DNA from: Gammaproteobacteria bacterium
GTDB taxonomy: Bacteria > Pseudomonadota > Gammaproteobacteria > UBA5335 > SLRW01
Direction: 5' to 3'
DNA: 64,000 nt
NCBI GenBank assembly: GCA_035638775.1
Contig: DASQZJ010000014.1
Location: 13,119 to 77,118 of the forward strand
Shown: positions 1 through 64,000 of the stretch, in pieces
Layout: each line of letters starts with the position of its first letter
Position numbering within the stretch: position 1 is the first letter of the stretch
Translations under genes and position numbers: made by a program
The notes under the pieces: generated by a model
The model's input: the letters and a program-made list of their open reading frames with translations, nothing else
Told to the model about the DNA's origin: nothing
Databases searched by the model: none

Positions 1-1340
<1,340 letters not shown>

Positions 1341-1515
1341 TCACCTCGTAGTCGGGCAGGGCCCTGGTGCCCGCCGGCAAGGATGCCCGTCAACACGGAC
1401 AGCCGACGGGCGGAAGAATCCGCTCCGGCCGGGGACCGTCCGGGCCCGTGACGGCGCGCGGTGCTTCGGGGAGAAAGCCGGGGATGCTGCGACTGATGCA
1501 CGATCATGCTGGTCT

Positions 1516-1609
1516 TCTCTCCCTACGCCGGCACTATCCGGATCAGGTTCGAAGGGTCACCGCGCTGCCTTCGGCCAGCGGTATCTCAGCCTCTTGCCGA
1601 GGCTCCCCC
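1516..1609 (-). promoter_or_regulatory. TPP (THI-box) riboswitch aptamer in the thiC leader
   Basis: The minus strand reads GGGGAGCCUCGGCAAGAGGCUGAGAUACCGCUGGCCGAAGGCAGCGCGGUGACCCUUCGAACCUGAUCCGGAUAGUGCCGGCGUAGGGAGA. This contains the conserved CUGAGA, ACCCUU-GAACCUGAUC-GGAUAAUGCC-GCGUAGGGA core of TPP riboswitches. It lies about 180 nt upstream of the thiC ATG. Confidence 0.85.
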
Positions 1610-1762
1610 GGACGGTCCACTGTCGCTCTCACCGCCGCGTTTTTCAAGCCCGCGACCGCGCTGCCCGCCGGCGTGCCGACCGCTCCGCAGTACTGACCAG
1701 TCGCCCGGCCCGTGATAGAATCGCGCCTTCTCAGCCGTGGGCATCCCAGCGGAGTCAGCGTC

Positions 1763-2428
1763 ATGACAGAACTCGATATCGAACGCGCCCGTCGCAACAT
1801 GATCAGCCAGCAGGTGCGCGCCTGGGAAGTGCTGAACCAGCGGGTGCTGGAGATGCTGGAGCAGATGCCGCGGGAACGCTTCACGCCGGAGCGCTATCGC
1901 ACCCTCGCCTATTCCGACACCCAGATCCCGCTGGCCCACGGCGAGGTGATGATGGAGCCCAAGGTCGAAGGCCGCCTGCTCCAGGCGCTGGACATCCAGC
2001 CCGGGGACCGCGTGCTGGAGATCGGTACCGGCACGGGCTACCTGACGGCATGCCTGGCCAACCTGGCCGGCAGCGTCCACAGCGTGGAGATCCACGAGGA
2101 TTTCCTGGATCCGGCCGCCGGGCGCCTGCGCGAGCTCGGCATCGAGAACGTCACCCTGGACTCGGAGGACGCCGCGCGCGGCTTCAGCGATCCCGACCGT
2201 CGCTTCGACGCAATCGCGGTGACCGGGTCGCTTCCGACGCTGCACTACGGCTTCCACCGCAGCCTCGAGATCGGTGGACGGCTGTTCGTGATCGTCGGCA
2301 CCCAGCCGATCATGGAGGCCCTGCTCATCACCCGCATGGGCGAGCAGGAATGGTCCACCGAGAGCCTGTTCGAGACCGATCTTCCGGCACTGCGCAATCT
2401 CGAGGCGCCCAGCGACTTTTCTTTCTGA
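1763..2428 (+). CDS. protein-L-isoaspartate O-methyltransferase family protein
   Basis: ORF 1712..2428, with the start moved to internal MTELDIERAR. SAM-binding motif VLEIGTGTGYLTA. PCMT-like proteins commonly sit upstream of tolC in gammaproteobacteria. Confidence 0.85.
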   Translation: MTELDIERARRNMISQQVRAWEVLNQRVLEMLEQMPRERFTPERYRTLAYSDTQIPLAHGEVMMEPKVEGRLLQALDIQPGDRVLEIGTGTGYLTACLANLAGSVHSVEIHEDFLDPAAGRLRELGIENVTLDSEDAARGFSDPDRRFDAIAVTGSLPTLHYGFHRSLEIGGRLFVIVGTQPIMEALLITRMGEQEWSTESLFETDLPALRNLEAPSDFSF

Positions 2429-2493
2429 GCAGCCCTTCGGCGCCCCGGGCCCCCTCCGGAACGAGTCACCGAACCGACGGGACGGTGCATGCA

Positions 2494-2814
2494 ATGCAGG
2501 AAATCCGGCCGAGCGAGCTCGCACGAAAGCTGCGCGGGGCGTCCCGGCCCCCGCTGGTGATCGACGTGCGCGAACCCTGGGAGTACGAGCGGGCGCGCAT
2601 CGAAGGCTCGGAGCTGATTCCGATGGGCGAGGTCCCGGCCCGCCTGAACGATTTCGACCCGGAACGCGAGACCGTCGTCGTCTGCCACTATGGCAGCCGC
2701 AGCGCGCAGGTCGCATCGTTGCTCGAGAGCGCGGGGCTGCGGCGGGTGCTCAACCTGCAGGGCGGGATCGACGCCTGGTCCCGCGACGTCGACCATTCGG
2801 TCCCGCGGTACTGA
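2494..2814 (+). CDS. rhodanese-like domain protein (sulfurtransferase)
   Basis: Only the last ~106 aa of the read-through ORF 1150..2814 look real: MQEIRPSELARKL...VIDVREPWEYERARIEGSELIP...VVVCHYGSRSAQ...LQGGIDAWS. The active-site loop is CHYGSRS. A GTG at 2485 is an alternative start. Confidence 0.85.
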   Translation: MQEIRPSELARKLRGASRPPLVIDVREPWEYERARIEGSELIPMGEVPARLNDFDPERETVVVCHYGSRSAQVASLLESAGLRRVLNLQGGIDAWSRDVDHSVPRY

Positions 2815-2842
2815 CCAACGCCGACGACACAAGGGAAGCGCA

Positions 2843-4192
2843 ATGCCGAAACTGACGGGTACCCTGCTGCTTGCCGGCCTGCTCCTCGCGGGGCTCGCCA
2901 GTCCGGCACACGCCGCCGACCTGATGGCCGTGTACAAGCAGGCCCTGCAGAACGATCCGCAGATCAAGCAGGCCGAGGCCGCCTACAACGCGGCCCGGCA
3001 GCAGCACCCCGAGGCCCGCGGCGCGCTGCTGCCCCAGCTGGTGCTCACCGGCAACTACAACCGCCTGAAGCAGAGCTACAAGAAGTACCAGATCAACGCC
3101 CCGGGCTTCGGGGGCACGAATCCGAGCGACTACAACGGCACCTATCCCAGCTACAGCTACGGCCTGGAGCTGCAGCAGGCATTGTTCGACGCCCCCGCCT
3201 TCGCCCAGCTCCGCCAGGCGGATGCGAGCATCGGCAAGGCCGAGGCACAATACAGCTATGCCCAGCAGCAGCTGATCCTGCGCACCGCCCAGGCGTACTT
3301 CGGGCTGCTGTCGGCCCGGGACAACCTGCGCTTCGCCCAGGTGGAGAAGAAGGCCATCGGACAGCAGCTGAAGCAGGCCGAGCACCAGTACAAGGTGGGC
3401 GTGATCGCCAACACCGGGGTGCAGGAAGCGCGCGCCCGTTACGATCAGGCCAGCGCGCAGGTCATCAGCGCCCGGCACAAGGTCGACACCGCCCGTGAGC
3501 AGATCCGGGAGATCATCGGCAGCCTGCCGCAGAGCCTGACGCCGCTCGGCCAGAACGTACCGCTGATGCCGCCGCGGCCCGATTCCGCCGACAAGTGGGT
3601 GGCCCAGGCGATGAAGAACAACCTGCAGCTCATGGCCGCGAACTTCCAGCTCAAGGCGGCGAAGGACCAGGTCAGCGTGCGACGGGACAAACGGCTGCCG
3701 AAGATCCAGCTGGTCGGGAGCATCAAGCGGGACAGCAGCGAGTCGCCGTTCCTCAACTCGACCTCCAACGACGCCGTTGTCGGGGTGCAGCTCAACATGC
3801 CGCTGTTCACCGGCGGCTCCATGACGTCCTCGATTCACCAGGCACGCTACCAGGAGACGCAGGCGCAGCAGCAGGTGGTGCAACAGCAGCGCGCGACCGA
3901 GCGGAGCACCCGGGACACGTTCCAGGGGGTCAATTCCGACATCAGCGAGGTCAAGGCGCTCCGGCAGACGGTGAAGTCCGCGCGCACCGCCCTGGCGGCC
4001 ACCAAGTCCGGCCACGAGGTGGGGACCCGCACCATGGTGGACGTGCTCAACGCCCGGCAGGATCTCTACAAGGCCCAGCGCGACTACGCCAACGCGCGCT
4101 ATCAGTACATTCTCGACCGCCTCAAGCTGAAGCTGTCCACCGGCGAGCTCACCCGCCAGGACCTCGAGCAGATCAACAACTGGCTGAAGTGA
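2843..4192 (+). CDS. tolC: outer-membrane efflux channel TolC
   Basis: ORF 2690..4192, start moved to MPKLTGTLLLAGLLLAGLASPAHA (signal peptide, SD AGGGAAG). Typical TolC N-terminus ADLMAVYKQALQNDPQIKQAEAAYNAA and the twofold repeat architecture. Confidence 0.9.
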   Translation: MPKLTGTLLLAGLLLAGLASPAHAADLMAVYKQALQNDPQIKQAEAAYNAARQQHPEARGALLPQLVLTGNYNRLKQSYKKYQINAPGFGGTNPSDYNGTYPSYSYGLELQQALFDAPAFAQLRQADASIGKAEAQYSYAQQQLILRTAQAYFGLLSARDNLRFAQVEKKAIGQQLKQAEHQYKVGVIANTGVQEARARYDQASAQVISARHKVDTAREQIREIIGSLPQSLTPLGQNVPLMPPRPDSADKWVAQAMKNNLQLMAANFQLKAAKDQVSVRRDKRLPKIQLVGSIKRDSSESPFLNSTSNDAVVGVQLNMPLFTGGSMTSSIHQARYQETQAQQQVVQQQRATERSTRDTFQGVNSDISEVKALRQTVKSARTALAATKSGHEVGTRTMVDVLNARQDLYKAQRDYANARYQYILDRLKLKLSTGELTRQDLEQINNWLK

Positions 4193-4202
4193 GGACGCCG
4201 CG

Positions 4203-5480
4203 TCAGGCCGCGGACCCGCCCAGGTACGGGGCCAGCTCGCGCAGGAGCGAGTCGAGCACGCCGCCGTTGCGACGCACCAGGTCCAGGCCCTGCTCTCCCA
4301 TGGCGTGCGCGCGCTCCGGGTCGCCCATCAGGGACGCGACCGTCGCCGCCAGCTCGTCGGCGTTGCGCACGACCCTCAGGGCCCCCGCCTCTTCGAGCGC
4401 GGCGCTGATATCCGCGAAGTTGAACAGCTCCGGCCCGGTCAGCAGCGGCAGCCCCAGCGACGCCGGCTCCAGCAGGTTGTGGCCGCCCACGCGCACCAGG
4501 CTCCCCCCGACGAAGGCGATGTCCGCCGCGGCATAGTAGAGCATCAGCTCGCCCATGGTGTCGCCCAGGAACACGTCCGTGTGCGGCCCCGGCGTCTCGC
4601 CCGCGCTGCGCCGTGCCACCGCGAACCCCTGCCCGGTGCAGAGCGCGCCGGCCGCCGCGAAGCGATGCGGATGGCGCGGCACCAGCAGCAGGAGAGCCTG
4701 CGGGATGCGCTGCCGGAGCGCACGGTGCGCGCGCAATACCTGTTCGTCTTCTCCCTCGTGGGTGCTCGCCGCGATCCATACCGGCCGACGCGGCCCCCAC
4801 GACGCCCTCCATTGCAGCCCCTGTCGGCGGCCGGATGGATCGAACGGGAAGTCGAACTTCAGGTTGCCCGTGATCCGCAGGCGCTCGCGTGGCATCCCGA
4901 GCGTGTCCAGGCGGGATGCATCGGCTTCGCTCTGCGCGGCCGCAAGGGTCACCCGGGCCAGCGTCCATGCGACAAGCCGCCGCAATCGCCGGTAGGCCTG
5001 CAGGGAACGGCGCGAGATCCGGGCATTGGCAAGCACCACCGGGATCCCCCGGCGCCGGCACTGATTGAACAGGTTCGGCCAGAGCTCGGTCTCCATCACG
5101 ATCGCGAGTTCCGGGTCGACCCGGTCCAGGAACCGGCGCACTGCACCCGGAAGATCCAGCGGAACGTAACAGTGCCGTACGCTGTCGCCGAAGGCGGCCC
5201 TGGCGCGCTCGCGCCCGGTGGGAGTGAAGGTCGTCACCACGACGCCGCTCTCCGGGCGCTCCGCCATGATCCGCCGGATCAACGGCGTCGCCGCCATGAC
5301 CTCGCCGACCGAGACCGCGTGGACCCAGATCGTGCGCCGGCGGTGCCCGGTCGGTTCCACGCGTCCGAAGCGCTCCTTCCAGTCGCGCCAGTAGCGCCGG
5401 TCACGCCGTCCCAGCAGCAACAGGTACGCCAGGGCCAGCGGAAGCAGGCAGCGGAACGCCAGTGAATAGACAGCCCTCAT
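4203..5480 (-). CDS. waaA: 3-deoxy-D-manno-octulosonic acid (Kdo) transferase
   Basis: 425 aa. Contains IWVHAVSVGEVMAATPLI, VVVTTFTPTGRE and METELWPNL blocks characteristic of WaaA/KdtA. Confidence 0.9.
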   Translation of the reverse strand: MRAVYSLAFRCLLPLALAYLLLLGRRDRRYWRDWKERFGRVEPTGHRRRTIWVHAVSVGEVMAATPLIRRIMAERPESGVVVTTFTPTGRERARAAFGDSVRHCYVPLDLPGAVRRFLDRVDPELAIVMETELWPNLFNQCRRRGIPVVLANARISRRSLQAYRRLRRLVAWTLARVTLAAAQSEADASRLDTLGMPRERLRITGNLKFDFPFDPSGRRQGLQWRASWGPRRPVWIAASTHEGEDEQVLRAHRALRQRIPQALLLLVPRHPHRFAAAGALCTGQGFAVARRSAGETPGPHTDVFLGDTMGELMLYYAAADIAFVGGSLVRVGGHNLLEPASLGLPLLTGPELFNFADISAALEEAGALRVVRNADELAATVASLMGDPERAHAMGEQGLDLVRRNGGVLDSLLRELAPYLGGSAA

Positions 5481-5683
5481 TGCGACTCACCTGCCGGACG
5501 ATCCGGGGGTACGGAGCGGCCCCCGCCTGTTGCGCGGATGCCCCGGCGAGGGGCACCGGCGGGGATGATGAAGGATCATACTAACCCGCCGGCGGGTGTC
5601 GCCACACGCGCGGCCCGCGCGATGTGGCGTTACCCCTTGCGGGGCCAGTAAACTTGCGCCTTTCCCAAGCAGGAACAGTCCCC

Positions 5684-6616
5684 GTGTCCTCCCGAACTGC
5701 CCGGAACGCGAATCGGCAACCCGGTCTCTTCTCGCCCCGCTACTGGGGAACGTGGCTCGTGCTCGGCCTGCTCTACCTGGTCTCCCAGCTTCCCTACCGC
5801 CGGGCGCTCGCCATCGGCCGCTGGCTGGGCCGGCGGTTGTACCGTTTCCTGCCGGGCCGTCGCCACGTCGCCCGCCGCAACCTCGAGCTTTGCTTTCCCG
5901 AGTGGACCGCGGCCCGGCGCGAAGCCGTGGTGCGGGCACACTTCGAGTCGATCGGCATGGGCCTGGTCGAGGTCGGCCTCGGCTGGTGGATGCCGCGCCG
6001 GCGATTCCGCAAGCTCGGCGAGGTACGCGGAGTGGAGCATTTCCGGGAAGCGATGGCCCGGGGCAAGGGCGTGCTGATGGTCAGCGCCCACTTCACCTCG
6101 CTGGACATCTGCGGGCCGCTGCTACGCGAGCACGCCGACTTCGACCTGATGTACCGGGCGCATGAGAATCCGGTACTCGAGTGGGCCATGGCCCGGCACC
6201 GGAACCGCCTCGCCGACAAGGCCATCCCGCGGCACGACATGCGCGGGCTGATCCGGCGGCTGCGGCAGGGTCACGCGGTCTGGTACGCCCCGGACCAGAA
6301 CTACCGGGGCAAGTACGGCGCGCTGGTGCCGTTCTTCTCCGTACCCGCCCCCACCAACATCGGCACATCCCGGATTGCGCGGATGAGCGGCGCCGCGGTG
6401 GTGCCGTTCTTCATGGAACGCAAGCCCGACGCCGGGGGGTACCTCATGCGCTTCCTGCCCGCGCTGGAGAATTTCCCGTCCGACGACCCGGTAGCGGATA
6501 CGGAACGGATCAACCGCCTGATCGAAGAACAGGCGCGGCGCGTACCCGCCCAGTACTGGTGGGTTCACCGTCGCTTCAAGGGCCGTCCTCCGGGCTACCC
6601 GGACGCCTACGCGTGA
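5684..6616 (+). CDS. lpxL: lipid A biosynthesis lauroyl acyltransferase (LpxL/HtrB family)
   Basis: The ORF opens at GTG 5624. I prefer GTG 5684 (AGGAA 8 nt upstream), which gives about 310 aa like E. coli LpxL. Motifs: LFSPRYWGTWL, RRNLELCFPEW, FESIGMGLVE, SAHFTSLD. Confidence 0.8.
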   Translation: MSSRTARNANRQPGLFSPRYWGTWLVLGLLYLVSQLPYRRALAIGRWLGRRLYRFLPGRRHVARRNLELCFPEWTAARREAVVRAHFESIGMGLVEVGLGWWMPRRRFRKLGEVRGVEHFREAMARGKGVLMVSAHFTSLDICGPLLREHADFDLMYRAHENPVLEWAMARHRNRLADKAIPRHDMRGLIRRLRQGHAVWYAPDQNYRGKYGALVPFFSVPAPTNIGTSRIARMSGAAVVPFFMERKPDAGGYLMRFLPALENFPSDDPVADTERINRLIEEQARRVPAQYWWVHRRFKGRPPGYPDAYA

Positions 6617-7373
6617 GCCGGTGTTCCGCCGCGCCCTCGGCGTAGCCCGCGCGCAACGCTTCCCAGTCGCGCTCGTTGAAAGCGAGGGCCGGTTCCTGGC
6701 GCCGGAGCTTGTCCAGGGAGCGGCGCAGCCGCGCCAGGTTGCGTCTGCGCCAGCGACGTGCGGGACGGCGCAGGCGGGCACGGTCCAGGTCGATCACGGC
6801 GACCCCGTCGTCAGCGCACAGCAGGATGTTGTGGGCATTGAGGTCCGCGTGCCAGAGGCCGCCGGCGTGCAGGCCGGCGATCACCCGGCCGATCGCGCGC
6901 CAGGTTTCCAGCGGCAGTGCCCCCCGGGCCAGCAGGGCGGAGAGCGGCTCTCCCGGCAGGCGCTCGGTGATGATGTCTGCCCGATAGCTGCAGCCGCGAC
7001 GCTCCACCCGCGCGGCCACGGGCCGGGGCACGGGCAGCCCCCGTACGTACAGGTCGTAGAGGAGGTGCCATTCGCGCCAGGCACGGGTACGCCCCAGTCC
7101 CGTCCAGACGTAGCGGTCCCGCACCAGCCGGGCGACCATACCGCCGCGACGGTAGTGACGCAGCACCCACGCGGCGGTTTCGCCGACGAACCAGACGCTG
7201 CCGCGGCCGGCGGTCACGCTCAGCACCCCGCCCCGCTCGCGCCAGTACTCGGTGGAAAACACTTCCGGGCCCGGCCTCCGCAACAGCAGGGGATCATGCA
7301 CGACGGCGCCGCGCGCCGTGGAAAGATAGCCCGGCCCGCGCGCCGCAACGCCCCGCATCCGCTCGCCCGCCAC
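6576..7373 (-). CDS. kdkA: 3-deoxy-D-manno-octulosonic acid kinase
   Basis: 265 aa. WVLRHYRRGG, ADIITERLPG and the kinase catalytic loop HADLNAHNILL...IDLDR are typical of Kdo kinase. The 3' end overlaps the lpxL 3' end by 41 bp (convergent). Confidence 0.85.
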   Translation of the reverse strand: MAGERMRGVAARGPGYLSTARGAVVHDPLLLRRPGPEVFSTEYWRERGGVLSVTAGRGSVWFVGETAAWVLRHYRRGGMVARLVRDRYVWTGLGRTRAWREWHLLYDLYVRGLPVPRPVAARVERRGCSYRADIITERLPGEPLSALLARGALPLETWRAIGRVIAGLHAGGLWHADLNAHNILLCADDGVAVIDLDRARLRRPARRWRRRNLARLRRSLDKLRRQEPALAFNERDWEALRAGYAEGAAEHRLTRRRPGSPEDGP

Positions 7374-7512
7374 GTCAACGCTGCCCGGGAAGCGGCCGGG
7401 GCGCGCCCGAAGGCGCCCCGGGGCGCGGCATTCGCGGTGCCCGGCGCCCCTCTCCCGGACCGACGGCGGGCGGACCCGGTGCCACGCGAGGCCGGCGAGT
7501 GTACCATCCCCG

Positions 7513-8616
7513 GTGCCCTGTCGGCGGCCGAACGATCGCGGCGCGGGGCTTCCTGGTGAGCTGAGCGGGGAACCGGAGTTGAGACGCTACCTGCTGTTCG
7601 TATCCGAGTTGTACGCATTGCCCGTGCTGCGCCCGCTGCAGGCGTCGATCCGGGCGCGCGGCGGTGAGGCTGCCTGGTTCTTCGAGAAGGGGGGTGCCGA
7701 CCATCTGCATGCCGATGAGCGCCTTCTGGGAAGCGTGCCGGAGGTCAAGGCCTTTCGGCCCGATGCCGTGCTGGTTCCCGGCAACTGGGTCCCGGACTAC
7801 TTTCCGGGACTGAAGGTCGAGGTCTTTCACGGCTTCAACGTGCACAAGCGGGAGGACCACCGGGGTCACTTCCGGTTGCGCGGGTTCTTCGATCTCTACT
7901 GTACCCAGGGGCCGCACACGACCGAGCCGTTCCGGCGCCTGGAAGCCGAGCACGGCTACTTCCGGGTGGTCGAGACCGGCTGGCCCAAGATGGATCCCCT
8001 GTTCCGCCCCGATCCGGCGCCGGTCAGCACGCCGGCCGGCCGGCCGGTGGTGATGTACGCCTCCACCTTCACACCCTCGCTCAGCTCCGCCGCGCACCTG
8101 CTGGAGACCGTCCGTGAGCTCTCCCGGGAAGGTCGTTGGCACTGGCTGGTGACGCTGCATCCCAAGATGGACCCGGAGATCGTCAGCCGGTTTCGGGACC
8201 TCGAAGGGCCGAACCTGGGGTTCTTCGAAAGCGATCATATCGTTTCGCTGTACAAGGCGGCGGACGTGCTCCTGTCGGATACTTCCTCGGTGATTTCCGA
8301 GTTCATCCTCCAGGCCCGGCCCGTGGTCACCTTCCGCAATCGCCGTCCGGCCCCGCACATGCTCGACGTCAGCGAGCCCGGCGAGGTGGAGGGGGCCATC
8401 GCCCACGCGCTGACCCATCCGGACGGACTGATGCAGGCCGTCCGGGCCTACGCAGATCACATTCACCCGTACCGGGACGGGCGCTCCAGCGAACGGGTCC
8501 TGGATGCGGTCGAGGATGCGCTCACCCGGGGCCGCAACGGGCTGTCGCGCAAGCCCCTCAACCTGTGGCGCAGGGTCCAGGCGCGACAACGGCTCGGCTA
8601 CTGGCGGCTGTTTTGA
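7513..8616 (+). CDS. CDP-glycerol glycerophosphotransferase (TagB/TagF, Glyphos_transf) family protein
   Basis: 367 aa. VVMYASTFTPS (compare YAPTFR) and LYKAADVLLSDTSSVISEFILQARPVV (compare ITDYSSxxFDF) match the TagF-family catalytic region. The true start is uncertain. Confidence 0.72.
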   Translation: MPCRRPNDRGAGLPGELSGEPELRRYLLFVSELYALPVLRPLQASIRARGGEAAWFFEKGGADHLHADERLLGSVPEVKAFRPDAVLVPGNWVPDYFPGLKVEVFHGFNVHKREDHRGHFRLRGFFDLYCTQGPHTTEPFRRLEAEHGYFRVVETGWPKMDPLFRPDPAPVSTPAGRPVVMYASTFTPSLSSAAHLLETVRELSREGRWHWLVTLHPKMDPEIVSRFRDLEGPNLGFFESDHIVSLYKAADVLLSDTSSVISEFILQARPVVTFRNRRPAPHMLDVSEPGEVEGAIAHALTHPDGLMQAVRAYADHIHPYRDGRSSERVLDAVEDALTRGRNGLSRKPLNLWRRVQARQRLGYWRLF

Positions 8617-8649
8617 GTGGCGGGCCGAAACGCCTCCGCCCGAACCGGG

Positions 8650-8862
8650 TCAGTCCGTCTGATCGACGAGAGTGAACCAGGCGCCGCAATACGGGCACTG
8701 GGCTCGTCCCGTGTCCTCGATCGGCAGGAACACGCGCGGATGCGAGTTCCACAGCGGCATGCTGTCCAGCGGGCAGTGCAGGGGCAGGTCCGCCCTGGTC
8801 ACCTTGTATTCCCGCTCCTGGTTGGGCATCGCGCTCGTCTGGGGGCTGTTTTCGCTCGCCAC
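8650..8862 (-). CDS. zinc-finger (zf-CHCC type) small protein
   Basis: 70 aa. Contains LPLHCP...HPRVFLPI...AQCPYCGAWF, the CHCC zinc-knuckle pattern of small proteins found next to ilvE/glnE in pseudomonads. Confidence 0.7.
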   Translation of the reverse strand: MASENSPQTSAMPNQEREYKVTRADLPLHCPLDSMPLWNSHPRVFLPIEDTGRAQCPYCGAWFTLVDQTD

Positions 8863-8907
8863 GAAGCTGTCCTCGGTGCTCTTCTGAAATGGAAACGGGG
8901 CGTTCGA

Positions 8908-9837
8908 TTATACCAGCGTGTGCCACTCCGGGTGCTGCTCACGCCGTCCCCGAACCTGGTCGAAGTACATCGCCTGTAGCTTCTCGGTCACCGGACCGCG
9001 CGTGCCGCTGCCGATGATCCGCCCGTCCAGCTCGCGAATCGGCGTCACTTCGGCCGCGGTGCCCGTCAGGAATGCCTCGTCAGCGATGTAAACCTCGTCG
9101 CGCGTGATGCGGCGCTCGAGGACCTCGATCCCGAGCTCCTGCGCAAAGGCCAGGATCGTCTTGCGGGTGATGCCGTTCAGCGCGGAAGTCAGCTCGGGGG
9201 TGTACAGGACGTCGTCATGCACCAGAAAGATGTTCTCGCCGCTGCCCTCGGCAACGTAGCCCTCAACGTCCAGCAGCAGCGCCTCGTCGTAGCCGGCGTT
9301 CTGCGCCTCGCTCAGCGCCAGCATCGAGTTCATGTAGTTGCCGTTGGCCTTTGCCTTGCACATGGTGATGTTGACGTGGTGACGCGTGAACGAGGAGGTC
9401 TTGACCCGCAGCCCGTTCTGCATGCTCTCCTCGCCCAGGTAGCTGGGCCAGTTCCAGGCGGCCACGATCACGTGCACGCGCAGGTTGTCCGCGCGCAGTC
9501 CCATGCCCTCCGAGCCGAGGAAGGCCATCGGCCGGATGTAGGCTTCCTCGAGACCGTTCTCCCGCACCACCGTGCGCTGGGCCATTGCCATCGTGTCGCG
9601 GTCGAACGGCAGCGCCAGGTTGAGGATCTTGGCGGACCCGAAGAAGCGCTCGTTGTGATCGTGCAGCCGGAAGATCGCCGTTCCGGCCGGGGTGCTGTAC
9701 GCGCGTACCCCCTCGAACACGCCCATCCCGTAATGCAGGGTGTGCGTCAGCACGTGCACCTTCGCCTCTCGCCAGGGCACCAGCTCGCCATCCATCCAGA
9801 TGACCCCGTCCCTGTCCTCCATCGTCGTTGCCGTCAT
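8908..9837 (-). CDS. ilvE: branched-chain amino acid aminotransferase
   Basis: 309 aa. DGVIWMDGELVPWREAKVHVLTHTLHYGMGVFEGVRAY and EGSGENIF motifs of class IV aminotransferase IlvE. An alternative start is MEDRDG at 9822. Confidence 0.93.
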   Translation of the reverse strand: MTATTMEDRDGVIWMDGELVPWREAKVHVLTHTLHYGMGVFEGVRAYSTPAGTAIFRLHDHNERFFGSAKILNLALPFDRDTMAMAQRTVVRENGLEEAYIRPMAFLGSEGMGLRADNLRVHVIVAAWNWPSYLGEESMQNGLRVKTSSFTRHHVNITMCKAKANGNYMNSMLALSEAQNAGYDEALLLDVEGYVAEGSGENIFLVHDDVLYTPELTSALNGITRKTILAFAQELGIEVLERRITRDEVYIADEAFLTGTAAEVTPIRELDGRIIGSGTRGPVTEKLQAMYFDQVRGRREQHPEWHTLV

Positions 9838-9915
9838 AACCCGTGCCTTTTCTTCTCTCTCGAAACTGTCCCGATCCCGCGCGCCGGACCCGGACCGCGG
9901 GACCGCCCGTCCGGA

Positions 9916-12825
9916 TCAGGCCCCGATCACCCGCTGCCACAATCCCGACACGGCTTCGCGATAATCCCGGAACTCGTCATCCGCGACCAGCGCGGGAGCC
10001 TCCTGGAGACTGAGCTCGTGAATGCGTTTGCGGTAAGTGCGGTAGGCATCCGCCAGCAGCCGGCAGTCCGCCTCCGGTAACAGGGCATGCTCCGCGAACC
10101 GCTCGAGGATCCGGATATTGTCGGTGAAATCCAGGACCGCCGGACACGCCGCCGCATGCAGGAGAACGGCATATTGCACCACAAATTCGATATCGGCGAT
10201 ACCTCCCCGCCCCTGCTTGAGATCGAACCGCGAGTCGTCGCTGCGATCGAGGTTCGCGCGCATCCGGCTCCGCATCTCGCCGACCTCGCGTCGCAGCGCC
10301 TCCGCATCCCGGGGACTGCCCAGGATCCGGCGGCGGACCGCCGCGAAGCCGTCCGCCAGGGGCGCGGCCCCCGCCACGACGCGCGCACGCACCAGCGCCT
10401 GGTGCTCCCAGGTCCAGGCCTCCTCGCGCTGATAGGTCTCGAAGCCCGAGAGCGTGGTGACCAGCAGTCCCGAGCGTCCACTCGGGCGCAGGCGCGTGTC
10501 CACCTCGTAGGCCACCCCCGCCGGAGTCACGGTGGACAGCAGGTGGATGATGCGCTGGGCGAGGCGGGCGAAGAAGACCGCGTTGTCCACGCTGCGCTCG
10601 CCGCGGGTCACCTGTTGGGCGCCCCCGCTGTCGTGCAGGAACACCAGGTCGAGGTCGGAGCCGTAGCCGAGCTCGAGCCCGCCGAGCTTGCCGTAGCCCG
10701 CGATCGCGAACCGGGCCGCCCGCCACGCCCCGTCCTCGACGCAGCCCGGCTCGCCGTAGCGTTCCACGAGCTGGGTCCAGGCCAGCTCCAGGGCCCCGGC
10801 GAGCACGACTTCCGCGATCTCGGTGAGAAAGTCGCTGACGTGCATCACCGGGACGTTGCCCGTGATGTCGGCGGCAGCCACGCGCAGCATCGATGCCTGC
10901 TGGAAGCGTCGCAGACCATCCATCTGCTCTTCCAGGTCGCCGGACCGCCGCAGCACCGCGGCGAGCTCGTTCTCCAGCCCCGCCCGCTCGGGGGGAGCAT
11001 ACAGCGTGCGCGGATCGAGCAGCTCGTCCAGCAGCACGGGGTGGCGCGCGACGAAAGCCGTGATCCAGGGACTCGCCGCGCACAGTCGCGCCAGCTGCGA
11101 GAGCGCCATGGGATTCTCTGCCAGCAGCGCGAGATACGTGCTGCGCCGGGCGATCGCCTCGATCACTTGCAGCAGACGCTCGAGGCACACGTCCGGCGAA
11201 GCGGTGGCGCCGGCGGCTCCGATCAGGAGTGGTACCAGTCGGGCCAGGCGCGCCCGCCCGGTTTCACTCAGCGTGCGAAAGGCGGCGCTGGCACGCAGCC
11301 CGTCGAGCGCCGCGAGCGCCCGCACGACATCCTGCATCCCCGCCCGCTGCAGAACCTCGCGCCCCTCCGCCTCGGCCAGCCCGCCGGCCCACAGCAGCTC
11401 CAGGTCGCGCGCGCCGCCCGCCTCCTCTTCCTGCGCGGTCTGGGGGCTGGCGAATACCTGGTCGAACTGCTCCTGGATGCGCTGGCGGTGTGCATCGAGC
11501 TCGGCCGCCAGCGTCGCCCATTCGCGATAGCCCATGGCGAAAGCGAGCCGCGCGCGCTCGACGGGATCCGCCGGAAGCTGGTGGGTCTGCCGGTCGGCCA
11601 CGGCCTGCAGGCGGTTCTCCACCCGGCGCAGGAACCGGTACCCGTCGCGGAGGTGCGCGGCCATGTGGGGCGCGAGCAGGCCACGGTCGTCCAGCCGGTC
11701 CAGGACCGGTAGAATGCCGCGTTCCTGCAGGTCACGCTCATGACCGCCGCGGATCAGCTGAAACACCTGGCCGATGAACTCGACCTCGCGGATTCCCCCG
11801 CGTCCCAGCTTGATGTCGTCCTCGAGCCCCTTGCGACGGACCTCCCGCGCGATCAGCGCCTTCATCTCACGCAGGGACTCGATCACCCCGTAGTCGATGT
11901 AGCGTCGGTAGACGAAGGGACGCAGCGTTTCCAGCAACTGCTCCCCGGCCGCCCGATCCCCGGCGACCACGCGTGCCTTCACGAAGGCGTAGCGCTCCCA
12001 TTCGCGCCCGTGGCTCTCGTAGTAGTGCTCCATGGCGCCGAAGTTCAGCGCCATCGGCCCGCTCTCGCCGAACGGTCGCAGCCGCGTGTCCACCCGGTAG
12101 ACGAAGCCCTCGGCCGTCACGTCCGCCAGCGCCTGGATCAGGTGCTGGGCCACGCGGGTGAAGAACGCCTCGTTGTCCACCCGGCGGGGCCCGTCGGTCT
12201 GCCCCGCCTCGGGGAAGGCGAACACCAGGTCGATGTCGGAAGAGAAGTTCAGCTCGCGACCGCCCAGCTTGCCCATTCCCAGGACCACCAGCCGCTGCGC
12301 CTCGCCGTCGGCGCCACGCGGTGTCCCCCAGCGCCGTCGCAGGTCCGCCTCGACCACGTCGAGCGCCACCGCGATGCAGGCCTCGGCGAGCGCGCTGAGC
12401 TCCTCCAGGGTCTCCTCCAGCGGCGCTCCCCGCGCCAGATCCCGCCAGGCGATGCGCACCAGCTCGCGGTTCCGCACCTCGCGCAGCGCACGCTTCAGGG
12501 TATCGGCACCGTCGGGCGCGCCGACGGCCCGCTCGACCCGCCGGTGCAGTTCCCCGGGCCGCATCGGCCGGCCCAGGTCGTCCCCCGCCAGCAGCCGGGC
12601 CAGCTCGGACGGACGGCGCACGCACCACTGCCCGACGAAACGACTGGCGCCCAGGACGCGCGCCAGCTCGCCCGGCTCGACCGCCTCCAGGAAGGCGGTG
12701 TCGCCGGCGGCCTCCGCGAGCTGCTGCAGCAGCACCGCCGTGTCGGCCCGCAGCGGGGCGGGCAGCGCGTCGGTCACCGGGCGCAGATTCGCGGGAACGC
12801 CCGCTGCCGTGTCCTGGTCGTTCAT
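9916..12825 (-). CDS. glnE: bifunctional glutamine synthetase adenylyltransferase / adenylyl-removing enzyme
   Basis: 969 aa with two nucleotidyltransferase cores: GKLGGRELNFSSDIDLVF and GKLGGLELGYGSDLDLVF. Confidence 0.93.
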   Translation of the reverse strand: MNDQDTAAGVPANLRPVTDALPAPLRADTAVLLQQLAEAAGDTAFLEAVEPGELARVLGASRFVGQWCVRRPSELARLLAGDDLGRPMRPGELHRRVERAVGAPDGADTLKRALREVRNRELVRIAWRDLARGAPLEETLEELSALAEACIAVALDVVEADLRRRWGTPRGADGEAQRLVVLGMGKLGGRELNFSSDIDLVFAFPEAGQTDGPRRVDNEAFFTRVAQHLIQALADVTAEGFVYRVDTRLRPFGESGPMALNFGAMEHYYESHGREWERYAFVKARVVAGDRAAGEQLLETLRPFVYRRYIDYGVIESLREMKALIAREVRRKGLEDDIKLGRGGIREVEFIGQVFQLIRGGHERDLQERGILPVLDRLDDRGLLAPHMAAHLRDGYRFLRRVENRLQAVADRQTHQLPADPVERARLAFAMGYREWATLAAELDAHRQRIQEQFDQVFASPQTAQEEEAGGARDLELLWAGGLAEAEGREVLQRAGMQDVVRALAALDGLRASAAFRTLSETGRARLARLVPLLIGAAGATASPDVCLERLLQVIEAIARRSTYLALLAENPMALSQLARLCAASPWITAFVARHPVLLDELLDPRTLYAPPERAGLENELAAVLRRSGDLEEQMDGLRRFQQASMLRVAAADITGNVPVMHVSDFLTEIAEVVLAGALELAWTQLVERYGEPGCVEDGAWRAARFAIAGYGKLGGLELGYGSDLDLVFLHDSGGAQQVTRGERSVDNAVFFARLAQRIIHLLSTVTPAGVAYEVDTRLRPSGRSGLLVTTLSGFETYQREEAWTWEHQALVRARVVAGAAPLADGFAAVRRRILGSPRDAEALRREVGEMRSRMRANLDRSDDSRFDLKQGRGGIADIEFVVQYAVLLHAAACPAVLDFTDNIRILERFAEHALLPEADCRLLADAYRTYRKRIHELSLQEAPALVADDEFRDYREAVSGLWQRVIGA

Positions 12826-12846
12826 GGCGCTCGCGACGCTCCGGTG

Positions 12847-13812
12847 TCAGGGAATCAGCAGCACCTTTCCGGTGGTTGCCCGCCCTTCGAGCAGCCGATG
12901 GGCCTCGGCGGCCTGCTCGAGAGGCAGCATGCGATCGATGCGCAATGCCAGGTCGCCGGCGGCGATCGATTCGAACAGCTCGCGTGCCCGCCACTCCAGC
13001 TCCGCCCGGTCGGCCGTGTAGTGCGCCAGGCTCGGCCGGGTGAGAAACAGCGATCCGGAGGCCAGCCCGCGGGGATCGAATGGCGGCACCGGGCCGCTCG
13101 ACTGGCCGAACAGTACCAGGGTGCCGCGAGTACGCAGGCAGCGCAGGCTGCCCTCGAAGGTCGATTGGCCGACCGAATCGTAGACGACGTGAACACCCTC
13201 GCCGCCGGTAATCCGCGCCACTTCGTCGACGAAGTCGTCGCGGCTGTAGAGGATCACCTCGTCGCAGCCGGCCTGGCGTGCGAGCCCCGCCTTCTCCTCG
13301 GTGGAAGCGGTGCCGATGACGTGCGCTCCGAGGGCGTGAGCCATCTGCACCAGCAGCAGGCCGACTCCGCCCGCGGCCGCATGGACCAGCGCCGTCTGCC
13401 CGCGCTGCAGCGCGAACGTGCTCCGGGTCAGGTAGTGTGCGGTCATGCCCTGCAGCATCGCTGCAGCCGCCTGTTCCGCGCTGATCCCGTCGGGAACCGC
13501 CACCAGCCGGTCCCGCGGCACCGTCGCATAATGCGCGTACGCGCCCGGAACGCCGGCCCATGCCACGGCCTGGCCGACCTCGAGATCGGCGACGCCCTCG
13601 CCGAACGCCTCGATCACGCCCGCGGCCTCGACCCCCGGCGTGAACGGCACCGGCATCGAATACAGGCCGGTGCGGAAGTAAACATCGATGTAGTTGACGC
13701 CGGCCGCCGAGATCCGGACCAGGACTTCCCCGGGCCCCGGCTGCGGTCGCGCCAGGGTCTCCTGCACCAGTACCTCCGGGCCGCCGGTCTTGTGCACACG
13801 GATCGCTTTCAT
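12847..13812 (-). CDS. qor: NADPH:quinone oxidoreductase (zeta-crystallin type MDR)
   Basis: ORF 12847..13872, start moved to MKAIRVHKTGGPEVL. Contains AAGVNYIDVY and the AAGGVGLLLVQ Rossmann motif. Confidence 0.88.
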   Translation of the reverse strand: MKAIRVHKTGGPEVLVQETLARPQPGPGEVLVRISAAGVNYIDVYFRTGLYSMPVPFTPGVEAAGVIEAFGEGVADLEVGQAVAWAGVPGAYAHYATVPRDRLVAVPDGISAEQAAAAMLQGMTAHYLTRSTFALQRGQTALVHAAAGGVGLLLVQMAHALGAHVIGTASTEEKAGLARQAGCDEVILYSRDDFVDEVARITGGEGVHVVYDSVGQSTFEGSLRCLRTRGTLVLFGQSSGPVPPFDPRGLASGSLFLTRPSLAHYTADRAELEWRARELFESIAAGDLALRIDRMLPLEQAAEAHRLLEGRATTGKVLLIP

Positions 13813-14133
13813 CGCCTTGTCTCCCCGCCGTATCCACGTCCAGCGGACGCGTGTCCGGCAAGCATACAACACGGACCACGCTGATCAATGCGCCGCATTC
13901 GAAGACGGCGGTGTGGGTCGACCGGAGAGGTGCGGGGCGGTTCAGTTTCAGGTTTCAGCCCAAGCGGCATTTTGCGTCTCTTGCCTTCTTGCATGCGCCG
14001 GTGCTTCGGGCCAGGATCGGCCTGAAGGCTGACCGATATCGGCATCACGGCTTGCCGCATCCTTCCTGATACCGAAAACCCCTCCATCCCCGTGCTGCAA
14101 AGGACGCGACGCCTGGATGCGCCCCCCGCAAGC

Positions 14134-14164
14134 AAAAGAGCCCCGCCGGAGGCCGGCGGGGCTC
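14134..14164 (-). terminator. intrinsic terminator downstream of groEL
   Basis: The minus strand reads GAGCCCCGCCGG-CCU-CCGGCGGGGCUC followed by UUUUGCU. This is a perfect 12-bp GC stem about 35 nt after the groEL stop. Confidence 0.6.
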
Positions 14165-14198
14165 GCACTGCACAGCGCGTGTGGAGCGCAGGACGGCC

Positions 14199-15881
<1,683 letters not shown>

Positions 15882-15927
15882 TCAGATACGCATGGGGTGG
15901 ATTCGATGCGAGCGCTCGGGTGAAACG

Positions 15928-16221
15928 TCAGCCTTCGATGACCGCCATGATGTCGTCTTCGCGCATCACCAGCAGGTCCTCGTCGCCGACCTTCACCTCG
16001 GTGCCGGAGAACTTGCCGAACAGCACCTTGTCGCCGACCTTCACGTCGAGCTTGCGCACTTCACCGTCGTCCAGGAGCTTGCCATTGCCGACCGCGGTGA
16101 CCTCGCCCTTCTGGGGCTTCTCGGCCGCCGAGTCGGGAATGACGATGCCGCCCGCCGTGGTGCGCTCTTCCTCCATACGCTTTACAATCACGCGATCGTG
16201 CAGAGGACGGATCTTCATCAA
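15928..16221 (-). CDS. groES: co-chaperonin GroES
   Basis: 97 aa. [31 protein letters not shown]. Confidence 0.97.
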
Positions 16222-16271
16222 CGCTCTCCTTTACTTGGGAACCAGGACCCGGAATGTCTCGGCTCGAGTTG

Positions 16272-16298
16272 TTAGCACTCACCTGGAGTGAGTGCTAA
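16272..16298 (-). promoter_or_regulatory. CIRCE operator (HrcA binding site) of groESL
   Basis: TTAGCACTC-ACCTGGAGT-GAGTGCTAA is a perfect match to the CIRCE consensus TTAGCACTC-N9-GAGTGCTAA. It lies about 50 nt upstream of the groES ATG. Confidence 0.85.
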
Positions 16299-16325
16299 TA
16301 ATAGTCGCGAGATTTCCTCAGTCAA
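16298..16325 (-). promoter_or_regulatory. sigma70-like promoter of groESL
   Basis: The minus strand reads TTGACT (16325-16320), a 16-nt spacer, then TATTAT (16303-16298). The last T of the -10 is the first T of CIRCE. No experimental support. Confidence 0.5.
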
Positions 16326-16401
16326 GCCCTTCGACGCCACGCGCCGCCCGTACGTGAGCGCGCAGCCAGGACAAACCCGTCGTACCGGGAGGTGAAAAGC
16401 C

Positions 16402-16728
16402 ATGACCACGGATGCACGCGTCGTTCTGTGCAACTGCCCCGACCGCGGCGTGGCCCGGCGTCTGGCCAGGGCAGTCGTACAGCAGCGTCTGGCAGCCTGC
16501 GTCAACGTCGTACCGGGGGTGGAGTCCTTCTACCGGTGGGAAGGCGAGGTGCAGCAGGCCACCGAGCACACGCTCCTGATCAAGACCACCCGCGACGCCT
16601 GGCCGGACCTCGAAGCCGCCCTGCGGGCGGGCCACCCGGACGACGTCCCCGAGATCATCGCGCTGCCGGTCGAGAACGGTCTGAAGGAATACCTGGAATG
16701 GATCGCGGAAAGCACCATCACCGGCTGA
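16402..16728 (+). CDS. cutA: divalent-cation tolerance protein CutA
   Basis: 108 aa. VVLCNCPD...AACVNVVPGVESFYRWEGEV...LLIKT...EIIALPV are typical CutA1 motifs. Confidence 0.9.
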   Translation: MTTDARVVLCNCPDRGVARRLARAVVQQRLAACVNVVPGVESFYRWEGEVQQATEHTLLIKTTRDAWPDLEAALRAGHPDDVPEIIALPVENGLKEYLEWIAESTITG

Positions 16729-17252
16729 GGTCACCCTCCGCCGGGACACGGCGGGCGGCCCGGGCCCTCGCCGCCTGCCTGCTGGCAACCGCGGCAACGG
16801 CGGCCCTGGCCGGCCCGGGACTGGCCGCGGCCTTCGGCAACGGCGGTCGCTTCCTGCCGGTGAACCAGGCCTTTCGTTTCGAGCTGGTGCGCACCGGATC
16901 GGACACCTACCAGGCACGCTGGAACATCGCCCCCGGCTACTATCTCTACCGGCACCGGATTCACCTCGTTCTCGCGGGCACGGACCTGGTACGCAGCGGC
17001 CACGCAAAACTGCCGCCGGGACGCGCGGAGGATGACCCCGAATTCGGACGCGTCCGGATCTTCGAAGGGAACCTCACGGTGCCCCTGACGCTCAAACGGA
17101 CGGCCCCGGGCGCGGTTCTCACCGTTCGCTACCAGGGCTGCGCGCGCGGGGGCATCTGCTACCCGCCGCAGACCCGGCACGTACCACTGGGCAACGCCGG
17201 AACCGCCGTACGCGGCTTCCCGGCGCACGGCCACGGAGGCCCCCATGCGTGA
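16698..17252 (+). CDS. stand-alone DsbD N-terminal (alpha) domain protein
   Basis: Last 184 aa of ORF 16392..17252. FLPVNQAFRFE..., APGYYLYRHRI and TVRYQGCARGGICYPP closely parallel E. coli DsbD-alpha (YYLYR, YQGCADAGFCYPP, both catalytic Cys present). Start assumed at ATG 16698, which overlaps the cutA 3' end. Confidence 0.8.
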   Translation: MDRGKHHHRLRSPSAGTRRAARALAACLLATAATAALAGPGLAAAFGNGGRFLPVNQAFRFELVRTGSDTYQARWNIAPGYYLYRHRIHLVLAGTDLVRSGHAKLPPGRAEDDPEFGRVRIFEGNLTVPLTLKRTAPGAVLTVRYQGCARGGICYPPQTRHVPLGNAGTAVRGFPAHGHGGPHA

Positions 17253-17796
17253 AGCCCTGCGAAGCCTGTTGGCACTGGTCCTGCTGATCGCTGCCGGTGG
17301 CGCCGGGTTCGCCCTGTACCAGCACTTCAGCGGCCGCAGCGGCGGCTCGAACGCGCTGCCCTCTCACCGCATCGCGTTCTCGATGCCCGACATGGCCGGC
17401 AAGACCCGCCACATCAGCCACTGGGACGGCAAGACCGTGCTGCTCAACTTCTGGGCCAGCTGGTGCGGGCCGTGCCGCAAGGAAATGCCGCTGCTGATCA
17501 AGGCGCAGCGGCAGTACGGTGGCCGCGGGCTCCAGGTGATCGGGATCGCCATCGACACGCCGTCCGATGCGCGGCATTTCGCGCGCTCGATGCACGTCAA
17601 CTACCCGGTGCTGATCCCTTCGAGCCAGCAGCAGGGGATTTCCCTGGCGGCCCGATATGGTGACCGGATCGGCGGCTTGCCGTACAGTGTCGTATATCGC
17701 CCCGACGGCCGCGTCGTCGGCGTCCATGCCGGCGAGCTCCATCGCCCCGCCCTCGAGACCCTGCTGCACAAGGCGCTGCACAAGGCGTCGGGCTGA
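17245..17796 (+). CDS. TlpA/ResA-family membrane-anchored thiol:disulfide oxidoreductase
   Basis: 183 aa. N-terminal anchor LLALVLLIAAGGAGFALY and thioredoxin motif LNFWASWCGPCRKEMP. The start overlaps the preceding stop (ATGCGTGA). Confidence 0.85.
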   Translation: MREALRSLLALVLLIAAGGAGFALYQHFSGRSGGSNALPSHRIAFSMPDMAGKTRHISHWDGKTVLLNFWASWCGPCRKEMPLLIKAQRQYGGRGLQVIGIAIDTPSDARHFARSMHVNYPVLIPSSQQQGISLAARYGDRIGGLPYSVVYRPDGRVVGVHAGELHRPALETLLHKALHKASG

Positions 17797-17970
17797 AACT
17801 GCCCTGATTTTGCCTCCATCTGGCGCGAAATGCCGACAAATGATGTCGTTCTTGATTCGATCGGCAATGCCGGGCAGAATAGGAGCCACTCCGCGTGACG
17901 CCCCGGCACCGGGCGGAGCGCACGTCGACATCCAGAACAAGACGCGACCGACCCGGGCGGTGAAACCGGA

Positions 17971-18423
17971 ATGGCCAGACTGCTTCTGCTCAACGGTCCC
18001 AATCTGAATCTCCTCGGAACCAGGGAGCCGGGGATCTACGGCCACGCGACGCTGGCCGAAATCGAACAGCGCCTGCACGCCGCCGCCACCGCCGCGGAGC
18101 ACACCCTGGAAACCTTTCAGAGCAACGCCGAGCACGCGCTGATCGAGCGGGTACACCAGGCGATGCGGGACGGGATCGACTGGATCATTCTCAATCCGGC
18201 CGCGTTCACGCACACCAGTATCGCCCTGCGCGATGCCCTTCTCGCGAGCGCGATCCCGTTCGTCGAGGTGCATCTGTCCAACATCGCCGCGCGCGAGCCG
18301 TTCCGCAGGCAATCCTGTTTCTCCGACATCGCCGCCGGCGTGATCACCGGACTGGGGGCACGGGGCTACGATCTGGCCCTGAAAGCCATCCTGGACGGGC
18401 TCGATGCGACGCAAACCGGCTGA
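17971..18423 (+). CDS. aroQ: type II 3-dehydroquinate dehydratase
   Basis: 150 aa. [36 protein letters not shown] and VEVHLSNI. Confidence 0.93.
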
Positions 18424-18439
18424 ACGAAAAGGCGAAGGC

Positions 18440-18895
18440 ATGGATATTCGCAAGGTCAAGAAGCTTATAGAGCTGCTGGAGGAGTCCGGAATCGCCGAGC
18501 TGGAGATCAAGGAGGGCGACGACTCCGTACGCATCAACCGCTACGGGCAGCAGACGGCGGTGAGTTATCCGCCCCCCGCCGCCCCCGCGCCGGCACAGCC
18601 TGCGCCCGCCTCCGGGGAAGCGCCCGCGGAGCCCGCGGCGGAGGGCGGCGAGGAGCTCCAGGGCCACGCGATCTGCTCGCCGATGGTGGGCACCTTCTAC
18701 CGGGCCCCGGCCCCGGACGCCCAGCCCTTCGTGGAAGTCGGCCAGGAGGTGCGTGAGGGCGAGCCGGTGTGCATCGTCGAGGCGATGAAAATGATGAACC
18801 AGATCGAGGCCGACCGCAGCGGCCGCATCGTGGACATCCTGGCCGAAAACGGCGAGCCGGTAGAATACGGGCAGCCACTGATCCTCATCCAGTAG
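18440..18895 (+). CDS. accB: acetyl-CoA carboxylase biotin carboxyl carrier protein
   Basis: ORF 18404..18895, start moved to [17 protein letters not shown]. Pro/Ala linker and biotinylation motif [11 protein letters not shown]. Confidence 0.93.
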
Positions 18896-18946
18896 CCCGG
18901 CTCTTCCGTCGCCGGGCACCGCCCAACGCTGCAAGAAGCACGAACC

Positions 18947-20287
18947 ATGCTCGATAAAGTGTTGATCGCCAACCGGGGCGAAATCGCGTTGCGCATCCTG
19001 CGCGCCTGCCGCGAGCTGGATATCGGTACCGTTGCCGTCCACTCGACCGTGGACCGCGAGCAGCCGCACGTACTGCTGGCCGACGAGAGCGTATGCATCG
19101 GACCGCCGCAGTCGTCCGAGAGCTACCTCAACATGCCCGCCATCATCAGCGCGGCGGAGGTCAGCGACTCGGTCGCGGTGCACCCCGGCTACGGTTTCCT
19201 CTCCGAGAATGCCGACTTCGCCGAGCGGGTCGAGGAAAGCGGGTTCATCTTCATCGGCCCGCGCCCCGAGACCATCCGCCTGATGGGAGACAAGGTATCC
19301 GCCATCCGGGCCATGCAGGAAGCAGGAGTCCCCTGCGTCCCGGGCTCGGCCGGCGCGCTCGACAACGACGCCGATCGCACCCTCGCGATCGCGCGCGAGA
19401 TCGGTTACCCGGTGCTGATCAAGGCGGCGGCCGGCGGCGGCGGGCGCGGCATGCGCGTGGTGCACGCCGAGGCCCACCTGATCAACGCGATCTCGCTCAC
19501 CCGCAGCGAGGCCCGGGCTTCCTTCGGCGACGACTCGGTGTACATGGAGAAATACCTGGAGCACCCGCGCCACATCGAGTTCCAGGTGCTGGCCGACGGC
19601 CAGGGCAACGCCATTCACCTGGGGGAGCGTGACTGTTCCATGCAGCGTCGCCACCAGAAGATCATCGAGGAAGCGCCGGCGCCCGGGCTCCACGCGAGCG
19701 TCCGCCAGCGCATGGGCGAGCTCTGCGTGGAAGCCTGCCATCGCATCGGCTATCGCGGCGCGGGCACCTTCGAGTTTCTCTACGAGAACGGCGAGTTCTA
19801 CTTCATCGAGATGAACACGCGGCTCCAGGTCGAGCACCCGATCACGGAGATGATCACCGGCGTGGACATCGTCAAGGAGCAGATCCGGGTCGCGGCCGGG
19901 GAACCGCTGCGCCACAAGCAATCGGACATCGAGGTGCGCGGGCACGCCGTCGAGTGCCGCATCAACGCCGAGCACCCGCGCACCTTCGTGCCTTCGCCCG
20001 GCAGGGTCCACAACTACCATGCTCCCGGCGGACCGGGCATCCGCATGGACTCGCACCTGTACAACGGCTACACCGTTCCCCCGCACTACGATTCGCTGAT
20101 CGCCAAGCTGGTCGCCCACGGCGACAGCCGGAGCTCGGCCATCGCGCGGATGCGCAACGCGCTCACCGAGCTGGTGGTCGAAGGTATCGACACGAACGCG
20201 GCGCTGCACCATGATCTGATGCTGGACCGGGCGTTCCAGGCGGGCGGTACCGACATCCACTACCTGGAAAAGAAGCTCGGGCGGTGA
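18947..20287 (+). CDS. accC: acetyl-CoA carboxylase biotin carboxylase subunit
   Basis: 446 aa. [31 protein letters not shown] and [14 protein letters not shown]. Confidence 0.96.
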
Positions 20288-20354
20288 GCGGCCGGGCCCC
20301 CCGGCCCCGCGTGGCCGGGCCGAGGACCGGGTTCCGATACCCACCGGACCACCA

Positions 20355-21242
20355 GTGATGGGATGGCAACAGCTCCTGATCGACCTGGATGACGAGGATG
20401 TCGATACCCTCGAGGTGGCCCTGCTCGAGCACGGTGCCCAGGCCGTGACCCTGCAGGACGCGCGCGACGACCCGATCCTGGAACCGCCGCCGGGCGCGCA
20501 TCCGCTCTGGGACCGGCCACGGCTGGTGGCACTGTTCGACAGCGAATGCGACGTCGAGGCCGCCGTCCGGGGAACCTACCGCACCCTCGGCCGGCGGGCC
20601 CCGCCGCACAGCGTCGAGCCGCTCGAGGACCGGGACTGGGAACGCGCCTGGATGGAGGACTTCCGCGCGATGCGCTTCGGGCGCCGCCTGTGGGTATGCC
20701 CCCGCGGCTCCACCCCGCCGGACCCGGAGGCGGTCAACGTGATGCTCGATCCGGGGCTGGCCTTCGGCACCGGAACGCACGCGACGACGGCGCTGTGCCT
20801 TGAATGGCTCGACGCCAATGGTGCTGACGTGGCGGGCGAGGTGATCGACTACGGCTGCGGATCCGGCATCCTGTCCATCGCGGCGGCCCGTCTCGGCGCC
20901 CGGCGCGTATGGGCCGTGGACAACGATCCGCAGGCGCTGCTCGCGACACGCGAGAACGCGGCCCACAACGCGGTCGCCGGGACCGTCCGGCCGCGCCTGC
21001 CGGAAGAGCTGTCGGCGCTGCAGGCCGATCTGCTGCTGGCGAACATCCTGGCCGCCCCGCTGATCGAGCTCGCAGACCGGATCGCCGACCGTGTTCGCCC
21101 GGGCGGACACGTCGTCCTGTCCGGCATCCTCCGCGATCAGGCGAAGCGCGTCGCGGACGCCTACGGCGCGGCATTCCGGATGGACCCGCCGACGTCGCGC
21201 GAGGAGTGGGTACGGTTGAGCGGCGTTCGCCGCGAGCCGTAG
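20355..21242 (+). CDS. prmA: ribosomal protein L11 methyltransferase
   Basis: 295 aa. LDPGLAFGTGTHATT and VIDYGCGSGILSIAA motifs. Confidence 0.9.
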   Translation: MMGWQQLLIDLDDEDVDTLEVALLEHGAQAVTLQDARDDPILEPPPGAHPLWDRPRLVALFDSECDVEAAVRGTYRTLGRRAPPHSVEPLEDRDWERAWMEDFRAMRFGRRLWVCPRGSTPPDPEAVNVMLDPGLAFGTGTHATTALCLEWLDANGADVAGEVIDYGCGSGILSIAAARLGARRVWAVDNDPQALLATRENAAHNAVAGTVRPRLPEELSALQADLLLANILAAPLIELADRIADRVRPGGHVVLSGILRDQAKRVADAYGAAFRMDPPTSREEWVRLSGVRREP

Positions 21243-21258
21243 CGCCACGGAGGTCCGG

Positions 21259-22107
21259 ATGTACACCCGCTGCCCGGAGTGCCACACGGATTTCGTCGTC
21301 GGTGCGACCCAGCTGCGGGCCGCGCGTGGCCTGGTTCGCTGCAGCCGCTGCGGTGCGACGTTCAACGCCCTGGACGACCTTCACGACGACATGCCGCCAC
21401 CACTGGCAGAACAGGACGGGGACACCGAACCGGCAACGCCCCCGCCCTACCGCTGGGCGGACGACGACGGCGCCGACTGGTGGACCATCCCGCCGGACCT
21501 GGAGCAGCGCCCGGACGCCGGACCGGCGTCACAGCCGGAGCCGGTGCGGCCGGAAGCCGAAGACCCGGGCGCCGACGAAACCGGGGATTCCCCGTTCGCC
21601 GAAGCTCCCCGGCCACGCCGCCCGCGGCGCTGGCTGTGGGGAACGCTCTGCGTACTGGCCCTGCTGGCGCTGGCGGCGCAGGCCGGGTTCTGGAACCGGG
21701 ATTCGTGGGCCGAGTCGCCGCAGTGGCGGCCGGTGCTCGCGGCGGTCTGCGGCCGCCTCCCGGTCCCCTGCGGCCTGCCGCCATTCGTCATGCTCGACCG
21801 GCTGCGTCTGGAAAACTACACGTTCTCCGCCGATCCCGACCGTCCCGGCGCCCTCTCGTTCTCCGGCGTGCTCGTGAACCGCGCTCCCCTGCCCCAGGCC
21901 TTCCCCCTGCTCCACATCAGCATGGAGAATCGCTGGGGAGATACGGTCGCCGTCGGCGCCTTCGGTCCCGCGGACTACCTGGGCGAGCCGGTCGACACGG
22001 AAGACGGCATTCGCCCGGGGCAGCACATTCCCATCCGTCTGGAGCTGAAGGATCCGGGATCACAGGCCAGCGGTTTCCAGTTCGAGTTCGCCTCTCCGGA
22101 CCGCTAG
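21259..22107 (+). CDS. zinc-ribbon (MJ0042-type) / DUF3426 domain protein
   Basis: 282 aa. N-terminal MYTRCPECHTDFVVGATQL...VRCSRCGATFNAL zinc ribbon, an acidic/Pro-rich linker, one TM segment (LWGTLCVLALLALAAQAGFW) and a C-terminal domain. It holds the same position after prmA as the DUF3426 gene in pseudomonads. Confidence 0.75.
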   Translation: MYTRCPECHTDFVVGATQLRAARGLVRCSRCGATFNALDDLHDDMPPPLAEQDGDTEPATPPPYRWADDDGADWWTIPPDLEQRPDAGPASQPEPVRPEAEDPGADETGDSPFAEAPRPRRPRRWLWGTLCVLALLALAAQAGFWNRDSWAESPQWRPVLAAVCGRLPVPCGLPPFVMLDRLRLENYTFSADPDRPGALSFSGVLVNRAPLPQAFPLLHISMENRWGDTVAVGAFGPADYLGEPVDTEDGIRPGQHIPIRLELKDPGSQASGFQFEFASPDR

Positions 22108-22587
22108 GCGCGTTATTCCGAAGAGCCCGGGTCGGAAGCGGTGGCGGATGCAAAATCCGCCTACAAGCCGCCGGCGTAATGAGCTAGGATTACCCGGAGA
22201 ATCGTCGCCACCGATGGACCGGCCCGCGAGCTGCCTCGCGGAGACCCCGGCCCGGCCAACGCGACCGCCGGCAACGTGGCACACAGGGGGGCGCCGGATC
22301 TGCTTCTCGATCCGCTCGCGTGCGGCGCCCATCCGGCCCGGCCGATGCCGGGCCGTCGCGGGTAAGCACTCCCGCGTATGTGCTGGCAGGAGACTTTCGG
22401 CGCGTGCCGTGTGCGTGGGCACCGCCGGCCGACTGCCCGTTTGCGTCAGCGGGCAGCCGGTGAGCACCATCGCCCGGATAAACACAGATAAGGACGGCTC
22501 CCGACCACGTTCCGGCCGGGCAGGCCCGGCACATGCGGTGTGGCCGGGACCAATGCCGTCCCGCCGCGTTGCAAGGGGGTCGAAGAC

Positions 22588-22872
22588 ATGCTCAATCCGG
22601 AGAAGGCCGTCGGTCTGCATATGGAGCCACCCAAGAACCCGCCCGAGCCGCTCAGGACATGTGTGCAGAAAGCGCTCGACAAGTACTTCGCCGACCTGAA
22701 CGGGCACGCTCCCGGTGATCTCTACCAGATGGTGATGCGCGAGGTGGAAGCACCCCTGCTCGAATCCGTGATGGCGTATACCCGCGGAAACCAGACGCGG
22801 GCAGCGGAAATCCTGGGCATCAACCGCAGCACCCTGCGTAAGCGCCTGAGGACCCACAACCTCGACAAGTAA
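22588..22872 (+). CDS. fis: DNA-binding protein Fis
   Basis: ORF 22540..22872, start moved to MLNPEK (SD GGGGGT 7 nt upstream). Contains DLYQMVMREVEAPLLESVMAYTRGNQTRAAEILGINRSTLRKRL, the Fis HTH. Confidence 0.85.
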   Translation: MLNPEKAVGLHMEPPKNPPEPLRTCVQKALDKYFADLNGHAPGDLYQMVMREVEAPLLESVMAYTRGNQTRAAEILGINRSTLRKRLRTHNLDK

Positions 22873-22988
22873 CGCCCGCGTGCGGATAATGCGCGCCATC
22901 CGGCCCGCACCGCGCCCGGTCCACCCGCCGCCGTGAGCGGGCGGATCGTGCAGCACGTCGCCCCCAACCCGCGGAGCAGGACTTCGCC

Positions 22989-24551
<1,563 letters not shown>

Positions 24552-24576
24552 GTCACCCCGAAGCGGAGAGATGTCC

Positions 24577-25869
24577 ATGTCGCAAGATGCCATGACGGTG
24601 CTGGTGGTCGGAGGCGGCGGCCGCGAGCATGCGCTCGCGTGGAAAGCCTCTCTCTCGCTGCGCGTGAGCCGGGTGCTGGTGGCGCCGGGCAACCCGGGAA
24701 CGGACAGGGAGCCGGGGATCGAAAACGCGGCGGTCGCGGCAGACGACCTCGACGGCCTGGTCGCGCTGGCGCGCCGGGAGGCCGTCGACCTGACCATCGT
24801 GGGCCCGGAGGCACCGCTGGTGGCCGGCCTTGCCGACCGCTTCGAGGAAGCCGGCCTGCGCTGCTTCGGTCCCCGTGCCGGGGCCGCCCGCCTGGAGGGC
24901 TCGAAGGCTTTCGCGAAGGCGTTCCTCACCCGTCACGGCATCCCCACGGCGGGCTATCGAACGTTCCGGGATCCGGACGAGGCCGAGCGCTACGTCCGGG
25001 ATCACCGTGGCCCGCTGGTGGTCAAGGCCGACGGCCTCGCCGCCGGCAAGGGCGTGGTGATCGCGCGCAGCCCGGACGAGGCCGCCGACGCGGCCCGGGC
25101 GATGCTCAGCGAGGGCCGTTTCGGCCCGGCGGGCTCGGAAGTCGTGATCGAGGATTTCCTGGAAGGGGAAGAGGCCAGTTTCATCGCCATGGTGGACGGC
25201 GAGCATGTACTGCCGCTCGCAACCTCGCAGGATCACAAGCGCCTGGGCGACGGCGACAGCGGGCCCAACACCGGGGGCATGGGCGCCTACTCGCCCGCAC
25301 CCGTGGTGACCCCGGCGGTCCATGAGCGGGTCATGCGCGAGGTGATCGAGCCGACGATCGCGGGCATGGCACGGGACGGCCATCGCTACACCGGATTCCT
25401 CTACGCCGGACTGATGGTCGCCCCGGACGGCACGCCACGCGTACTGGAATTCAACTGCCGCTTCGGCGATCCCGAGGCACAGCCGGTACTGATGCGACTG
25501 CAGTCCGACCTGGTCGCGCTGTGCGAGGCCGCCCTCGATGGCAGGCTGGATGCCGTGGAGGCAGCCTGGGACCCCCGCCCGGCGGTGGGCGTGGTGATGG
25601 CTTCCGGAGGCTATCCCGGACGTTACCGGAAGGGCCTGCCGATCGAGGGGCTGGAGGCGGATGCTGACCCGGAAGTGAAGGTCTTCCATGCCGGAACCGC
25701 GCGCCGGGAGCACGGGATCGTGACCGCCGGAGGCCGGGTGCTGTGCGTGTGTGCCCTGGGCGCGACGGTCGCCGACGCCCGCGACCGTGCCTACGAGCGT
25801 GTCGCCGGCATCGCCTGGGAGGGCGCGGTCTACCGGCACGATATCGCGGCCCGCGCGATCGATCGATAA
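24577..25869 (+). CDS. purD: phosphoribosylamine-glycine ligase
   Basis: The ORF opens at 24571. I chose ATG 24577 (GGAGAG 6 nt upstream); 24592 ([17 protein letters not shown]) is also possible. ATP-grasp PurD motifs run throughout. Confidence 0.92.
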
Positions 25870-25930
25870 GGCGGGCAGGCTTGAGCGGAGCGGCGGTCGG
25901 GTACCGGGGTGTGGATAATAAGTAACGGAC

Positions 25931-26109
25931 AGTTTTAAGTTTTAGGTGTTGAGTTTTAAGAAAGAAGCGGCGGATCGAGGTGCTCAATCTGCGGCGACAG
26001 GCTGGCCGCGCGGATGCGAAATGACGCCCGTGGCTGGGACTGTAAGCAGCACCCAGCTGCCCGCGCCGACGCCTCTTCACTTAAGACTCAACACTTAAAA
26101 CTTAATACT
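25931..26109. repeat. AT-rich long inverted repeat enclosing a GC-rich ~107-nt core (element A), followed by a T8 tract
   Basis: The left arm AGTTTTAAGTTTTAGGTGTTGAGTTTTAAGAAAGAAG (25931-25967) pairs with the right arm CTTCACTTAAGACTCAACACTTAAAACTTAATACT (26075-26109). T8 at 26113-26120. It lies between the convergent purD and the TPR-barrel gene. Confidence 0.7.
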
Positions 26110-26118
26110 CTGTTTTTT

Positions 26119-27432
26119 TTAGAAAAACCGCTCCAGACTCACCTCCGCCCAGCCGCGGTGGTAGCTATCCGAGGCGAAATTCGAGTTGTCCTCCTCGTAG
26201 CCGAGCTGCAGCGCCGTGCGCCACTTGCCCGCGAAATCCCGGTGCAGGCCGAACTGGAGCATCGGTCGGCGATCGGTACGGTTCTTCGTGACCAGGCTGC
26301 CGGCCACGACCCGCGTGTCCGGGTCGCGGTAAACGCTGTACTGCCACGACAGTCTCGCACTGGCGACGATGCCGGCTGCCACGGGGTGGCTGTAGCGCAC
26401 CCCCAGGGTCTGGCGCACCGGTGAGAAGCTCAGGAAGACGGGGCCCTGGCGCAGGTCCCGGCGGCGGTTGAGCTCGAAGGTGTACCACAGCTGCCAGCCG
26501 GATGCGCCCGCCGGGGCACCGAAGCTTCCGCGGAGCTCCTGGCGCCAGCCGTCCAGGTAGCCGTAGCCGCTGCCGCCGAGAATACGGACGAAGCGATAGC
26601 GGAGCGCGAGGCGCAGGCCGTCGGTAACCGGGCGGGCTCCGCGCAACGTCAGGCCGGCCGTGCGCTCCAGCTCCCGGCCGCCGAAGTCGACCCGTCCGAC
26701 CCCGGCACGCGCACGTGTCTGCCAGTTGCCCAGTGGCCGGGTCCCCTCCACGCTCAGTGCGTAGCTGCCCAGGTCATAGCCCGACAATCCCGCGTAGCGC
26801 CGGGTATCCAGCGCCCCCAACACCCGCACGCCGCTCTGCCAGTCGCCGTGGACCAGGCCCTGCCCGGCCAGTAGAAGTCCCCCGTAGGCGGCGCCCTTGC
26901 GGCTGGCGGAGATCACCTGGTTGTCGCTGGCCAGGATCGCGTTGTCGTCGTAACCCGCGGAGAGCCGGGCCAGGCCGTACCAGCGGCGCGTCCCCGGCAG
27001 GCGGCCGAGCATCCGCTCGGCGAGCTGTCTCAGGGTCTTCGTCTCGGCCGTCTTTCTGGCCCGGTCGAACCAGTAGCGGGCGGCGCCGTGGCGGCCCTCC
27101 CGGTACGCCACCAGGCCGAGATTGTAGTAGCTCAGCGCGGCCATGCCGGGGGAGCCGGCGGACTTCAGGAAGGCATCCCGGGCCTGCGGATAGCGACCGA
27201 GGTGGTAATACGTCACCCCCAGGTTGTAGTACAGGGCGGCGGAGTGCATGCCGGCCTGCTCTGCACGCAGGAAATCGGAAAGGGCGGAGCGGTAGCGGTG
27301 CCCGTGGAACGCCGCGATGCCGTCCCGGAATGCCTGGTCGGCGGTCGTCCCCTGCGCCCGGGCCGGCAAGCCGTGCAGCAGGGACAGCAGGGCGATGGCA
27401 ACGGCCAGCGCCAGGGTTCTGGAAGCCGACAT
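26119..27432 (-). CDS. outer-membrane protein with N-terminal TPR repeats and C-terminal beta-barrel
   Basis: ORF 26119..27543, start moved to MSASRTLALAVAIALLSLLHGLPARAQG (signal peptide). TPR-like hairpins (LYYNLGVTYYHLGRYPQARDAF; SYYNLGLVAYREGRHGAARYWF). Then alternating beta-strand patterns from LSAGYDDNAIL to the terminal GWAEVSLERFF. Confidence 0.75.
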   Translation of the reverse strand: MSASRTLALAVAIALLSLLHGLPARAQGTTADQAFRDGIAAFHGHRYRSALSDFLRAEQAGMHSAALYYNLGVTYYHLGRYPQARDAFLKSAGSPGMAALSYYNLGLVAYREGRHGAARYWFDRARKTAETKTLRQLAERMLGRLPGTRRWYGLARLSAGYDDNAILASDNQVISASRKGAAYGGLLLAGQGLVHGDWQSGVRVLGALDTRRYAGLSGYDLGSYALSVEGTRPLGNWQTRARAGVGRVDFGGRELERTAGLTLRGARPVTDGLRLALRYRFVRILGGSGYGYLDGWRQELRGSFGAPAGASGWQLWYTFELNRRRDLRQGPVFLSFSPVRQTLGVRYSHPVAAGIVASARLSWQYSVYRDPDTRVVAGSLVTKNRTDRRPMLQFGLHRDFAGKWRTALQLGYEEDNSNFASDSYHRGWAEVSLERFF

Positions 27433-27641
27433 GAAATCCCCGTCTTCTTGCGCCGGCCCCCGCGTTCCGGCGACCGAAGGTGCGACTCGATCTCGCGACC
27501 CTGACGGGCCGATGCTCCCGACGATACGGCGGGCAGGCTCCACCGGGGAACCCGCCCGTCAAGGGATGTCTGCCGATTATACGGATAGCGGCGCGCCCGG
27601 GGGAAATCCAGGGACCCCGGACCCGGGGCGCGCCGTGAGGA

Positions 27642-28160
27642 TCAGTTGTCGGAGCCGCCGGAGGGCTGCAGCAGGTTGTTGAGCAGGTCCTGGGTCTGCT
27701 GCTCCACGTCCTGGGTGGTCTGCTTGAACTGCTGCGTGGTCTGGTTGAGATCCTGCTGCAACTGCTGCTGGGTCTGCCGGGTCTGCTGCTCGCTCTGCCG
27801 GGCCTGCTGCTGCGCCTGTTGCGCCTGGTCCTGCGCCTGTTGCGCCTGCTGCCGCGCCTGTTGTGCGTTCTCGCGCATCTGCTCCGCGTCCCGGGAGCCC
27901 TGCTGACCCGATGACATCTCGCCCGCCCGGCTCCCGTTGTCCGCGCCCTGCGCGGCCTGCTGCGCCGACCGGGCTGCCTGCCGTGCGTGCCCGGGAAGGT
28001 GGATCTGGTCGACGAACTTCTGCTCGCTGGCGTCGTTCGGGCTGACCACCGTCATGGTCACGCCCATGCCCCCGTTGCCGGCGGCGGACGCCGCGAGCGG
28101 TGCCATGGCAATGGCCGCAGCCACGAGCGCCAGCACCTTGACGAGGTTGTGACGTTTCAT
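27642..28160 (-). CDS. secreted Gln-rich low-complexity (predicted helical) protein
   Basis: 172 aa. Signal peptide MKRHNLVKVLALVAAAIAMAPLAASA. The C-terminal half is QQARQQAQQAQDQAQQAQQQARQSEQQTRQTQQQLQQDLNQTTQQFKQTTQDVEQQTQ. Same strand and 25 bp downstream of the anti-sigma gene. Confidence 0.7.
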   Translation of the reverse strand: MKRHNLVKVLALVAAAIAMAPLAASAAGNGGMGVTMTVVSPNDASEQKFVDQIHLPGHARQAARSAQQAAQGADNGSRAGEMSSGQQGSRDAEQMRENAQQARQQAQQAQDQAQQAQQQARQSEQQTRQTQQQLQQDLNQTTQQFKQTTQDVEQQTQDLLNNLLQPSGGSDN

Positions 28161-28185
28161 TGTCCTCTACCTCCCTGCCCGGTCG

Positions 28186-28845
28186 TCAGAGTTGCACGCC
28201 CTGAGTGCTCTCCGACGACGCGGACGGCTGGTTCTCCCCCGATACGCGCAGCCGTATGCGGATCTCCTTGACCTGGCCCTGGTGCTCGATACGGGCGACG
28301 AGCGTGCCCGTGCCGGCTCCGCTTGCCTTCAGCGGCAGCGACAGTCCGTTGCGTCCCTGCTGCAGGTGCCCCTTCCAGCGCAGGTCCCGCTGGCCCGGGT
28401 AACCGGCGAGCTCCACGTTGGCGGGCAGCCGAACCTCGAAGGTCACATCCTGCAGCGAGTGGCGCGAATCGAGCGCGAGCGTGACGGTCCGCTCACCCTG
28501 CTGCGGTACCAGCAGCACCCGGGAAGAGGGCTGCATGGACAGCCCCCAGCGCACGCCGACCAGGATGGCTGCGGCCAGGACACCGGCCGCCAGCGCCGAA
28601 ACCGCGGTCCAGCGCCGCCAGCGGCCCTGCCGACGCGCGCGCCGCAGCGCCTGCGCCGGAAAGTCCGGACGCATCGGGGGATCGGGCAGCGCGGCAAGCT
28701 GCCGGCGCAGGTCACGGACCTGCGCGGCGTAGGTACGGCAGTGCTCGCACCCCTCGAGATGCTCCCGCATGGCGGCGGATTCGGACGGCGCGAGCAACCC
28801 TTCCTGCCAGGCGTCCCAGTTCAGCTCGAAATCCGCACACTTCAT
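28186..28845 (-). CDS. anti-sigma factor (zf-HC2), single-pass membrane protein
   Basis: 219 aa. HLEGCEHC zinc-finger motif at the N-terminus, TM segment WTAVSALAAGVLAAAILVGV and a periplasmic domain of about 120 aa. The start overlaps the ECF sigma stop (ATGA). Confidence 0.8.
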   Translation of the reverse strand: MKCADFELNWDAWQEGLLAPSESAAMREHLEGCEHCRTYAAQVRDLRRQLAALPDPPMRPDFPAQALRRARRQGRWRRWTAVSALAAGVLAAAILVGVRWGLSMQPSSRVLLVPQQGERTVTLALDSRHSLQDVTFEVRLPANVELAGYPGQRDLRWKGHLQQGRNGLSLPLKASGAGTGTLVARIEHQGQVKEIRIRLRVSGENQPSASSESTQGVQL

Positions 28846-29474
28846 GGCCGTCTCCTCTCCCCTTTACACGATGTTTCCAGGGTGAGGGTTCCCTCCCGGT
28901 CAAGGAGCCCACGGAGCCGGGCCCGGGCCCGGTGCAGGCGGGACTTCAACGTGCCCACGGGCACCTCCAGCGTGGTCTCGATTTCCGCCAGCGTGAAGCC
29001 CTCCACGTCGTGCAGCAGCAGCACGGTACGGTGATCCTCGCTCAGGCGCGCCAGCGCCTGCTGCAGGGATGCGCTGTCGTCGCGCCGCTCGAGCGAAGCC
29101 TCCGGGTCGTCCGCCGGGTCCTCGCTGGCCGGCTCCGGGACGCTCCAGCCGCCGTCGGAGTCGGCATCCGGGTCCCGCGGCCCCCCGCCGATTTCGGCGT
29201 ACACTACCGGGCTGCGTCGCTGGCGCCGGCCCCGGTCGATGTGCAGCCGGTACAGCACCCGGGCCAGCCAGGGCCGAAGCTTGTCGATCCCGGCCAGCTC
29301 GTCCCGCCGGGGATACAGTCGCAGCAGCAGGTCCTGCACCAGGTCCTCGGCGTCATCCTGGTTGCCGGCAAGATGGAACGCGAAGCGGTACAACGCGGGG
29401 ATATGCGGACGCAGCAGCGCCTCGAACCCGTCGCCGTGGCGGTCGCTGCTCCACAGGCGGGTGATGCTCGCCAT
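28842..29474 (-). CDS. ECF-type RNA polymerase sigma factor
   Basis: 210 aa. Region 2 (ALYRFAFHLAGNQDDAEDLVQDLLLRLY ... WLARVLYRLHID) and region 4 (RTVLLLHDVEGFTLAEIETTLEVPVGTLKSRLHRAR), separated by an unusually long acidic linker. Confidence 0.88.
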   Translation of the reverse strand: MASITRLWSSDRHGDGFEALLRPHIPALYRFAFHLAGNQDDAEDLVQDLLLRLYPRRDELAGIDKLRPWLARVLYRLHIDRGRRQRRSPVVYAEIGGGPRDPDADSDGGWSVPEPASEDPADDPEASLERRDDSASLQQALARLSEDHRTVLLLHDVEGFTLAEIETTLEVPVGTLKSRLHRARARLRGLLDREGTLTLETSCKGERRRP

Positions 29475-29517
29475 GGACGCTACCCGCGGGCGAGCATTGC
29501 CGGGCGGTGCACCGGCA

Positions 29518-30183
29518 TCACCCGCGCTTGCGCGCCAGGGTCAGTCCGTCCCCCAGCGGCAGCATGCTCAGGTCGATGCGGTCGTCCTGGTGCAGCCGGC
29601 GGTTGAACACGGCCAGCGCCTGGCTGTCGGCGTCGTCGGGCGCCGGATCCACCACCCGCCCGGACCACAGCACGTTGTCGACCGCGACCAGCCCGCCCGG
29701 CCACAGCAGGGCGAGACAGTCCTCGAAATAGTCGCCGTACCCCTCCTTGTCCGCATCGATGAAGGCGAAATCGTAGCTGCCGTCCTCGCCGGCGCGGCGC
29801 AGCGCTTGCAGGGTCTGCCGGGCGGGCGCCAGGCGCAGATCGATGCGGTCGGCAACTGCCGCGCGTTCCCAGTAGGTGCGCGCCACCGCGGTCCACTCCT
29901 CGCTGGTGTCGCAGGCCACGACGCGCCCGTCGGCGGGCAGCGCAAGCGCCGTCACCAGCGCGCTGTAACCGGTGAATACTCCGATCTCGATGGTACGCCG
30001 GGCCTGCAGAAGCCGCAGCAGCAGCCCGAGGAACTGGCCCTGCTCCGGCGATATCTGCATCCCGGCGTAGCGCATGCGCGCGGTTTCCTCCCGCAGCTCG
30101 CACAGGATCGCCGGCTCACGCAGGGAGACGGAGAGAAGATACTCGTGCAGCTCGTCGTCGAGGGCGATGGTGCGTCTGTTCAT
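29518..30183 (-). CDS. class I SAM-dependent O-methyltransferase (family 3, caffeoyl-CoA OMT-like)
   Basis: ORF 29518..30270, start moved to MNRRTIALDDELHEYLL. Contains TIEIGVFTGYSAL and FAFIDADKEGY motifs. Confidence 0.85.
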   Translation of the reverse strand: MNRRTIALDDELHEYLLSVSLREPAILCELREETARMRYAGMQISPEQGQFLGLLLRLLQARRTIEIGVFTGYSALVTALALPADGRVVACDTSEEWTAVARTYWERAAVADRIDLRLAPARQTLQALRRAGEDGSYDFAFIDADKEGYGDYFEDCLALLWPGGLVAVDNVLWSGRVVDPAPDDADSQALAVFNRRLHQDDRIDLSMLPLGDGLTLARKRG

Positions 30184-30301
30184 GGCCGAAGCTCCTGTAT
30201 CCGGGCCCGTCGAGGGCCGGCCGTGCCGGCAGCATGTCCACACCCCCACGCCGGTCGCGCTCCATCGCATACCGGCGGCATCGCGCGGCGGAGGGTCGCC
30301 C

Positions 30302-31561
<1,260 letters not shown>

Positions 31562-31802
31562 GCTGGTGACTCGAAAACCAATGGCAGCCTATACGAGTAG
31601 TCGGAGACACAGCGCGGTCACGGGCCGACGGCCGGAATCCGAAGGAGGGTGGTATTGGGGTAAACGCTATTCGGTCTGGAATTTTCCGAAAGTTATCATG
31701 CCGCTCCGCAGGGGTCCACCCGCATGGACACCCTGCTTTCCGCGGGCCGCCTCGCGGCCTTGTCGCTACGAATTCCGCCGGGTGGTACCCCGGTGGAGGA
31801 CA

Positions 31803-32129
31803 TCAGATGTTGCTGTCGAGAAAGGCGGTCAACTGGGACTTCGACAATGCCCCGACCTTGGTCGCCTCCACGTTGCCGCCCTTGAACAGCATCAGGGTCG
31901 GGATCCCCCGGATGCCGTACTTCGGCGGCGTGTTCGGATTCTCGTCTATGTTGAGCTTGGCCACCTTGACCCGGCCGGAATACTCGTCGGCCACCTCTTC
32001 CAGGATCGGGGCAATCATCTTGCAGGGGCCGCACCACTCCGCCCAGTAGTCGACCAGCACCGGCTCATCCGAGTTCAGGACCTCGTGGTCCCAGGTGCCG
32101 TCGGTGACATGGCGTATGTTGTCGCTCAC
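31803..32129 (-). CDS. trxA: thioredoxin
   Basis: 108 aa. [18 protein letters not shown]. Confidence 0.95.
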
Positions 32130-32396
32130 TCGCTAAACCTCCAGTTGCATCCGGTACGCTTGCAATCAGACGGGAATCTTGGACAGGTACTGGAGCCGGG
32201 ACGCCGGCAGCCCGAATGTGACGTCTCGCCCCGTTTAAGGCAGAATGATGGTGATTCCTGCCCGCATTTCAAGGGCCTTCGGTTCTATCCGCGTCCGGTG
32301 CGAGCGCATGCGTCAGGATTGACCGATATTGGATCCGAAAACCGGCTCTGTTTCAAGTCTACGCCGAGATTCCCAACATGCAAAGCACAGGCTCCG

Positions 32397-33701
32397 ATGA
32401 CTGACTCCACACACCTCACCGAAACCCCGATGGCCAGCTTCGGCCTCGCCGAGCCGCTGATGCGGGGCGTCCGGGACGCCGGCTTCGACCGGTGCACGCC
32501 CATCCAGGCCGAGACGCTGCCGCGCGCGTTGCGCGGCGAGAGCGTCGCCGGCCAGGCCCAGACCGGCACCGGCAAGACAGCCGCGTTCCTGCTGGCCACC
32601 ATGCACTACCTGCTCACCCATGAGCCCGATCCGGGCCGCAAGCCCAACCAGCCGCGGGCGATCATCCTGGCGCCGACCCGCGAGCTCGCGGTGCAGATCC
32701 ACAAGGACGCCCAGGTCCTGGGCCGCCATACCGGACTCACCCTGGGGCTCGCCTACGGCGGCACCGGCTACGAGTCCCAGCGCCGCGAGCTCGAGGCGGG
32801 CGTGGACATCCTCATCGGCACGCCCGGCCGGATCATCGACTACTTCAAGCAGAAGGTGTTCGACCTGCGCCAGATCCAGGTGGCGGTGCTCGACGAGGCC
32901 GACCGGATGTTCGACCTGGGGTTCATCAAGGACATCCGTTTCCTGCTGCGCCGCATGCCACCGGCGGAGAAGCGGCTGAACCTGCTGTTCTCGGCCACCC
33001 TGTCCTACCGGGTGATCGAGCTGGCCTTCGAGCACATGGACAATCCCTACGCGGTGCGCCTCGACACCGAACACGTCACCGCCGAACGCGTCCACCAGCG
33101 CCTCTACCACGTCGCCAGCGACGAGAAGATCCCGCTGCTGCTGGGCCTGCTGCGCGGCATGGAAGTGCACCGGATGCTGATCTTCGTCAACACCAAGCGC
33201 GCCGGCGACCGCCTGCTGGGCTACCTCAAGGGCAACGGCATCCAGGCCGAGGTCCTCTCGGGCGACGTGCCGCAGCGCAAGCGCCAGCAGTTGCTGGAGG
33301 ACTTTCGTGCCGGGCGGGTCGCGGTGCTGGTGGCCACCGACGTGGCCGCTCGCGGGCTGCATATCCCCGACGTCAGCCACGTGGTGAACTTCGATCTGCC
33401 GCAGGACGCGGAGGACTACGTCCACCGTATCGGGCGCACCGCACGCGCCGGCGCCGAGGGCGACGCGATCTCGCTGTGCTGTGAGCAATACTGCTACTCC
33501 CTGCCGGACATCGAGGCGTTCATCGGGGAGAAGATCCCCGCCGACACCGCCACCGGCGAGATGATGGTCACACCGGAGCCGCCGGTGCCGATCCGCCGCC
33601 ACGGCGGGCGCGGCAAGCCCTCCGGCAAGTCCGGCAACGGGCGAGGCCGGGGACGGCGCCGCCGTGGGGGCAACGGCGGGGAGCAGCGCAAGGTCGGCTG
33701 A
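32397..33701 (+). CDS. rhlB: ATP-dependent RNA helicase RhlB
   Basis: In-frame tail of ORF 31326..33701 starting MTDSTHLTETPMASFGL. Contains AQTGTGKT, VLDEADRMFD, SAT and HRIGRTARAG, plus an Arg/Gly-rich C-tail. Divergent from trxA as in E. coli. Confidence 0.9.
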   Translation: MTDSTHLTETPMASFGLAEPLMRGVRDAGFDRCTPIQAETLPRALRGESVAGQAQTGTGKTAAFLLATMHYLLTHEPDPGRKPNQPRAIILAPTRELAVQIHKDAQVLGRHTGLTLGLAYGGTGYESQRRELEAGVDILIGTPGRIIDYFKQKVFDLRQIQVAVLDEADRMFDLGFIKDIRFLLRRMPPAEKRLNLLFSATLSYRVIELAFEHMDNPYAVRLDTEHVTAERVHQRLYHVASDEKIPLLLGLLRGMEVHRMLIFVNTKRAGDRLLGYLKGNGIQAEVLSGDVPQRKRQQLLEDFRAGRVAVLVATDVAARGLHIPDVSHVVNFDLPQDAEDYVHRIGRTARAGAEGDAISLCCEQYCYSLPDIEAFIGEKIPADTATGEMMVTPEPPVPIRRHGGRGKPSGKSGNGRGRGRRRRGGNGGEQRKVG

Positions 33702-33711
33702 GACCCCGCCC

Positions 33712-34395
33712 TCAGGGCATGATGGCCGCGAGATCGTCCACGGCCGGTCGTCCCCCGGTATCGCGCGGTGCCGCACGGCTGTCCGGGCAGCGCACCGCCA
33801 CCGTCCAGGCGATGCCGTAACGGCGCGCGGCATCCAGCACCCGCAGGTTGTCGTCGAGCAGCAGGGTGCGTGCCGGGTCGAACGGCTCCGCGCGGCGCAG
33901 CGCGCGCCAGAAGGCATCGTCCTCCTTGGGCAGACCGTGGTCGTGGCTGCAGTACACGGCGTCCACGAGATCCGCCAGGCCGGTACGCTCGAGCTTGAGG
34001 GTCAGCGCGTCGCGATGGCAGTCGGTCACCAGCACCGACCGGCGTCCGCTGGCGCGGAGGGCCTCCAGGAAGCGCCGGGCGTGGGGCAGCATGCGGATGC
34101 CGTCCGCGATCTCACGCTTGAGGGCCACGAGGTCCAGTCCCAGGCGCGCCCGCCAGTAATCGAGGCAGTAGAAGTCGAGCGTGCCCGCCACGCGTGTGAT
34201 CATCGCCATCAGCTCGTCGCGGGCGGCGGCCGGCGCCATCCCGCGGGACTCGGCCCAGCGCTTCGGCAGGTGCTCGGTCCAGAAATGGTTGTCGAAATGC
34301 AGATCGAGGACGGTGCCGTCCATGTCCAGCAGCACCGTGTCGATGCGGGACCAGTCGGGCATCCACGGGAGACGGCCGGCGGTTTCGCGCTGCAT
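33712..34395 (-). CDS. yrfG: HAD-family GMP/IMP nucleotidase (YrfG-like)
   Basis: WSRIDTVLLDMDGTVLDLHFDNHFW...LDFYCLDYW...TLLLDDN parallels E. coli YrfG almost block for block. The start could also be MPDW at 34362. Confidence 0.8.
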   Translation of the reverse strand: MQRETAGRLPWMPDWSRIDTVLLDMDGTVLDLHFDNHFWTEHLPKRWAESRGMAPAAARDELMAMITRVAGTLDFYCLDYWRARLGLDLVALKREIADGIRMLPHARRFLEALRASGRRSVLVTDCHRDALTLKLERTGLADLVDAVYCSHDHGLPKEDDAFWRALRRAEPFDPARTLLLDDNLRVLDAARRYGIAWTVAVRCPDSRAAPRDTGGRPAVDDLAAIMP

Positions 34396-34432
34396 CCTGG
34401 AGTGTCGCCACCATAGAGAAGGATTCGAACGC

Positions 34433-35242
34433 ATGCAGGATACCAGATCGCTGATGCCGGAAGTGGTACGGATCGCGCGGCGGGCCGGAGAGCGAATCAT
34501 GGAGGTCTACCGCAGGCCGTTCACCGTCACCGACAAGGAAGACGATTCGCCGCTGACCGAGGCCGATCTCGCGGCGAATGAGATCATCCTCGAGGCGTTG
34601 GCGACGCTGACGCCGGACATCCCGGCGCTGTCGGAGGAATCCGGCGAGGTTCCATGGGCGACGCGCTCGGACTGGTCCAGCTACTGGCTGGTCGATCCGC
34701 TGGACGGCACGCGCGAGTTCGTCAACCGCAACGACGAGTTCACCGTCAACATCGCCCTGATCCGGGATCACCGCCCGGTCCTGGGAGTGGTGCAGGTGCC
34801 CCCCGGAGACCTGGTCTACTCGGGCGGCGACGGGCTGGGCGCATTCCGCCAGTGCGGCGCCGGCGACCCGGCACCGATCCGCGTCCGGCGCCTGACCGGC
34901 GGCCCGGTGGTGGCGGTCGCCAGCCGCAGCCACCGCAGCCCGGCGGTCGACGCGTATCTGGCGGCGCTCGGGAATTACGAAGTGACCAGCTGCGGCAGCT
35001 CGCTGAAGTTCTGCCGCATCGCCGAGGGCCGCGCCGACGTCTACCCGCGCCTGGGGCCGACCTGCGAGTGGGACACCGCCGCCGCCCAGGCAGTCGTGGA
35101 AGCGGCCGGCGGACGCGTGACCGACACGCGACTGCGCCCGCTGCGCTACAACCGCGGCGAAAGCCTGCTGAATCCACACTTCCTGGTGTTCGGGGATTCC
35201 GGCCGCGACTGGTCGGCGTACCTGCCCGCGGGAGAGGAGTGA
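34433..35242 (+). CDS. cysQ: 3'(2'),5'-bisphosphate nucleotidase
   Basis: In-frame tail of ORF 34181..35242 starting MQDTRSLMPEVVRIA (SD GAGAAGGA). Contains SPLTEADL, WLVDPLDGTREF and CEWDTAAAQAV motifs. Confidence 0.88.
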   Translation: MQDTRSLMPEVVRIARRAGERIMEVYRRPFTVTDKEDDSPLTEADLAANEIILEALATLTPDIPALSEESGEVPWATRSDWSSYWLVDPLDGTREFVNRNDEFTVNIALIRDHRPVLGVVQVPPGDLVYSGGDGLGAFRQCGAGDPAPIRVRRLTGGPVVAVASRSHRSPAVDAYLAALGNYEVTSCGSSLKFCRIAEGRADVYPRLGPTCEWDTAAAQAVVEAAGGRVTDTRLRPLRYNRGESLLNPHFLVFGDSGRDWSAYLPAGEE

Positions 35243-35248
35243 GGGTCC

Positions 35249-35791
35249 CTACCGCCCCAGGCCGGGAAAGCGCATCGAGATGTCGCTTCCGGTGAACACC
35301 GAGCCCGGACCCCCGTTGCGGGTGAACAGCCGGATCATGGTGAAGTCGGGGTGCTCGCCCATATCGAACCAGTGCGGCATGCGCGCCGGCACGGTGATCA
35401 GGTCGCCCGCCACGCAGTGCACACTGTAAATGTCCCCGTCGTGATTCAGATAGAAGGTGGCCTCGCCCTCGGCCAGGAAGCGCACCTCGTCCTCCTGGTG
35501 CACGTGCTCGTGCAGGTACCGCAGACGCGCGGTCTCGCGGTTGGGGTCCGAGGGTGCCATGCGCACCACGTCCACCGACTGGAAGCCGTAGCTCTGCATC
35601 AGCCGGTCGATCTCCTCGCGGTAGGCCTCGATGATCTCGTCCTGCTCGGCATCGGCGGGGAGCGTCCGATGCGGCTTCCAGCGCTCGTAAACCACCCCGA
35701 TCCGCCCCAGCGCCTCGCGGATGGAGGCGGCGCGGGTCTCGGCCAGGACGGGCTCGCCCTGCCCGTTGCGATAGATCTTCAACTCACTCAT
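35249..35791 (-). CDS. mtnD: acireductone dioxygenase (ARD cupin)
   Basis: ORF 35249..35878, start moved to MSELKIY. Contains YLHEHVHQEDEVRFLAEGEATFYL and PARMPHWF metal-binding cupin motifs. Confidence 0.85.
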   Translation of the reverse strand: MSELKIYRNGQGEPVLAETRAASIREALGRIGVVYERWKPHRTLPADAEQDEIIEAYREEIDRLMQSYGFQSVDVVRMAPSDPNRETARLRYLHEHVHQEDEVRFLAEGEATFYLNHDGDIYSVHCVAGDLITVPARMPHWFDMGEHPDFTMIRLFTRNGGPGSVFTGSDISMRFPGLGR

Positions 35792-36052
35792 GGTCCCGAT
35801 GAGCGTGTACCGTCTCCGACTCGGCCCCTGTGGGCCACTCCGGCGAGGCCGCCGGCGCGCCGCGGGGGCAGGGGTCACTGCGCCGCCGACGGGGCTCGCG
35901 GGCCGCCGTTCGACGGAAGGCGCGAACGGCCCGAGGCCGTCGTCAGCGCGCTCCGAGGGCGCGTAATGTACGCGAAGGGACGGTACAATTCAAAAAGCGG
36001 CCCCGGCCGGCGACGAAAGCCGCTTACCGGCGCGCTGCGCCGGGACCGCCGC

Positions 36053-36397
36053 CTACTCGCCGTTCGCGATCTGCGCGATCTCGTCCAGCGCCAGGTCCAG
36101 CTCGCGGGCGATCGACTCGACGCGCTTCCGGGGCCCGACGACCCGTCCGTCGCGCGCCGCCCGCTCGAGGTCGGCGGCGAGCCGGGACACCCGGCGCACC
36201 CCCAGGTTGGCACTGGCGGACTTCAGGTCGTGGGCCCAGCGCGCCAGGCGTCCGGCATCCGCCGCGGCAGCGGCTGCCTGCAACTCCTCCAGCAGCTTGC
36301 TCGCGTCCCGGCGATAGACTGCGACCAGCCGCCCGAGCAGGCCGATGCTGCGCAGGGAGGTGATCACCTCCGGGTCGATGACCGGCTCGTCTTCCAT
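36053..36397 (-). CDS. histidine phosphotransfer (Hpt) domain protein
   Basis: ORF 36053..36535, start moved to MEDEPVIDPEV. Hpt signature WAHDLKSASANLG (HxLKxxSxxxG). Confidence 0.7.
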   Translation of the reverse strand: MEDEPVIDPEVITSLRSIGLLGRLVAVYRRDASKLLEELQAAAAAADAGRLARWAHDLKSASANLGVRRVSRLAADLERAARDGRVVGPRKRVESIARELDLALDEIAQIANGE

Positions 36398-36674
36398 GGC
36401 CCCCACACCGTTCCGCCGTACCGCAACGCGCTGATCCGCTCCCCCTGCCGCCCGGCCGGGCACAGGGGCATCATCCCCACCAGTATGAGAAGCGCGGCTG
36501 CCGGAGTACAGGCCCCGCTCCGGCCGTGAGGGCAAGCCCGCGAGGGCCCATGATTTGCTTGCACACTGGCGAGGGGGGGCCGGGACTGGCAGAATCGCGT
36601 ATACTTTTACGATCCGCCCGGAGCGGGGCGGTCATCGTATGCACCGCTGAAGCGACCCGAATACGGAATACATC

Positions 36675-37301
36675 GTGGCAGCAGCAAGGAAACCCGGCCC
36701 GCGGCGCGCATCGGGCACGACGCGCGCCCTGATCCTCGACGAAGCGGAAAAGCTGATCACGCAGCAGGGCATGGAGGAGTTCCGGCTCCAGGACCTGGCG
36801 GCGCGCGTCGGAATCCGGCCACCTTCCATCTTCGCCCACTACCAGGGACGCAAGGCCATCACGGAGGCCGTCTCGCGGCGGGTGGTGGACGGCATCTTTG
36901 CGGCGCTGCGGGTGGAGGCGGACCGGGATCCGGCCGAGGCGGTACAGACCATGATGGCGGGGCTCGTCGATCACCTGGCGCACAATCCCGTCCGCGTGCG
37001 CCTGCTGATGCGCGAGCTCGCGCAGAGCGGCGCGGGGGTGGAGCTGTCCCAGTCCCAGCCGCTTTGCGATGCGGTCACCGCTCAGCTCGAGACGCTGCTG
37101 CAGCGCGGCGTCGACGCGGGCGAGTTCCGCCCGATACCCGTGCACAGCTTCATGGCACAGATCTTCGGCGCGATCCTGGTCAACCTGTCCTGGTTCCGGA
37201 TCTGCAAATGGGACCAGCCGGTTCCGGAGGGGCAGGTCAGGGAAGTCAGGCGCGAGACCCTCGACCTGGTGATGCGCTACCTCTCGCCCCGCCTCCCCTG
37301 A
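36675..37301 (+). CDS. TetR-family transcriptional regulator
   Basis: 208 aa. N-terminal HTH RALILDEAEKLITQQGMEEFRLQDLAARVGIRPPSIFAHY. Confidence 0.85.
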   Translation: MAAARKPGPRRASGTTRALILDEAEKLITQQGMEEFRLQDLAARVGIRPPSIFAHYQGRKAITEAVSRRVVDGIFAALRVEADRDPAEAVQTMMAGLVDHLAHNPVRVRLLMRELAQSGAGVELSQSQPLCDAVTAQLETLLQRGVDAGEFRPIPVHSFMAQIFGAILVNLSWFRICKWDQPVPEGQVREVRRETLDLVMRYLSPRLP

Positions 37302-37326
37302 GCGTCGCAGACCCGGCGCGGATGCC

Positions 37327-38073
37327 GTGAAACGCGCGGTCGCCATTCGCCACGTGCCGTTCGAGGACCTGGGCACCTGGGCGACCGTTCTCGCCGGACG
37401 CGGCTTTCAGCTTCGCTACCATGACGCGGGCCCGACCGGGCTCGCGCGCCTCGATCCGCTGGAACCGGACCTGCTGGTCGTGCTGGGCGGGCCGGTCGGC
37501 GCGGGGGACGATGCCGACTATCCCTTCCTGGCCACCGAACGCGAGGCGCTCCGGCGCCGGCTGGAGGCGGACCGTCCGACCCTGGGCATCTGCCTGGGCG
37601 CCCAGCTGATGGCCTCGGCGCTCGGTGCCCGCGTGTACCCGGCGGCACGCCCGGAAATCGGCTGGGGCCCGGTGAAGCTCACCGCCGCCGGCCGCGAGAG
37701 CTGCCTGGCGGGCCTCGGGGAGCCGCCCGTTCCGGTACTGCACTGGCACGGCGATACCTTCGACCTGCCCGCCCGGTCAACCCTGCTGGCCTCCACCGAC
37801 GCCTGCGCCAACCAGGCCTTCCGCCACGGGCGGCGCGGCCTTGCCCTCCAGTTCCATGCGGAGGTCGCCGCCGCGGGGCTGGAGCATTGGTACATCGGTC
37901 ACGCGCGCGAGATCCGGACCGATCCGGCGCTCAGCGTGGCGGACCTGCGCGAGGCCGGCCGGCGCCACGCGCCGGACCTGGCGGGACCCGCCCGGCGGGT
38001 CCTGGAATGCTGGCTGGAGGAGACCGGACTGGTGCCGCCGCCGGCGCCGAAGACGCCGGATCATCCCGGCTGA
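37327..38073 (+). CDS. class I glutamine amidotransferase-like protein
   Basis: 248 aa. Nucleophile elbow TLGICLGAQLMA plus LHWHGDTF and LQFHAE blocks. Starts 25 bp after the TetR gene. Confidence 0.85.
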   Translation: MKRAVAIRHVPFEDLGTWATVLAGRGFQLRYHDAGPTGLARLDPLEPDLLVVLGGPVGAGDDADYPFLATEREALRRRLEADRPTLGICLGAQLMASALGARVYPAARPEIGWGPVKLTAAGRESCLAGLGEPPVPVLHWHGDTFDLPARSTLLASTDACANQAFRHGRRGLALQFHAEVAAAGLEHWYIGHAREIRTDPALSVADLREAGRRHAPDLAGPARRVLECWLEETGLVPPPAPKTPDHPG

Positions 38074-38272
38074 CGCGGGCACGTTTCCTTGCGCCTCTCC
38101 GCGCGGACCTTCCCCGATCCATCGGGCCACCGCCGCTGACGCTCCGGCGTCCGGATGCGCCCCCCGGGGAATCCGTCTCCGGGCCGAGCGGGGACAGGGC
38201 CCGCGGTCCGGCTGCCGGAACACCCCGGGCCGGCGCCTGTCGAAGACTGCGGACTCCGCACGGGACAATGCC

Positions 38273-38755
38273 ATGCACCAGAGGCTTACCCTCGCCGGCA
38301 CCGTCGTCACGCTGCTGGCACTTGTCGCCGCACCGGCCGCCAGCGCCGGCCCGGCGGTGTTCGTGCAGCGGGTCTCGAGCCGCGACTTCCACCACACCGT
38401 CGCCTCCCTCGAACGCGCGGCCGGCAGTCATGGAATGCGGATCGCGGGCTGGCTCGACCAGGGACAGGCCCTCTCCATCGCCGGCACGCGCCTGAAGGGC
38501 GGCGCCCGGGTGGGAGCCGCACGCGGCTTCCTCATCCAGGCGCCCAAGCTCGATCGCAAGCTGATGCTGCTCAATCCGGCGACCGGCGCGGTGGTGCCGG
38601 TCCGGGTCTTCGTCTGGAAGCTGGGACGTCATACCTACGTCGGATACTACCGGCCGACGGCGCTGCTCGCCGGGATCAGCCCCCACCTGGTGCCGGCGGC
38701 GCGGGCACTGGACCGGCGAATCCGGGCGCTCGTGCAGGCCGCGACCGGCGGTTGA
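38273..38755 (+). CDS. DUF302-like exported protein
   Basis: In-frame tail of ORF 37841..38755 starting MHQRLTLAGTVVTLLALVAAPAASA (signal peptide). The size and pattern resemble DUF302 proteins. This assignment is by recollection only. Confidence 0.65.
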   Translation: MHQRLTLAGTVVTLLALVAAPAASAGPAVFVQRVSSRDFHHTVASLERAAGSHGMRIAGWLDQGQALSIAGTRLKGGARVGAARGFLIQAPKLDRKLMLLNPATGAVVPVRVFVWKLGRHTYVGYYRPTALLAGISPHLVPAARALDRRIRALVQAATGG

Positions 38756-38783
38756 CCTGCGGCGCGGGCCCGCGTGCCCGCGG

Positions 38784-39416
38784 CTAGAACCTCTCGTGCA
38801 GCCCGATCATGAAACCATGCGGGAGCACGCCCAGCAGAAAGGGCATCTTCCGGTTGTGCGCCAGGTAGCCGGTGAACGTGCCCAGGGCGAAACCGGCCAG
38901 CACGTCCGTCTGCCAGTGGCCCCAGGTCTTCATGCGCGCCTCGGCGTCGTAGGCGGGCAACAGCTCCAGCTCCCAGATCCAGGGATGCTGCCGGTGGTAC
39001 TCGAGAATGAAGGGCGTGACGATGGAGGTCACCCCGGCGACCTCGCCGCTGGGAAAGCTCAGGTTGTTGCAGCAGCCCTGGAACCACCTGTTCGGATCCG
39101 GGTTTCGCTCCTGTTCCGGTCGCGTGCGCTGGAACACCCTCTTGAGAACGAAGGTCGAGCCGGCCGCGAGCGCCGAGGAATCGACTGCCTGCCAGAACGT
39201 GCGTCCCAGGCGACTCTTGCCGCCGAGCCACAGCGCACCGCCCAGTTCGCCCGCGACCATGGCGTAGATCAGGTCGTGCTGGTAGCTCCGCTTGTAGATG
39301 CCGCTGTTGTCGTAGGACAGCCGGTAGTCGATTCCCAGCGGCCCCCCCGCGGCCAGCGCCACGCCCGTGAACGCGCAGAACAGACACAGGGCCGGGACCA
39401 GCTTCCGCTTCCACAT
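38784..39416 (-). CDS. PAP2-family phosphatase (variant motif)
   Basis: ORF 38784..39458, start moved to MWKRKLVPALCLFCAFTGVALA (SD GGAGGGGG). Motifs KRVFQRTRP (KX6RP), FPSGE (PSGH with H replaced by E) and ARMKTWGHWQTD (RX5HX3D). Confidence 0.75.
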   Translation of the reverse strand: MWKRKLVPALCLFCAFTGVALAAGGPLGIDYRLSYDNSGIYKRSYQHDLIYAMVAGELGGALWLGGKSRLGRTFWQAVDSSALAAGSTFVLKRVFQRTRPEQERNPDPNRWFQGCCNNLSFPSGEVAGVTSIVTPFILEYHRQHPWIWELELLPAYDAEARMKTWGHWQTDVLAGFALGTFTGYLAHNRKMPFLLGVLPHGFMIGLHERF

Positions 39417-39641
39417 GATTCCCCCTCCTGGTGGCCGGGCACTGCGTCTTCGGCGCACGCCGCGCCCGGGGTAGAATGACCGGTACGGGCCTGCCGGCGC
39501 AGCTCGGGAACGGGAACGCCTGCCGGATGGACGAGGGTCTTCGGCCGGGCCGGGCAGTGCTTACCCGTTCGAGTACGCCCCGGGCGATTCGTTCCCGTGG
39601 CCGCCGGCGGGCCGGCCCGTCGACCGCAGAGAGGTTCCCGC

Positions 39642-40526
39642 ATGAAACTGGCCACGTTCACTCACCTCGAGCACACCCGGATCGGGATCGTGCGTGACGA
39701 TTCGGTGATCGACCTGGGCGCGGTCGCGCCCGGGCTTCCGACGGACATGCAGGCGCTGCTCGCGGCCGGCCCCGAGGCGCTCGAGCACGCCGTCCGCATG
39801 GCCGACCGTGTCTCCGACCGGGAAACGCTGCCCCTTTCCGAGGTGCGCCTGCGCGCGCCGGTGCCCGTGCCCGGCAAGGTGCTCGCCATCGGGCTGAACT
39901 ACCTTGACCACGTGCGCGAGTTCGGCCGCGAGCCGCCCGAGCACCAGATCTGGTTCAACAAGCAGCACAACGCCGTCAACGGGCCGTTCGACCCGATCAA
40001 CCGGCCGGCCGTCTCGGACGCGCTGGACTATGAGGGCGAGCTCTGCTTCGTGATCGGGCGGCGCTGCAAGCACGTGCCCCCGGAGCGGGCGCACGAGGTC
40101 ATCGCCGGCTACTGCGCCGGCAACGACGTCAGCGTTCGTGACTGGCAGATGCGCACCCCGACCATGGTCATGGGCAAGTCCTTCGACACGCATGCCCCCC
40201 TGGGGCCGTACCTGGTCACGGCGGACGAGATCGATGATCCGCAGGAGCTGATGATCCGGACCTGGGTCAACGGCGAGCTGCGCCAGGAGTGCAGCACCGG
40301 GGAGATGGCATTCGGCTGCCGTGAGCAGATTGCGCACCTGACCCAGGCATTCACGCTGGACCCCGGCGACGTCATCTTCACCGGCACCCCGAAGGGCGTG
40401 GGCGCGGGCTTCGATCCCCCCCGCTATCTCACCGTCGGCGACCGCGTGCGCGTGCAGGTCGAGGGTGTCGGCACGATCGAGAACGAGGTCGTGGCCGAGC
40501 ACGCCGAGACGGTTATCGGGCCATAG
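39642..40526 (+). CDS. fumarylacetoacetate hydrolase (FAH) family protein
   Basis: ORF 39597..40526, start moved to MKLATFTH. Contains GLNYLDH, LDYEGELCFVIG, MGKSFDT and GDVIFTGTPKGVG motifs. Confidence 0.88.
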   Translation: MKLATFTHLEHTRIGIVRDDSVIDLGAVAPGLPTDMQALLAAGPEALEHAVRMADRVSDRETLPLSEVRLRAPVPVPGKVLAIGLNYLDHVREFGREPPEHQIWFNKQHNAVNGPFDPINRPAVSDALDYEGELCFVIGRRCKHVPPERAHEVIAGYCAGNDVSVRDWQMRTPTMVMGKSFDTHAPLGPYLVTADEIDDPQELMIRTWVNGELRQECSTGEMAFGCREQIAHLTQAFTLDPGDVIFTGTPKGVGAGFDPPRYLTVGDRVRVQVEGVGTIENEVVAEHAETVIGP

Positions 40527-40553
40527 CCGCGCGCCCGCCCGTACCGATCGCCG

Positions 40554-41219
40554 ATGCGCACCGCACTGGACCCCGGCCGCCTCCGCACCCTGTACGACCG
40601 GCTCGCCGCGCACTACGACATCGAGCATGCCCTGCTGACAGGGCATTCGGACCAGCGCGCACGTCGCCTGCTGGTGCGCGAGGCGGTTTCTGCCGGGGAC
40701 CGCGTGCTCGACGCCGGGGCCGGCACGGGCTCGACCGCACTGCTCGCAGCCCGCCGGACGGGCGCGGACGGTCGGTTGACGCTGCTGGATGCCAGCCCCG
40801 GGATGCTCGCAGTGGCGCGACGGCGGATCGACTCTGCCGGGCTGGGCGAGCGCTGCGTCACCGGTGTCGGGGACCTGCTGGCGATGCCGTTCCCGGACGC
40901 TTGCTTCGACGTGGCGCTGTCGACGTTCAGCCTGTGCCCCGTGTATGACCCGGCCGCAGGGGCACGGGAGCTCTGGCGGGTTGTCAGGCCCGGCGGGCGC
41001 CTGGGCATCGCGCACTCGATCGATCCTCCGGGCGCCGTGCGGCGCTGGCTGGGTACCCGCATCGAGGCGCTCGTCTGGCACCTGCCGGCGATCTCCATGG
41101 GCTGCCGCGCGGTCGAGGTCGCACCCGCCCTCGAGGCGCTCGGCGCCCGGATCCTGCTGGACCGGACCGTCGGTGTGCCACTGTGGCCCTTCCGGGTCCT
41201 GGTACTGGAACGCCGCTGA
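40554..41219 (+). CDS. class I SAM-dependent methyltransferase
   Basis: 221 aa. VLDAGAGTGSTALLAA motif I and FDVALSTFSL. Confidence 0.8.
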   Translation: MRTALDPGRLRTLYDRLAAHYDIEHALLTGHSDQRARRLLVREAVSAGDRVLDAGAGTGSTALLAARRTGADGRLTLLDASPGMLAVARRRIDSAGLGERCVTGVGDLLAMPFPDACFDVALSTFSLCPVYDPAAGARELWRVVRPGGRLGIAHSIDPPGAVRRWLGTRIEALVWHLPAISMGCRAVEVAPALEALGARILLDRTVGVPLWPFRVLVLERR

Positions 41220-41243
41220 CTGCCGGGCGCCGCTCGTGGCAGC

Positions 41244-42071
41244 ATGGACTCACCGGTTCAGCGCCAGGGAGCATGCGTGGAAGAGTCTGCACGGTTGTCC
41301 AAACCCGAGCGCGAGGCCGTCGAGCGGGCGGCCGCGCTGATCCGCGACGCGGACAGGACCGTCGCGCTGGTTGGGGCGGGACTGTCGGTCGAGAGCGGCA
41401 TCCCGCCCTTTCGCGGCCCGAACGGCCTGTGGACCCGCTACGGCGAGCCCTCCATGAACGGCTACATGGAGTTCCTGCGTGACCCGGCCGGCTGGTGGCG
41501 CGAGCTGCTCGAGCCGAGCGGGCCGCGCGCCGAGCTGCTGACCGCGCTCCGGAGCGCCGAGCCCAACGCCGGGCACCACGCCCTGGTGCGGATGGAACGG
41601 GCGGGCGAGCTGCACTGCACCATCACCCAGAACATCGACAACCTCCACGCGCGGGCCGGAAGCCGGCAGCTGGTGGAGATCCACGGCAACGCCACGCTGC
41701 TGCGCTGCGTTCAGTGTCGCAGCCGCTACCCGCGGGACGGGTTCCCGGTCGATGTCCGCGCGCTGCCGCCGGGCTGCCCGGAGTGCGCCGGACTGCTCAA
41801 GAGCGACACCGTGATGTTCGGCGAGCCCATCCCCGGGGACGTCAGCCTGGCCTGCGAACGGGCCCTGGAAAGCTGCGACTGCATGCTCCTGGTGGGCACC
41901 TCCGCCAGCGTCTACCCGGCCGCCGGCCTGGCCTGGAGCGTGCTGGAGCGCGGCGGCAGCCTGGTCGAGGTCAATCCGGAGGAGACGGAAGCATCGGACC
42001 ACTGCCGGGTGTCCATCCGTGCCCGGTCCAGCGAGGTGCTGCCGCTGCTCGCCAGGCGGCTCGAGTGCTGA
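41244..42071 (+). CDS. cobB: NAD-dependent protein deacylase (Sir2/CobB family)
   Basis: 275 aa. GAGLSVESGIPPFRG, TQNIDNLH and the zinc ribbon CVQC...CPEC. Confidence 0.88.
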   Translation: MDSPVQRQGACVEESARLSKPEREAVERAAALIRDADRTVALVGAGLSVESGIPPFRGPNGLWTRYGEPSMNGYMEFLRDPAGWWRELLEPSGPRAELLTALRSAEPNAGHHALVRMERAGELHCTITQNIDNLHARAGSRQLVEIHGNATLLRCVQCRSRYPRDGFPVDVRALPPGCPECAGLLKSDTVMFGEPIPGDVSLACERALESCDCMLLVGTSASVYPAAGLAWSVLERGGSLVEVNPEETEASDHCRVSIRARSSEVLPLLARRLEC

Positions 42072-42261
42072 AGGGCGCTCGACTTGCACCCGCGCAGCGA
42101 TTATCATGAGCCATCTTGCCTGCCGGTTTTTCCGCCCGCCGACCCGGACCGGCCCCGACGCAAGCGTCCCGGCCTCGCGGCGGACGGCGCCGTGCAACCG
42201 GCAGAGGTTCCCGCGTTGCCGACCAGTGGCCGCCCGACCCGGGCGGTCGGGGGGACGAAAC

Positions 42262-42441
42262 ATGGCACAGACCCGAGAGCAGACCGACAACGGCCAGCGC
42301 GTGGTGCATCCCCGCGCGACCGGCTCAACGGTGTACCTCGTGACCTTTCTGGCGTTGATGACCGCGTTCTTCCTGTTCGCGGAGTTCAGCCACCTGCACC
42401 CGATCATGAAGCTCTTCTACTGGCTCGCGCTGGTCTTCTGA
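42262..42441 (+). CDS. hypothetical small membrane protein
   Basis: 59-aa tail of ORF 42019..42441. MAQTREQTDNGQRVVHPRATGSTVYLVTFLALMTAFFLFAEFSHLHPIMKLFYWLALVF, with SD GGGGGGA 6 nt upstream. One or two hydrophobic helices. No family recognised. Confidence 0.35.
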   Translation: MAQTREQTDNGQRVVHPRATGSTVYLVTFLALMTAFFLFAEFSHLHPIMKLFYWLALVF

Positions 42442-42584
42442 GCCCCCGCGCGAGGGACCGGTTCACGGCCGGATAACCGACACCGGGGCCGAGCACCGGT
42501 TCCGGCGCCGCTTCCGCGTACGTCGAAGGCAACCCGCCCAGCGAACGCCGGGCAGGGCCCCGCGCCCCGGCCGCGACGCTAGAG

Positions 42585-43080
42585 ATGACGCCCGAACAGA
42601 CCGGCAAGCGCTTCCCGGTCCCGACGGTGGTCATGCCTCCCCGCATCGATGAGCGCGATGTTCACGGCGGGCCGGACCAACAACCGCGCCGGGGCGCGCG
42701 GCCGCTGATCTTTGCCGGCGCGCTCCTTCCTGCTCGCCTTCGGCATGGTGGCAACCCCCTGATACGACCTGCAGGTCGACACCTGGTGGTTGATGCGGCC
42801 CGTAATCGTCCAGGGCTGCGACGCCGGCCTGGCGTTCGTACCGCTGGCCACGGTCGCCTTCTCGACGCTGGCCCCGCAGGCCGCGGGCATGCGCCAGCCC
42901 CGCCGGACCATCCGTGCCTCGGTTGGCGTCGCCAACCGGACCGCCCTGACGGCACATGAAGGGCAGATCACCTGGAACCGGATCGGGGCGCACCTGCAGC
43001 AGGCGCCCGGGGCCGCGCTCGACGGCAACGGGGAATCAGCCAGTGACGCCCCCGCGGGACAGGCGGACGGTCGACGGTTA
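42585..43080 (+). pseudogene. decayed fragment of an MFS (EmrB/DHA2-like) transporter gene
   Basis: Across two frames, interrupted by TGA codons, one can read RPLIFAGALL..LAFGMVATP*YDLQVDTWWLMRPVIVQGCDAGLAFVPLATVAFSTLAPQ...RASVGVANRTALTAHE. This resembles the central EmrB region (LLQGLGMxxFFxPLTTxxLSxLPP...GSIGxS). Neither the N-terminal nor the C-terminal part is present. Confidence 0.35.
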
Positions 43081-43179
43081 CGGGGTGGATGCAATGGGTG
43101 GAACCGGAGGGAAAGTGCCCGCCCGGGCGTCAGGCTAAAGTCTGCGGTCTATATCTTCCGGTCCCCGAGTATATTACCA

Positions 43180-43470
43180 TCATGGCGTGTCATGGTTTTT
43201 CCGTGGGCGTCCCGGACGGCGACGCGCGCCGGGCGCATATCGTTCCGGCCAGAGATCTGCAGGCTTCAGCCCGAGGGTCTCGGCGATGATCCGTTCCCAC
43301 TTCGGGTACGGTTTGTAGAGGGCCGCCTGGGGCTGTTGACGGCTCACGCCGTGCTCCCGGGCGAGCATGGCCAGGCTGTAGCCACGGATCTCCAGCTGAA
43401 ACTTGATCCAGGCACGGCGCACCGTGATGTCACGGGGGATCTCGCGGGCAGGATATTGGGTATCGTCCAA
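43180..43470 (-). CDS. Ner/Nlp-family HTH regulator (Mu Ner-like)
   Basis: 96 aa. AWIKFQLEIRGYSLAMLAREHGVSRQQPQAALYKPYPKWERIIAETLGLKPADLWPERY follows the Mu Ner/Nlp pattern (WPKGExIIAxALxxxPxxIWPSRY). The C-tail RRRPGRPRK looks like an AT-hook. The ORF start is TTG. Confidence 0.85.
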   Translation of the reverse strand: MDDTQYPAREIPRDITVRRAWIKFQLEIRGYSLAMLAREHGVSRQQPQAALYKPYPKWERIIAETLGLKPADLWPERYAPGARRRPGRPRKNHDTP

Positions 43471-43632
43471 GCTGTGTCTCGCTAATTTAGAACGACAAGA
43501 GGCCCGAGCAGACTACTTGTTTGAATATCAGATTCACCAAGTGCAGTATTGGTTTATGGTTTTATGCTGAAATGACCTATAAAACTAGTCTAGCGCCTCT
43601 TGCTCGTGCGTTTCAACCGAGAAGAAGGCACC
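43471..43632. promoter_or_regulatory. AT-rich divergent promoter/operator region between the ner-like and cI-like genes
   Basis: This is the most AT-rich stretch I noticed in the window. It contains the tandem TGGTTTA-TGGTTTTA, the palindrome CTAGTCTAG and an 8-bp inverted repeat CAAGAGGC (43496-43503) / GCCTCTTG (43595-43602) bracketing it. Function is inferred from position only. Confidence 0.45.
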
Positions 43633-44346
43633 ATGAATGAGAGAGGAAAGACTACAATTCTAGGTGACCTGCTGCGCCGTGAGCGCGGACGGGTTTCGAT
43701 CACCGACATGGCGGCCCGGATCGGGGTGAACAAGAACACCCTGGGCGCCTATGAGCGGGGCCAGCGCCTGCCCGATATCGAGTTCCTGGCACGCTTCGCC
43801 CAAGTGACCGGGGGGCGCTTCTTCGACCTGTTCCAGGCGCGCCTGGCGAGCAGCGCCAGCGCCGCCGTGCGGGAGATCGCGGGAGAAGGCCCCGGGAGCT
43901 CCCCTCTGGAGAACCCCGCGGCGCGCAGCGATTTCCTGCTCCCGCCCTTCGCCCCGGATCTCACCCTGGACAGCGTGCAGAAAGCAGACAGCGCCAGCCC
44001 CGTGGGGTTCCGCCAGTGGTGGCTGCGGCGCCACGGCATCGAGGACGACCGGTTGATGGCGGCCCAGATCACCACCGACAGCATGGGACCGACGGTCGTG
44101 CCCGGCGACCTCGTTCTGCTGGACCTCACGCGCAACCGGCCCGCGGAAGCCGTCTACGCGATCCGCGCACCCGAGGGCCTGCTTCTGCGGCGTCTGCAAC
44201 GGCTCCCGGGTCAGCGCCTGCGGCTGATCACGGACAACCCCAGCTACCACGACTCGGAGATCTCCGTCGCGGATATCGGTGGCGCCGCCAGCGACTTCGA
44301 GCTCTTCGGCCAGGTCGTCTGGATGTCGCGCTTCGGTCCCCGATAA
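43633..44346 (+). CDS. phage CI/LexA-like repressor (XRE HTH + S24 peptidase domain)
   Basis: ORF 43600..44346 (TTG); ATG 43633 preferred (MNERGK, SD GAAGAAGG). HTH ITDMAARIGVNKNTLGAYERGQRLP. S24 block QITTDSMGPTVVPGDLVLLD with the Ser present. The usual VKRL Lys position reads LRRL. Confidence 0.8.
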   Translation: MNERGKTTILGDLLRRERGRVSITDMAARIGVNKNTLGAYERGQRLPDIEFLARFAQVTGGRFFDLFQARLASSASAAVREIAGEGPGSSPLENPAARSDFLLPPFAPDLTLDSVQKADSASPVGFRQWWLRRHGIEDDRLMAAQITTDSMGPTVVPGDLVLLDLTRNRPAEAVYAIRAPEGLLLRRLQRLPGQRLRLITDNPSYHDSEISVADIGGAASDFELFGQVVWMSRFGPR

Positions 44347-44426
44347 CCCCTCCCGCCCGTGCATTCCGATCTGCGGGACAGGTTCCCCGCACGGTTCCAT
44401 GACCCGGGCTGCGTCCCCGCGTTACA

Positions 44427-44455
44427 GGAACTTTTCAACCACCGGTTCCTTCAAA
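44427..44455 (+). promoter_or_regulatory. sigmaE/ECF-type promoter motif
   Basis: GGAACTT (44427-44433), a 17-nt spacer, then TCAAA (44451-44455). Lies about 260 nt upstream of the beta-barrel gene. Motif match only. Confidence 0.3.
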
Positions 44456-44713
44456 GCCCGTGTCCCTGCGGCGTTTCAGCCAAGCGCAGGGGGCGCGCGG
44501 CTTTGACAGGCGTGGGCCACAGTTTGCTAACGTCGCCCCGCCTTACGGTGTCCTGCAGAAGCCCTGCCCTGAACAGGGTTACCTGACGCGCAGACCGTAT
44601 CGGCCGCGCCTGCTCCATTGACCGTGCATGAAACGGCGTCCGCCGCCGGCGGACCCATGCACCCGACAGCCCAGGTTTTCCACGCTTGGGCGAAGCTGGA
44701 GGTAACAGACCAT

Positions 44714-45631
44714 ATGAATCAGAAGGTCCTGAAGGGAATCGTCGCCGGAGTTTCCGTGGCAGCCCTTTTCGGCAGCACCGCCGCCTTCGCGGCATCGCCG
44801 GACACCACTCCCCAGGGTGTCGGCGGCGGCGTGCTCAACCCGACCGCGAGCGTGACCAACCCGGTGAAGGCGCTGGGCGCCGGTCTCGACGGCAGCAGCT
44901 ACGTGGGCAAGCCGCAGTTCGCGACCTGGATGCTGCGCATGCCCGACGCCGGCGAGAACGTCTACGGCATCGGCGCCAACATGACGTTCTGGAACCGCCT
45001 CGAGCTGGGCATCTCGCGCAATGACGCAAACTTCAAGAATGCCAACATGCAGCTGGGGACCGACAGCGTGACGACGCACGACGTCTCCGCCAAGGTGCAG
45101 CTGCTCAGGGGCAGCGCGTGGCGCTCGGCGTGGATGCCGTCCCTTTCCGTGGGGGCCATCTACCGCCAGGCCAACCTCAACACGCCCTCGTTCAGCGGGG
45201 ACGCCGGCAGCCGCAACTCCGACACCGACTACTACGCGGTGATCGGCAAGCGCTTCCGGATGATGCCCATGCCGTGGAAGATCGACGCCGGCGTGCGCTA
45301 CACCAAGGCGTACATGGACGGCTTCGGCGGCTACGGCAACAGCCGCGCCCACGCCTGGTTCGGCAACATCGCGGTGATGCCGATGCACGCCTTCGCGCTC
45401 GGCTACGAGTACACCGAGGCGACCCGCGTGGGTACGAGCCCGAGCGGCGCCCCGCTGGTCAACCCCGCCCGCTGGGATGTCTATGCCAAGTGGAACGCGA
45501 CCCAGAATCTGTCGCTCAAGGCGGCCTACCTGTACAGCGGCAGCCAGCGGTGGACGCATTACAACGCGAGCAGCAACCGTTCGTCCGCGCGCGGCGGCGG
45601 CGGCATGCTGAGCGTGCAGTACGCCTTCTGA
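44714..45631 (+). CDS. exported protein, probable outer-membrane beta-barrel (family not recognised)
   Basis: ORF 44618..45631, start moved to MNQKVLKGIVAGVSVAALFGSTAAFA (SD GGAGG). Alternating hydrophobic strands and a C-terminal GMLSVQYAF with terminal Phe. Confidence 0.75.
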   Translation: MNQKVLKGIVAGVSVAALFGSTAAFAASPDTTPQGVGGGVLNPTASVTNPVKALGAGLDGSSYVGKPQFATWMLRMPDAGENVYGIGANMTFWNRLELGISRNDANFKNANMQLGTDSVTTHDVSAKVQLLRGSAWRSAWMPSLSVGAIYRQANLNTPSFSGDAGSRNSDTDYYAVIGKRFRMMPMPWKIDAGVRYTKAYMDGFGGYGNSRAHAWFGNIAVMPMHAFALGYEYTEATRVGTSPSGAPLVNPARWDVYAKWNATQNLSLKAAYLYSGSQRWTHYNASSNRSSARGGGGMLSVQYAF

Positions 45632-45653
45632 CCCCGGCGCAGCCGCGCCACGA

Positions 45654-45686
45654 GCCGGTGCCGGCCCTGCCGGCACCGGCTTTTTT
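45654..45686 (+). terminator. intrinsic terminator
   Basis: GCCGGTGCCGGC-CCT-GCCGGCACCGGC followed by TTTTTT, 23 nt after the stop of the preceding gene. Confidence 0.7.
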
Positions 45687-45831
45687 CGTGCCCTTCCCCT
45701 AACGACCGTTTGGGTGCCGCCCGCATAATGGCTATGATTCGTGACCGGCCCCGTGCCCGTCCGGTCCGCCCGACGCCGGACACCGGCGACCGTATGCAGG
45801 GGCCGCGCAACGGGAATCCCTGGAGGCGAAC

Positions 45832-47382
45832 ATGGCAGGCACGGTCGGCGGCATCGGTGACTGGCTCACCCGGCACGCCCACGCCCATCCCGACCGGGAG
45901 GCACTGGTCTACGGCGACACGCGGCTCACCTCGTCGCAGCTGGACGAGCGCGTACGGCGCCTTGCCGACGCGCTGGCCGCACGCGGCGTACGCCAGGGCG
46001 ACCGCGTCGCCGCGCTGATGCTCAACAGCAACGCCTTCATCGAGACCCTGTTCGCCTGTGCCCGGCTGGGCGCCATCTTCGTACCCATCAACTTCCGCCT
46101 GAGTCCCGCCGAGATCCGGTACGTACTGGATGATGCCGGGGCCCACCTGGTCGTCTACCACGACCTGTTCGCCGACCTGCTCGCGCCGGCCCGCGAGGGC
46201 ACGGAGCTGCTGCACGCGATCCGGGTCAACGAGGGCGCCGCGGCCGTCGCGGCGAGCGACGAGGACTACGAGACCGTGCTGGCCGCGGGGGATCCGGAAC
46301 GCCCGGCCGCGCCCGTGGTACAGGACGACGTGCACCTGATGATGTACACCTCCGGGACCACGGGCCGTCCCAAGGGGGCGATGCTGACCCACGGCAACAG
46401 CACCTGGAACGCCTTCAATCTGCTGCTGCACGGGTCCGCGCTGGGCACCGGGGACACCGTGCTTACCGTGGCGCCGATGTTCCACATCGGCGGGCTCAAC
46501 GTGCACACGCTGCCGGCGATCTACAAGGGCACCCGGGTGGTGCTGGCGGCCAGGTTCGATCCCGCCGCCACCCTCGAGCGGGTCCAGCGCGAGCGCGTGA
46601 CCACGCTGTTCCTGGTGCCGGCAATGTGGCTGGCGATCAGCCGGGTCCCCGACTTCGACGAGTATGACCTGTCCTCGCTGCACACCCTGCTCTCCGGCGG
46701 TGCGCCCTGCCCCATCCCGGTGATCGAGTTCTTCCAGGGCCGCGGGCTGCGCTTCCAGGAGGGCTTCGGCATGACCGAGACCGCGCCCAACGCCTCGATC
46801 CTCGACAACGCCGACGCCGTGCGCAAGCACGGCTCGGTGGGCAAGCCGCTGATGCACATGGAGATGCGCATCGTCGACGAGAGCGACCGCGACGTGGCGG
46901 AAGGGGAAACGGGCGAGCTCCTGGTGCGCGGCCCCAATGTGTTCGCCGGCTACTGGAACCGACCCGAGGCCACGCGCGAGGCCTTCCGCGGCGGCTGGTT
47001 CCATACCGGGGACCTCGCGCGCCGCGACGACGAGGGGTTCTATTACATCGTGGACCGCAAGAAGGACATGCTCATCTCGGGCGGCGAGAACGTCTACCCG
47101 ACGGAGGTCGAGCAGGTGCTGTTCCGCCACCCCGCGGTGCAGGAAGTGGCGGTGGTCGGGATCCCGGACGAGAAGTGGGGCGAGGTGCCGATGGCGATCA
47201 TCGTCCCGCGCGAGGCCGGCGCGAGCCTGACGCTGGAGGACGTGCAGGACTTCTGCGCCGGCAAGCTCGCCCGCTTCAAGATTCCCAGGAAAGTGGAGAT
47301 GGTGGAGCAGCTGCCGCGCAACGCGGCCGGCAAGGTCCTGAAGCGCGAGCTGCGCAGCCGCTTCGCCCCGTCGGAGAAATGA
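45832..47382 (+). CDS. acyl-CoA synthetase (AMP-forming ligase)
   Basis: 516 aa. AMP-binding motif MMYTSGTTGRPKGAMLTH, plus GWFHTGDLARRDDEGFYYIVDRKKD and GKVLKRELR. Confidence 0.9.
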   Translation: MAGTVGGIGDWLTRHAHAHPDREALVYGDTRLTSSQLDERVRRLADALAARGVRQGDRVAALMLNSNAFIETLFACARLGAIFVPINFRLSPAEIRYVLDDAGAHLVVYHDLFADLLAPAREGTELLHAIRVNEGAAAVAASDEDYETVLAAGDPERPAAPVVQDDVHLMMYTSGTTGRPKGAMLTHGNSTWNAFNLLLHGSALGTGDTVLTVAPMFHIGGLNVHTLPAIYKGTRVVLAARFDPAATLERVQRERVTTLFLVPAMWLAISRVPDFDEYDLSSLHTLLSGGAPCPIPVIEFFQGRGLRFQEGFGMTETAPNASILDNADAVRKHGSVGKPLMHMEMRIVDESDRDVAEGETGELLVRGPNVFAGYWNRPEATREAFRGGWFHTGDLARRDDEGFYYIVDRKKDMLISGGENVYPTEVEQVLFRHPAVQEVAVVGIPDEKWGEVPMAIIVPREAGASLTLEDVQDFCAGKLARFKIPRKVEMVEQLPRNAAGKVLKRELRSRFAPSEK

Positions 47383-47391
47383 GGCCGTTCC

Positions 47392-49011
47392 ATGCCCGTA
47401 ATCGAGAGCCAGATCGACACCGACAGTGAATCCTACCGGAGCAACCGCGAGGCCATGCTGGAGCTGGTCGAGCGCTTTCGCGACCTCGAGCAGCGCGTGC
47501 GGGACAAGTCCAACAGCAAGCGTGAGCGCTTCGAGAAGCGCGGCCAGCTGCTGCCGCGCGAGCGCGTGGCGATGCTGCTGGACAAGGGCTCGCCGTGGCT
47601 GGAGATCGCAACGCTCGCCGGCCTGGGCATGCATGATGACGACGGCGAGAGCGACGTGCTGGGCGGCGGCCTGATCGTCGGCATCGGCTACGTCTCCGGC
47701 ATGCGCTGCCTGATCAGCGCCTCCGACAGCGCCATCAAGGGCGGCACGGTCGCTCCCATGGGCCTGAAGAAGTCGCTGCGCGCGCAGGAGATCGCGATCA
47801 AGAACAAGCTGCCGCTGATTCACCTGGTCGAGTCCGGCGGCGCCAACCTGCGCTACCAGTCGGAGATCTTCGTCGAGGGCGGCAAGGGCTTCTACAACCA
47901 GGCGCGCATGTCGGCCCTGGGCATCCCCCAGATCACGGTGGTGCACGGCTCCTCCACCGCCGGCGGCGCCTACCAGCCGGGGCTGTCCGACTACACCATC
48001 ATGGTGCGCGGGCGCGCCAAGGTGTTCCTCGCCGGCCCGCCGCTGCTCAAGGCCGCCACCGGCGAGGTCGCCACGGACGAGGAGCTGGGCGGCGCGGAGA
48101 TGCACTCGACGGTCTCCGGCGTCTCCGAGCACCTGGCCGAGAACGACGCCGACGGCGTGCGCATCGCCCGCGAGATCGCGGCAAAGCTGGGCTGGAACGA
48201 CCGCCTGCCGTATCAGCCGCCGCCCGGGTACCGCGAGCCGCGCTACAGCCCGGACGAGCTCGCCGGGGTCGTGCCGGTGGACTATCACAAGCCCTACGAC
48301 GTGCGCGAGGTCATCGCCCGCATCGTGGACGATTCCGACTTCCTGGACTTCAAGGCGCTGTACGGGCCGCAGACGGTGTGCGGGCAGGCCGCGATCGAGG
48401 GCCATCCCTGCGGCATCATCGGCAACAACGGGCCCATCGACGCCCAGGGCGCCACCAAGGCGGCCCAGTTCATCCAGCTGATGTGCCAGGCGGGTACGCC
48501 CATCCTCTACCTGCAGAACACCACCGGCTACATGGTCGGCACCGAGGCCGAGCAGGCCGGCATCGTCAAGCACGGCTCCAAGATGATCCAGGCGGTCGCC
48601 AACGCCACCGTGCCCCAGATCACCCTGCACATCGGCGCGAGCTTCGGCGCCGGCAACTACGGCATGTGCGGGCGCGCCTACGACCCGCGCTTCATCTTTT
48701 CCTGGCCCAACACGCGCATCGCCGTGATGGGCGGCGAGCAGGCCGCGAAGGTGCTGTCCATCGTCACCGAGGAGAAGCACCGGCGCGAGGGCACGGAGAT
48801 CGACCGCGGCAAGCTCCAGGCGATGGAGCAGTTCATCGTCGACCAGTTCGAGCGCGAGTCCCACGCGCTGTTCGGCACCGCGCGCCTGTGGGACGACGGC
48901 CTGATCGACCCGCGCGACTCGCGCCGCGTGCTGGCCTACACCCTGTCGATCTGCCGCGAGGCCGGGATCCGGCCGCTGAATCCCGTCACCTTCGGCGTCG
49001 GCCGGATGTGA
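47392..49011 (+). CDS. acyl-CoA carboxylase carboxyltransferase (beta) subunit, MccB/AtuC family
   Basis: 539 aa. RGQLLPRERVAMLLD, GGANL and GSSTAGGAYQPGLSD blocks, with two crotonase-like CT halves. Confidence 0.92.
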   Translation: MPVIESQIDTDSESYRSNREAMLELVERFRDLEQRVRDKSNSKRERFEKRGQLLPRERVAMLLDKGSPWLEIATLAGLGMHDDDGESDVLGGGLIVGIGYVSGMRCLISASDSAIKGGTVAPMGLKKSLRAQEIAIKNKLPLIHLVESGGANLRYQSEIFVEGGKGFYNQARMSALGIPQITVVHGSSTAGGAYQPGLSDYTIMVRGRAKVFLAGPPLLKAATGEVATDEELGGAEMHSTVSGVSEHLAENDADGVRIAREIAAKLGWNDRLPYQPPPGYREPRYSPDELAGVVPVDYHKPYDVREVIARIVDDSDFLDFKALYGPQTVCGQAAIEGHPCGIIGNNGPIDAQGATKAAQFIQLMCQAGTPILYLQNTTGYMVGTEAEQAGIVKHGSKMIQAVANATVPQITLHIGASFGAGNYGMCGRAYDPRFIFSWPNTRIAVMGGEQAAKVLSIVTEEKHRREGTEIDRGKLQAMEQFIVDQFERESHALFGTARLWDDGLIDPRDSRRVLAYTLSICREAGIRPLNPVTFGVGRM

Positions 49012-49036
49012 CATAGAAAGCCGAGGAAAGCCCGAG

Positions 49037-50191
<1,155 letters not shown>

Positions 50192-50200
50192 CGCGCGCTT

Positions 50201-52171
50201 ATGACCGATTTTTCCACCATCCTGATCGCCAACCGCGGCGAGATCGCCGTGCGCGTCATCCGCAGCGCCCGCGCGCTCGGCTATCGCACCGTCGCCGTCT
50301 ACTCGGAAGCCGACCGTGAAGCGCCGCACGTGCGCGCCGCCGACCGCGCGGTCTGCATCGGCCCGCCGCAGGTGGGCATGTCCTACCTGGACATCGAGCG
50401 GGTGCTGGACGCCGCCCGACGCACCGGCGCGGACGCGGTGCATCCCGGCTACGGCTTCCTCTCGGAGAACGCCGACTTCGCCGCCGCCTGCAACGACGCC
50501 GGCGTCGCCTTCATCGGCCCGCCGCCGGAGGCCATCCGGCTGATGGGCAACAAGGCCGCCGCCAAGCGGCGCATGCTCGATGCCGGTGTGCCCTGTGTGC
50601 CGGGCTACGAGGGCGAGGCCCAGGATGACGCCCGCCTGCGCGAGGAAGCCGACGCCATCGGCTACCCGGTCATGATCAAGGCGGCGGCCGGCGGCGGCGG
50701 CCGCGGCATGCGCCGGGTGGATGAGGCGGGAAGCTTCGACGGCGCGCTGCGCTCGGCGCGCTCCGAGGCCCTGAACGCGTTCGGCTCCGACGAGCTGATC
50801 CTGGAGAAGGCGGTGGTCTCGCCGCGGCACGTCGAGATCCAGGTATTCGCGGACACCCGCGGCAACGTCATCCACCTGGGCGAGCGAGACTGCTCGATCC
50901 AGCGCCGCCACCAGAAGGTGATCGAGGAAGCACCGTCGCCGGCGGTGGACTGCCCCCTGCGCCGGCGCATGGGCGAAGCGGCGTGCAAGGCCGCCGCCGC
51001 GATCGGCTACGTCGGCGCCGGCACGGTGGAGTTCCTGCTGGATGCGGACGGCGAGAGCTTCTACTTCCTGGAGATGAACACGCGGTTGCAGGTCGAGCAC
51101 CCGGTCACCGAGATGATCACCGGCCAGGACCTGGTCACCTGGCAGGTCGACGTGGCGGCGGGCAAGCCGCTGCCGATGGCGCAGGAGGCGCTGGTCCTCG
51201 ATGGCCACGCCATCGAGGCCCGCCTGTACGCGGAGGATCCGTACCGGGAGTTCCTGCCGCAGAGCGGCCCGGTACACCTGTGGCGAGCGCCCGGCGGACC
51301 GGGGGTACGGGTGGACGCCGGCATGGCGACCGGCTTCGAGGTCAGCCCCTTCTACGACCCGATGATCGCCAAGATCGTGGCCCACGGCCGCGACCGCGAC
51401 GAGGCCCGGCGGCGCCTGCGCGAGGCGCTGGCGGACACGGTGATCCTGGGACCGGGGACCAACCGCCGCTTCCTGATCGACTGCCTCGACCACGAGGTAT
51501 TCGCGGACGGCAGGGCCACGACGGCGTTCATCCCCGAGCATTTCCCGGCGGAGACGCTCACCCGCCCCGTACCCGGCGAGCCTGTCTGGGCCCTCGCGGC
51601 CGCCGTGCTCTATCGCCTGGCCAGCCGGCCGCCGCAGCCGATGCTGCGCGACTGGGCCAGCACCGGCTCGACCACCCGCCCCATGCGCCTGGAATGCGAC
51701 GAGCGACAGGTCGCGGTCCACATCACGGCGGCCGGGCCGGACCGCTACCGCGTAACGCCCGGCGGGGAATCGTTCGAGGTCACGCTGGAAGCCCTGGAAG
51801 ACGGGCGGGTGCGCTACGGCGTGGACGGCAACGAGGCCGCGGCCGCCTGGACCGTGGCGGGCGACACGCTGTACCTGGCCCTGCCCGACACGGACGCCGC
51901 CTTCCGGGACGTGCTGCTCGAAAAGGCCGCGGGCCTGGACCGGGCGGGCGGCGACGGCACCGTCCGCGCGCCCATGAACGGCTCCGTCGTCGCCGTCCAT
52001 GTCGAGCCCGGCACCCGCGTCACCCGCGGCCAACCCCTGGTGGTGCTGGAAGCGATGAAGATCGAGCACGAGCTCACCGCCCCGCTGGACGGGGTCGTCG
52101 AGGCCGTCAATGTTCGGGAGGGGGACCAGGTGGCGACCAGGAAGGTGTTGGTAGAGATCGGGGACGAATAG
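50201..52171 (+). CDS. acyl-CoA carboxylase biotin carboxylase + BCCP (alpha) subunit, MccA/AtuF family
   Basis: 656 aa. [41 protein letters not shown] and a C-terminal biotinyl domain VLEAMKIEHEL. Confidence 0.93.
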   Translation: MTDFSTILIANRGEIAVRVIRSARALGYRTVAVYSEADREAPHVRAADRAVCIGPPQVGMSYLDIERVLDAARRTGADAVHPGYGFLSENADFAAACNDAGVAFIGPPPEAIRLMGNKAAAKRRMLDAGVPCVPGYEGEAQDDARLREEADAIGYPVMIKAAAGGGGRGMRRVDEAGSFDGALRSARSEALNAFGSDELILEKAVVSPRHVEIQVFADTRGNVIHLGERDCSIQRRHQKVIEEAPSPAVDCPLRRRMGEAACKAAAAIGYVGAGTVEFLLDADGESFYFLEMNTRLQVEHPVTEMITGQDLVTWQVDVAAGKPLPMAQEALVLDGHAIEARLYAEDPYREFLPQSGPVHLWRAPGGPGVRVDAGMATGFEVSPFYDPMIAKIVAHGRDRDEARRRLREALADTVILGPGTNRRFLIDCLDHEVFADGRATTAFIPEHFPAETLTRPVPGEPVWALAAAVLYRLASRPPQPMLRDWASTGSTTRPMRLECDERQVAVHITAAGPDRYRVTPGGESFEVTLEALEDGRVRYGVDGNEAAAAWTVAGDTLYLALPDTDAAFRDVLLEKAAGLDRAGGDGTVRAPMNGSVVAVHVEPGTRVTRGQPLVVLEAMKIEHELTAPLDGVVEAVNVREGDQVATRKVLVEIGDE

Positions 52172-52350
52172 TTCTTATAGATCTTATAGTTATTAAGCTT
52201 TTAAGTTGTTAAGGGGGACCGGGGCGGATTCCGGCGCTGGCGTTCCGCGGGATTCCGTGTGCAGAGTCGTTCCGGGCAAGAATCTCGTGGACCGGAGGTG
52301 CACGATCCGGGTCCGAAGCGAAGTAAGCCTTAACAACTTAACAACTTGAA
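52172..52350. repeat. AT-rich inverted repeat enclosing a GC-rich ~113-nt core (element B)
   Basis: The left arm TTAAGCTTTTAAGTTGTTAAGG (52193-52214) pairs with the right arm CCTTAACAACTTAACAACTTGA (52328-52349; perfect 12-bp AAGTTGTTAAGG/CCTTAACAACTT). It is preceded by the direct repeat CTTATAGATCTTATAG. It lies between the convergent carboxylase alpha and pirin genes. Confidence 0.6.
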
Positions 52351-52362
52351 ACCGACCCCGCC

Positions 52363-53226
52363 TCAGGCCCCCCGCTTCGCCTCCCTCGCCAGCGTCCCGG
52401 TCCGGTAGTCCGCGAGCGCCTGCGCGATCTCCTCCCGGGTGTTCATCACGAACGGACCGTACTGGACCACCGGCTCGCCCAGGGGCTTCGCCGCAAGCAG
52501 CAGGAAGCGGGCACCGTGGTCACCGGCGGTGACCTCGACCAGGTCCCCGTCGCCCAGCAGGCCCGCCGATCCGGACGGTAGCCCGCGTCCCGTTCCGCCT
52601 GCGCCCACCGCGGCTTCGCCGTCCCACATGTACAGGAAGGCATTGTGACCGGCCGGAATCTCCTGGCGCAGCATGGCGCCGGCGTCGAGGGCCACATCCA
52701 GGAACAGCGGCTCGGTGCTGACGCCGTGCACCGCTCCCGTGAGCTCCCGCCAGGCGCCGGCGATGATCCTGGCGCGGCCGCCATCGAAAGTCGCTTCGGG
52801 GATCCCCTCCGGCGGGATGTCCCGGTAGGAGGGCGCTTTCATCTTCTCGCGCGCCGGCAGGTTGATCCAGAGCTGGAAGCCGTGCATGCGCCCGGACTCC
52901 TGCTGCGGCATCTCGGAGTGAATGATGCCGGCGGCGGCGGTCATCCACTGCACGCCGCCGCTGCGCAGGTCGCCGCGGTTGCCGAGGTGGTCCTCGTGCA
53001 GCATGTGGCCCTCGAGCATGTAGGTGACCGTCTCGAAGCCCCGGTGCGGATGCGGCGGGAACCCGGCGAGGTAGTCATCCGGGTCGTCGGAGGCGAACTC
53101 GTCCAGCATCAGGAACGGATCGAGTCGCGCTCCGTCCGACTGGCCGAGGCTCCGCCGGAGCCGGACGCCGGCGCCATCCGACGTGGCCATGCCGGTCACC
53201 ACGCGTGCGAGCTCGCGAGTCTTCAT
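52363..53226 (-). CDS. pirin-family protein
   Basis: 287 aa. GFPPHPHRGFETVTYMLEG, QWMTAAAGIIHSE and QLWINLP motifs. Confidence 0.92.
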   Translation of the reverse strand: MKTRELARVVTGMATSDGAGVRLRRSLGQSDGARLDPFLMLDEFASDDPDDYLAGFPPHPHRGFETVTYMLEGHMLHEDHLGNRGDLRSGGVQWMTAAAGIIHSEMPQQESGRMHGFQLWINLPAREKMKAPSYRDIPPEGIPEATFDGGRARIIAGAWRELTGAVHGVSTEPLFLDVALDAGAMLRQEIPAGHNAFLYMWDGEAAVGAGGTGRGLPSGSAGLLGDGDLVEVTAGDHGARFLLLAAKPLGEPVVQYGPFVMNTREEIAQALADYRTGTLAREAKRGA

Positions 53227-53289
53227 GGACTGCCTCCAGGGGGAACGCCGCCGGATCCATTCTACACCCGGCGGGCACCGCCGGAGCGA

Positions 53290-53880
53290 TCAGCTCCGGC
53301 CGTCGATATGACTGCCCACCAGGGTCTCGATCTCCGCCCAGGAATCGGCCCGCGGGCCGGGCAGCTGCCGGTTGGTGGAGTTGCTCACCACGATGGTGTG
53401 GTGCCCGCCCCGGCGCAACGCCCCGATGTTGGCGGGGCTGTCCTCGAGGTAGAGGTCGGCTCCGACGGCCCCCTTGTCGCGCATGAAGCACAGGTCCCAG
53501 TACGGGATGCCGTGGCGCTCGAGCCATTCCACGGTCTGTTCGACCGCCTCCTGGTGAAACCACGGGATGTAGAGCCGGTGGGTGATGATCCGGATGCGCA
53601 CGTCGCCGCGGGCCGAGATCCGCCGCAGCGCCGGCGGTGCGCCGGGCATGGGCGGAAGCCTGCGGAACAGCTCCCGGTGCTTGACCGCGAAACGGTGCAG
53701 CGCTTCGTAGCCGCCACAGGCTTCCAGGCCCCATTCCCGGAATCCGTAGCTGACCTCGTCGGTCAGCTGCGATATCCCGACCCCGAGCCACTCGGCGGCG
53801 ATCGGGCGCAGGCCGCCCACGAAGTCGGCCACTACGCCGTCCAGGTCGACGCCCAGCACGAATTGCTCTCGGTCAGCCAT
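53290..53880 (-). CDS. HAD-like 5'(3')-deoxyribonucleotidase family protein
   Basis: Last 196 aa of ORF 53290..54717, starting MADREQFVLGVDLDGVVADF (DxDxV motif I). Contains RIRIITHR and ADLYLEDSPAN blocks. Confidence 0.72.
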   Translation of the reverse strand: MADREQFVLGVDLDGVVADFVGGLRPIAAEWLGVGISQLTDEVSYGFREWGLEACGGYEALHRFAVKHRELFRRLPPMPGAPPALRRISARGDVRIRIITHRLYIPWFHQEAVEQTVEWLERHGIPYWDLCFMRDKGAVGADLYLEDSPANIGALRRGGHHTIVVSNSTNRQLPGPRADSWAEIETLVGSHIDGRS

Positions 53881-54003
53881 CGCACCACCCCGCCGTGACA
53901 GGCTCACACTACCCGGCGCCGAGTCGCACCGGCAAGCCGGCGGGGACTTGCCGCCCGGGCGTCGTGGCGGTACACTTTCCTCAGTTGTCGGACAACATAT
54001 GAG

Positions 54004-54747
54004 ATGACGATGACCGTCCACGATTTGCACGCACACCCCCGGTTCGACAGTCTCCCGCGGCGCCCGCGCCTGTCCCAGGAAGTTGCCCGCCGGATCAGCG
54101 AGCGCATCCGCGCCGAAGGGCTGGCGCCCGGGGACCAGTTGCCCACCGAGAGCCGCCTGGTCGAGGAGTTCGGGGTCAGCCGCAGCGTGGTTCGCGAAGC
54201 CGTCGCGCACCTGCGCTCGGAAGGGCTGGTGGAGGCGCACCAGGGCAAGGGCGTATTCGTCACAGACCCGGCCCGGCGCAAGGTGTTCAGGCTGGACGCG
54301 AACGCGTCCGGCCGTGCCCGGGACCTGCTGGCCATCTTCGAGCTGCGCCGCGAGGTCGAGACCGGCGCCGCCGGGCTGGCCGCGCGGCGCGCCGACGAGG
54401 CACAGCGCGAGCGCCTTCGGGACCTGGTCGCCGCGATGGCCGCAACCCAGGACGAGGCGACCTCGGCGGAGCTCGATATCGCGTTCCACGGCACCATCGC
54501 CGAGGCGACCGGGAACGCCTGCTACCGCGACTTCACCCAGTACCTCGACCGGCAGCTGCGCCTGGCGATCGAAGCCGCGCGCAAGCAGGCCGCCCTCGCC
54601 CCGGAACAGGCCGCCCGCATACTCGCCGAGCACCGCGCCGTCTGCGACGCGATCGTGAGCGGTCGCCCGAACAAGGCGCGCAAGGCGATGCGCGCACACC
54701 TGGACAACGTCGTGCAACGGCTGGGGCTGGAGGAAGCAGCGCGATGA
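54004..54747 (+). CDS. GntR/FadR-family transcriptional regulator (FCD domain)
   Basis: 247 aa. LPTESRLVEEFGVSRSVVREAVAHLRSEGLVEAHQGKGVFV winged HTH and an FCD-like helical C-domain. Confidence 0.88.
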   Translation: MTMTVHDLHAHPRFDSLPRRPRLSQEVARRISERIRAEGLAPGDQLPTESRLVEEFGVSRSVVREAVAHLRSEGLVEAHQGKGVFVTDPARRKVFRLDANASGRARDLLAIFELRREVETGAAGLAARRADEAQRERLRDLVAAMAATQDEATSAELDIAFHGTIAEATGNACYRDFTQYLDRQLRLAIEAARKQAALAPEQAARILAEHRAVCDAIVSGRPNKARKAMRAHLDNVVQRLGLEEAAR

Positions 54748-55127
54748 CCGGTGCCTTCACCCTGCTGCTGGTCTTCCAGCTGGGCGGCATGGCGGTGACC
54801 CGCCTGACGGGCGCGCCGGTGCCCGGGACGGTGGTCGGGTTCCTGCTGCTGTTCCTGGGGCTGATCGCCGTTGGCGGACCGGGGCGGCGGCTCCACCGGG
54901 CGGCGTCGACCCTGCTCGATAACCTGGCCCTGCTGTTCGTGCCCGTGGCCGTCGGGGTGGTCAACCAGCTGCCGCTGCTGGCGCGCGACTGGGGCCCCCT
55001 TGCGCTTGCGCTGGTGGTCAGCCAGGTCCTCGGCATGATTGCCACCGCGCTCACCATGAAGCTCCTGATGTCGCTCATCCGGCGACGGCCGGCCCGCGGG
55101 GCCGTACCCGAAACCTCCAACGCCTGA
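54744..55127 (+). CDS. lrgA: CidA/LrgA-family membrane protein
   Basis: 127 aa with four TM helices. LLFVPVAVGV motif. The start overlaps the GntR stop (ATGA). Confidence 0.85.
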   Translation: MTGAFTLLLVFQLGGMAVTRLTGAPVPGTVVGFLLLFLGLIAVGGPGRRLHRAASTLLDNLALLFVPVAVGVVNQLPLLARDWGPLALALVVSQVLGMIATALTMKLLMSLIRRRPARGAVPETSNA

Positions 55128-55137
55128 CGCCCCGACA

Positions 55138-55848
55138 ATGATCGAGCAACTGCTGCACGCCCCCGCCTTCTGGCTGGCGGCCACGCTGGGCATCTATCTC
55201 GGCGCGACCCGGCTCTTCCTGGCGTCGCGTCGGTTCGCCCTGCTCAATCCGGTGCTGCTCACGGTGACGCTGCTTGCCATCCTGCTCTGGCTTACCGGTA
55301 CGCCCTACGCGCGGTACGAGTCGGGGGCGCACCTGGTGGGATTCCTGCTGGGTCCGGCCACGGTCGCCCTGGCGATTCCGCTCTACCAGAGCCGGGACCT
55401 GCTGCGTCGCACCTGGCTGCCGCTGGCCGGCGGGCTCGTCGCCGGATCACTGGTGACGGTGCTCTCGGTGGTCGCGATCGGCCACTGGCTCGGCCTGTCG
55501 CGGCCGGTGCTGCTCGCGCTCGCTCCCAAGGCGGTCACCACCCCGATCGCCCTCGGCATCACGGCGAAGCTCGGCGGTGCGACCTCCCTGGTCGCCGTGT
55601 TCACCGTCGTCACCGGGGTTACCGGGGCCACCATCGGTCTCGCGATGCTGCGCCTGATCCGCGTCCACGACGACGAGACCGCCGGCTTCGCCATGGGTCT
55701 CTCCGGCTCCGGGATCGGCACCGCCCGGGCTTTCGAGGAAAGCGAGCGAATGGGCGCTTTCGGCGGGCTGGCGGTGGGCCTGAACGGCCTGTTCACGGCC
55801 GTCGTCCTGCCACTGCTGATGCACTGGCACCTGCTGCCTCTGCGCTGA
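55138..55848 (+). CDS. lrgB: LrgB-family membrane protein
   Basis: 236 aa. LLGPATVALAIPLY, LAPKAVTTPIA and TGVTGA motifs. Confidence 0.88.
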   Translation: MIEQLLHAPAFWLAATLGIYLGATRLFLASRRFALLNPVLLTVTLLAILLWLTGTPYARYESGAHLVGFLLGPATVALAIPLYQSRDLLRRTWLPLAGGLVAGSLVTVLSVVAIGHWLGLSRPVLLALAPKAVTTPIALGITAKLGGATSLVAVFTVVTGVTGATIGLAMLRLIRVHDDETAGFAMGLSGSGIGTARAFEESERMGAFGGLAVGLNGLFTAVVLPLLMHWHLLPLR

Positions 55849-55973
55849 ACCGAACCCGCCCCGCCAGCGACTCATTCCGAACGATGGTGCCGGCCCGCGG
55901 TCGTAAAAATACGAAGCATGTGCAACCAGGGCGGGCGCTGACGGCCCGCCGGAGGGGGGAAGGAGGAATCATC

Positions 55974-56564
55974 ATGGCGACGCCGACCGGGAAGACGTGG
56001 GACCTGCCCACGCGGGCACTGCACTGGGCGCTGGCCGTCACCATCACCGTGCAGATGGTCGACAGCTTCTTCATCGACGCGTCCGGAACGCGGGCCTTCT
56101 TTTACGTGCACGAGGCGATCGGCCTGCTCGCGGGGCTGATCATCCTGCTGCACTGGCTGTGGAGCTTCGCCAATTTCGATATCCGCCTGCTGTTTCCCTG
56201 GTCGGGGGACGGCTGGGAGACCGTCAAGGCCGAGGCACACGACCTGCTTCGCGGCAGGCTGCCGGCGGGGGGACGCGAGGCCGGCCTGTCCAGCTTCGTG
56301 CACGGGCTCGGGCTGCTCGCGGTCACCGCCATGGGGCTGACCGGTTTCTTCATCTTCCTGGTCGTGCCGGGCGGTCGCGGCGCAATGGCGCACTCCACGC
56401 ACTACGAGGCCTTCACCGACCTGTCCGCGGTACACGCCTTCTTCTCCTGGTTCGTCTGGATCTACCTGGGCGGCCATGTGGGCAGCGCCCTGGTCCATCT
56501 GTTCCGGCGCGAGCCCGTCTTTTCCGAGATGTTTCTCAACGGCGGGGCGGCGGAGCACGGCTGA
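55974..56564 (+). CDS. cytochrome b561-family membrane protein
   Basis: ORF 55884..56564, start moved to MATPTGKTWDLPTRALHWALAV (SD AGGAGGA). Four TM helices with conserved His (HWAL, HEAIG, HGLG, GHVG). Confidence 0.72.
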   Translation: MATPTGKTWDLPTRALHWALAVTITVQMVDSFFIDASGTRAFFYVHEAIGLLAGLIILLHWLWSFANFDIRLLFPWSGDGWETVKAEAHDLLRGRLPAGGREAGLSSFVHGLGLLAVTAMGLTGFFIFLVVPGGRGAMAHSTHYEAFTDLSAVHAFFSWFVWIYLGGHVGSALVHLFRREPVFSEMFLNGGAAEHG

Positions 56565-56575
56565 ACCGACGGCGA

Positions 56576-57433
56576 TCAGCGAGAGGCGGGCGGCGGCGGG
56601 ATCCCGAACAGGGAGTCGAGCGCGCGCACGAGCCCGCGCGAGCCGCGCCAGGCGAGCCACGCGAAACCCAGCGGCAGCACGACCACTTCCAGCAGGAAGA
56701 TGCCGACCATGCGCGCCACCTGCTCGACGATCCGGTCGAATCCCTGTTTCAGCGTCTCGAGCGCCTGGCGCACGCGCGTGAGCACCTTCGCCTGGTCCTG
56801 AAGCTGGTCCACGACGGAGCCGCGCTCCTCCCGGGTCCGGGCGATCTCCTGCACCCCGCTGGTCTGGGCGTGCAGGGCCCGGGACGCATCGTCCAGCGGA
56901 CCGGACAGTGCGGCGAGGTACACGCCCTGCGACGCCAGCACCACCAGCACGGGCGCGAACCGGATCAGCATCGCGACCCCGAAGACCCGCACCGCCACGC
57001 GGCCGGATGCCCCCGCCCCGCCCCGCCTGCCGGACAGCACCAGCACCGGCAGCGCCAGGACCGACAGGGCGATCTTGACCGTCAGCGCGGACATCAGTGC
57101 CAGCAGGACCTTCTCGGCCGCGAGCACCGCCAGCGCACCGAACAGCACCCAGGTGAAACGCTCCAGCAGGTCGTCCAGGGGCTCGAGAACCGCGCCCGCG
57201 GCGACCACGGCGCCGACCCCGAAGGGCTCCACCTGGATCTCGGTGCCCTTGACCACGGCGATCGCCGCGTTGACCGCCCGGGCGCCGACGAATACGCTCA
57301 CGCCCTCGCGGATGGAGCGATCCAGGTAGCGCGTGCCCGTCCCGGTGAGCGGCTGCGCCCAGGCGATCGCCACCAGCGCCAGCACCACGATCACCCGCGT
57401 CACCCGTCCCCGGCGCGATTCAGGGATGGCCAA
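56576..57433 (-). CDS. hypothetical membrane protein
   Basis: 285 aa. Several hydrophobic helices plus a charged helical segment (EIARTREERGSVVDQLQDQAKVLTRVRQALETLKQG). Overlaps the upstream SDR gene by 14 bp. No family recognised. Confidence 0.6.
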   Translation of the reverse strand: MAIPESRRGRVTRVIVVLALVAIAWAQPLTGTGTRYLDRSIREGVSVFVGARAVNAAIAVVKGTEIQVEPFGVGAVVAAGAVLEPLDDLLERFTWVLFGALAVLAAEKVLLALMSALTVKIALSVLALPVLVLSGRRGGAGASGRVAVRVFGVAMLIRFAPVLVVLASQGVYLAALSGPLDDASRALHAQTSGVQEIARTREERGSVVDQLQDQAKVLTRVRQALETLKQGFDRIVEQVARMVGIFLLEVVVLPLGFAWLAWRGSRGLVRALDSLFGIPPPPASR

Positions 57434-58274
57434 GCCCGCCCCCTTCGCGCGCCACGCCGGAGACCTGCGTGGCCCGGATCTGGCGGTCCATCACCCATTG
57501 CACGACGCCCGGGGCCAGGCGCTGCATCCACCAGGTGAAGCGGCCGCCCCAGCCGGGGATGATCATGAACCGGTTCCGGGCCAGCCCCCGCATCAGCTCG
57601 CGCGCCACGCCGTCCGCCTCCATCAGTCCCGCCCCGCCGGAGATCGCCCGGGTCTCGCGCGGCTTGGTCACGTTTTCCTGGGCGAAGCCGGGGGTGTCGG
57701 TATCCGGCGGGCAGAGCACCGAGACCCGGATGCCATGCGGCCGGAGCTCGCTCCTCAGTGCCTGCGACAGGCCGACCAGGCCGAACTTGGAGGCGCAATA
57801 GTCGGTCAGGCCGTACACGCCGACGAAGCCGGCAACCGAGGACGTGTTGACCAGGTGGCCACGGCCGGCCTCCAGCATCGCCGGAAGCACCGCCTTGATC
57901 ACGCGGAATGTGCCGTGGAGGTTGGTGCGGAGCACGAACTCGAACTGCTCCGGCGTCACCTCGGTCACCCGCCGCGGGCGCGCCAGGCCCGCGCAGTTGA
58001 CCAGCAGGTCGGGGGCACCCTGCGAGCGGTTCAGCTCGCCCAGGACCGCCTCCACCGCCGCGCCGTCGGTGACGTCGAGAACATGCCCCTGCACGGTGCG
58101 CTCCGGTACGGGCCGGACCGCCGCGAGCTCCGCCGTGGCCACGGAAAGGCGGTCGGGATCCCGGCCGAAGATGTGCACGTCGGCGCCCCCGGCGACCAGC
58201 CTCCGGGCCACGGCCAGGCCGATGCCGCTGGAGCCCCCGGTGACGTAGCAGGTGCGATAGCGGGGTTGCTTCAT
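57420..58274 (-). CDS. SDR-family oxidoreductase
   Basis: 284 aa. TGGSSGIGLAVA cofactor motif, NCAG and catalytic YCASK. Confidence 0.88.
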   Translation of the reverse strand: MKQPRYRTCYVTGGSSGIGLAVARRLVAGGADVHIFGRDPDRLSVATAELAAVRPVPERTVQGHVLDVTDGAAVEAVLGELNRSQGAPDLLVNCAGLARPRRVTEVTPEQFEFVLRTNLHGTFRVIKAVLPAMLEAGRGHLVNTSSVAGFVGVYGLTDYCASKFGLVGLSQALRSELRPHGIRVSVLCPPDTDTPGFAQENVTKPRETRAISGGAGLMEADGVARELMRGLARNRFMIIPGWGGRFTWWMQRLAPGVVQWVMDRQIRATQVSGVAREGGGLGHP

Positions 58275-58559
58275 AGATCCTCCGCGCGCACGGACCCTGC
58301 CGGCGCGTCTCCCTGCGAACCGCCGGACCCCAGGTACACGGCGGGGCTGCGTGGCCTGGCGCCACGGAATACTGCGCGCACGGGATGTCGGGCTGGCGCG
58401 GCGCGGACCCGGCTGCCCGATTCTTGCCGGCCATTTTCACCCTGCGCCGGCGCCGAAGGCCAGCCCCTTATCGGGGGTGACGCAGACAGCCGGCCGGGGG
58501 ATGCGAGCCACAGCGGACGACCGGCATGCCGCCGGCCGTCCGCCGCGCGGTAAACGGTC

Positions 58560-60824
58560 CTATGGCCCGGTCCAGTCCCCCGCGTAGCAGGGATCAGCGC
58601 CGCAGGGGTCAATCACCGCGCCACCGATGCGCAGGAACGCCGCCGCCTGCCGTTGTGCCGTCAACGTGCGCCGCGGCGCCTCGTGCGGATCCACGCCGGC
58701 GCTGTCGGGGATGTTCTCCACCGGCGGAGGCGCGGTGCCGAGGATCGTGCCATCGCGTTCGCGCACCGGCCCGGTATCCCACACGAACAGGGCGTTGCCG
58801 CGGTAGGGGTAGCGCCAGATGCGGTCGACGCCCCAGAACGGGTGGTCCTCGTTGCCGCGGCCGGGATCCAGGATCGGCGTCCGCACCGCGGCACCGATGG
58901 TCCGGGCCTCGACCTCCGCCGACCAGTTGCTCACCTGATGGTCACCGTAGCCGATCTGCATGAGCACCCGGTGCCGCGGCGTATCCGGCAACGGATCGCC
59001 GGTCATGTGCCAGGCATAGCCATCCGCCTCGCCGCGGTCCCACAGCATCTGCATCAGGTCCAGGACCAGCGGGGTCTCGAGGCGATCCGGGTAGCTGCCG
59101 TAGAGGTAGTACAGGTACGCCGACCCGTCCACGCTGCGCCGGATCAGGGTGCTGTAGTTCATCCCGGTCACGCCCAGCACGGCGCGCGTGAAGTCCGGCG
59201 CCACCGCGGTCAGCGAGCCGCCCATGATGCCGCCCTGGCTGTTGCCGTAATAGAACGCCCGCCGGGTATCGATCGTCGACTGCCCGCCGAAGCGGAAGGC
59301 GTCACTGGAGCTGAACCCCTGCGGATGGATCATGGCCCGCGCCAGGTACAGGAAGTCCAGCATCCCCTGCTGAGCGCGGTCGACCACCGTGGACCAGTGG
59401 CCGATGTTCATCAGCCCCGCGACCGCATTCGACACGTCCTGGTCGGACATGCCGATCCAGTTGGTGGCGCAGAACATGATGTCGTTGCGATCGCCCTGGG
59501 TGGCCAGGTACTCGTTGTTGACCTCGCCATCGCTGCCGAACAGTCCGTGCCCGTAAAGCACCGCGCGCGCGGGGCGCACCCCGGTGACCTGCCCGGCGCC
59601 GTCAGTCGTCACCGCCGAGCGCGGGATGTTGCAGATGAAATCGGCCTGGTAGACGTTGCCCGGGATCCGTTGCGGCTCGTCGCTGCCGGGGGCGAAGCTG
59701 AAGCCTGCCCCGGCCGGACATCCGGGCTGGTCCAGGTAGCACGGGACGGTCAGCGTGCCCTCGACCCGCCGGATCGTGGCGTCATTCTGGCCGGCCTGGC
59801 AACCGCTGGTTCCGCAGGGCGCAAAATCGGTCACGCTCGTGACCGTGAATGCGGGGCTCTCGCCGTCGACGGTGAGGTCGGACAGGTCGTCGTCGCCGAG
59901 CGCCGCGAAGGCGCGGTCGCGGATCGAGAGCATGCGACCGGCCAGGCTGTGCTCGCTCGCCACGGTGAAATCCCACGCCAGGTAAAGGTGCCGACGCGGG
60001 ATGCCGTTGCGCTGCAGGGTATGCAGCAGGCGCTCCATGTGCGCGCGGCGGGCCTCCACCACGGGGTCGTCGGTCGGGATCCGGTCGCGGTACACGCGGA
60101 ATAGCAGCGGTGCCTGCAGGCGCTTGCCATCCGCCCCCACGAGGTTCCTCAGTGCCACAACGTAGCGGTGCCCCTCGCGAAAATTGACCGCCGGGCGGAT
60201 GATCAGGGCCGTGCGGTCGGGCGGCGGCGGGGATCCGCTCTGGGTCGGCTGCCCGTTCAGCAGCTCGACCGAGCGCGACCGATCGAGCTCCTCCCACACG
60301 GGCCAACGCCGGCCGGTGGTGGTGTCGAGTACCACGACGGAGGCGTTGGGCCCGCCGTCGTCACCCAGCTGGTTGGCCGCGACGAAGTCGTTCGCCGCAT
60401 AGGCCGCCGGCGTGTCCAACCCGGGAATACGCACCGCCAGCGCCGAACCGGGGCTGAAGCCGTCGGCCCGGTTCCAGTCGGTCGGGTCTGCATGCAGCCC
60501 CTGCGCATTGGCGGGCATCGAAGCCTGCACGATGTGCACCCGGCGGCCCGTGGGCGTCGCCGCGTCTGCCCGGGTGAAGTAGTCGTTGGGGAACGGGTAC
60601 AGGCACACCGGCCCGTCCATGAAGTCGCAGCGTGACGCCGCCGCGTCGTCGATGTCCAGATGCAGCATCCGGTGGTGCGCACGGTAAGCGTGCAGGCCGC
60701 CGTGGTGCCAATCGCTCGATGCGCGCCCGCGGTCTCCGTGACGCGCGTGGGCCGCCGGTGCGAGCGCCAGCGCGGCCGCCACGAGGACGGCCGCCAGCAG
60801 GCTTGCGGTTGTGTTGCGGGTCAT
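58560..60824 (-). CDS. large secreted alpha/beta-hydrolase-like protein (family not recognised)
   Basis: ORF 58560..61253, start moved to MTRNTTASLLAAVLVAAALALAPAAHA (signal peptide, SD GGGAGGAG). GxSxG-type elbow YYGNSQGGIMGG and a candidate catalytic His in GYGDHQVSNW. Confidence 0.72.
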   Translation of the reverse strand: MTRNTTASLLAAVLVAAALALAPAAHARHGDRGRASSDWHHGGLHAYRAHHRMLHLDIDDAAASRCDFMDGPVCLYPFPNDYFTRADAATPTGRRVHIVQASMPANAQGLHADPTDWNRADGFSPGSALAVRIPGLDTPAAYAANDFVAANQLGDDGGPNASVVVLDTTTGRRWPVWEELDRSRSVELLNGQPTQSGSPPPPDRTALIIRPAVNFREGHRYVVALRNLVGADGKRLQAPLLFRVYRDRIPTDDPVVEARRAHMERLLHTLQRNGIPRRHLYLAWDFTVASEHSLAGRMLSIRDRAFAALGDDDLSDLTVDGESPAFTVTSVTDFAPCGTSGCQAGQNDATIRRVEGTLTVPCYLDQPGCPAGAGFSFAPGSDEPQRIPGNVYQADFICNIPRSAVTTDGAGQVTGVRPARAVLYGHGLFGSDGEVNNEYLATQGDRNDIMFCATNWIGMSDQDVSNAVAGLMNIGHWSTVVDRAQQGMLDFLYLARAMIHPQGFSSSDAFRFGGQSTIDTRRAFYYGNSQGGIMGGSLTAVAPDFTRAVLGVTGMNYSTLIRRSVDGSAYLYYLYGSYPDRLETPLVLDLMQMLWDRGEADGYAWHMTGDPLPDTPRHRVLMQIGYGDHQVSNWSAEVEARTIGAAVRTPILDPGRGNEDHPFWGVDRIWRYPYRGNALFVWDTGPVRERDGTILGTAPPPVENIPDSAGVDPHEAPRRTLTAQRQAAAFLRIGGAVIDPCGADPCYAGDWTGP

Positions 60825-61023
60825 TGGCAACTCCTCCCTGAGATATTTCTTAGTCCGCCTAACTGTTTTAGCAGAGAATCGCGCACCCGGCCTGCCGGAT
60901 GGCAGCCGCCGTTGCAAGAGCGGCAGGCTGCGGGTTGAATGGGGGACATGGCGGACTCCCCCGGCACCGCGCCGGGGGGCGGCAGGAATCCCGAACATCC
61001 GGACATCGCAAGGAGACCCGCGC

Positions 61024-61464
61024 ATGGAATACCTGCACACGATGCTGCGCATCAGTGACCCCGACCGGACCCTGGACTTCTTCTGCGACAAGCTGGGCAT
61101 GGTCGAGATGTACCGCACGGACGTCGAGAAGGGACGCTTCACGCTGATCTTCCTGGCCGCGCCCGACGACGTGGAGCGGGCACGCGAGAACAAGGCTCCC
61201 ATGGTGGAGCTCACCTGGAACTGGGACCCGGAAGAGCTCGGCGGCGGGCGCAACTTCGGTCACCTCGCCTACCGGGTGGACGACATCTACGCGACCTGCC
61301 GGAAGCTGATGGACGCCGGCGTCACCATCAACCGCCCGCCGCGCGACGGTCGCATGGCCTTCGTCCGCAGCCCCGACGGCATCTCCATCGAGCTGCTGCA
61401 GAAGGGCGAAGCGCTGCAGCCGCGCGAGCCCTGGGCGTCGATGGACAATACCGGCACCTGGTAG
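61024..61464 (+). CDS. gloA: lactoylglutathione lyase (glyoxalase I)
   Basis: ORF 60811..61464, start moved to MEYLHTMLRISDPDRTLDFF. Contains ELTWNWD, FGHLAY and ISIELLQ motifs. Confidence 0.92.
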   Translation: MEYLHTMLRISDPDRTLDFFCDKLGMVEMYRTDVEKGRFTLIFLAAPDDVERARENKAPMVELTWNWDPEELGGGRNFGHLAYRVDDIYATCRKLMDAGVTINRPPRDGRMAFVRSPDGISIELLQKGEALQPREPWASMDNTGTW

Positions 61465-61485
61465 GCCGGGCGCGCAGGCCGACCC

Positions 61486-62676
61486 ATGCCCGGACCACTG
61501 CACGGCTACCGCATCGTCGACGTCACCTCAATGGTATCCGGCCCCCTGGCAACCATGATGCTGGCCGACCAGGGCGCCGAGGTGATCAAGGTTGAGAATC
61601 CCGCCGGGGGTGACCTTACGCGGCTGGCACCGAACCGGCAGGGCGGCCTTTCGGCGGCGTTCCTCAACAACAACCGCAACAAGCGCTCGGTGACGCTGGA
61701 CCTCAAGCACGACCGGGGCCGGGAGGTGTTCCTGCGCCTTGTGGCCTCGGCGGACGTGTTCGTACAGAACTTCCGACCCGGCGTGGCCGAGCGCATGGGG
61801 ATCGGCGAAGAGGCCCTCCGGCGGGCGGCGCCCGGGATCGTCTACGTCTCCATCAGTGGCTTCGGCGAGCACGGCCCCTACGCGGCCCAGCCGGTGTACG
61901 ATCCGCTGATCCAGGCGCTGTCGGGGCTGACCACCATCCAGGCCGGCTCCGACGAGCAGCGTCCGCGCCTGGTCCGGACGATCCTCCCGGACAAGCTCAC
62001 CGGCATCACCGCCGCCCAGGCGATTACCGCCGCCCTGCTGTCCCGGGAACGGGGCGGTCCCGGCCAGCACGTGAAGGTGTCGATGCTGGGCGCGGTGATC
62101 GCCTTCCTCTGGTCCTCGGACATGGGCGGACAGACCTTCGTCGACCGGGAGATCTCCCAGCAGCGCGCGGCCAGCTTCATCGACCTCATCTACGAGACTG
62201 CCGACGGCTACGTCAGCGTCGCGGTGCAGTCCGACCGCGAGTGGCAGGCGCTGGCCCGCGCACTGGACCATCCCGAATGGCTGGAAGACGAGCGCTTCGC
62301 CACGCCGGCGCTGCGCCACGAGAACATCGACGAGCGCCTGGCGCTGACACAGGAAGCATTGCGCCCGCTGCGGGCGGAGCACTGCCTGGCCCGGCTGCGC
62401 GAAGCGGGGATCCCGTGCGCCCCGGTGCTGACGCGCAGCGAGATGATCCGGCATCCGCAGATCACCGCCAACGGGATCATCCTGGAGTCCGGGCACCCCC
62501 GCGCCGGGCGGCTGCGGCAGGCGGCGCCGCCGGCCCGGTTCTCGCGCGATCCCGCCGGCATCCGCCGCGGTGCTCCGGCGCTCGGGGAGGACACCGACGC
62601 CGTGCTCGCCGAACATGGCTATTCCGCCGCGGAGATCGACCGCCTGCGCCAGGCCGGGGCATTCGGCCAGGGCTGA
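61486..62676 (+). CDS. family III CoA-transferase (CaiB/BaiF)
   Basis: 396 aa. GYRIVDVTSMVSGPLATMMLADQGAEVIKVENPAGGDLTR and ADVFVQNFRPG motifs. Confidence 0.9.
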   Translation: MPGPLHGYRIVDVTSMVSGPLATMMLADQGAEVIKVENPAGGDLTRLAPNRQGGLSAAFLNNNRNKRSVTLDLKHDRGREVFLRLVASADVFVQNFRPGVAERMGIGEEALRRAAPGIVYVSISGFGEHGPYAAQPVYDPLIQALSGLTTIQAGSDEQRPRLVRTILPDKLTGITAAQAITAALLSRERGGPGQHVKVSMLGAVIAFLWSSDMGGQTFVDREISQQRAASFIDLIYETADGYVSVAVQSDREWQALARALDHPEWLEDERFATPALRHENIDERLALTQEALRPLRAEHCLARLREAGIPCAPVLTRSEMIRHPQITANGIILESGHPRAGRLRQAAPPARFSRDPAGIRRGAPALGEDTDAVLAEHGYSAAEIDRLRQAGAFGQG

Positions 62677-62828
62677 CGGGAGAGCGACGCAAGGGCCCCG
62701 CCCCGGCCGGCGTCCCGGCGGCGCATGCGCCGGACCGGCGCCGATTGCGACGGCGCAAGAGACTCCCGCGAGGCCGCGGCCGACGATCGCTCCGGATCGC
62801 CCGCCGGTCGCGCAAGATCGTCGTCTAT

Positions 62829-62856
62829 GGAACACTTTGGCCCCGGAGCATTCAAA
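62829..62856 (+). promoter_or_regulatory. sigmaE-type promoter motif upstream of the htrA-like gene
   Basis: GGAACAC (62829-62835), a 16-nt spacer, then TCAAA (62852-62856). Lies 154 nt upstream of the protease ATG. degP/htrA/mucD genes are classical sigmaE/AlgU targets. Confidence 0.4.
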
Positions 62857-63009
62857 GCAGTTGTGGTGTGCCGCAACGTACGGCGATCCACCACGCTGTT
62901 GCGAGGGGACCGATTTCCGGGACCGGAAAGAGCCCGGAAGAGGTCCTCTTTGGCTTGTACGGGGCACGCAAATCCACTCCCAGGCAGAACCAGACAAGGG
63001 GCATTCAGG

Positions 63010-64000
63010 ATGAAATCCAGAATCTTGGCGCTTGCCGCGCTGCTCTTCGCGGGCACCGTCGTCTACGCGGCGCTCGCCGCCGCACCTGTCGCGGATCAGC
63101 CGGCCTACGCCCAGAGCGGCGGCCGTCTCGCCTACGAGCAGAACACCATCGACGTGGTGAACAAGTACGGGCCGAGCGTGGTCGCGATCAACGTCACCGT
63201 GAAGGGCAAGCGCGTCAATCCGATGGAGAACGTGCCGCCGCAGTTCCGGCAGTTCTTCAAGCAGTTCATGCCGCCCGGCTACAACAGCCAGCAGGGATTC
63301 CAGCCGGTGGAACGTGCCGCGGGCAGCGGCTTCGTGGTGGACAACCAGGACGAGATCATCACCAACTACCACGTGGTCGCGGATGCGCTGGAGAGCGACA
63401 AGGCCAAGCTCGCCAGCAACGCCAAGGTGACCGTACGCTTCGCCGGCGAAAAGAAGGAGCTTCCGGTGAAGGTGGTGGGCGTGGACCAGTCCTACGATCT
63501 CGCCCTGTTGCGGGTCGCGAGCAAGGACAAGGACAAGATCCCCAAGGACGTCAAGCCGATCCCGCTGGCCGACTCCAACAAGGTCCAGGTCGGCGAGAAG
63601 GCGATTGCCATCGGCAATCCGTTCGGCCTCCAGTCGACCGTGACCCAGGGCATCGTGTCCGCCCTGAACCGGCGCCAGGAGGCCATGGTGAGCGGCGTGC
63701 CGATCTCCTACATCCAGACCGACGCGGCCATCAATCCGGGCAACTCCGGCGGTCCGCTGCTGAACTCCAGGGGCCAGGTGATCGGGATCAACGACGAGAT
63801 CCTGGCGCCCCACGGCACCTTCATCGGGGTCGGCTTCGCCATCCCCAGCAACCTGATCCGCGAGCACCTTTCCGAGCTCCAGAAGGGCGGGTTCATCAAG
63901 AAGGCGCAGATCGGCATCAGCGTGATCTCGCTCAACGACTACCCCGATTCCGTGCGCCAGACACTGAACCTGCCGGATCACGGCGTCATGATCGTCCAGG
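63010..64000 (+). CDS. periplasmic serine endoprotease, HtrA/DegP/MucD family (C-terminus beyond the window)
   Basis: Not in the ORF track (no stop in the window). Hand translation from ATG 63010 gives MKSRILALAALLFAGTVVYA (signal peptide) ... GSGFVVDNQDEIITNYHVV ... YDLALLRV ... TDAAINPGNSGGPLLN, the full Ser-protease triad context. Confidence 0.9.
   Translation, partial: MKSRILALAALLFAGTVVYAALAAAPVADQPAYAQSGGRLAYEQNTIDVVNKYGPSVVAINVTVKGKRVNPMENVPPQFRQFFKQFMPPGYNSQQGFQPVERAAGSGFVVDNQDEIITNYHVVADALESDKAKLASNAKVTVRFAGEKKELPVKVVGVDQSYDLALLRVASKDKDKIPKDVKPIPLADSNKVQVGEKAIAIGNPFGLQSTVTQGIVSALNRRQEAMVSGVPISYIQTDAAINPGNSGGPLLNSRGQVIGINDEILAPHGTFIGVGFAIPSNLIREHLSELQKGGFIKKAQIGISVISLNDYPDSVRQTLNLPDHGVMIVQ

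Follow-up and report, generated by a model that had tools for sequence, protein, structure and literature searches.

A conserved four-gene envelope cassette

Four minus-strand genes that encode an ECF sigma factor, an anti-sigma factor, a small secreted protein and an outer-membrane protein (OMP) form a cassette that is conserved across many uncultured Proteobacteria and Desulfobacterota. In the 64-kb stretch of DNA analyzed here (hereafter, the window), all four ORFs are present where the initial annotation had placed them, and public metagenome contigs with an identical OMP, whose genes were called independently, yield the same protein lengths (210, 219, 172 and 437 aa). The features of the locus are as follows:

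28842..29474, minus strand: ECF (group IV) sigma factor, 210 aa (Pfam, NCBIfam, neighborhood)
28186..28845, minus strand: single-pass ZAS anti-sigma factor, 219 aa (zf-HC2, invariant motif, AF2)
27642..28160, minus strand: small Sec-exported protein, 172 aa (signal peptide, conserved N-terminal core)
26119..27432, minus strand: OMP, 437 aa (TPR matches in Pfam, AF2, remote SlipAM similarity)
28866..28892, minus strand: P2, ECF-type promoter (exact motif, conserved in relatives)
29481..29511, minus strand: possible degenerate P1 upstream of the sigma gene (position of the intact motif in relatives)
27589..27635, minus strand: GC-rich hairpin after the stop codon of the small protein gene (RNA fold)
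27576..27581, minus strand: TATAAT hexamer in the spacer between the small protein and OMP genes (read directly)
27528..27560, minus strand: second hairpin in the same spacer (RNA fold and alignment with lineage L001)

Direct reading also bore out the annotated junctions: the sigma stop and anti-sigma start codons share an ATGA overlap, the anti-sigma gene is followed after 25 nt by the small protein gene, which is preceded by a Shine-Dalgarno sequence, and a 209-nt spacer separates the latter from the OMP gene. Although the OMP reading frame extends without a stop back to a GTG at 27543, a start at the ATG at 27432 yields a signal peptide and agrees with the homologs. The module had been placed between purHD and rho-trxA, which needs amendment on the rho side: an O-methyltransferase gene (29518-30186; PF01596, E 1e-72) separates sigma from rho and stops 43 nt upstream of the sigma gene, so that the module does not directly abut rho-trxA. 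The proposal that it is an inserted accessory unit finds no backing in composition. The G+C content is 0.64-0.73, and neither G+C nor skew distinguishes the module from its flanks, so there is no compositional sign of recent insertion; synteny is the same in a relative with a 57% identical OMP.

Across 30 informative, dereplicated lineages of Gammaproteobacteria, Betaproteobacteria and Desulfobacterota, the sigma gene lies beside the OMP gene in 29, and the anti-sigma and small protein genes do so in 28 each. The four genes thus co-occur well outside this genome and make up a real unit, and the recurrence of the gene set in 28-29 of the 30 independent lineages is more than chance. The genomic flanks of the cassette are unrelated among lineages (mer genes, an R-M system, PIN/MazE). 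Gene order is permuted to anti-sigma, small protein, OMP, sigma in L007 and L010, and to OMP, sigma, anti-sigma, small protein in L046 and L048, and the small protein gene immediately follows the anti-sigma gene, often overlapping or closely spaced, in every lineage with an anti-sigma gene. In L002, an ECF promoter is followed by the small protein and OMP genes with no anti-sigma gene between them; in L005 and L051, additional small protein paralogs with their own ECF promoters flank the OMP gene; and in several Desulfobacterota lineages, only 6-13 nt separate the small protein and OMP genes. The pairing of these two genes is retained despite permutation of gene order and loss of the ECF pair. 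In one lineage, the OMP gene has neither an ECF pair nor a small protein gene nearby.

The sigma factor and its anti-sigma factor

Both regulators were correctly identified in the initial annotation. The sigma factor matches Sigma70_r2 (7e-13) and Sigma70_r4_2 (5e-16) in Pfam and exceeds the cutoff of TIGR02937; its closest solved relatives are SigE and SigH of M. tuberculosis and SigW of B. subtilis. The anti-sigma factor consists of a cytoplasmic zf-HC2 domain (Pfam, 7e-07), a TM helix (~79-100) and an Ig-like periplasmic domain (~108-202). Its ZAS motif is complete, with Cys3 and His29-x3-Cys33-x2-Cys36 invariant in 27 homologs, and its profile matches RsiW (1.2e-7) as well as DdvA, RslA, ChrR and RsrA, in each case over the N-terminal domain only. 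AF2 predicts the periplasmic part to be an 8-strand beta-sandwich (pLDDT 67-80), for which Foldseek returns only generic Ig/MG-domain matches, and W157, G164, N166, L168, L170 and P171 are invariant or nearly so. As modeled, this Ig-like periplasmic domain is novel.

The outer-membrane protein

The OMP comprises a signal peptide (residues 1-26), 3.5 TPRs (7 helices, 31-144) and a beta-barrel (151-436). Pfam TPR matches and an AF2 model with 14 long strands (mean pLDDT 94, pTM 0.77) agree with its description as a TPR domain fused to a barrel. In Foldseek searches, BcsC is the best match (1.3e-11), with PelB and PgaA also appearing, and the barrel superimposes on the 14-stranded OmpG and CymA with a TM of 0.66-0.70 over the barrel. 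The lumen is polar and charged, with a slight net positive charge; the TPR domain of the window OMP has a net charge of +10 and its barrel one of +13, as against the acidic tails of the small proteins.

The family to which this OMP belongs (E<=1e-30) is large and unnamed, with 660 clusters at 50% identity. Its consensus matches SlipAM (PF04575) marginally, scoring 24 bits where the cutoff is 22, across profile positions 62-288 of 288; weak matches to TPR_Slam and SlipAM occur in 22 and 17, respectively, of 47 family members. The suggestion of a Slam-like protein thus holds for the architecture and for the homology of the consensus to DUF560, but not for the window OMP itself, which has no PF04575 match at E<=1. 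The consensus also shows weak TIGR03016 and EpsL matches in its C-terminal third and a BBP2_2 match in the last 50 residues, the TIGR03016 and BBP2_2 matches being well under the NCBIfam cutoffs. The check for YaiO revealed no relationship. Together, the profile matches and the model support a remote relationship with the pores of Slam/type XI secretion systems (T11SS).

A new family of small secreted proteins

The small protein has a signal peptide with cleavage predicted after ASA, a core of the form GVTMTVV...FVDQIHLP and a Gln-rich low-complexity tail. It matches no family in Pfam or NCBIfam, and the suspected link to Spy/CpxP was not borne out by Pfam. In 28 of the 30 lineages, the gene that directly follows the anti-sigma gene encodes this core as D-(V/L)TM-V(V/I)...I-LP-(D/E), and in some loci a FecR-domain protein bears the same motif at its C-terminus. 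The emphasis on Gln was accurate for the window, where this residue makes up 27% of the mature protein, but does not define the family: the tails in other lineages are rich in Glu/Arg, Asp/His/Lys or Pro/Asp/Arg and nearly all are net acidic, so Gln-richness is a lineage quirk. Judged by their sequences, the small proteins constitute a new family whose members share a signal peptide and a conserved N-terminal motif and carry an acidic low-complexity tail that varies between lineages. Known T11SS cargo is unified by a C-terminal 8-stranded barrel (PMC12282271). The small protein has neither this barrel nor a lipobox, so we only infer a cargo role; its export by the OMP is plausible.

Promoters and spacer elements

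P2, GGAACC-N16-CGTGT(AA), lies ~21 nt upstream of the anti-sigma ATG, within the 3' end of the sigma ORF, and is the sole exact match to the motif in the window. This conserved promoter had been missed in the initial annotation. In 17 of the 30 lineages, a strict match is situated 12-30 nt ahead of the anti-sigma start, and most of the others have clear variants; the motif lies between the genes in some lineages and within the sigma ORF, in differing reading frames, in others. Across 612 kb of loci, the strict pattern matches 60 times, versus 3.65 in shuffles. An intact GGAACC-N16-CGTGTAA is also found upstream of sigma in relatives (for example, L001, L003, L005, L008, L018 and L025). The equivalent in the window, TGCACC-N17-CGCGGGTA, matches at only ~4/6 and 3/5 positions, and the sigma gene may be transcribed by read-through from the O-methyltransferase gene. 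No ECF motif was found directly before the OMP genes in the lineage loci. In some lineages, the same promoter type precedes other envelope genes (a DUF4382 lipoprotein, DUF6160-like secreted proteins, MipA and a TlpA-like redoxin), which suggests a regulon wider than the cassette.

The GC-rich hairpin directly after the small protein gene resembles an attenuator or terminator and lacks a T-run in the window; equivalent hairpins, often with a T-run, follow this gene in most proteobacterial lineages. The second hairpin, GACGGGCGGGTTCC...GGAGCCTGCCCGCC, is conserved with the closest relative, L001, is not alignable in deeper lineages and has no Rfam match. The TATAAT annotated in the spacer is present, and its role as a promoter element receives modest support. 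Of 23 lineage spacers, 4 contain an exact copy, where 1.2 would be expected (p ~0.03), and three of the four copies lie 57-60 nt past the small protein stop, each followed by a hairpin; a consensus scan found no matching -35. It may be the -10 element of a sigma-70-type promoter that serves the OMP gene or a short leader.

Proposed function and alternatives

We give about an even chance to the interpretation that an autoregulated ECF cassette controls a Slam-like OMP and a dedicated partner protein that is passed into or through its barrel. The SigE/SigH/SigW-like sigma factor would be held at the inner membrane by the single-pass, zinc-binding ZAS anti-sigma factor, with the Ig-like periplasmic domain as the presumed input for a signal. 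Regulated proteolysis of the kind known for RsiW and RseA would inactivate the anti-sigma factor and free the sigma factor, which would then transcribe its own GGAACC-N16-CGTGTAA promoters, P1 before sigma in relatives and P2 driving the anti-sigma and small protein genes. Transcription from P2 could reach the OMP gene by read-through past the hairpin or, in Desulfobacterota, through direct abutment. The N-terminal motif of the small protein would dock onto the OMP, and its hydrophilic, mostly acidic tail, disordered or a single helix, would enter or cross the barrel toward the cell surface. The combination of a conserved short motif with unconstrained tails points to a specific docking partner. 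In favor of this reading are the conservation of the module in varied contexts and gene orders, the enrichment and placement of the promoter motif, the arrangements in L002, L005, L051 and several Desulfobacterota that join the small protein to the OMP, the OMP architecture with its SlipAM alignment and slightly positive lumen, and the core motif on FecR-domain proteins, which suggests a modular docking element. Several observations sit uneasily with this scheme: the window OMP has no PF04575 match, and that of the consensus is marginal; the small protein lacks a lipobox and the barrel of known T11SS cargo; most proteobacterial lineages have a hairpin or terminator between the small protein and OMP genes, and no ECF motif directly precedes the latter; the window copy of P1 is degenerate; in one lineage, the OMP stands without the ECF pair or small protein; and the position of the small protein gene after the anti-sigma gene fits a regulatory, RseB-like role equally well.

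Such a role is central to an alternative that we consider doubtful, although with a real chance of being right, in which the cassette is a trans-envelope signaling device with targets mostly elsewhere in the genome. The small protein would be an RseB-positioned periplasmic co-regulator, its N-terminal strand motif binding the Ig-like domain of the anti-sigma factor, and the TPR domain and/or barrel of the OMP would sense conditions at the outer membrane or cell surface and capture or release the small protein, thereby controlling anti-sigma stability. This is consistent with the small protein gene being next downstream of the anti-sigma gene wherever the latter is present, often overlapping or within 25 nt, with the conserved periplasmic domain, with the promoters before other envelope genes and with the resemblance of some tails (Glu/Arg repeats) to single alpha-helix spacers, possible periplasmic rulers. 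However, L002 combines promoter, small protein and OMP without an adjacent anti-sigma gene, the paralogs in L005 and L051 gather around the OMP rather than the anti-sigma gene, no homology to RseB/MucB, to FecR (in the anti-sigma factor) or to TonB-dependent transducers was detected, and such extreme tail variability is unusual for a specific regulatory ligand. Slightly less probable still are independent, co-regulated envelope-stress effectors under a generic sigma/anti-sigma switch: a structural or diffusion barrel and a periplasmic polyanion (a cation buffer, chaperone-like or hydration protein) that do not interact physically. The plain 14-stranded channels OmpG and CymA are indeed the nearest solved barrels by fold, Asp/Glu/His-rich tails resemble cation-binding polyanions, and in one lineage the OMP has no small protein and is clustered with MipA and another OMP-like gene. 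Against this, the fusion of a periplasmic TPR domain with a barrel typifies export channels that bind a partner, not plain porins, the short conserved motif argues for a docking partner, and the pairing of small protein and OMP outlasts both permutation and ECF pair loss. Finally, we regard as very improbable an exopolysaccharide or PEP-CTERM-type export porin (BcsC/PgaA/PelB/EpsL-like) with an incidental small protein. The Foldseek matches and the weak similarity of the consensus to TIGR03016, EpsL and BBP2_2 point in this direction, but the barrel is built of 14 strands, not 16-18, 3.5 TPRs replace long TPR arrays, and the BBP2_2 and TIGR03016 matches span only the terminal beta-signal strands. 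As initially annotated, no glycosyltransferases accompany the module, and no glycosyltransferase or synthase genes occur in the window flanks or in three Pfam-annotated loci.

Relation to known systems

The favored reading, a regulated OMP with a dedicated partner, brings the cassette closest to Slam/T11SS (DUF560, PF04575; Neisseria Slam1, Xenorhabdus NilB/HrpB), which likewise join a periplasmic TPR domain of ~120-140 aa and a 14-stranded barrel in one Sec-exported OMP and have a neighboring gene for a Sec-exported partner (for the NilB/Slam architecture, see PMC8406197); the cassette OMP consensus aligns across the entire DUF560 barrel. Unlike these systems, the cassette OMPs, including that of the window, are under or near the limit of Pfam detection, and hence absent from published PF04575-based networks. 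The cassette partner has an N-terminal motif and an acidic tail in place of a lipobox, C-terminal 8-stranded barrel and handle domains, there is no linkage to TonB or TonB-dependent receptors, and the OMP gene is firmly coupled to an ECF sigma/anti-sigma pair, a linkage not mentioned in the T11SS papers.

The autoregulated rpoE-rseA-rseB operon of E. coli encodes a sigma factor, a single-pass anti-sigma factor and a periplasmic protein, and a sigmaE-dependent promoter has been reported upstream of rseA. The cassette shares the gene order, the probable autoregulation and a presumably sigma-dependent promoter, within the sigma gene or directly behind it, that would drive the anti-sigma operon, but its anti-sigma factor is of the ZAS/RsiW class rather than RseA, its third gene lacks MucB/RseB homology and it includes a dedicated TPR-barrel OMP. 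The ZAS systems SigW-RsiW, SigE-RseA (Mtb) and SigH-RshA have the closest sigma factors, and the cassette anti-sigma factor matches RsiW in its N-terminal domain and bears the full C...HxxxCxxC motif; the cassette differs in its Gram-negative envelope context, its predicted novel Ig-like periplasmic sensor domain and its co-encoded outer-membrane components.

Other resemblances are analogies only. In Rcs, RcsF is threaded through OmpA/C/F. FecA-FecR-FecI and Rcs relay surface information by means of a barrel in the outer membrane, an element that spans the periplasm and a regulator at the inner membrane, and FecR-domain proteins with the small protein motif accompany some cassettes; a similar relay by the cassette is hypothetical, and it lacks a TonB-dependent transducer, an anti-sigma FecR domain, a lipoprotein and Rcs homology. 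Curli (CsgG/CsgA) and Fap (FapF/FapC) pair a low-complexity unfolded substrate with an outer-membrane channel dedicated to it, which carries an accessory domain in the periplasm, but show no homology to the cassette, whose small proteins share no amyloid-type imperfect repeats and have acidic, not amyloidogenic, tails.

In agreement with the initial annotation, we found the four-gene cassette described neither in the paper on ECF reclassification nor in those on T11SS. Its conservation and the lack of an earlier description there mark the cassette as a new envelope system that can be tested, and not as genes that are neighbors by chance.

Conservation of the four-gene cassette

Homologous loci, each encoding a relative of the TPR-barrel outer membrane protein (OMP) and denoted by L numbers, were collected from three sources: a survey of GTDB with one genome for each species (16 loci, from Gammaproteobacteria, Burkholderiales, Chromatiales and several families of Thermodesulfobacteriota), a metagenome scan with an 11-sequence alignment (68 more, about 46 of them true family members), and exact-protein look-ups of distant representatives (L001 and L018-L020). 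All ORFs were scored with HMMs derived from the module proteins, visual inspection recovered small proteins that the HMMs had missed, and clustering of the OMPs at 70% identity yielded 37 lineages, 30 of them informative. The gene for the ECF sigma factor adjoins the OMP gene in 29 of these 30 lineages, and those for the anti-sigma factor and the small Sec-exported protein in 28 each, bearing out the view of the initial annotation that the four genes form a unit. The flanks are unrelated, with mer genes and an R-M system in L018, PIN/MazE in L019, and purD and a methyltransferase gene in the window and its closest relative, L001. The cassette is real, well above chance, and is a conserved, portable set of four genes.

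Genes of the cassette and the adjacent gene in the window
28842-29474, minus strand: ECF sigma factor, 210 aa
28186-28845, minus strand: anti-sigma factor, 219 aa
27642-28160, minus strand: small protein, 172 aa
26119-27432, minus strand: OMP, 437 aa
29518-30186, minus strand: class I SAM-dependent O-methyltransferase (PF01596, E 1e-72)

The ORF listing agreed with the initial annotation on the four minus-strand genes, and four products of 210, 219, 172 and 437 aa are also called on public metagenome contigs with an identical OMP. Also as first described, the sequence contains the ATGA start/stop overlap of the sigma and anti-sigma genes, a 25-nt gap before the small-protein gene (with a Shine-Dalgarno sequence within it), and a 209-nt spacer before the OMP gene with a TATAAT at 27581-27576.

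The usual gene order is sigma, anti-sigma, small protein, OMP; the order is anti-sigma, small protein, OMP, sigma in Desulfohalobiaceae, and OMP, sigma, anti-sigma, small protein in L046/L048. The sole invariant is that the small-protein gene comes next after the anti-sigma gene wherever the latter is present. One divergent lineage from one sample set (L030, L032, L036-L042, L049, L050 and L054; for example, L050 1390-5829) encodes the OMP without an ECF pair or small protein nearby; here, the OMP gene is preceded by a MipA gene and a gene for a 291-aa OMP-like protein.

Genomic context

The module had been placed between purHD and rho-trxA and taken for an inserted accessory unit. The purD side of this description holds; on the other side, the O-methyltransferase gene, which ends 43 nt upstream of the sigma start, separates sigma from rho. 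The same placement is seen in L001 and is absent in other lineages, so this gene probably lies outside the module; the sigma gene may be transcribed by read-through from it. The housekeeping context (window 21259-22872 and 22989-25869, both plus strand) matches that of L001 gene for gene, with a zinc-ribbon/DUF3426 protein, fis, purH and purD on one side, and the methyltransferase, rho, trxA and a DEAD-box helicase on the other. The cassette already occupied this position in the ancestor of the two lineages. In base composition, the module is indistinguishable from its flanks; this uniformity, together with the synteny seen in a relative with an OMP of 57% identity, argues against a recent island insertion and leaves the accessory-unit interpretation unsupported. 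A search with PADLOC anti-phage models returned only low-complexity noise, on the small protein.

ECF-type promoters

In the aligned sigma upstream regions, the motif GGAACC(TTTT)-N16-CGTGTAA is conserved near the start codon (P1), and a scan of all loci detected another (P2), placed 12-30 nt ahead of the start codon of the anti-sigma gene. P2 is intergenic in L019, L033, L043 and L045; in other loci, it falls within the sigma ORF at its 3' end. Its frame there is 0 in the window and 2 elsewhere, and this change of frame marks it as a DNA signal, not a protein motif. The strict pattern yielded 60 matches in 612 kb of loci vs 3.65 in shuffles. Strict P2 was found in 17 of the 30 lineages, most others carrying evident variants in the same place (TGAACCC...CGTCT, GGAACCC...CGTGA); overall, the motif precedes the sigma gene in at least 10 lineages and the anti-sigma gene in at least 17. 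P1 is degenerate in the window and intact in L001. P2 is the sole exact match in the 64-kb window, where the search for a further regulon found one-mismatch matches at the chance level.

Promoter motif copies and the genes they face
Window 28866-28892, minus strand: P2, GGAACCCTCACCCTGGAAACATCGTGT, then GGAGAGGAG, then ATG
L051 1-2562 and L013 1781-2856, minus strand: divergent envelope genes preceded by the motif
L050 2232-2259, minus strand, and 2411-2438, plus strand: divergent motif pair

Additional copies of the motif occur directly before the small-protein gene in L002, which has a promoter-small-OMP arrangement without the anti-sigma gene; before second small-protein genes in L005 and L051; and before divergent envelope genes, encoding a DUF4382 lipoprotein in L013 and DUF6160-like secreted proteins in L051 (the L051 set comprises three secreted proteins, one of them DUF6160-like). 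The divergent copies hint at a wider, lineage-specific regulon. In the ECF-less lineage, the motif pair faces the OMP-containing cluster and a TlpA-like redoxin, implying control by a sigma factor of the same type encoded elsewhere. No copy was found directly before any OMP gene in the loci scanned. The cassette is characterized by a putatively autoregulatory ECF-type promoter placed before the sigma gene and before the anti-sigma and small-protein genes.

The sigma and anti-sigma factors

Domain searches supported both assignments of the regulatory pair. The sigma factor consists of the sigma-2 and sigma-4 domains only (PF04542, 7e-13; PF08281, 5e-16; TIGR02937, 93 bits against a cutoff of 42.9), and the nearest solved structures are M. 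tuberculosis SigE/SigH and B. subtilis SigW. The co-encoded protein, overlapping it by ATGA and co-occurring in 28/30 lineages, is of the cognate type: it matches zf-HC2, and in an alignment of 27 homologues the full ZAS motif (Cys3 and His29-x3-Cys33-x2-Cys36) is invariant; a single TM helix comes next, and then a conserved periplasmic domain of about 100 residues. The family profile matches RsiW (1.2e-7), DdvA, RslA, ChrR and RsrA, in the cytoplasmic domain only. Pfam matches of the anti-sigma family are confined to zf-HC2, with no FecR domain, and the periplasmic domain has no sequence match in PDB or Pfam. This domain is predicted to be an eight-strand beta-sandwich (pLDDT 67-80) in an AlphaFold2 model based on a shallow alignment of 6 sequences (pLDDT 61.5 overall), and Foldseek matched it only to generic Ig-like/macroglobulin (MG) sandwiches.

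A large family of Slam-like outer membrane proteins

Word-indexed homologue searches returned 5-6 proteins each, as their candidate lists were dominated by matches to TPR and low-complexity words. The OMP looked rare as a result, an artefact overturned by an exhaustive profile search of 1.84 billion representatives that detected 660 clusters (50% identity) at E<=1e-30, nearly all of 420-450 aa and matching end to end. A 723-aa relative, P0006, has three tandem TPR modules before the same barrel, and the length of the periplasmic domain therefore varies in this family.

The AlphaFold2 model of the OMP (mean pLDDT 94, pTM 0.77; 47-sequence alignment) has a signal peptide, seven helices forming 3.5 TPRs (residues 31-144, pLDDT about 97), and a predicted 14-stranded barrel (long strands in residues 151-436) with short loops except L1, L5 and L6. 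The best-conserved motif of the family, E-x-N-D-R-x-D-L...F-x-S-x-S-P-x-R-H (residues 320-341), maps to loop L5 and its flanking strands. By Pfam and the model, the OMP is not TonB-dependent. Under a crude assignment of inward-facing residues, the lumen is polar and highly charged, with many conserved polar residues and about 20 Lys/Arg and 16 Asp/Glu in about 100 positions (net +3.8 +/- 4.7).

In a Foldseek search of PDB, BcsC, with its TPRs plus barrel, ranked first and PelB and PgaA were among the matches; the top barrel superpositions were with 14-stranded OmpG and CymA (TM 0.66-0.70), and no Slam structure was among the matches. Exopolysaccharide porins have a 16-18-stranded barrel, a long TPR array, and linked synthase/glycosyltransferase genes. 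With 14 strands, 3.5 TPRs and no synthase genes, an exopolysaccharide porin of the BcsC/PgaA/PelB kind was rejected; consistent with the initial remark on missing glycosyltransferases, neither synthase nor glycosyltransferase genes were found flanking the module in the window or among the listed neighbours of related loci.

Pfam detected only TPRs in the window OMP, with no match to DUF560, YaiO (a relationship that had been proposed for checking and was rejected) or any barrel family, and none to SlipAM (PF04575) even at E<=1. Among 47 family members, weak matches were found to BBP2_2 (34), TPR_Slam (PF24575; 22, below cutoff) and SlipAM/DUF560 (17, the best at 3e-6). An artificial consensus of the family barrel scored 24.0 bits against SlipAM (cutoff 22), across profile positions 62-288 of 288. 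The BBP2_2 match to the consensus is numerically better, yet covers only the last 50 residues, that is, the terminal strands; matches to TIGR03016 and EpsL were limited to the C-terminal third and were far below the cutoffs. Given the alignment of the consensus over the SlipAM barrel, profile comparison and modelling place the OMP as a probable remote relative of the Slam/T11SS barrels that shares their domain plan and lies beyond the reach of the Pfam model. The original Slam-like call is supported by the domain plan, the 14 strands and the consensus score; a PF04575 match of the window protein itself is missing.

The small exported protein

The small protein belongs to no Pfam or NCBIfam family; the window protein and two homologues gave no Pfam match to MucB_RseB or LTXXQ at E<=0.1, and with no matches the suggested Spy/CpxP relationship was rejected. 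All lineages share a type I signal peptide and a core in which an acidic residue precedes a short amphipathic strand, (V/L)-T-M-x-V-(V/I). An I-x-L-P-(D/E) motif follows about 8-20 residues later, succeeded in most lineages by a helix, G-L-E-T-A-N-x-A-R-E...F-G-x-E-R-A-x-E-A-R. The composition of the low-complexity tail differs wholly from lineage to lineage.

Composition of the small-protein tail
Window, L001, L002: Gln-rich
Desulfobacterota: Glu/Arg-rich, like single alpha-helix spacers
L012/L014: Pro-Asp-Arg repeats
L019: Glu-Ala-Gln repeats
L018: Gly/Ser/Glu repeats
L008, L029, L053, L064: poly-Asp with His or Lys

The protein of the window is Gln-rich as first described, but with so many alternative compositions this feature is incidental and not a family hallmark. 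The hallmark is the N-terminal motif combined with a hydrophilic, mostly acidic tail; the net charge is negative in nearly all lineages. The proteins of L008, L029, L053 and L064/L069 end in extreme poly-Asp/His/Lys repeats (for example, DDRDDANDDRDDD many times over), with a net charge of down to -38 and without the GLETANxARE helix; these tails look like divalent-cation-binding polyanions.

Second small-protein genes are present in L005 and L051. Furthermore, some loci (L004 7054-7911; also L034, L063 and L065) encode an additional secreted protein, 265-285 aa long, that has a FecR domain (PF04773, 2e-13) and, behind it at the C-terminus, the I-x-L-P-E...helix part of the motif. In a soil Burkholderiales-like lineage, its gene is inserted between the small-protein and OMP genes. 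Its occurrence on a FecR-domain protein suggests that the motif is a portable docking element.

The spacer upstream of the OMP gene

In several Desulfobacterota lineages, the OMP gene starts 6-13 nt after the small-protein gene. The proteobacterial spacers are 50-290 nt long and begin with a strong GC-rich hairpin, often with a T-run; the hairpin in the window (27589-27635) lacks a T-run, and the predicted fold of the entire spacer is somewhat more stable than those of shuffles (z = -2.2). A second hairpin is kept between the window and L001. Of 23 lineage spacers, 4 contain an exact TATAAT, where 1.2 would be expected (p about 0.03); in three of the four, it lies 57-60 nt past the stop codon, and each time another hairpin follows.

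TATAAT followed by a hairpin
Window 27499-27581, minus strand
L033 3201-3260
L059 1712-1770
L061 about 4288-4350

In this recurrent arrangement, a strong hairpin lies within 10-25 nt after TATAAT, and L059 and L061 also have a U-run; such an element might act as a promoter-proximal attenuator or give rise to a short RNA. The spacer RNA had no Rfam match, spacers beyond the closest relative could not be aligned, and a sigma-70 promoter scan detected no complete promoter. The OMP gene may have a sigma-70-type promoter and a structured leader, for which support is modest.

Relationship to type XI secretion and alternative interpretations

Type XI secretion (Slam) has recently been recognised. The OMPs of these systems (T11SS) are DUF560 barrels with periplasmic TPRs, and the known cargo shares a C-terminal eight-stranded barrel (TbpBBD/lipoprotein C), often consists of lipoproteins, and is frequently linked to TonB-dependent receptors (PMC8406197, PMC12282271). 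All verified cargo comes from one animal-associated cluster and has one common targeting domain (PMC12282271). The OMP analyzed here resembles T11SS in its TPR and barrel plan and, probably, by remote homology. In contrast, the small protein lacks the C-terminal eight-stranded barrel, its signal peptide being of type I and its C-terminus of low complexity; TonB linkage is missing from the present family; and the cassette adds an ECF/ZAS pair that is absent from PMC8406197 and PMC12282271. Because the OMP plan is shared and the candidate partner differs from known cargo, we classify the OMP as Slam-like and not as a demonstrated T11SS member. The cassette also differs from FecI/FecR/FecA in having neither a FecR-domain anti-sigma factor nor a TonB-dependent transducer, FecR being found only in the accessory protein of some loci. 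The whole is built of known kinds of parts and two unnamed ones, the periplasmic domain of the anti-sigma factor and the small-protein family. In the part of the literature covered, no paper combined DUF560 with a sigma factor, nothing relevant was found on PF10082/TIGR03016, and Slam and ECF terms coincided only in an unrelated topic, gonococcal lysozyme inhibitors, and such a gene context is absent from the main text of the ECF reclassification paper.

In the mechanism we propose, an envelope input would inactivate the ZAS anti-sigma factor, and the freed sigma factor would raise expression of the anti-sigma factor, providing negative feedback, and of the small protein, with the OMP expressed by read-through or abutment. 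The OMP would then bind the small protein and pass its tail into or across the outer membrane. The small protein is, by its sequence, partner-like, with a docking-type motif, and the OMP is Slam-like; the cargo relationship between the two is putative. In the window, the TPR domain (net +10) and barrel (net +13) are opposite in sign to the acidic tails, which is weak evidence compatible with tail passage. The main rival casts the small protein as a periplasmic co-regulator of the anti-sigma factor and the OMP as a sensor. The invariant adjacency of the anti-sigma and small-protein genes fits this reading, but L002 keeps promoter, small protein and OMP without an anti-sigma factor, and small-protein paralogues cluster around the OMP. 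We consider unlikely a third scheme, a TonB-independent surface sensor in which the acidic tail would sit in or through the barrel as a threaded polyanion while the N-terminal motif holds the Ig-like domain of the anti-sigma factor, so that surface events are physically relayed to the ECF sigma factor; the triggers might be depletion of divalent cations, proteolysis, attachment of phages or of cationic peptides, or changed envelope spacing. If true, this scheme would represent a new class of cell-surface signalling on a Slam-like barrel.

Implications

Beyond the initial annotation, the analysis shows how the promoters are arranged, what truly characterizes the small protein, and how large the family is. 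With 660 clusters, the Slam-like barrels of this cassette form a large environmental family, probably a sister to Slam, that is missed by current Pfam-based surveys. It comes with a compact candidate partner, carrying a conserved motif of 25-50 residues, and a putative built-in genetic switch with a recognisable promoter. A construct carrying the four genes would therefore allow direct tests of whether Slam-like barrels accept disordered substrates that are not barrels, of what target the periplasmic TPR domain recognises, and of the way in which an outer-membrane machine is coupled to an ECF/ZAS pair. Should the small protein prove to be a relay from the barrel to the anti-sigma factor, the cassette would represent a new signalling architecture. 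Either way, names and boundaries become available for three protein families now labelled 'TPR protein' or 'hypothetical'.
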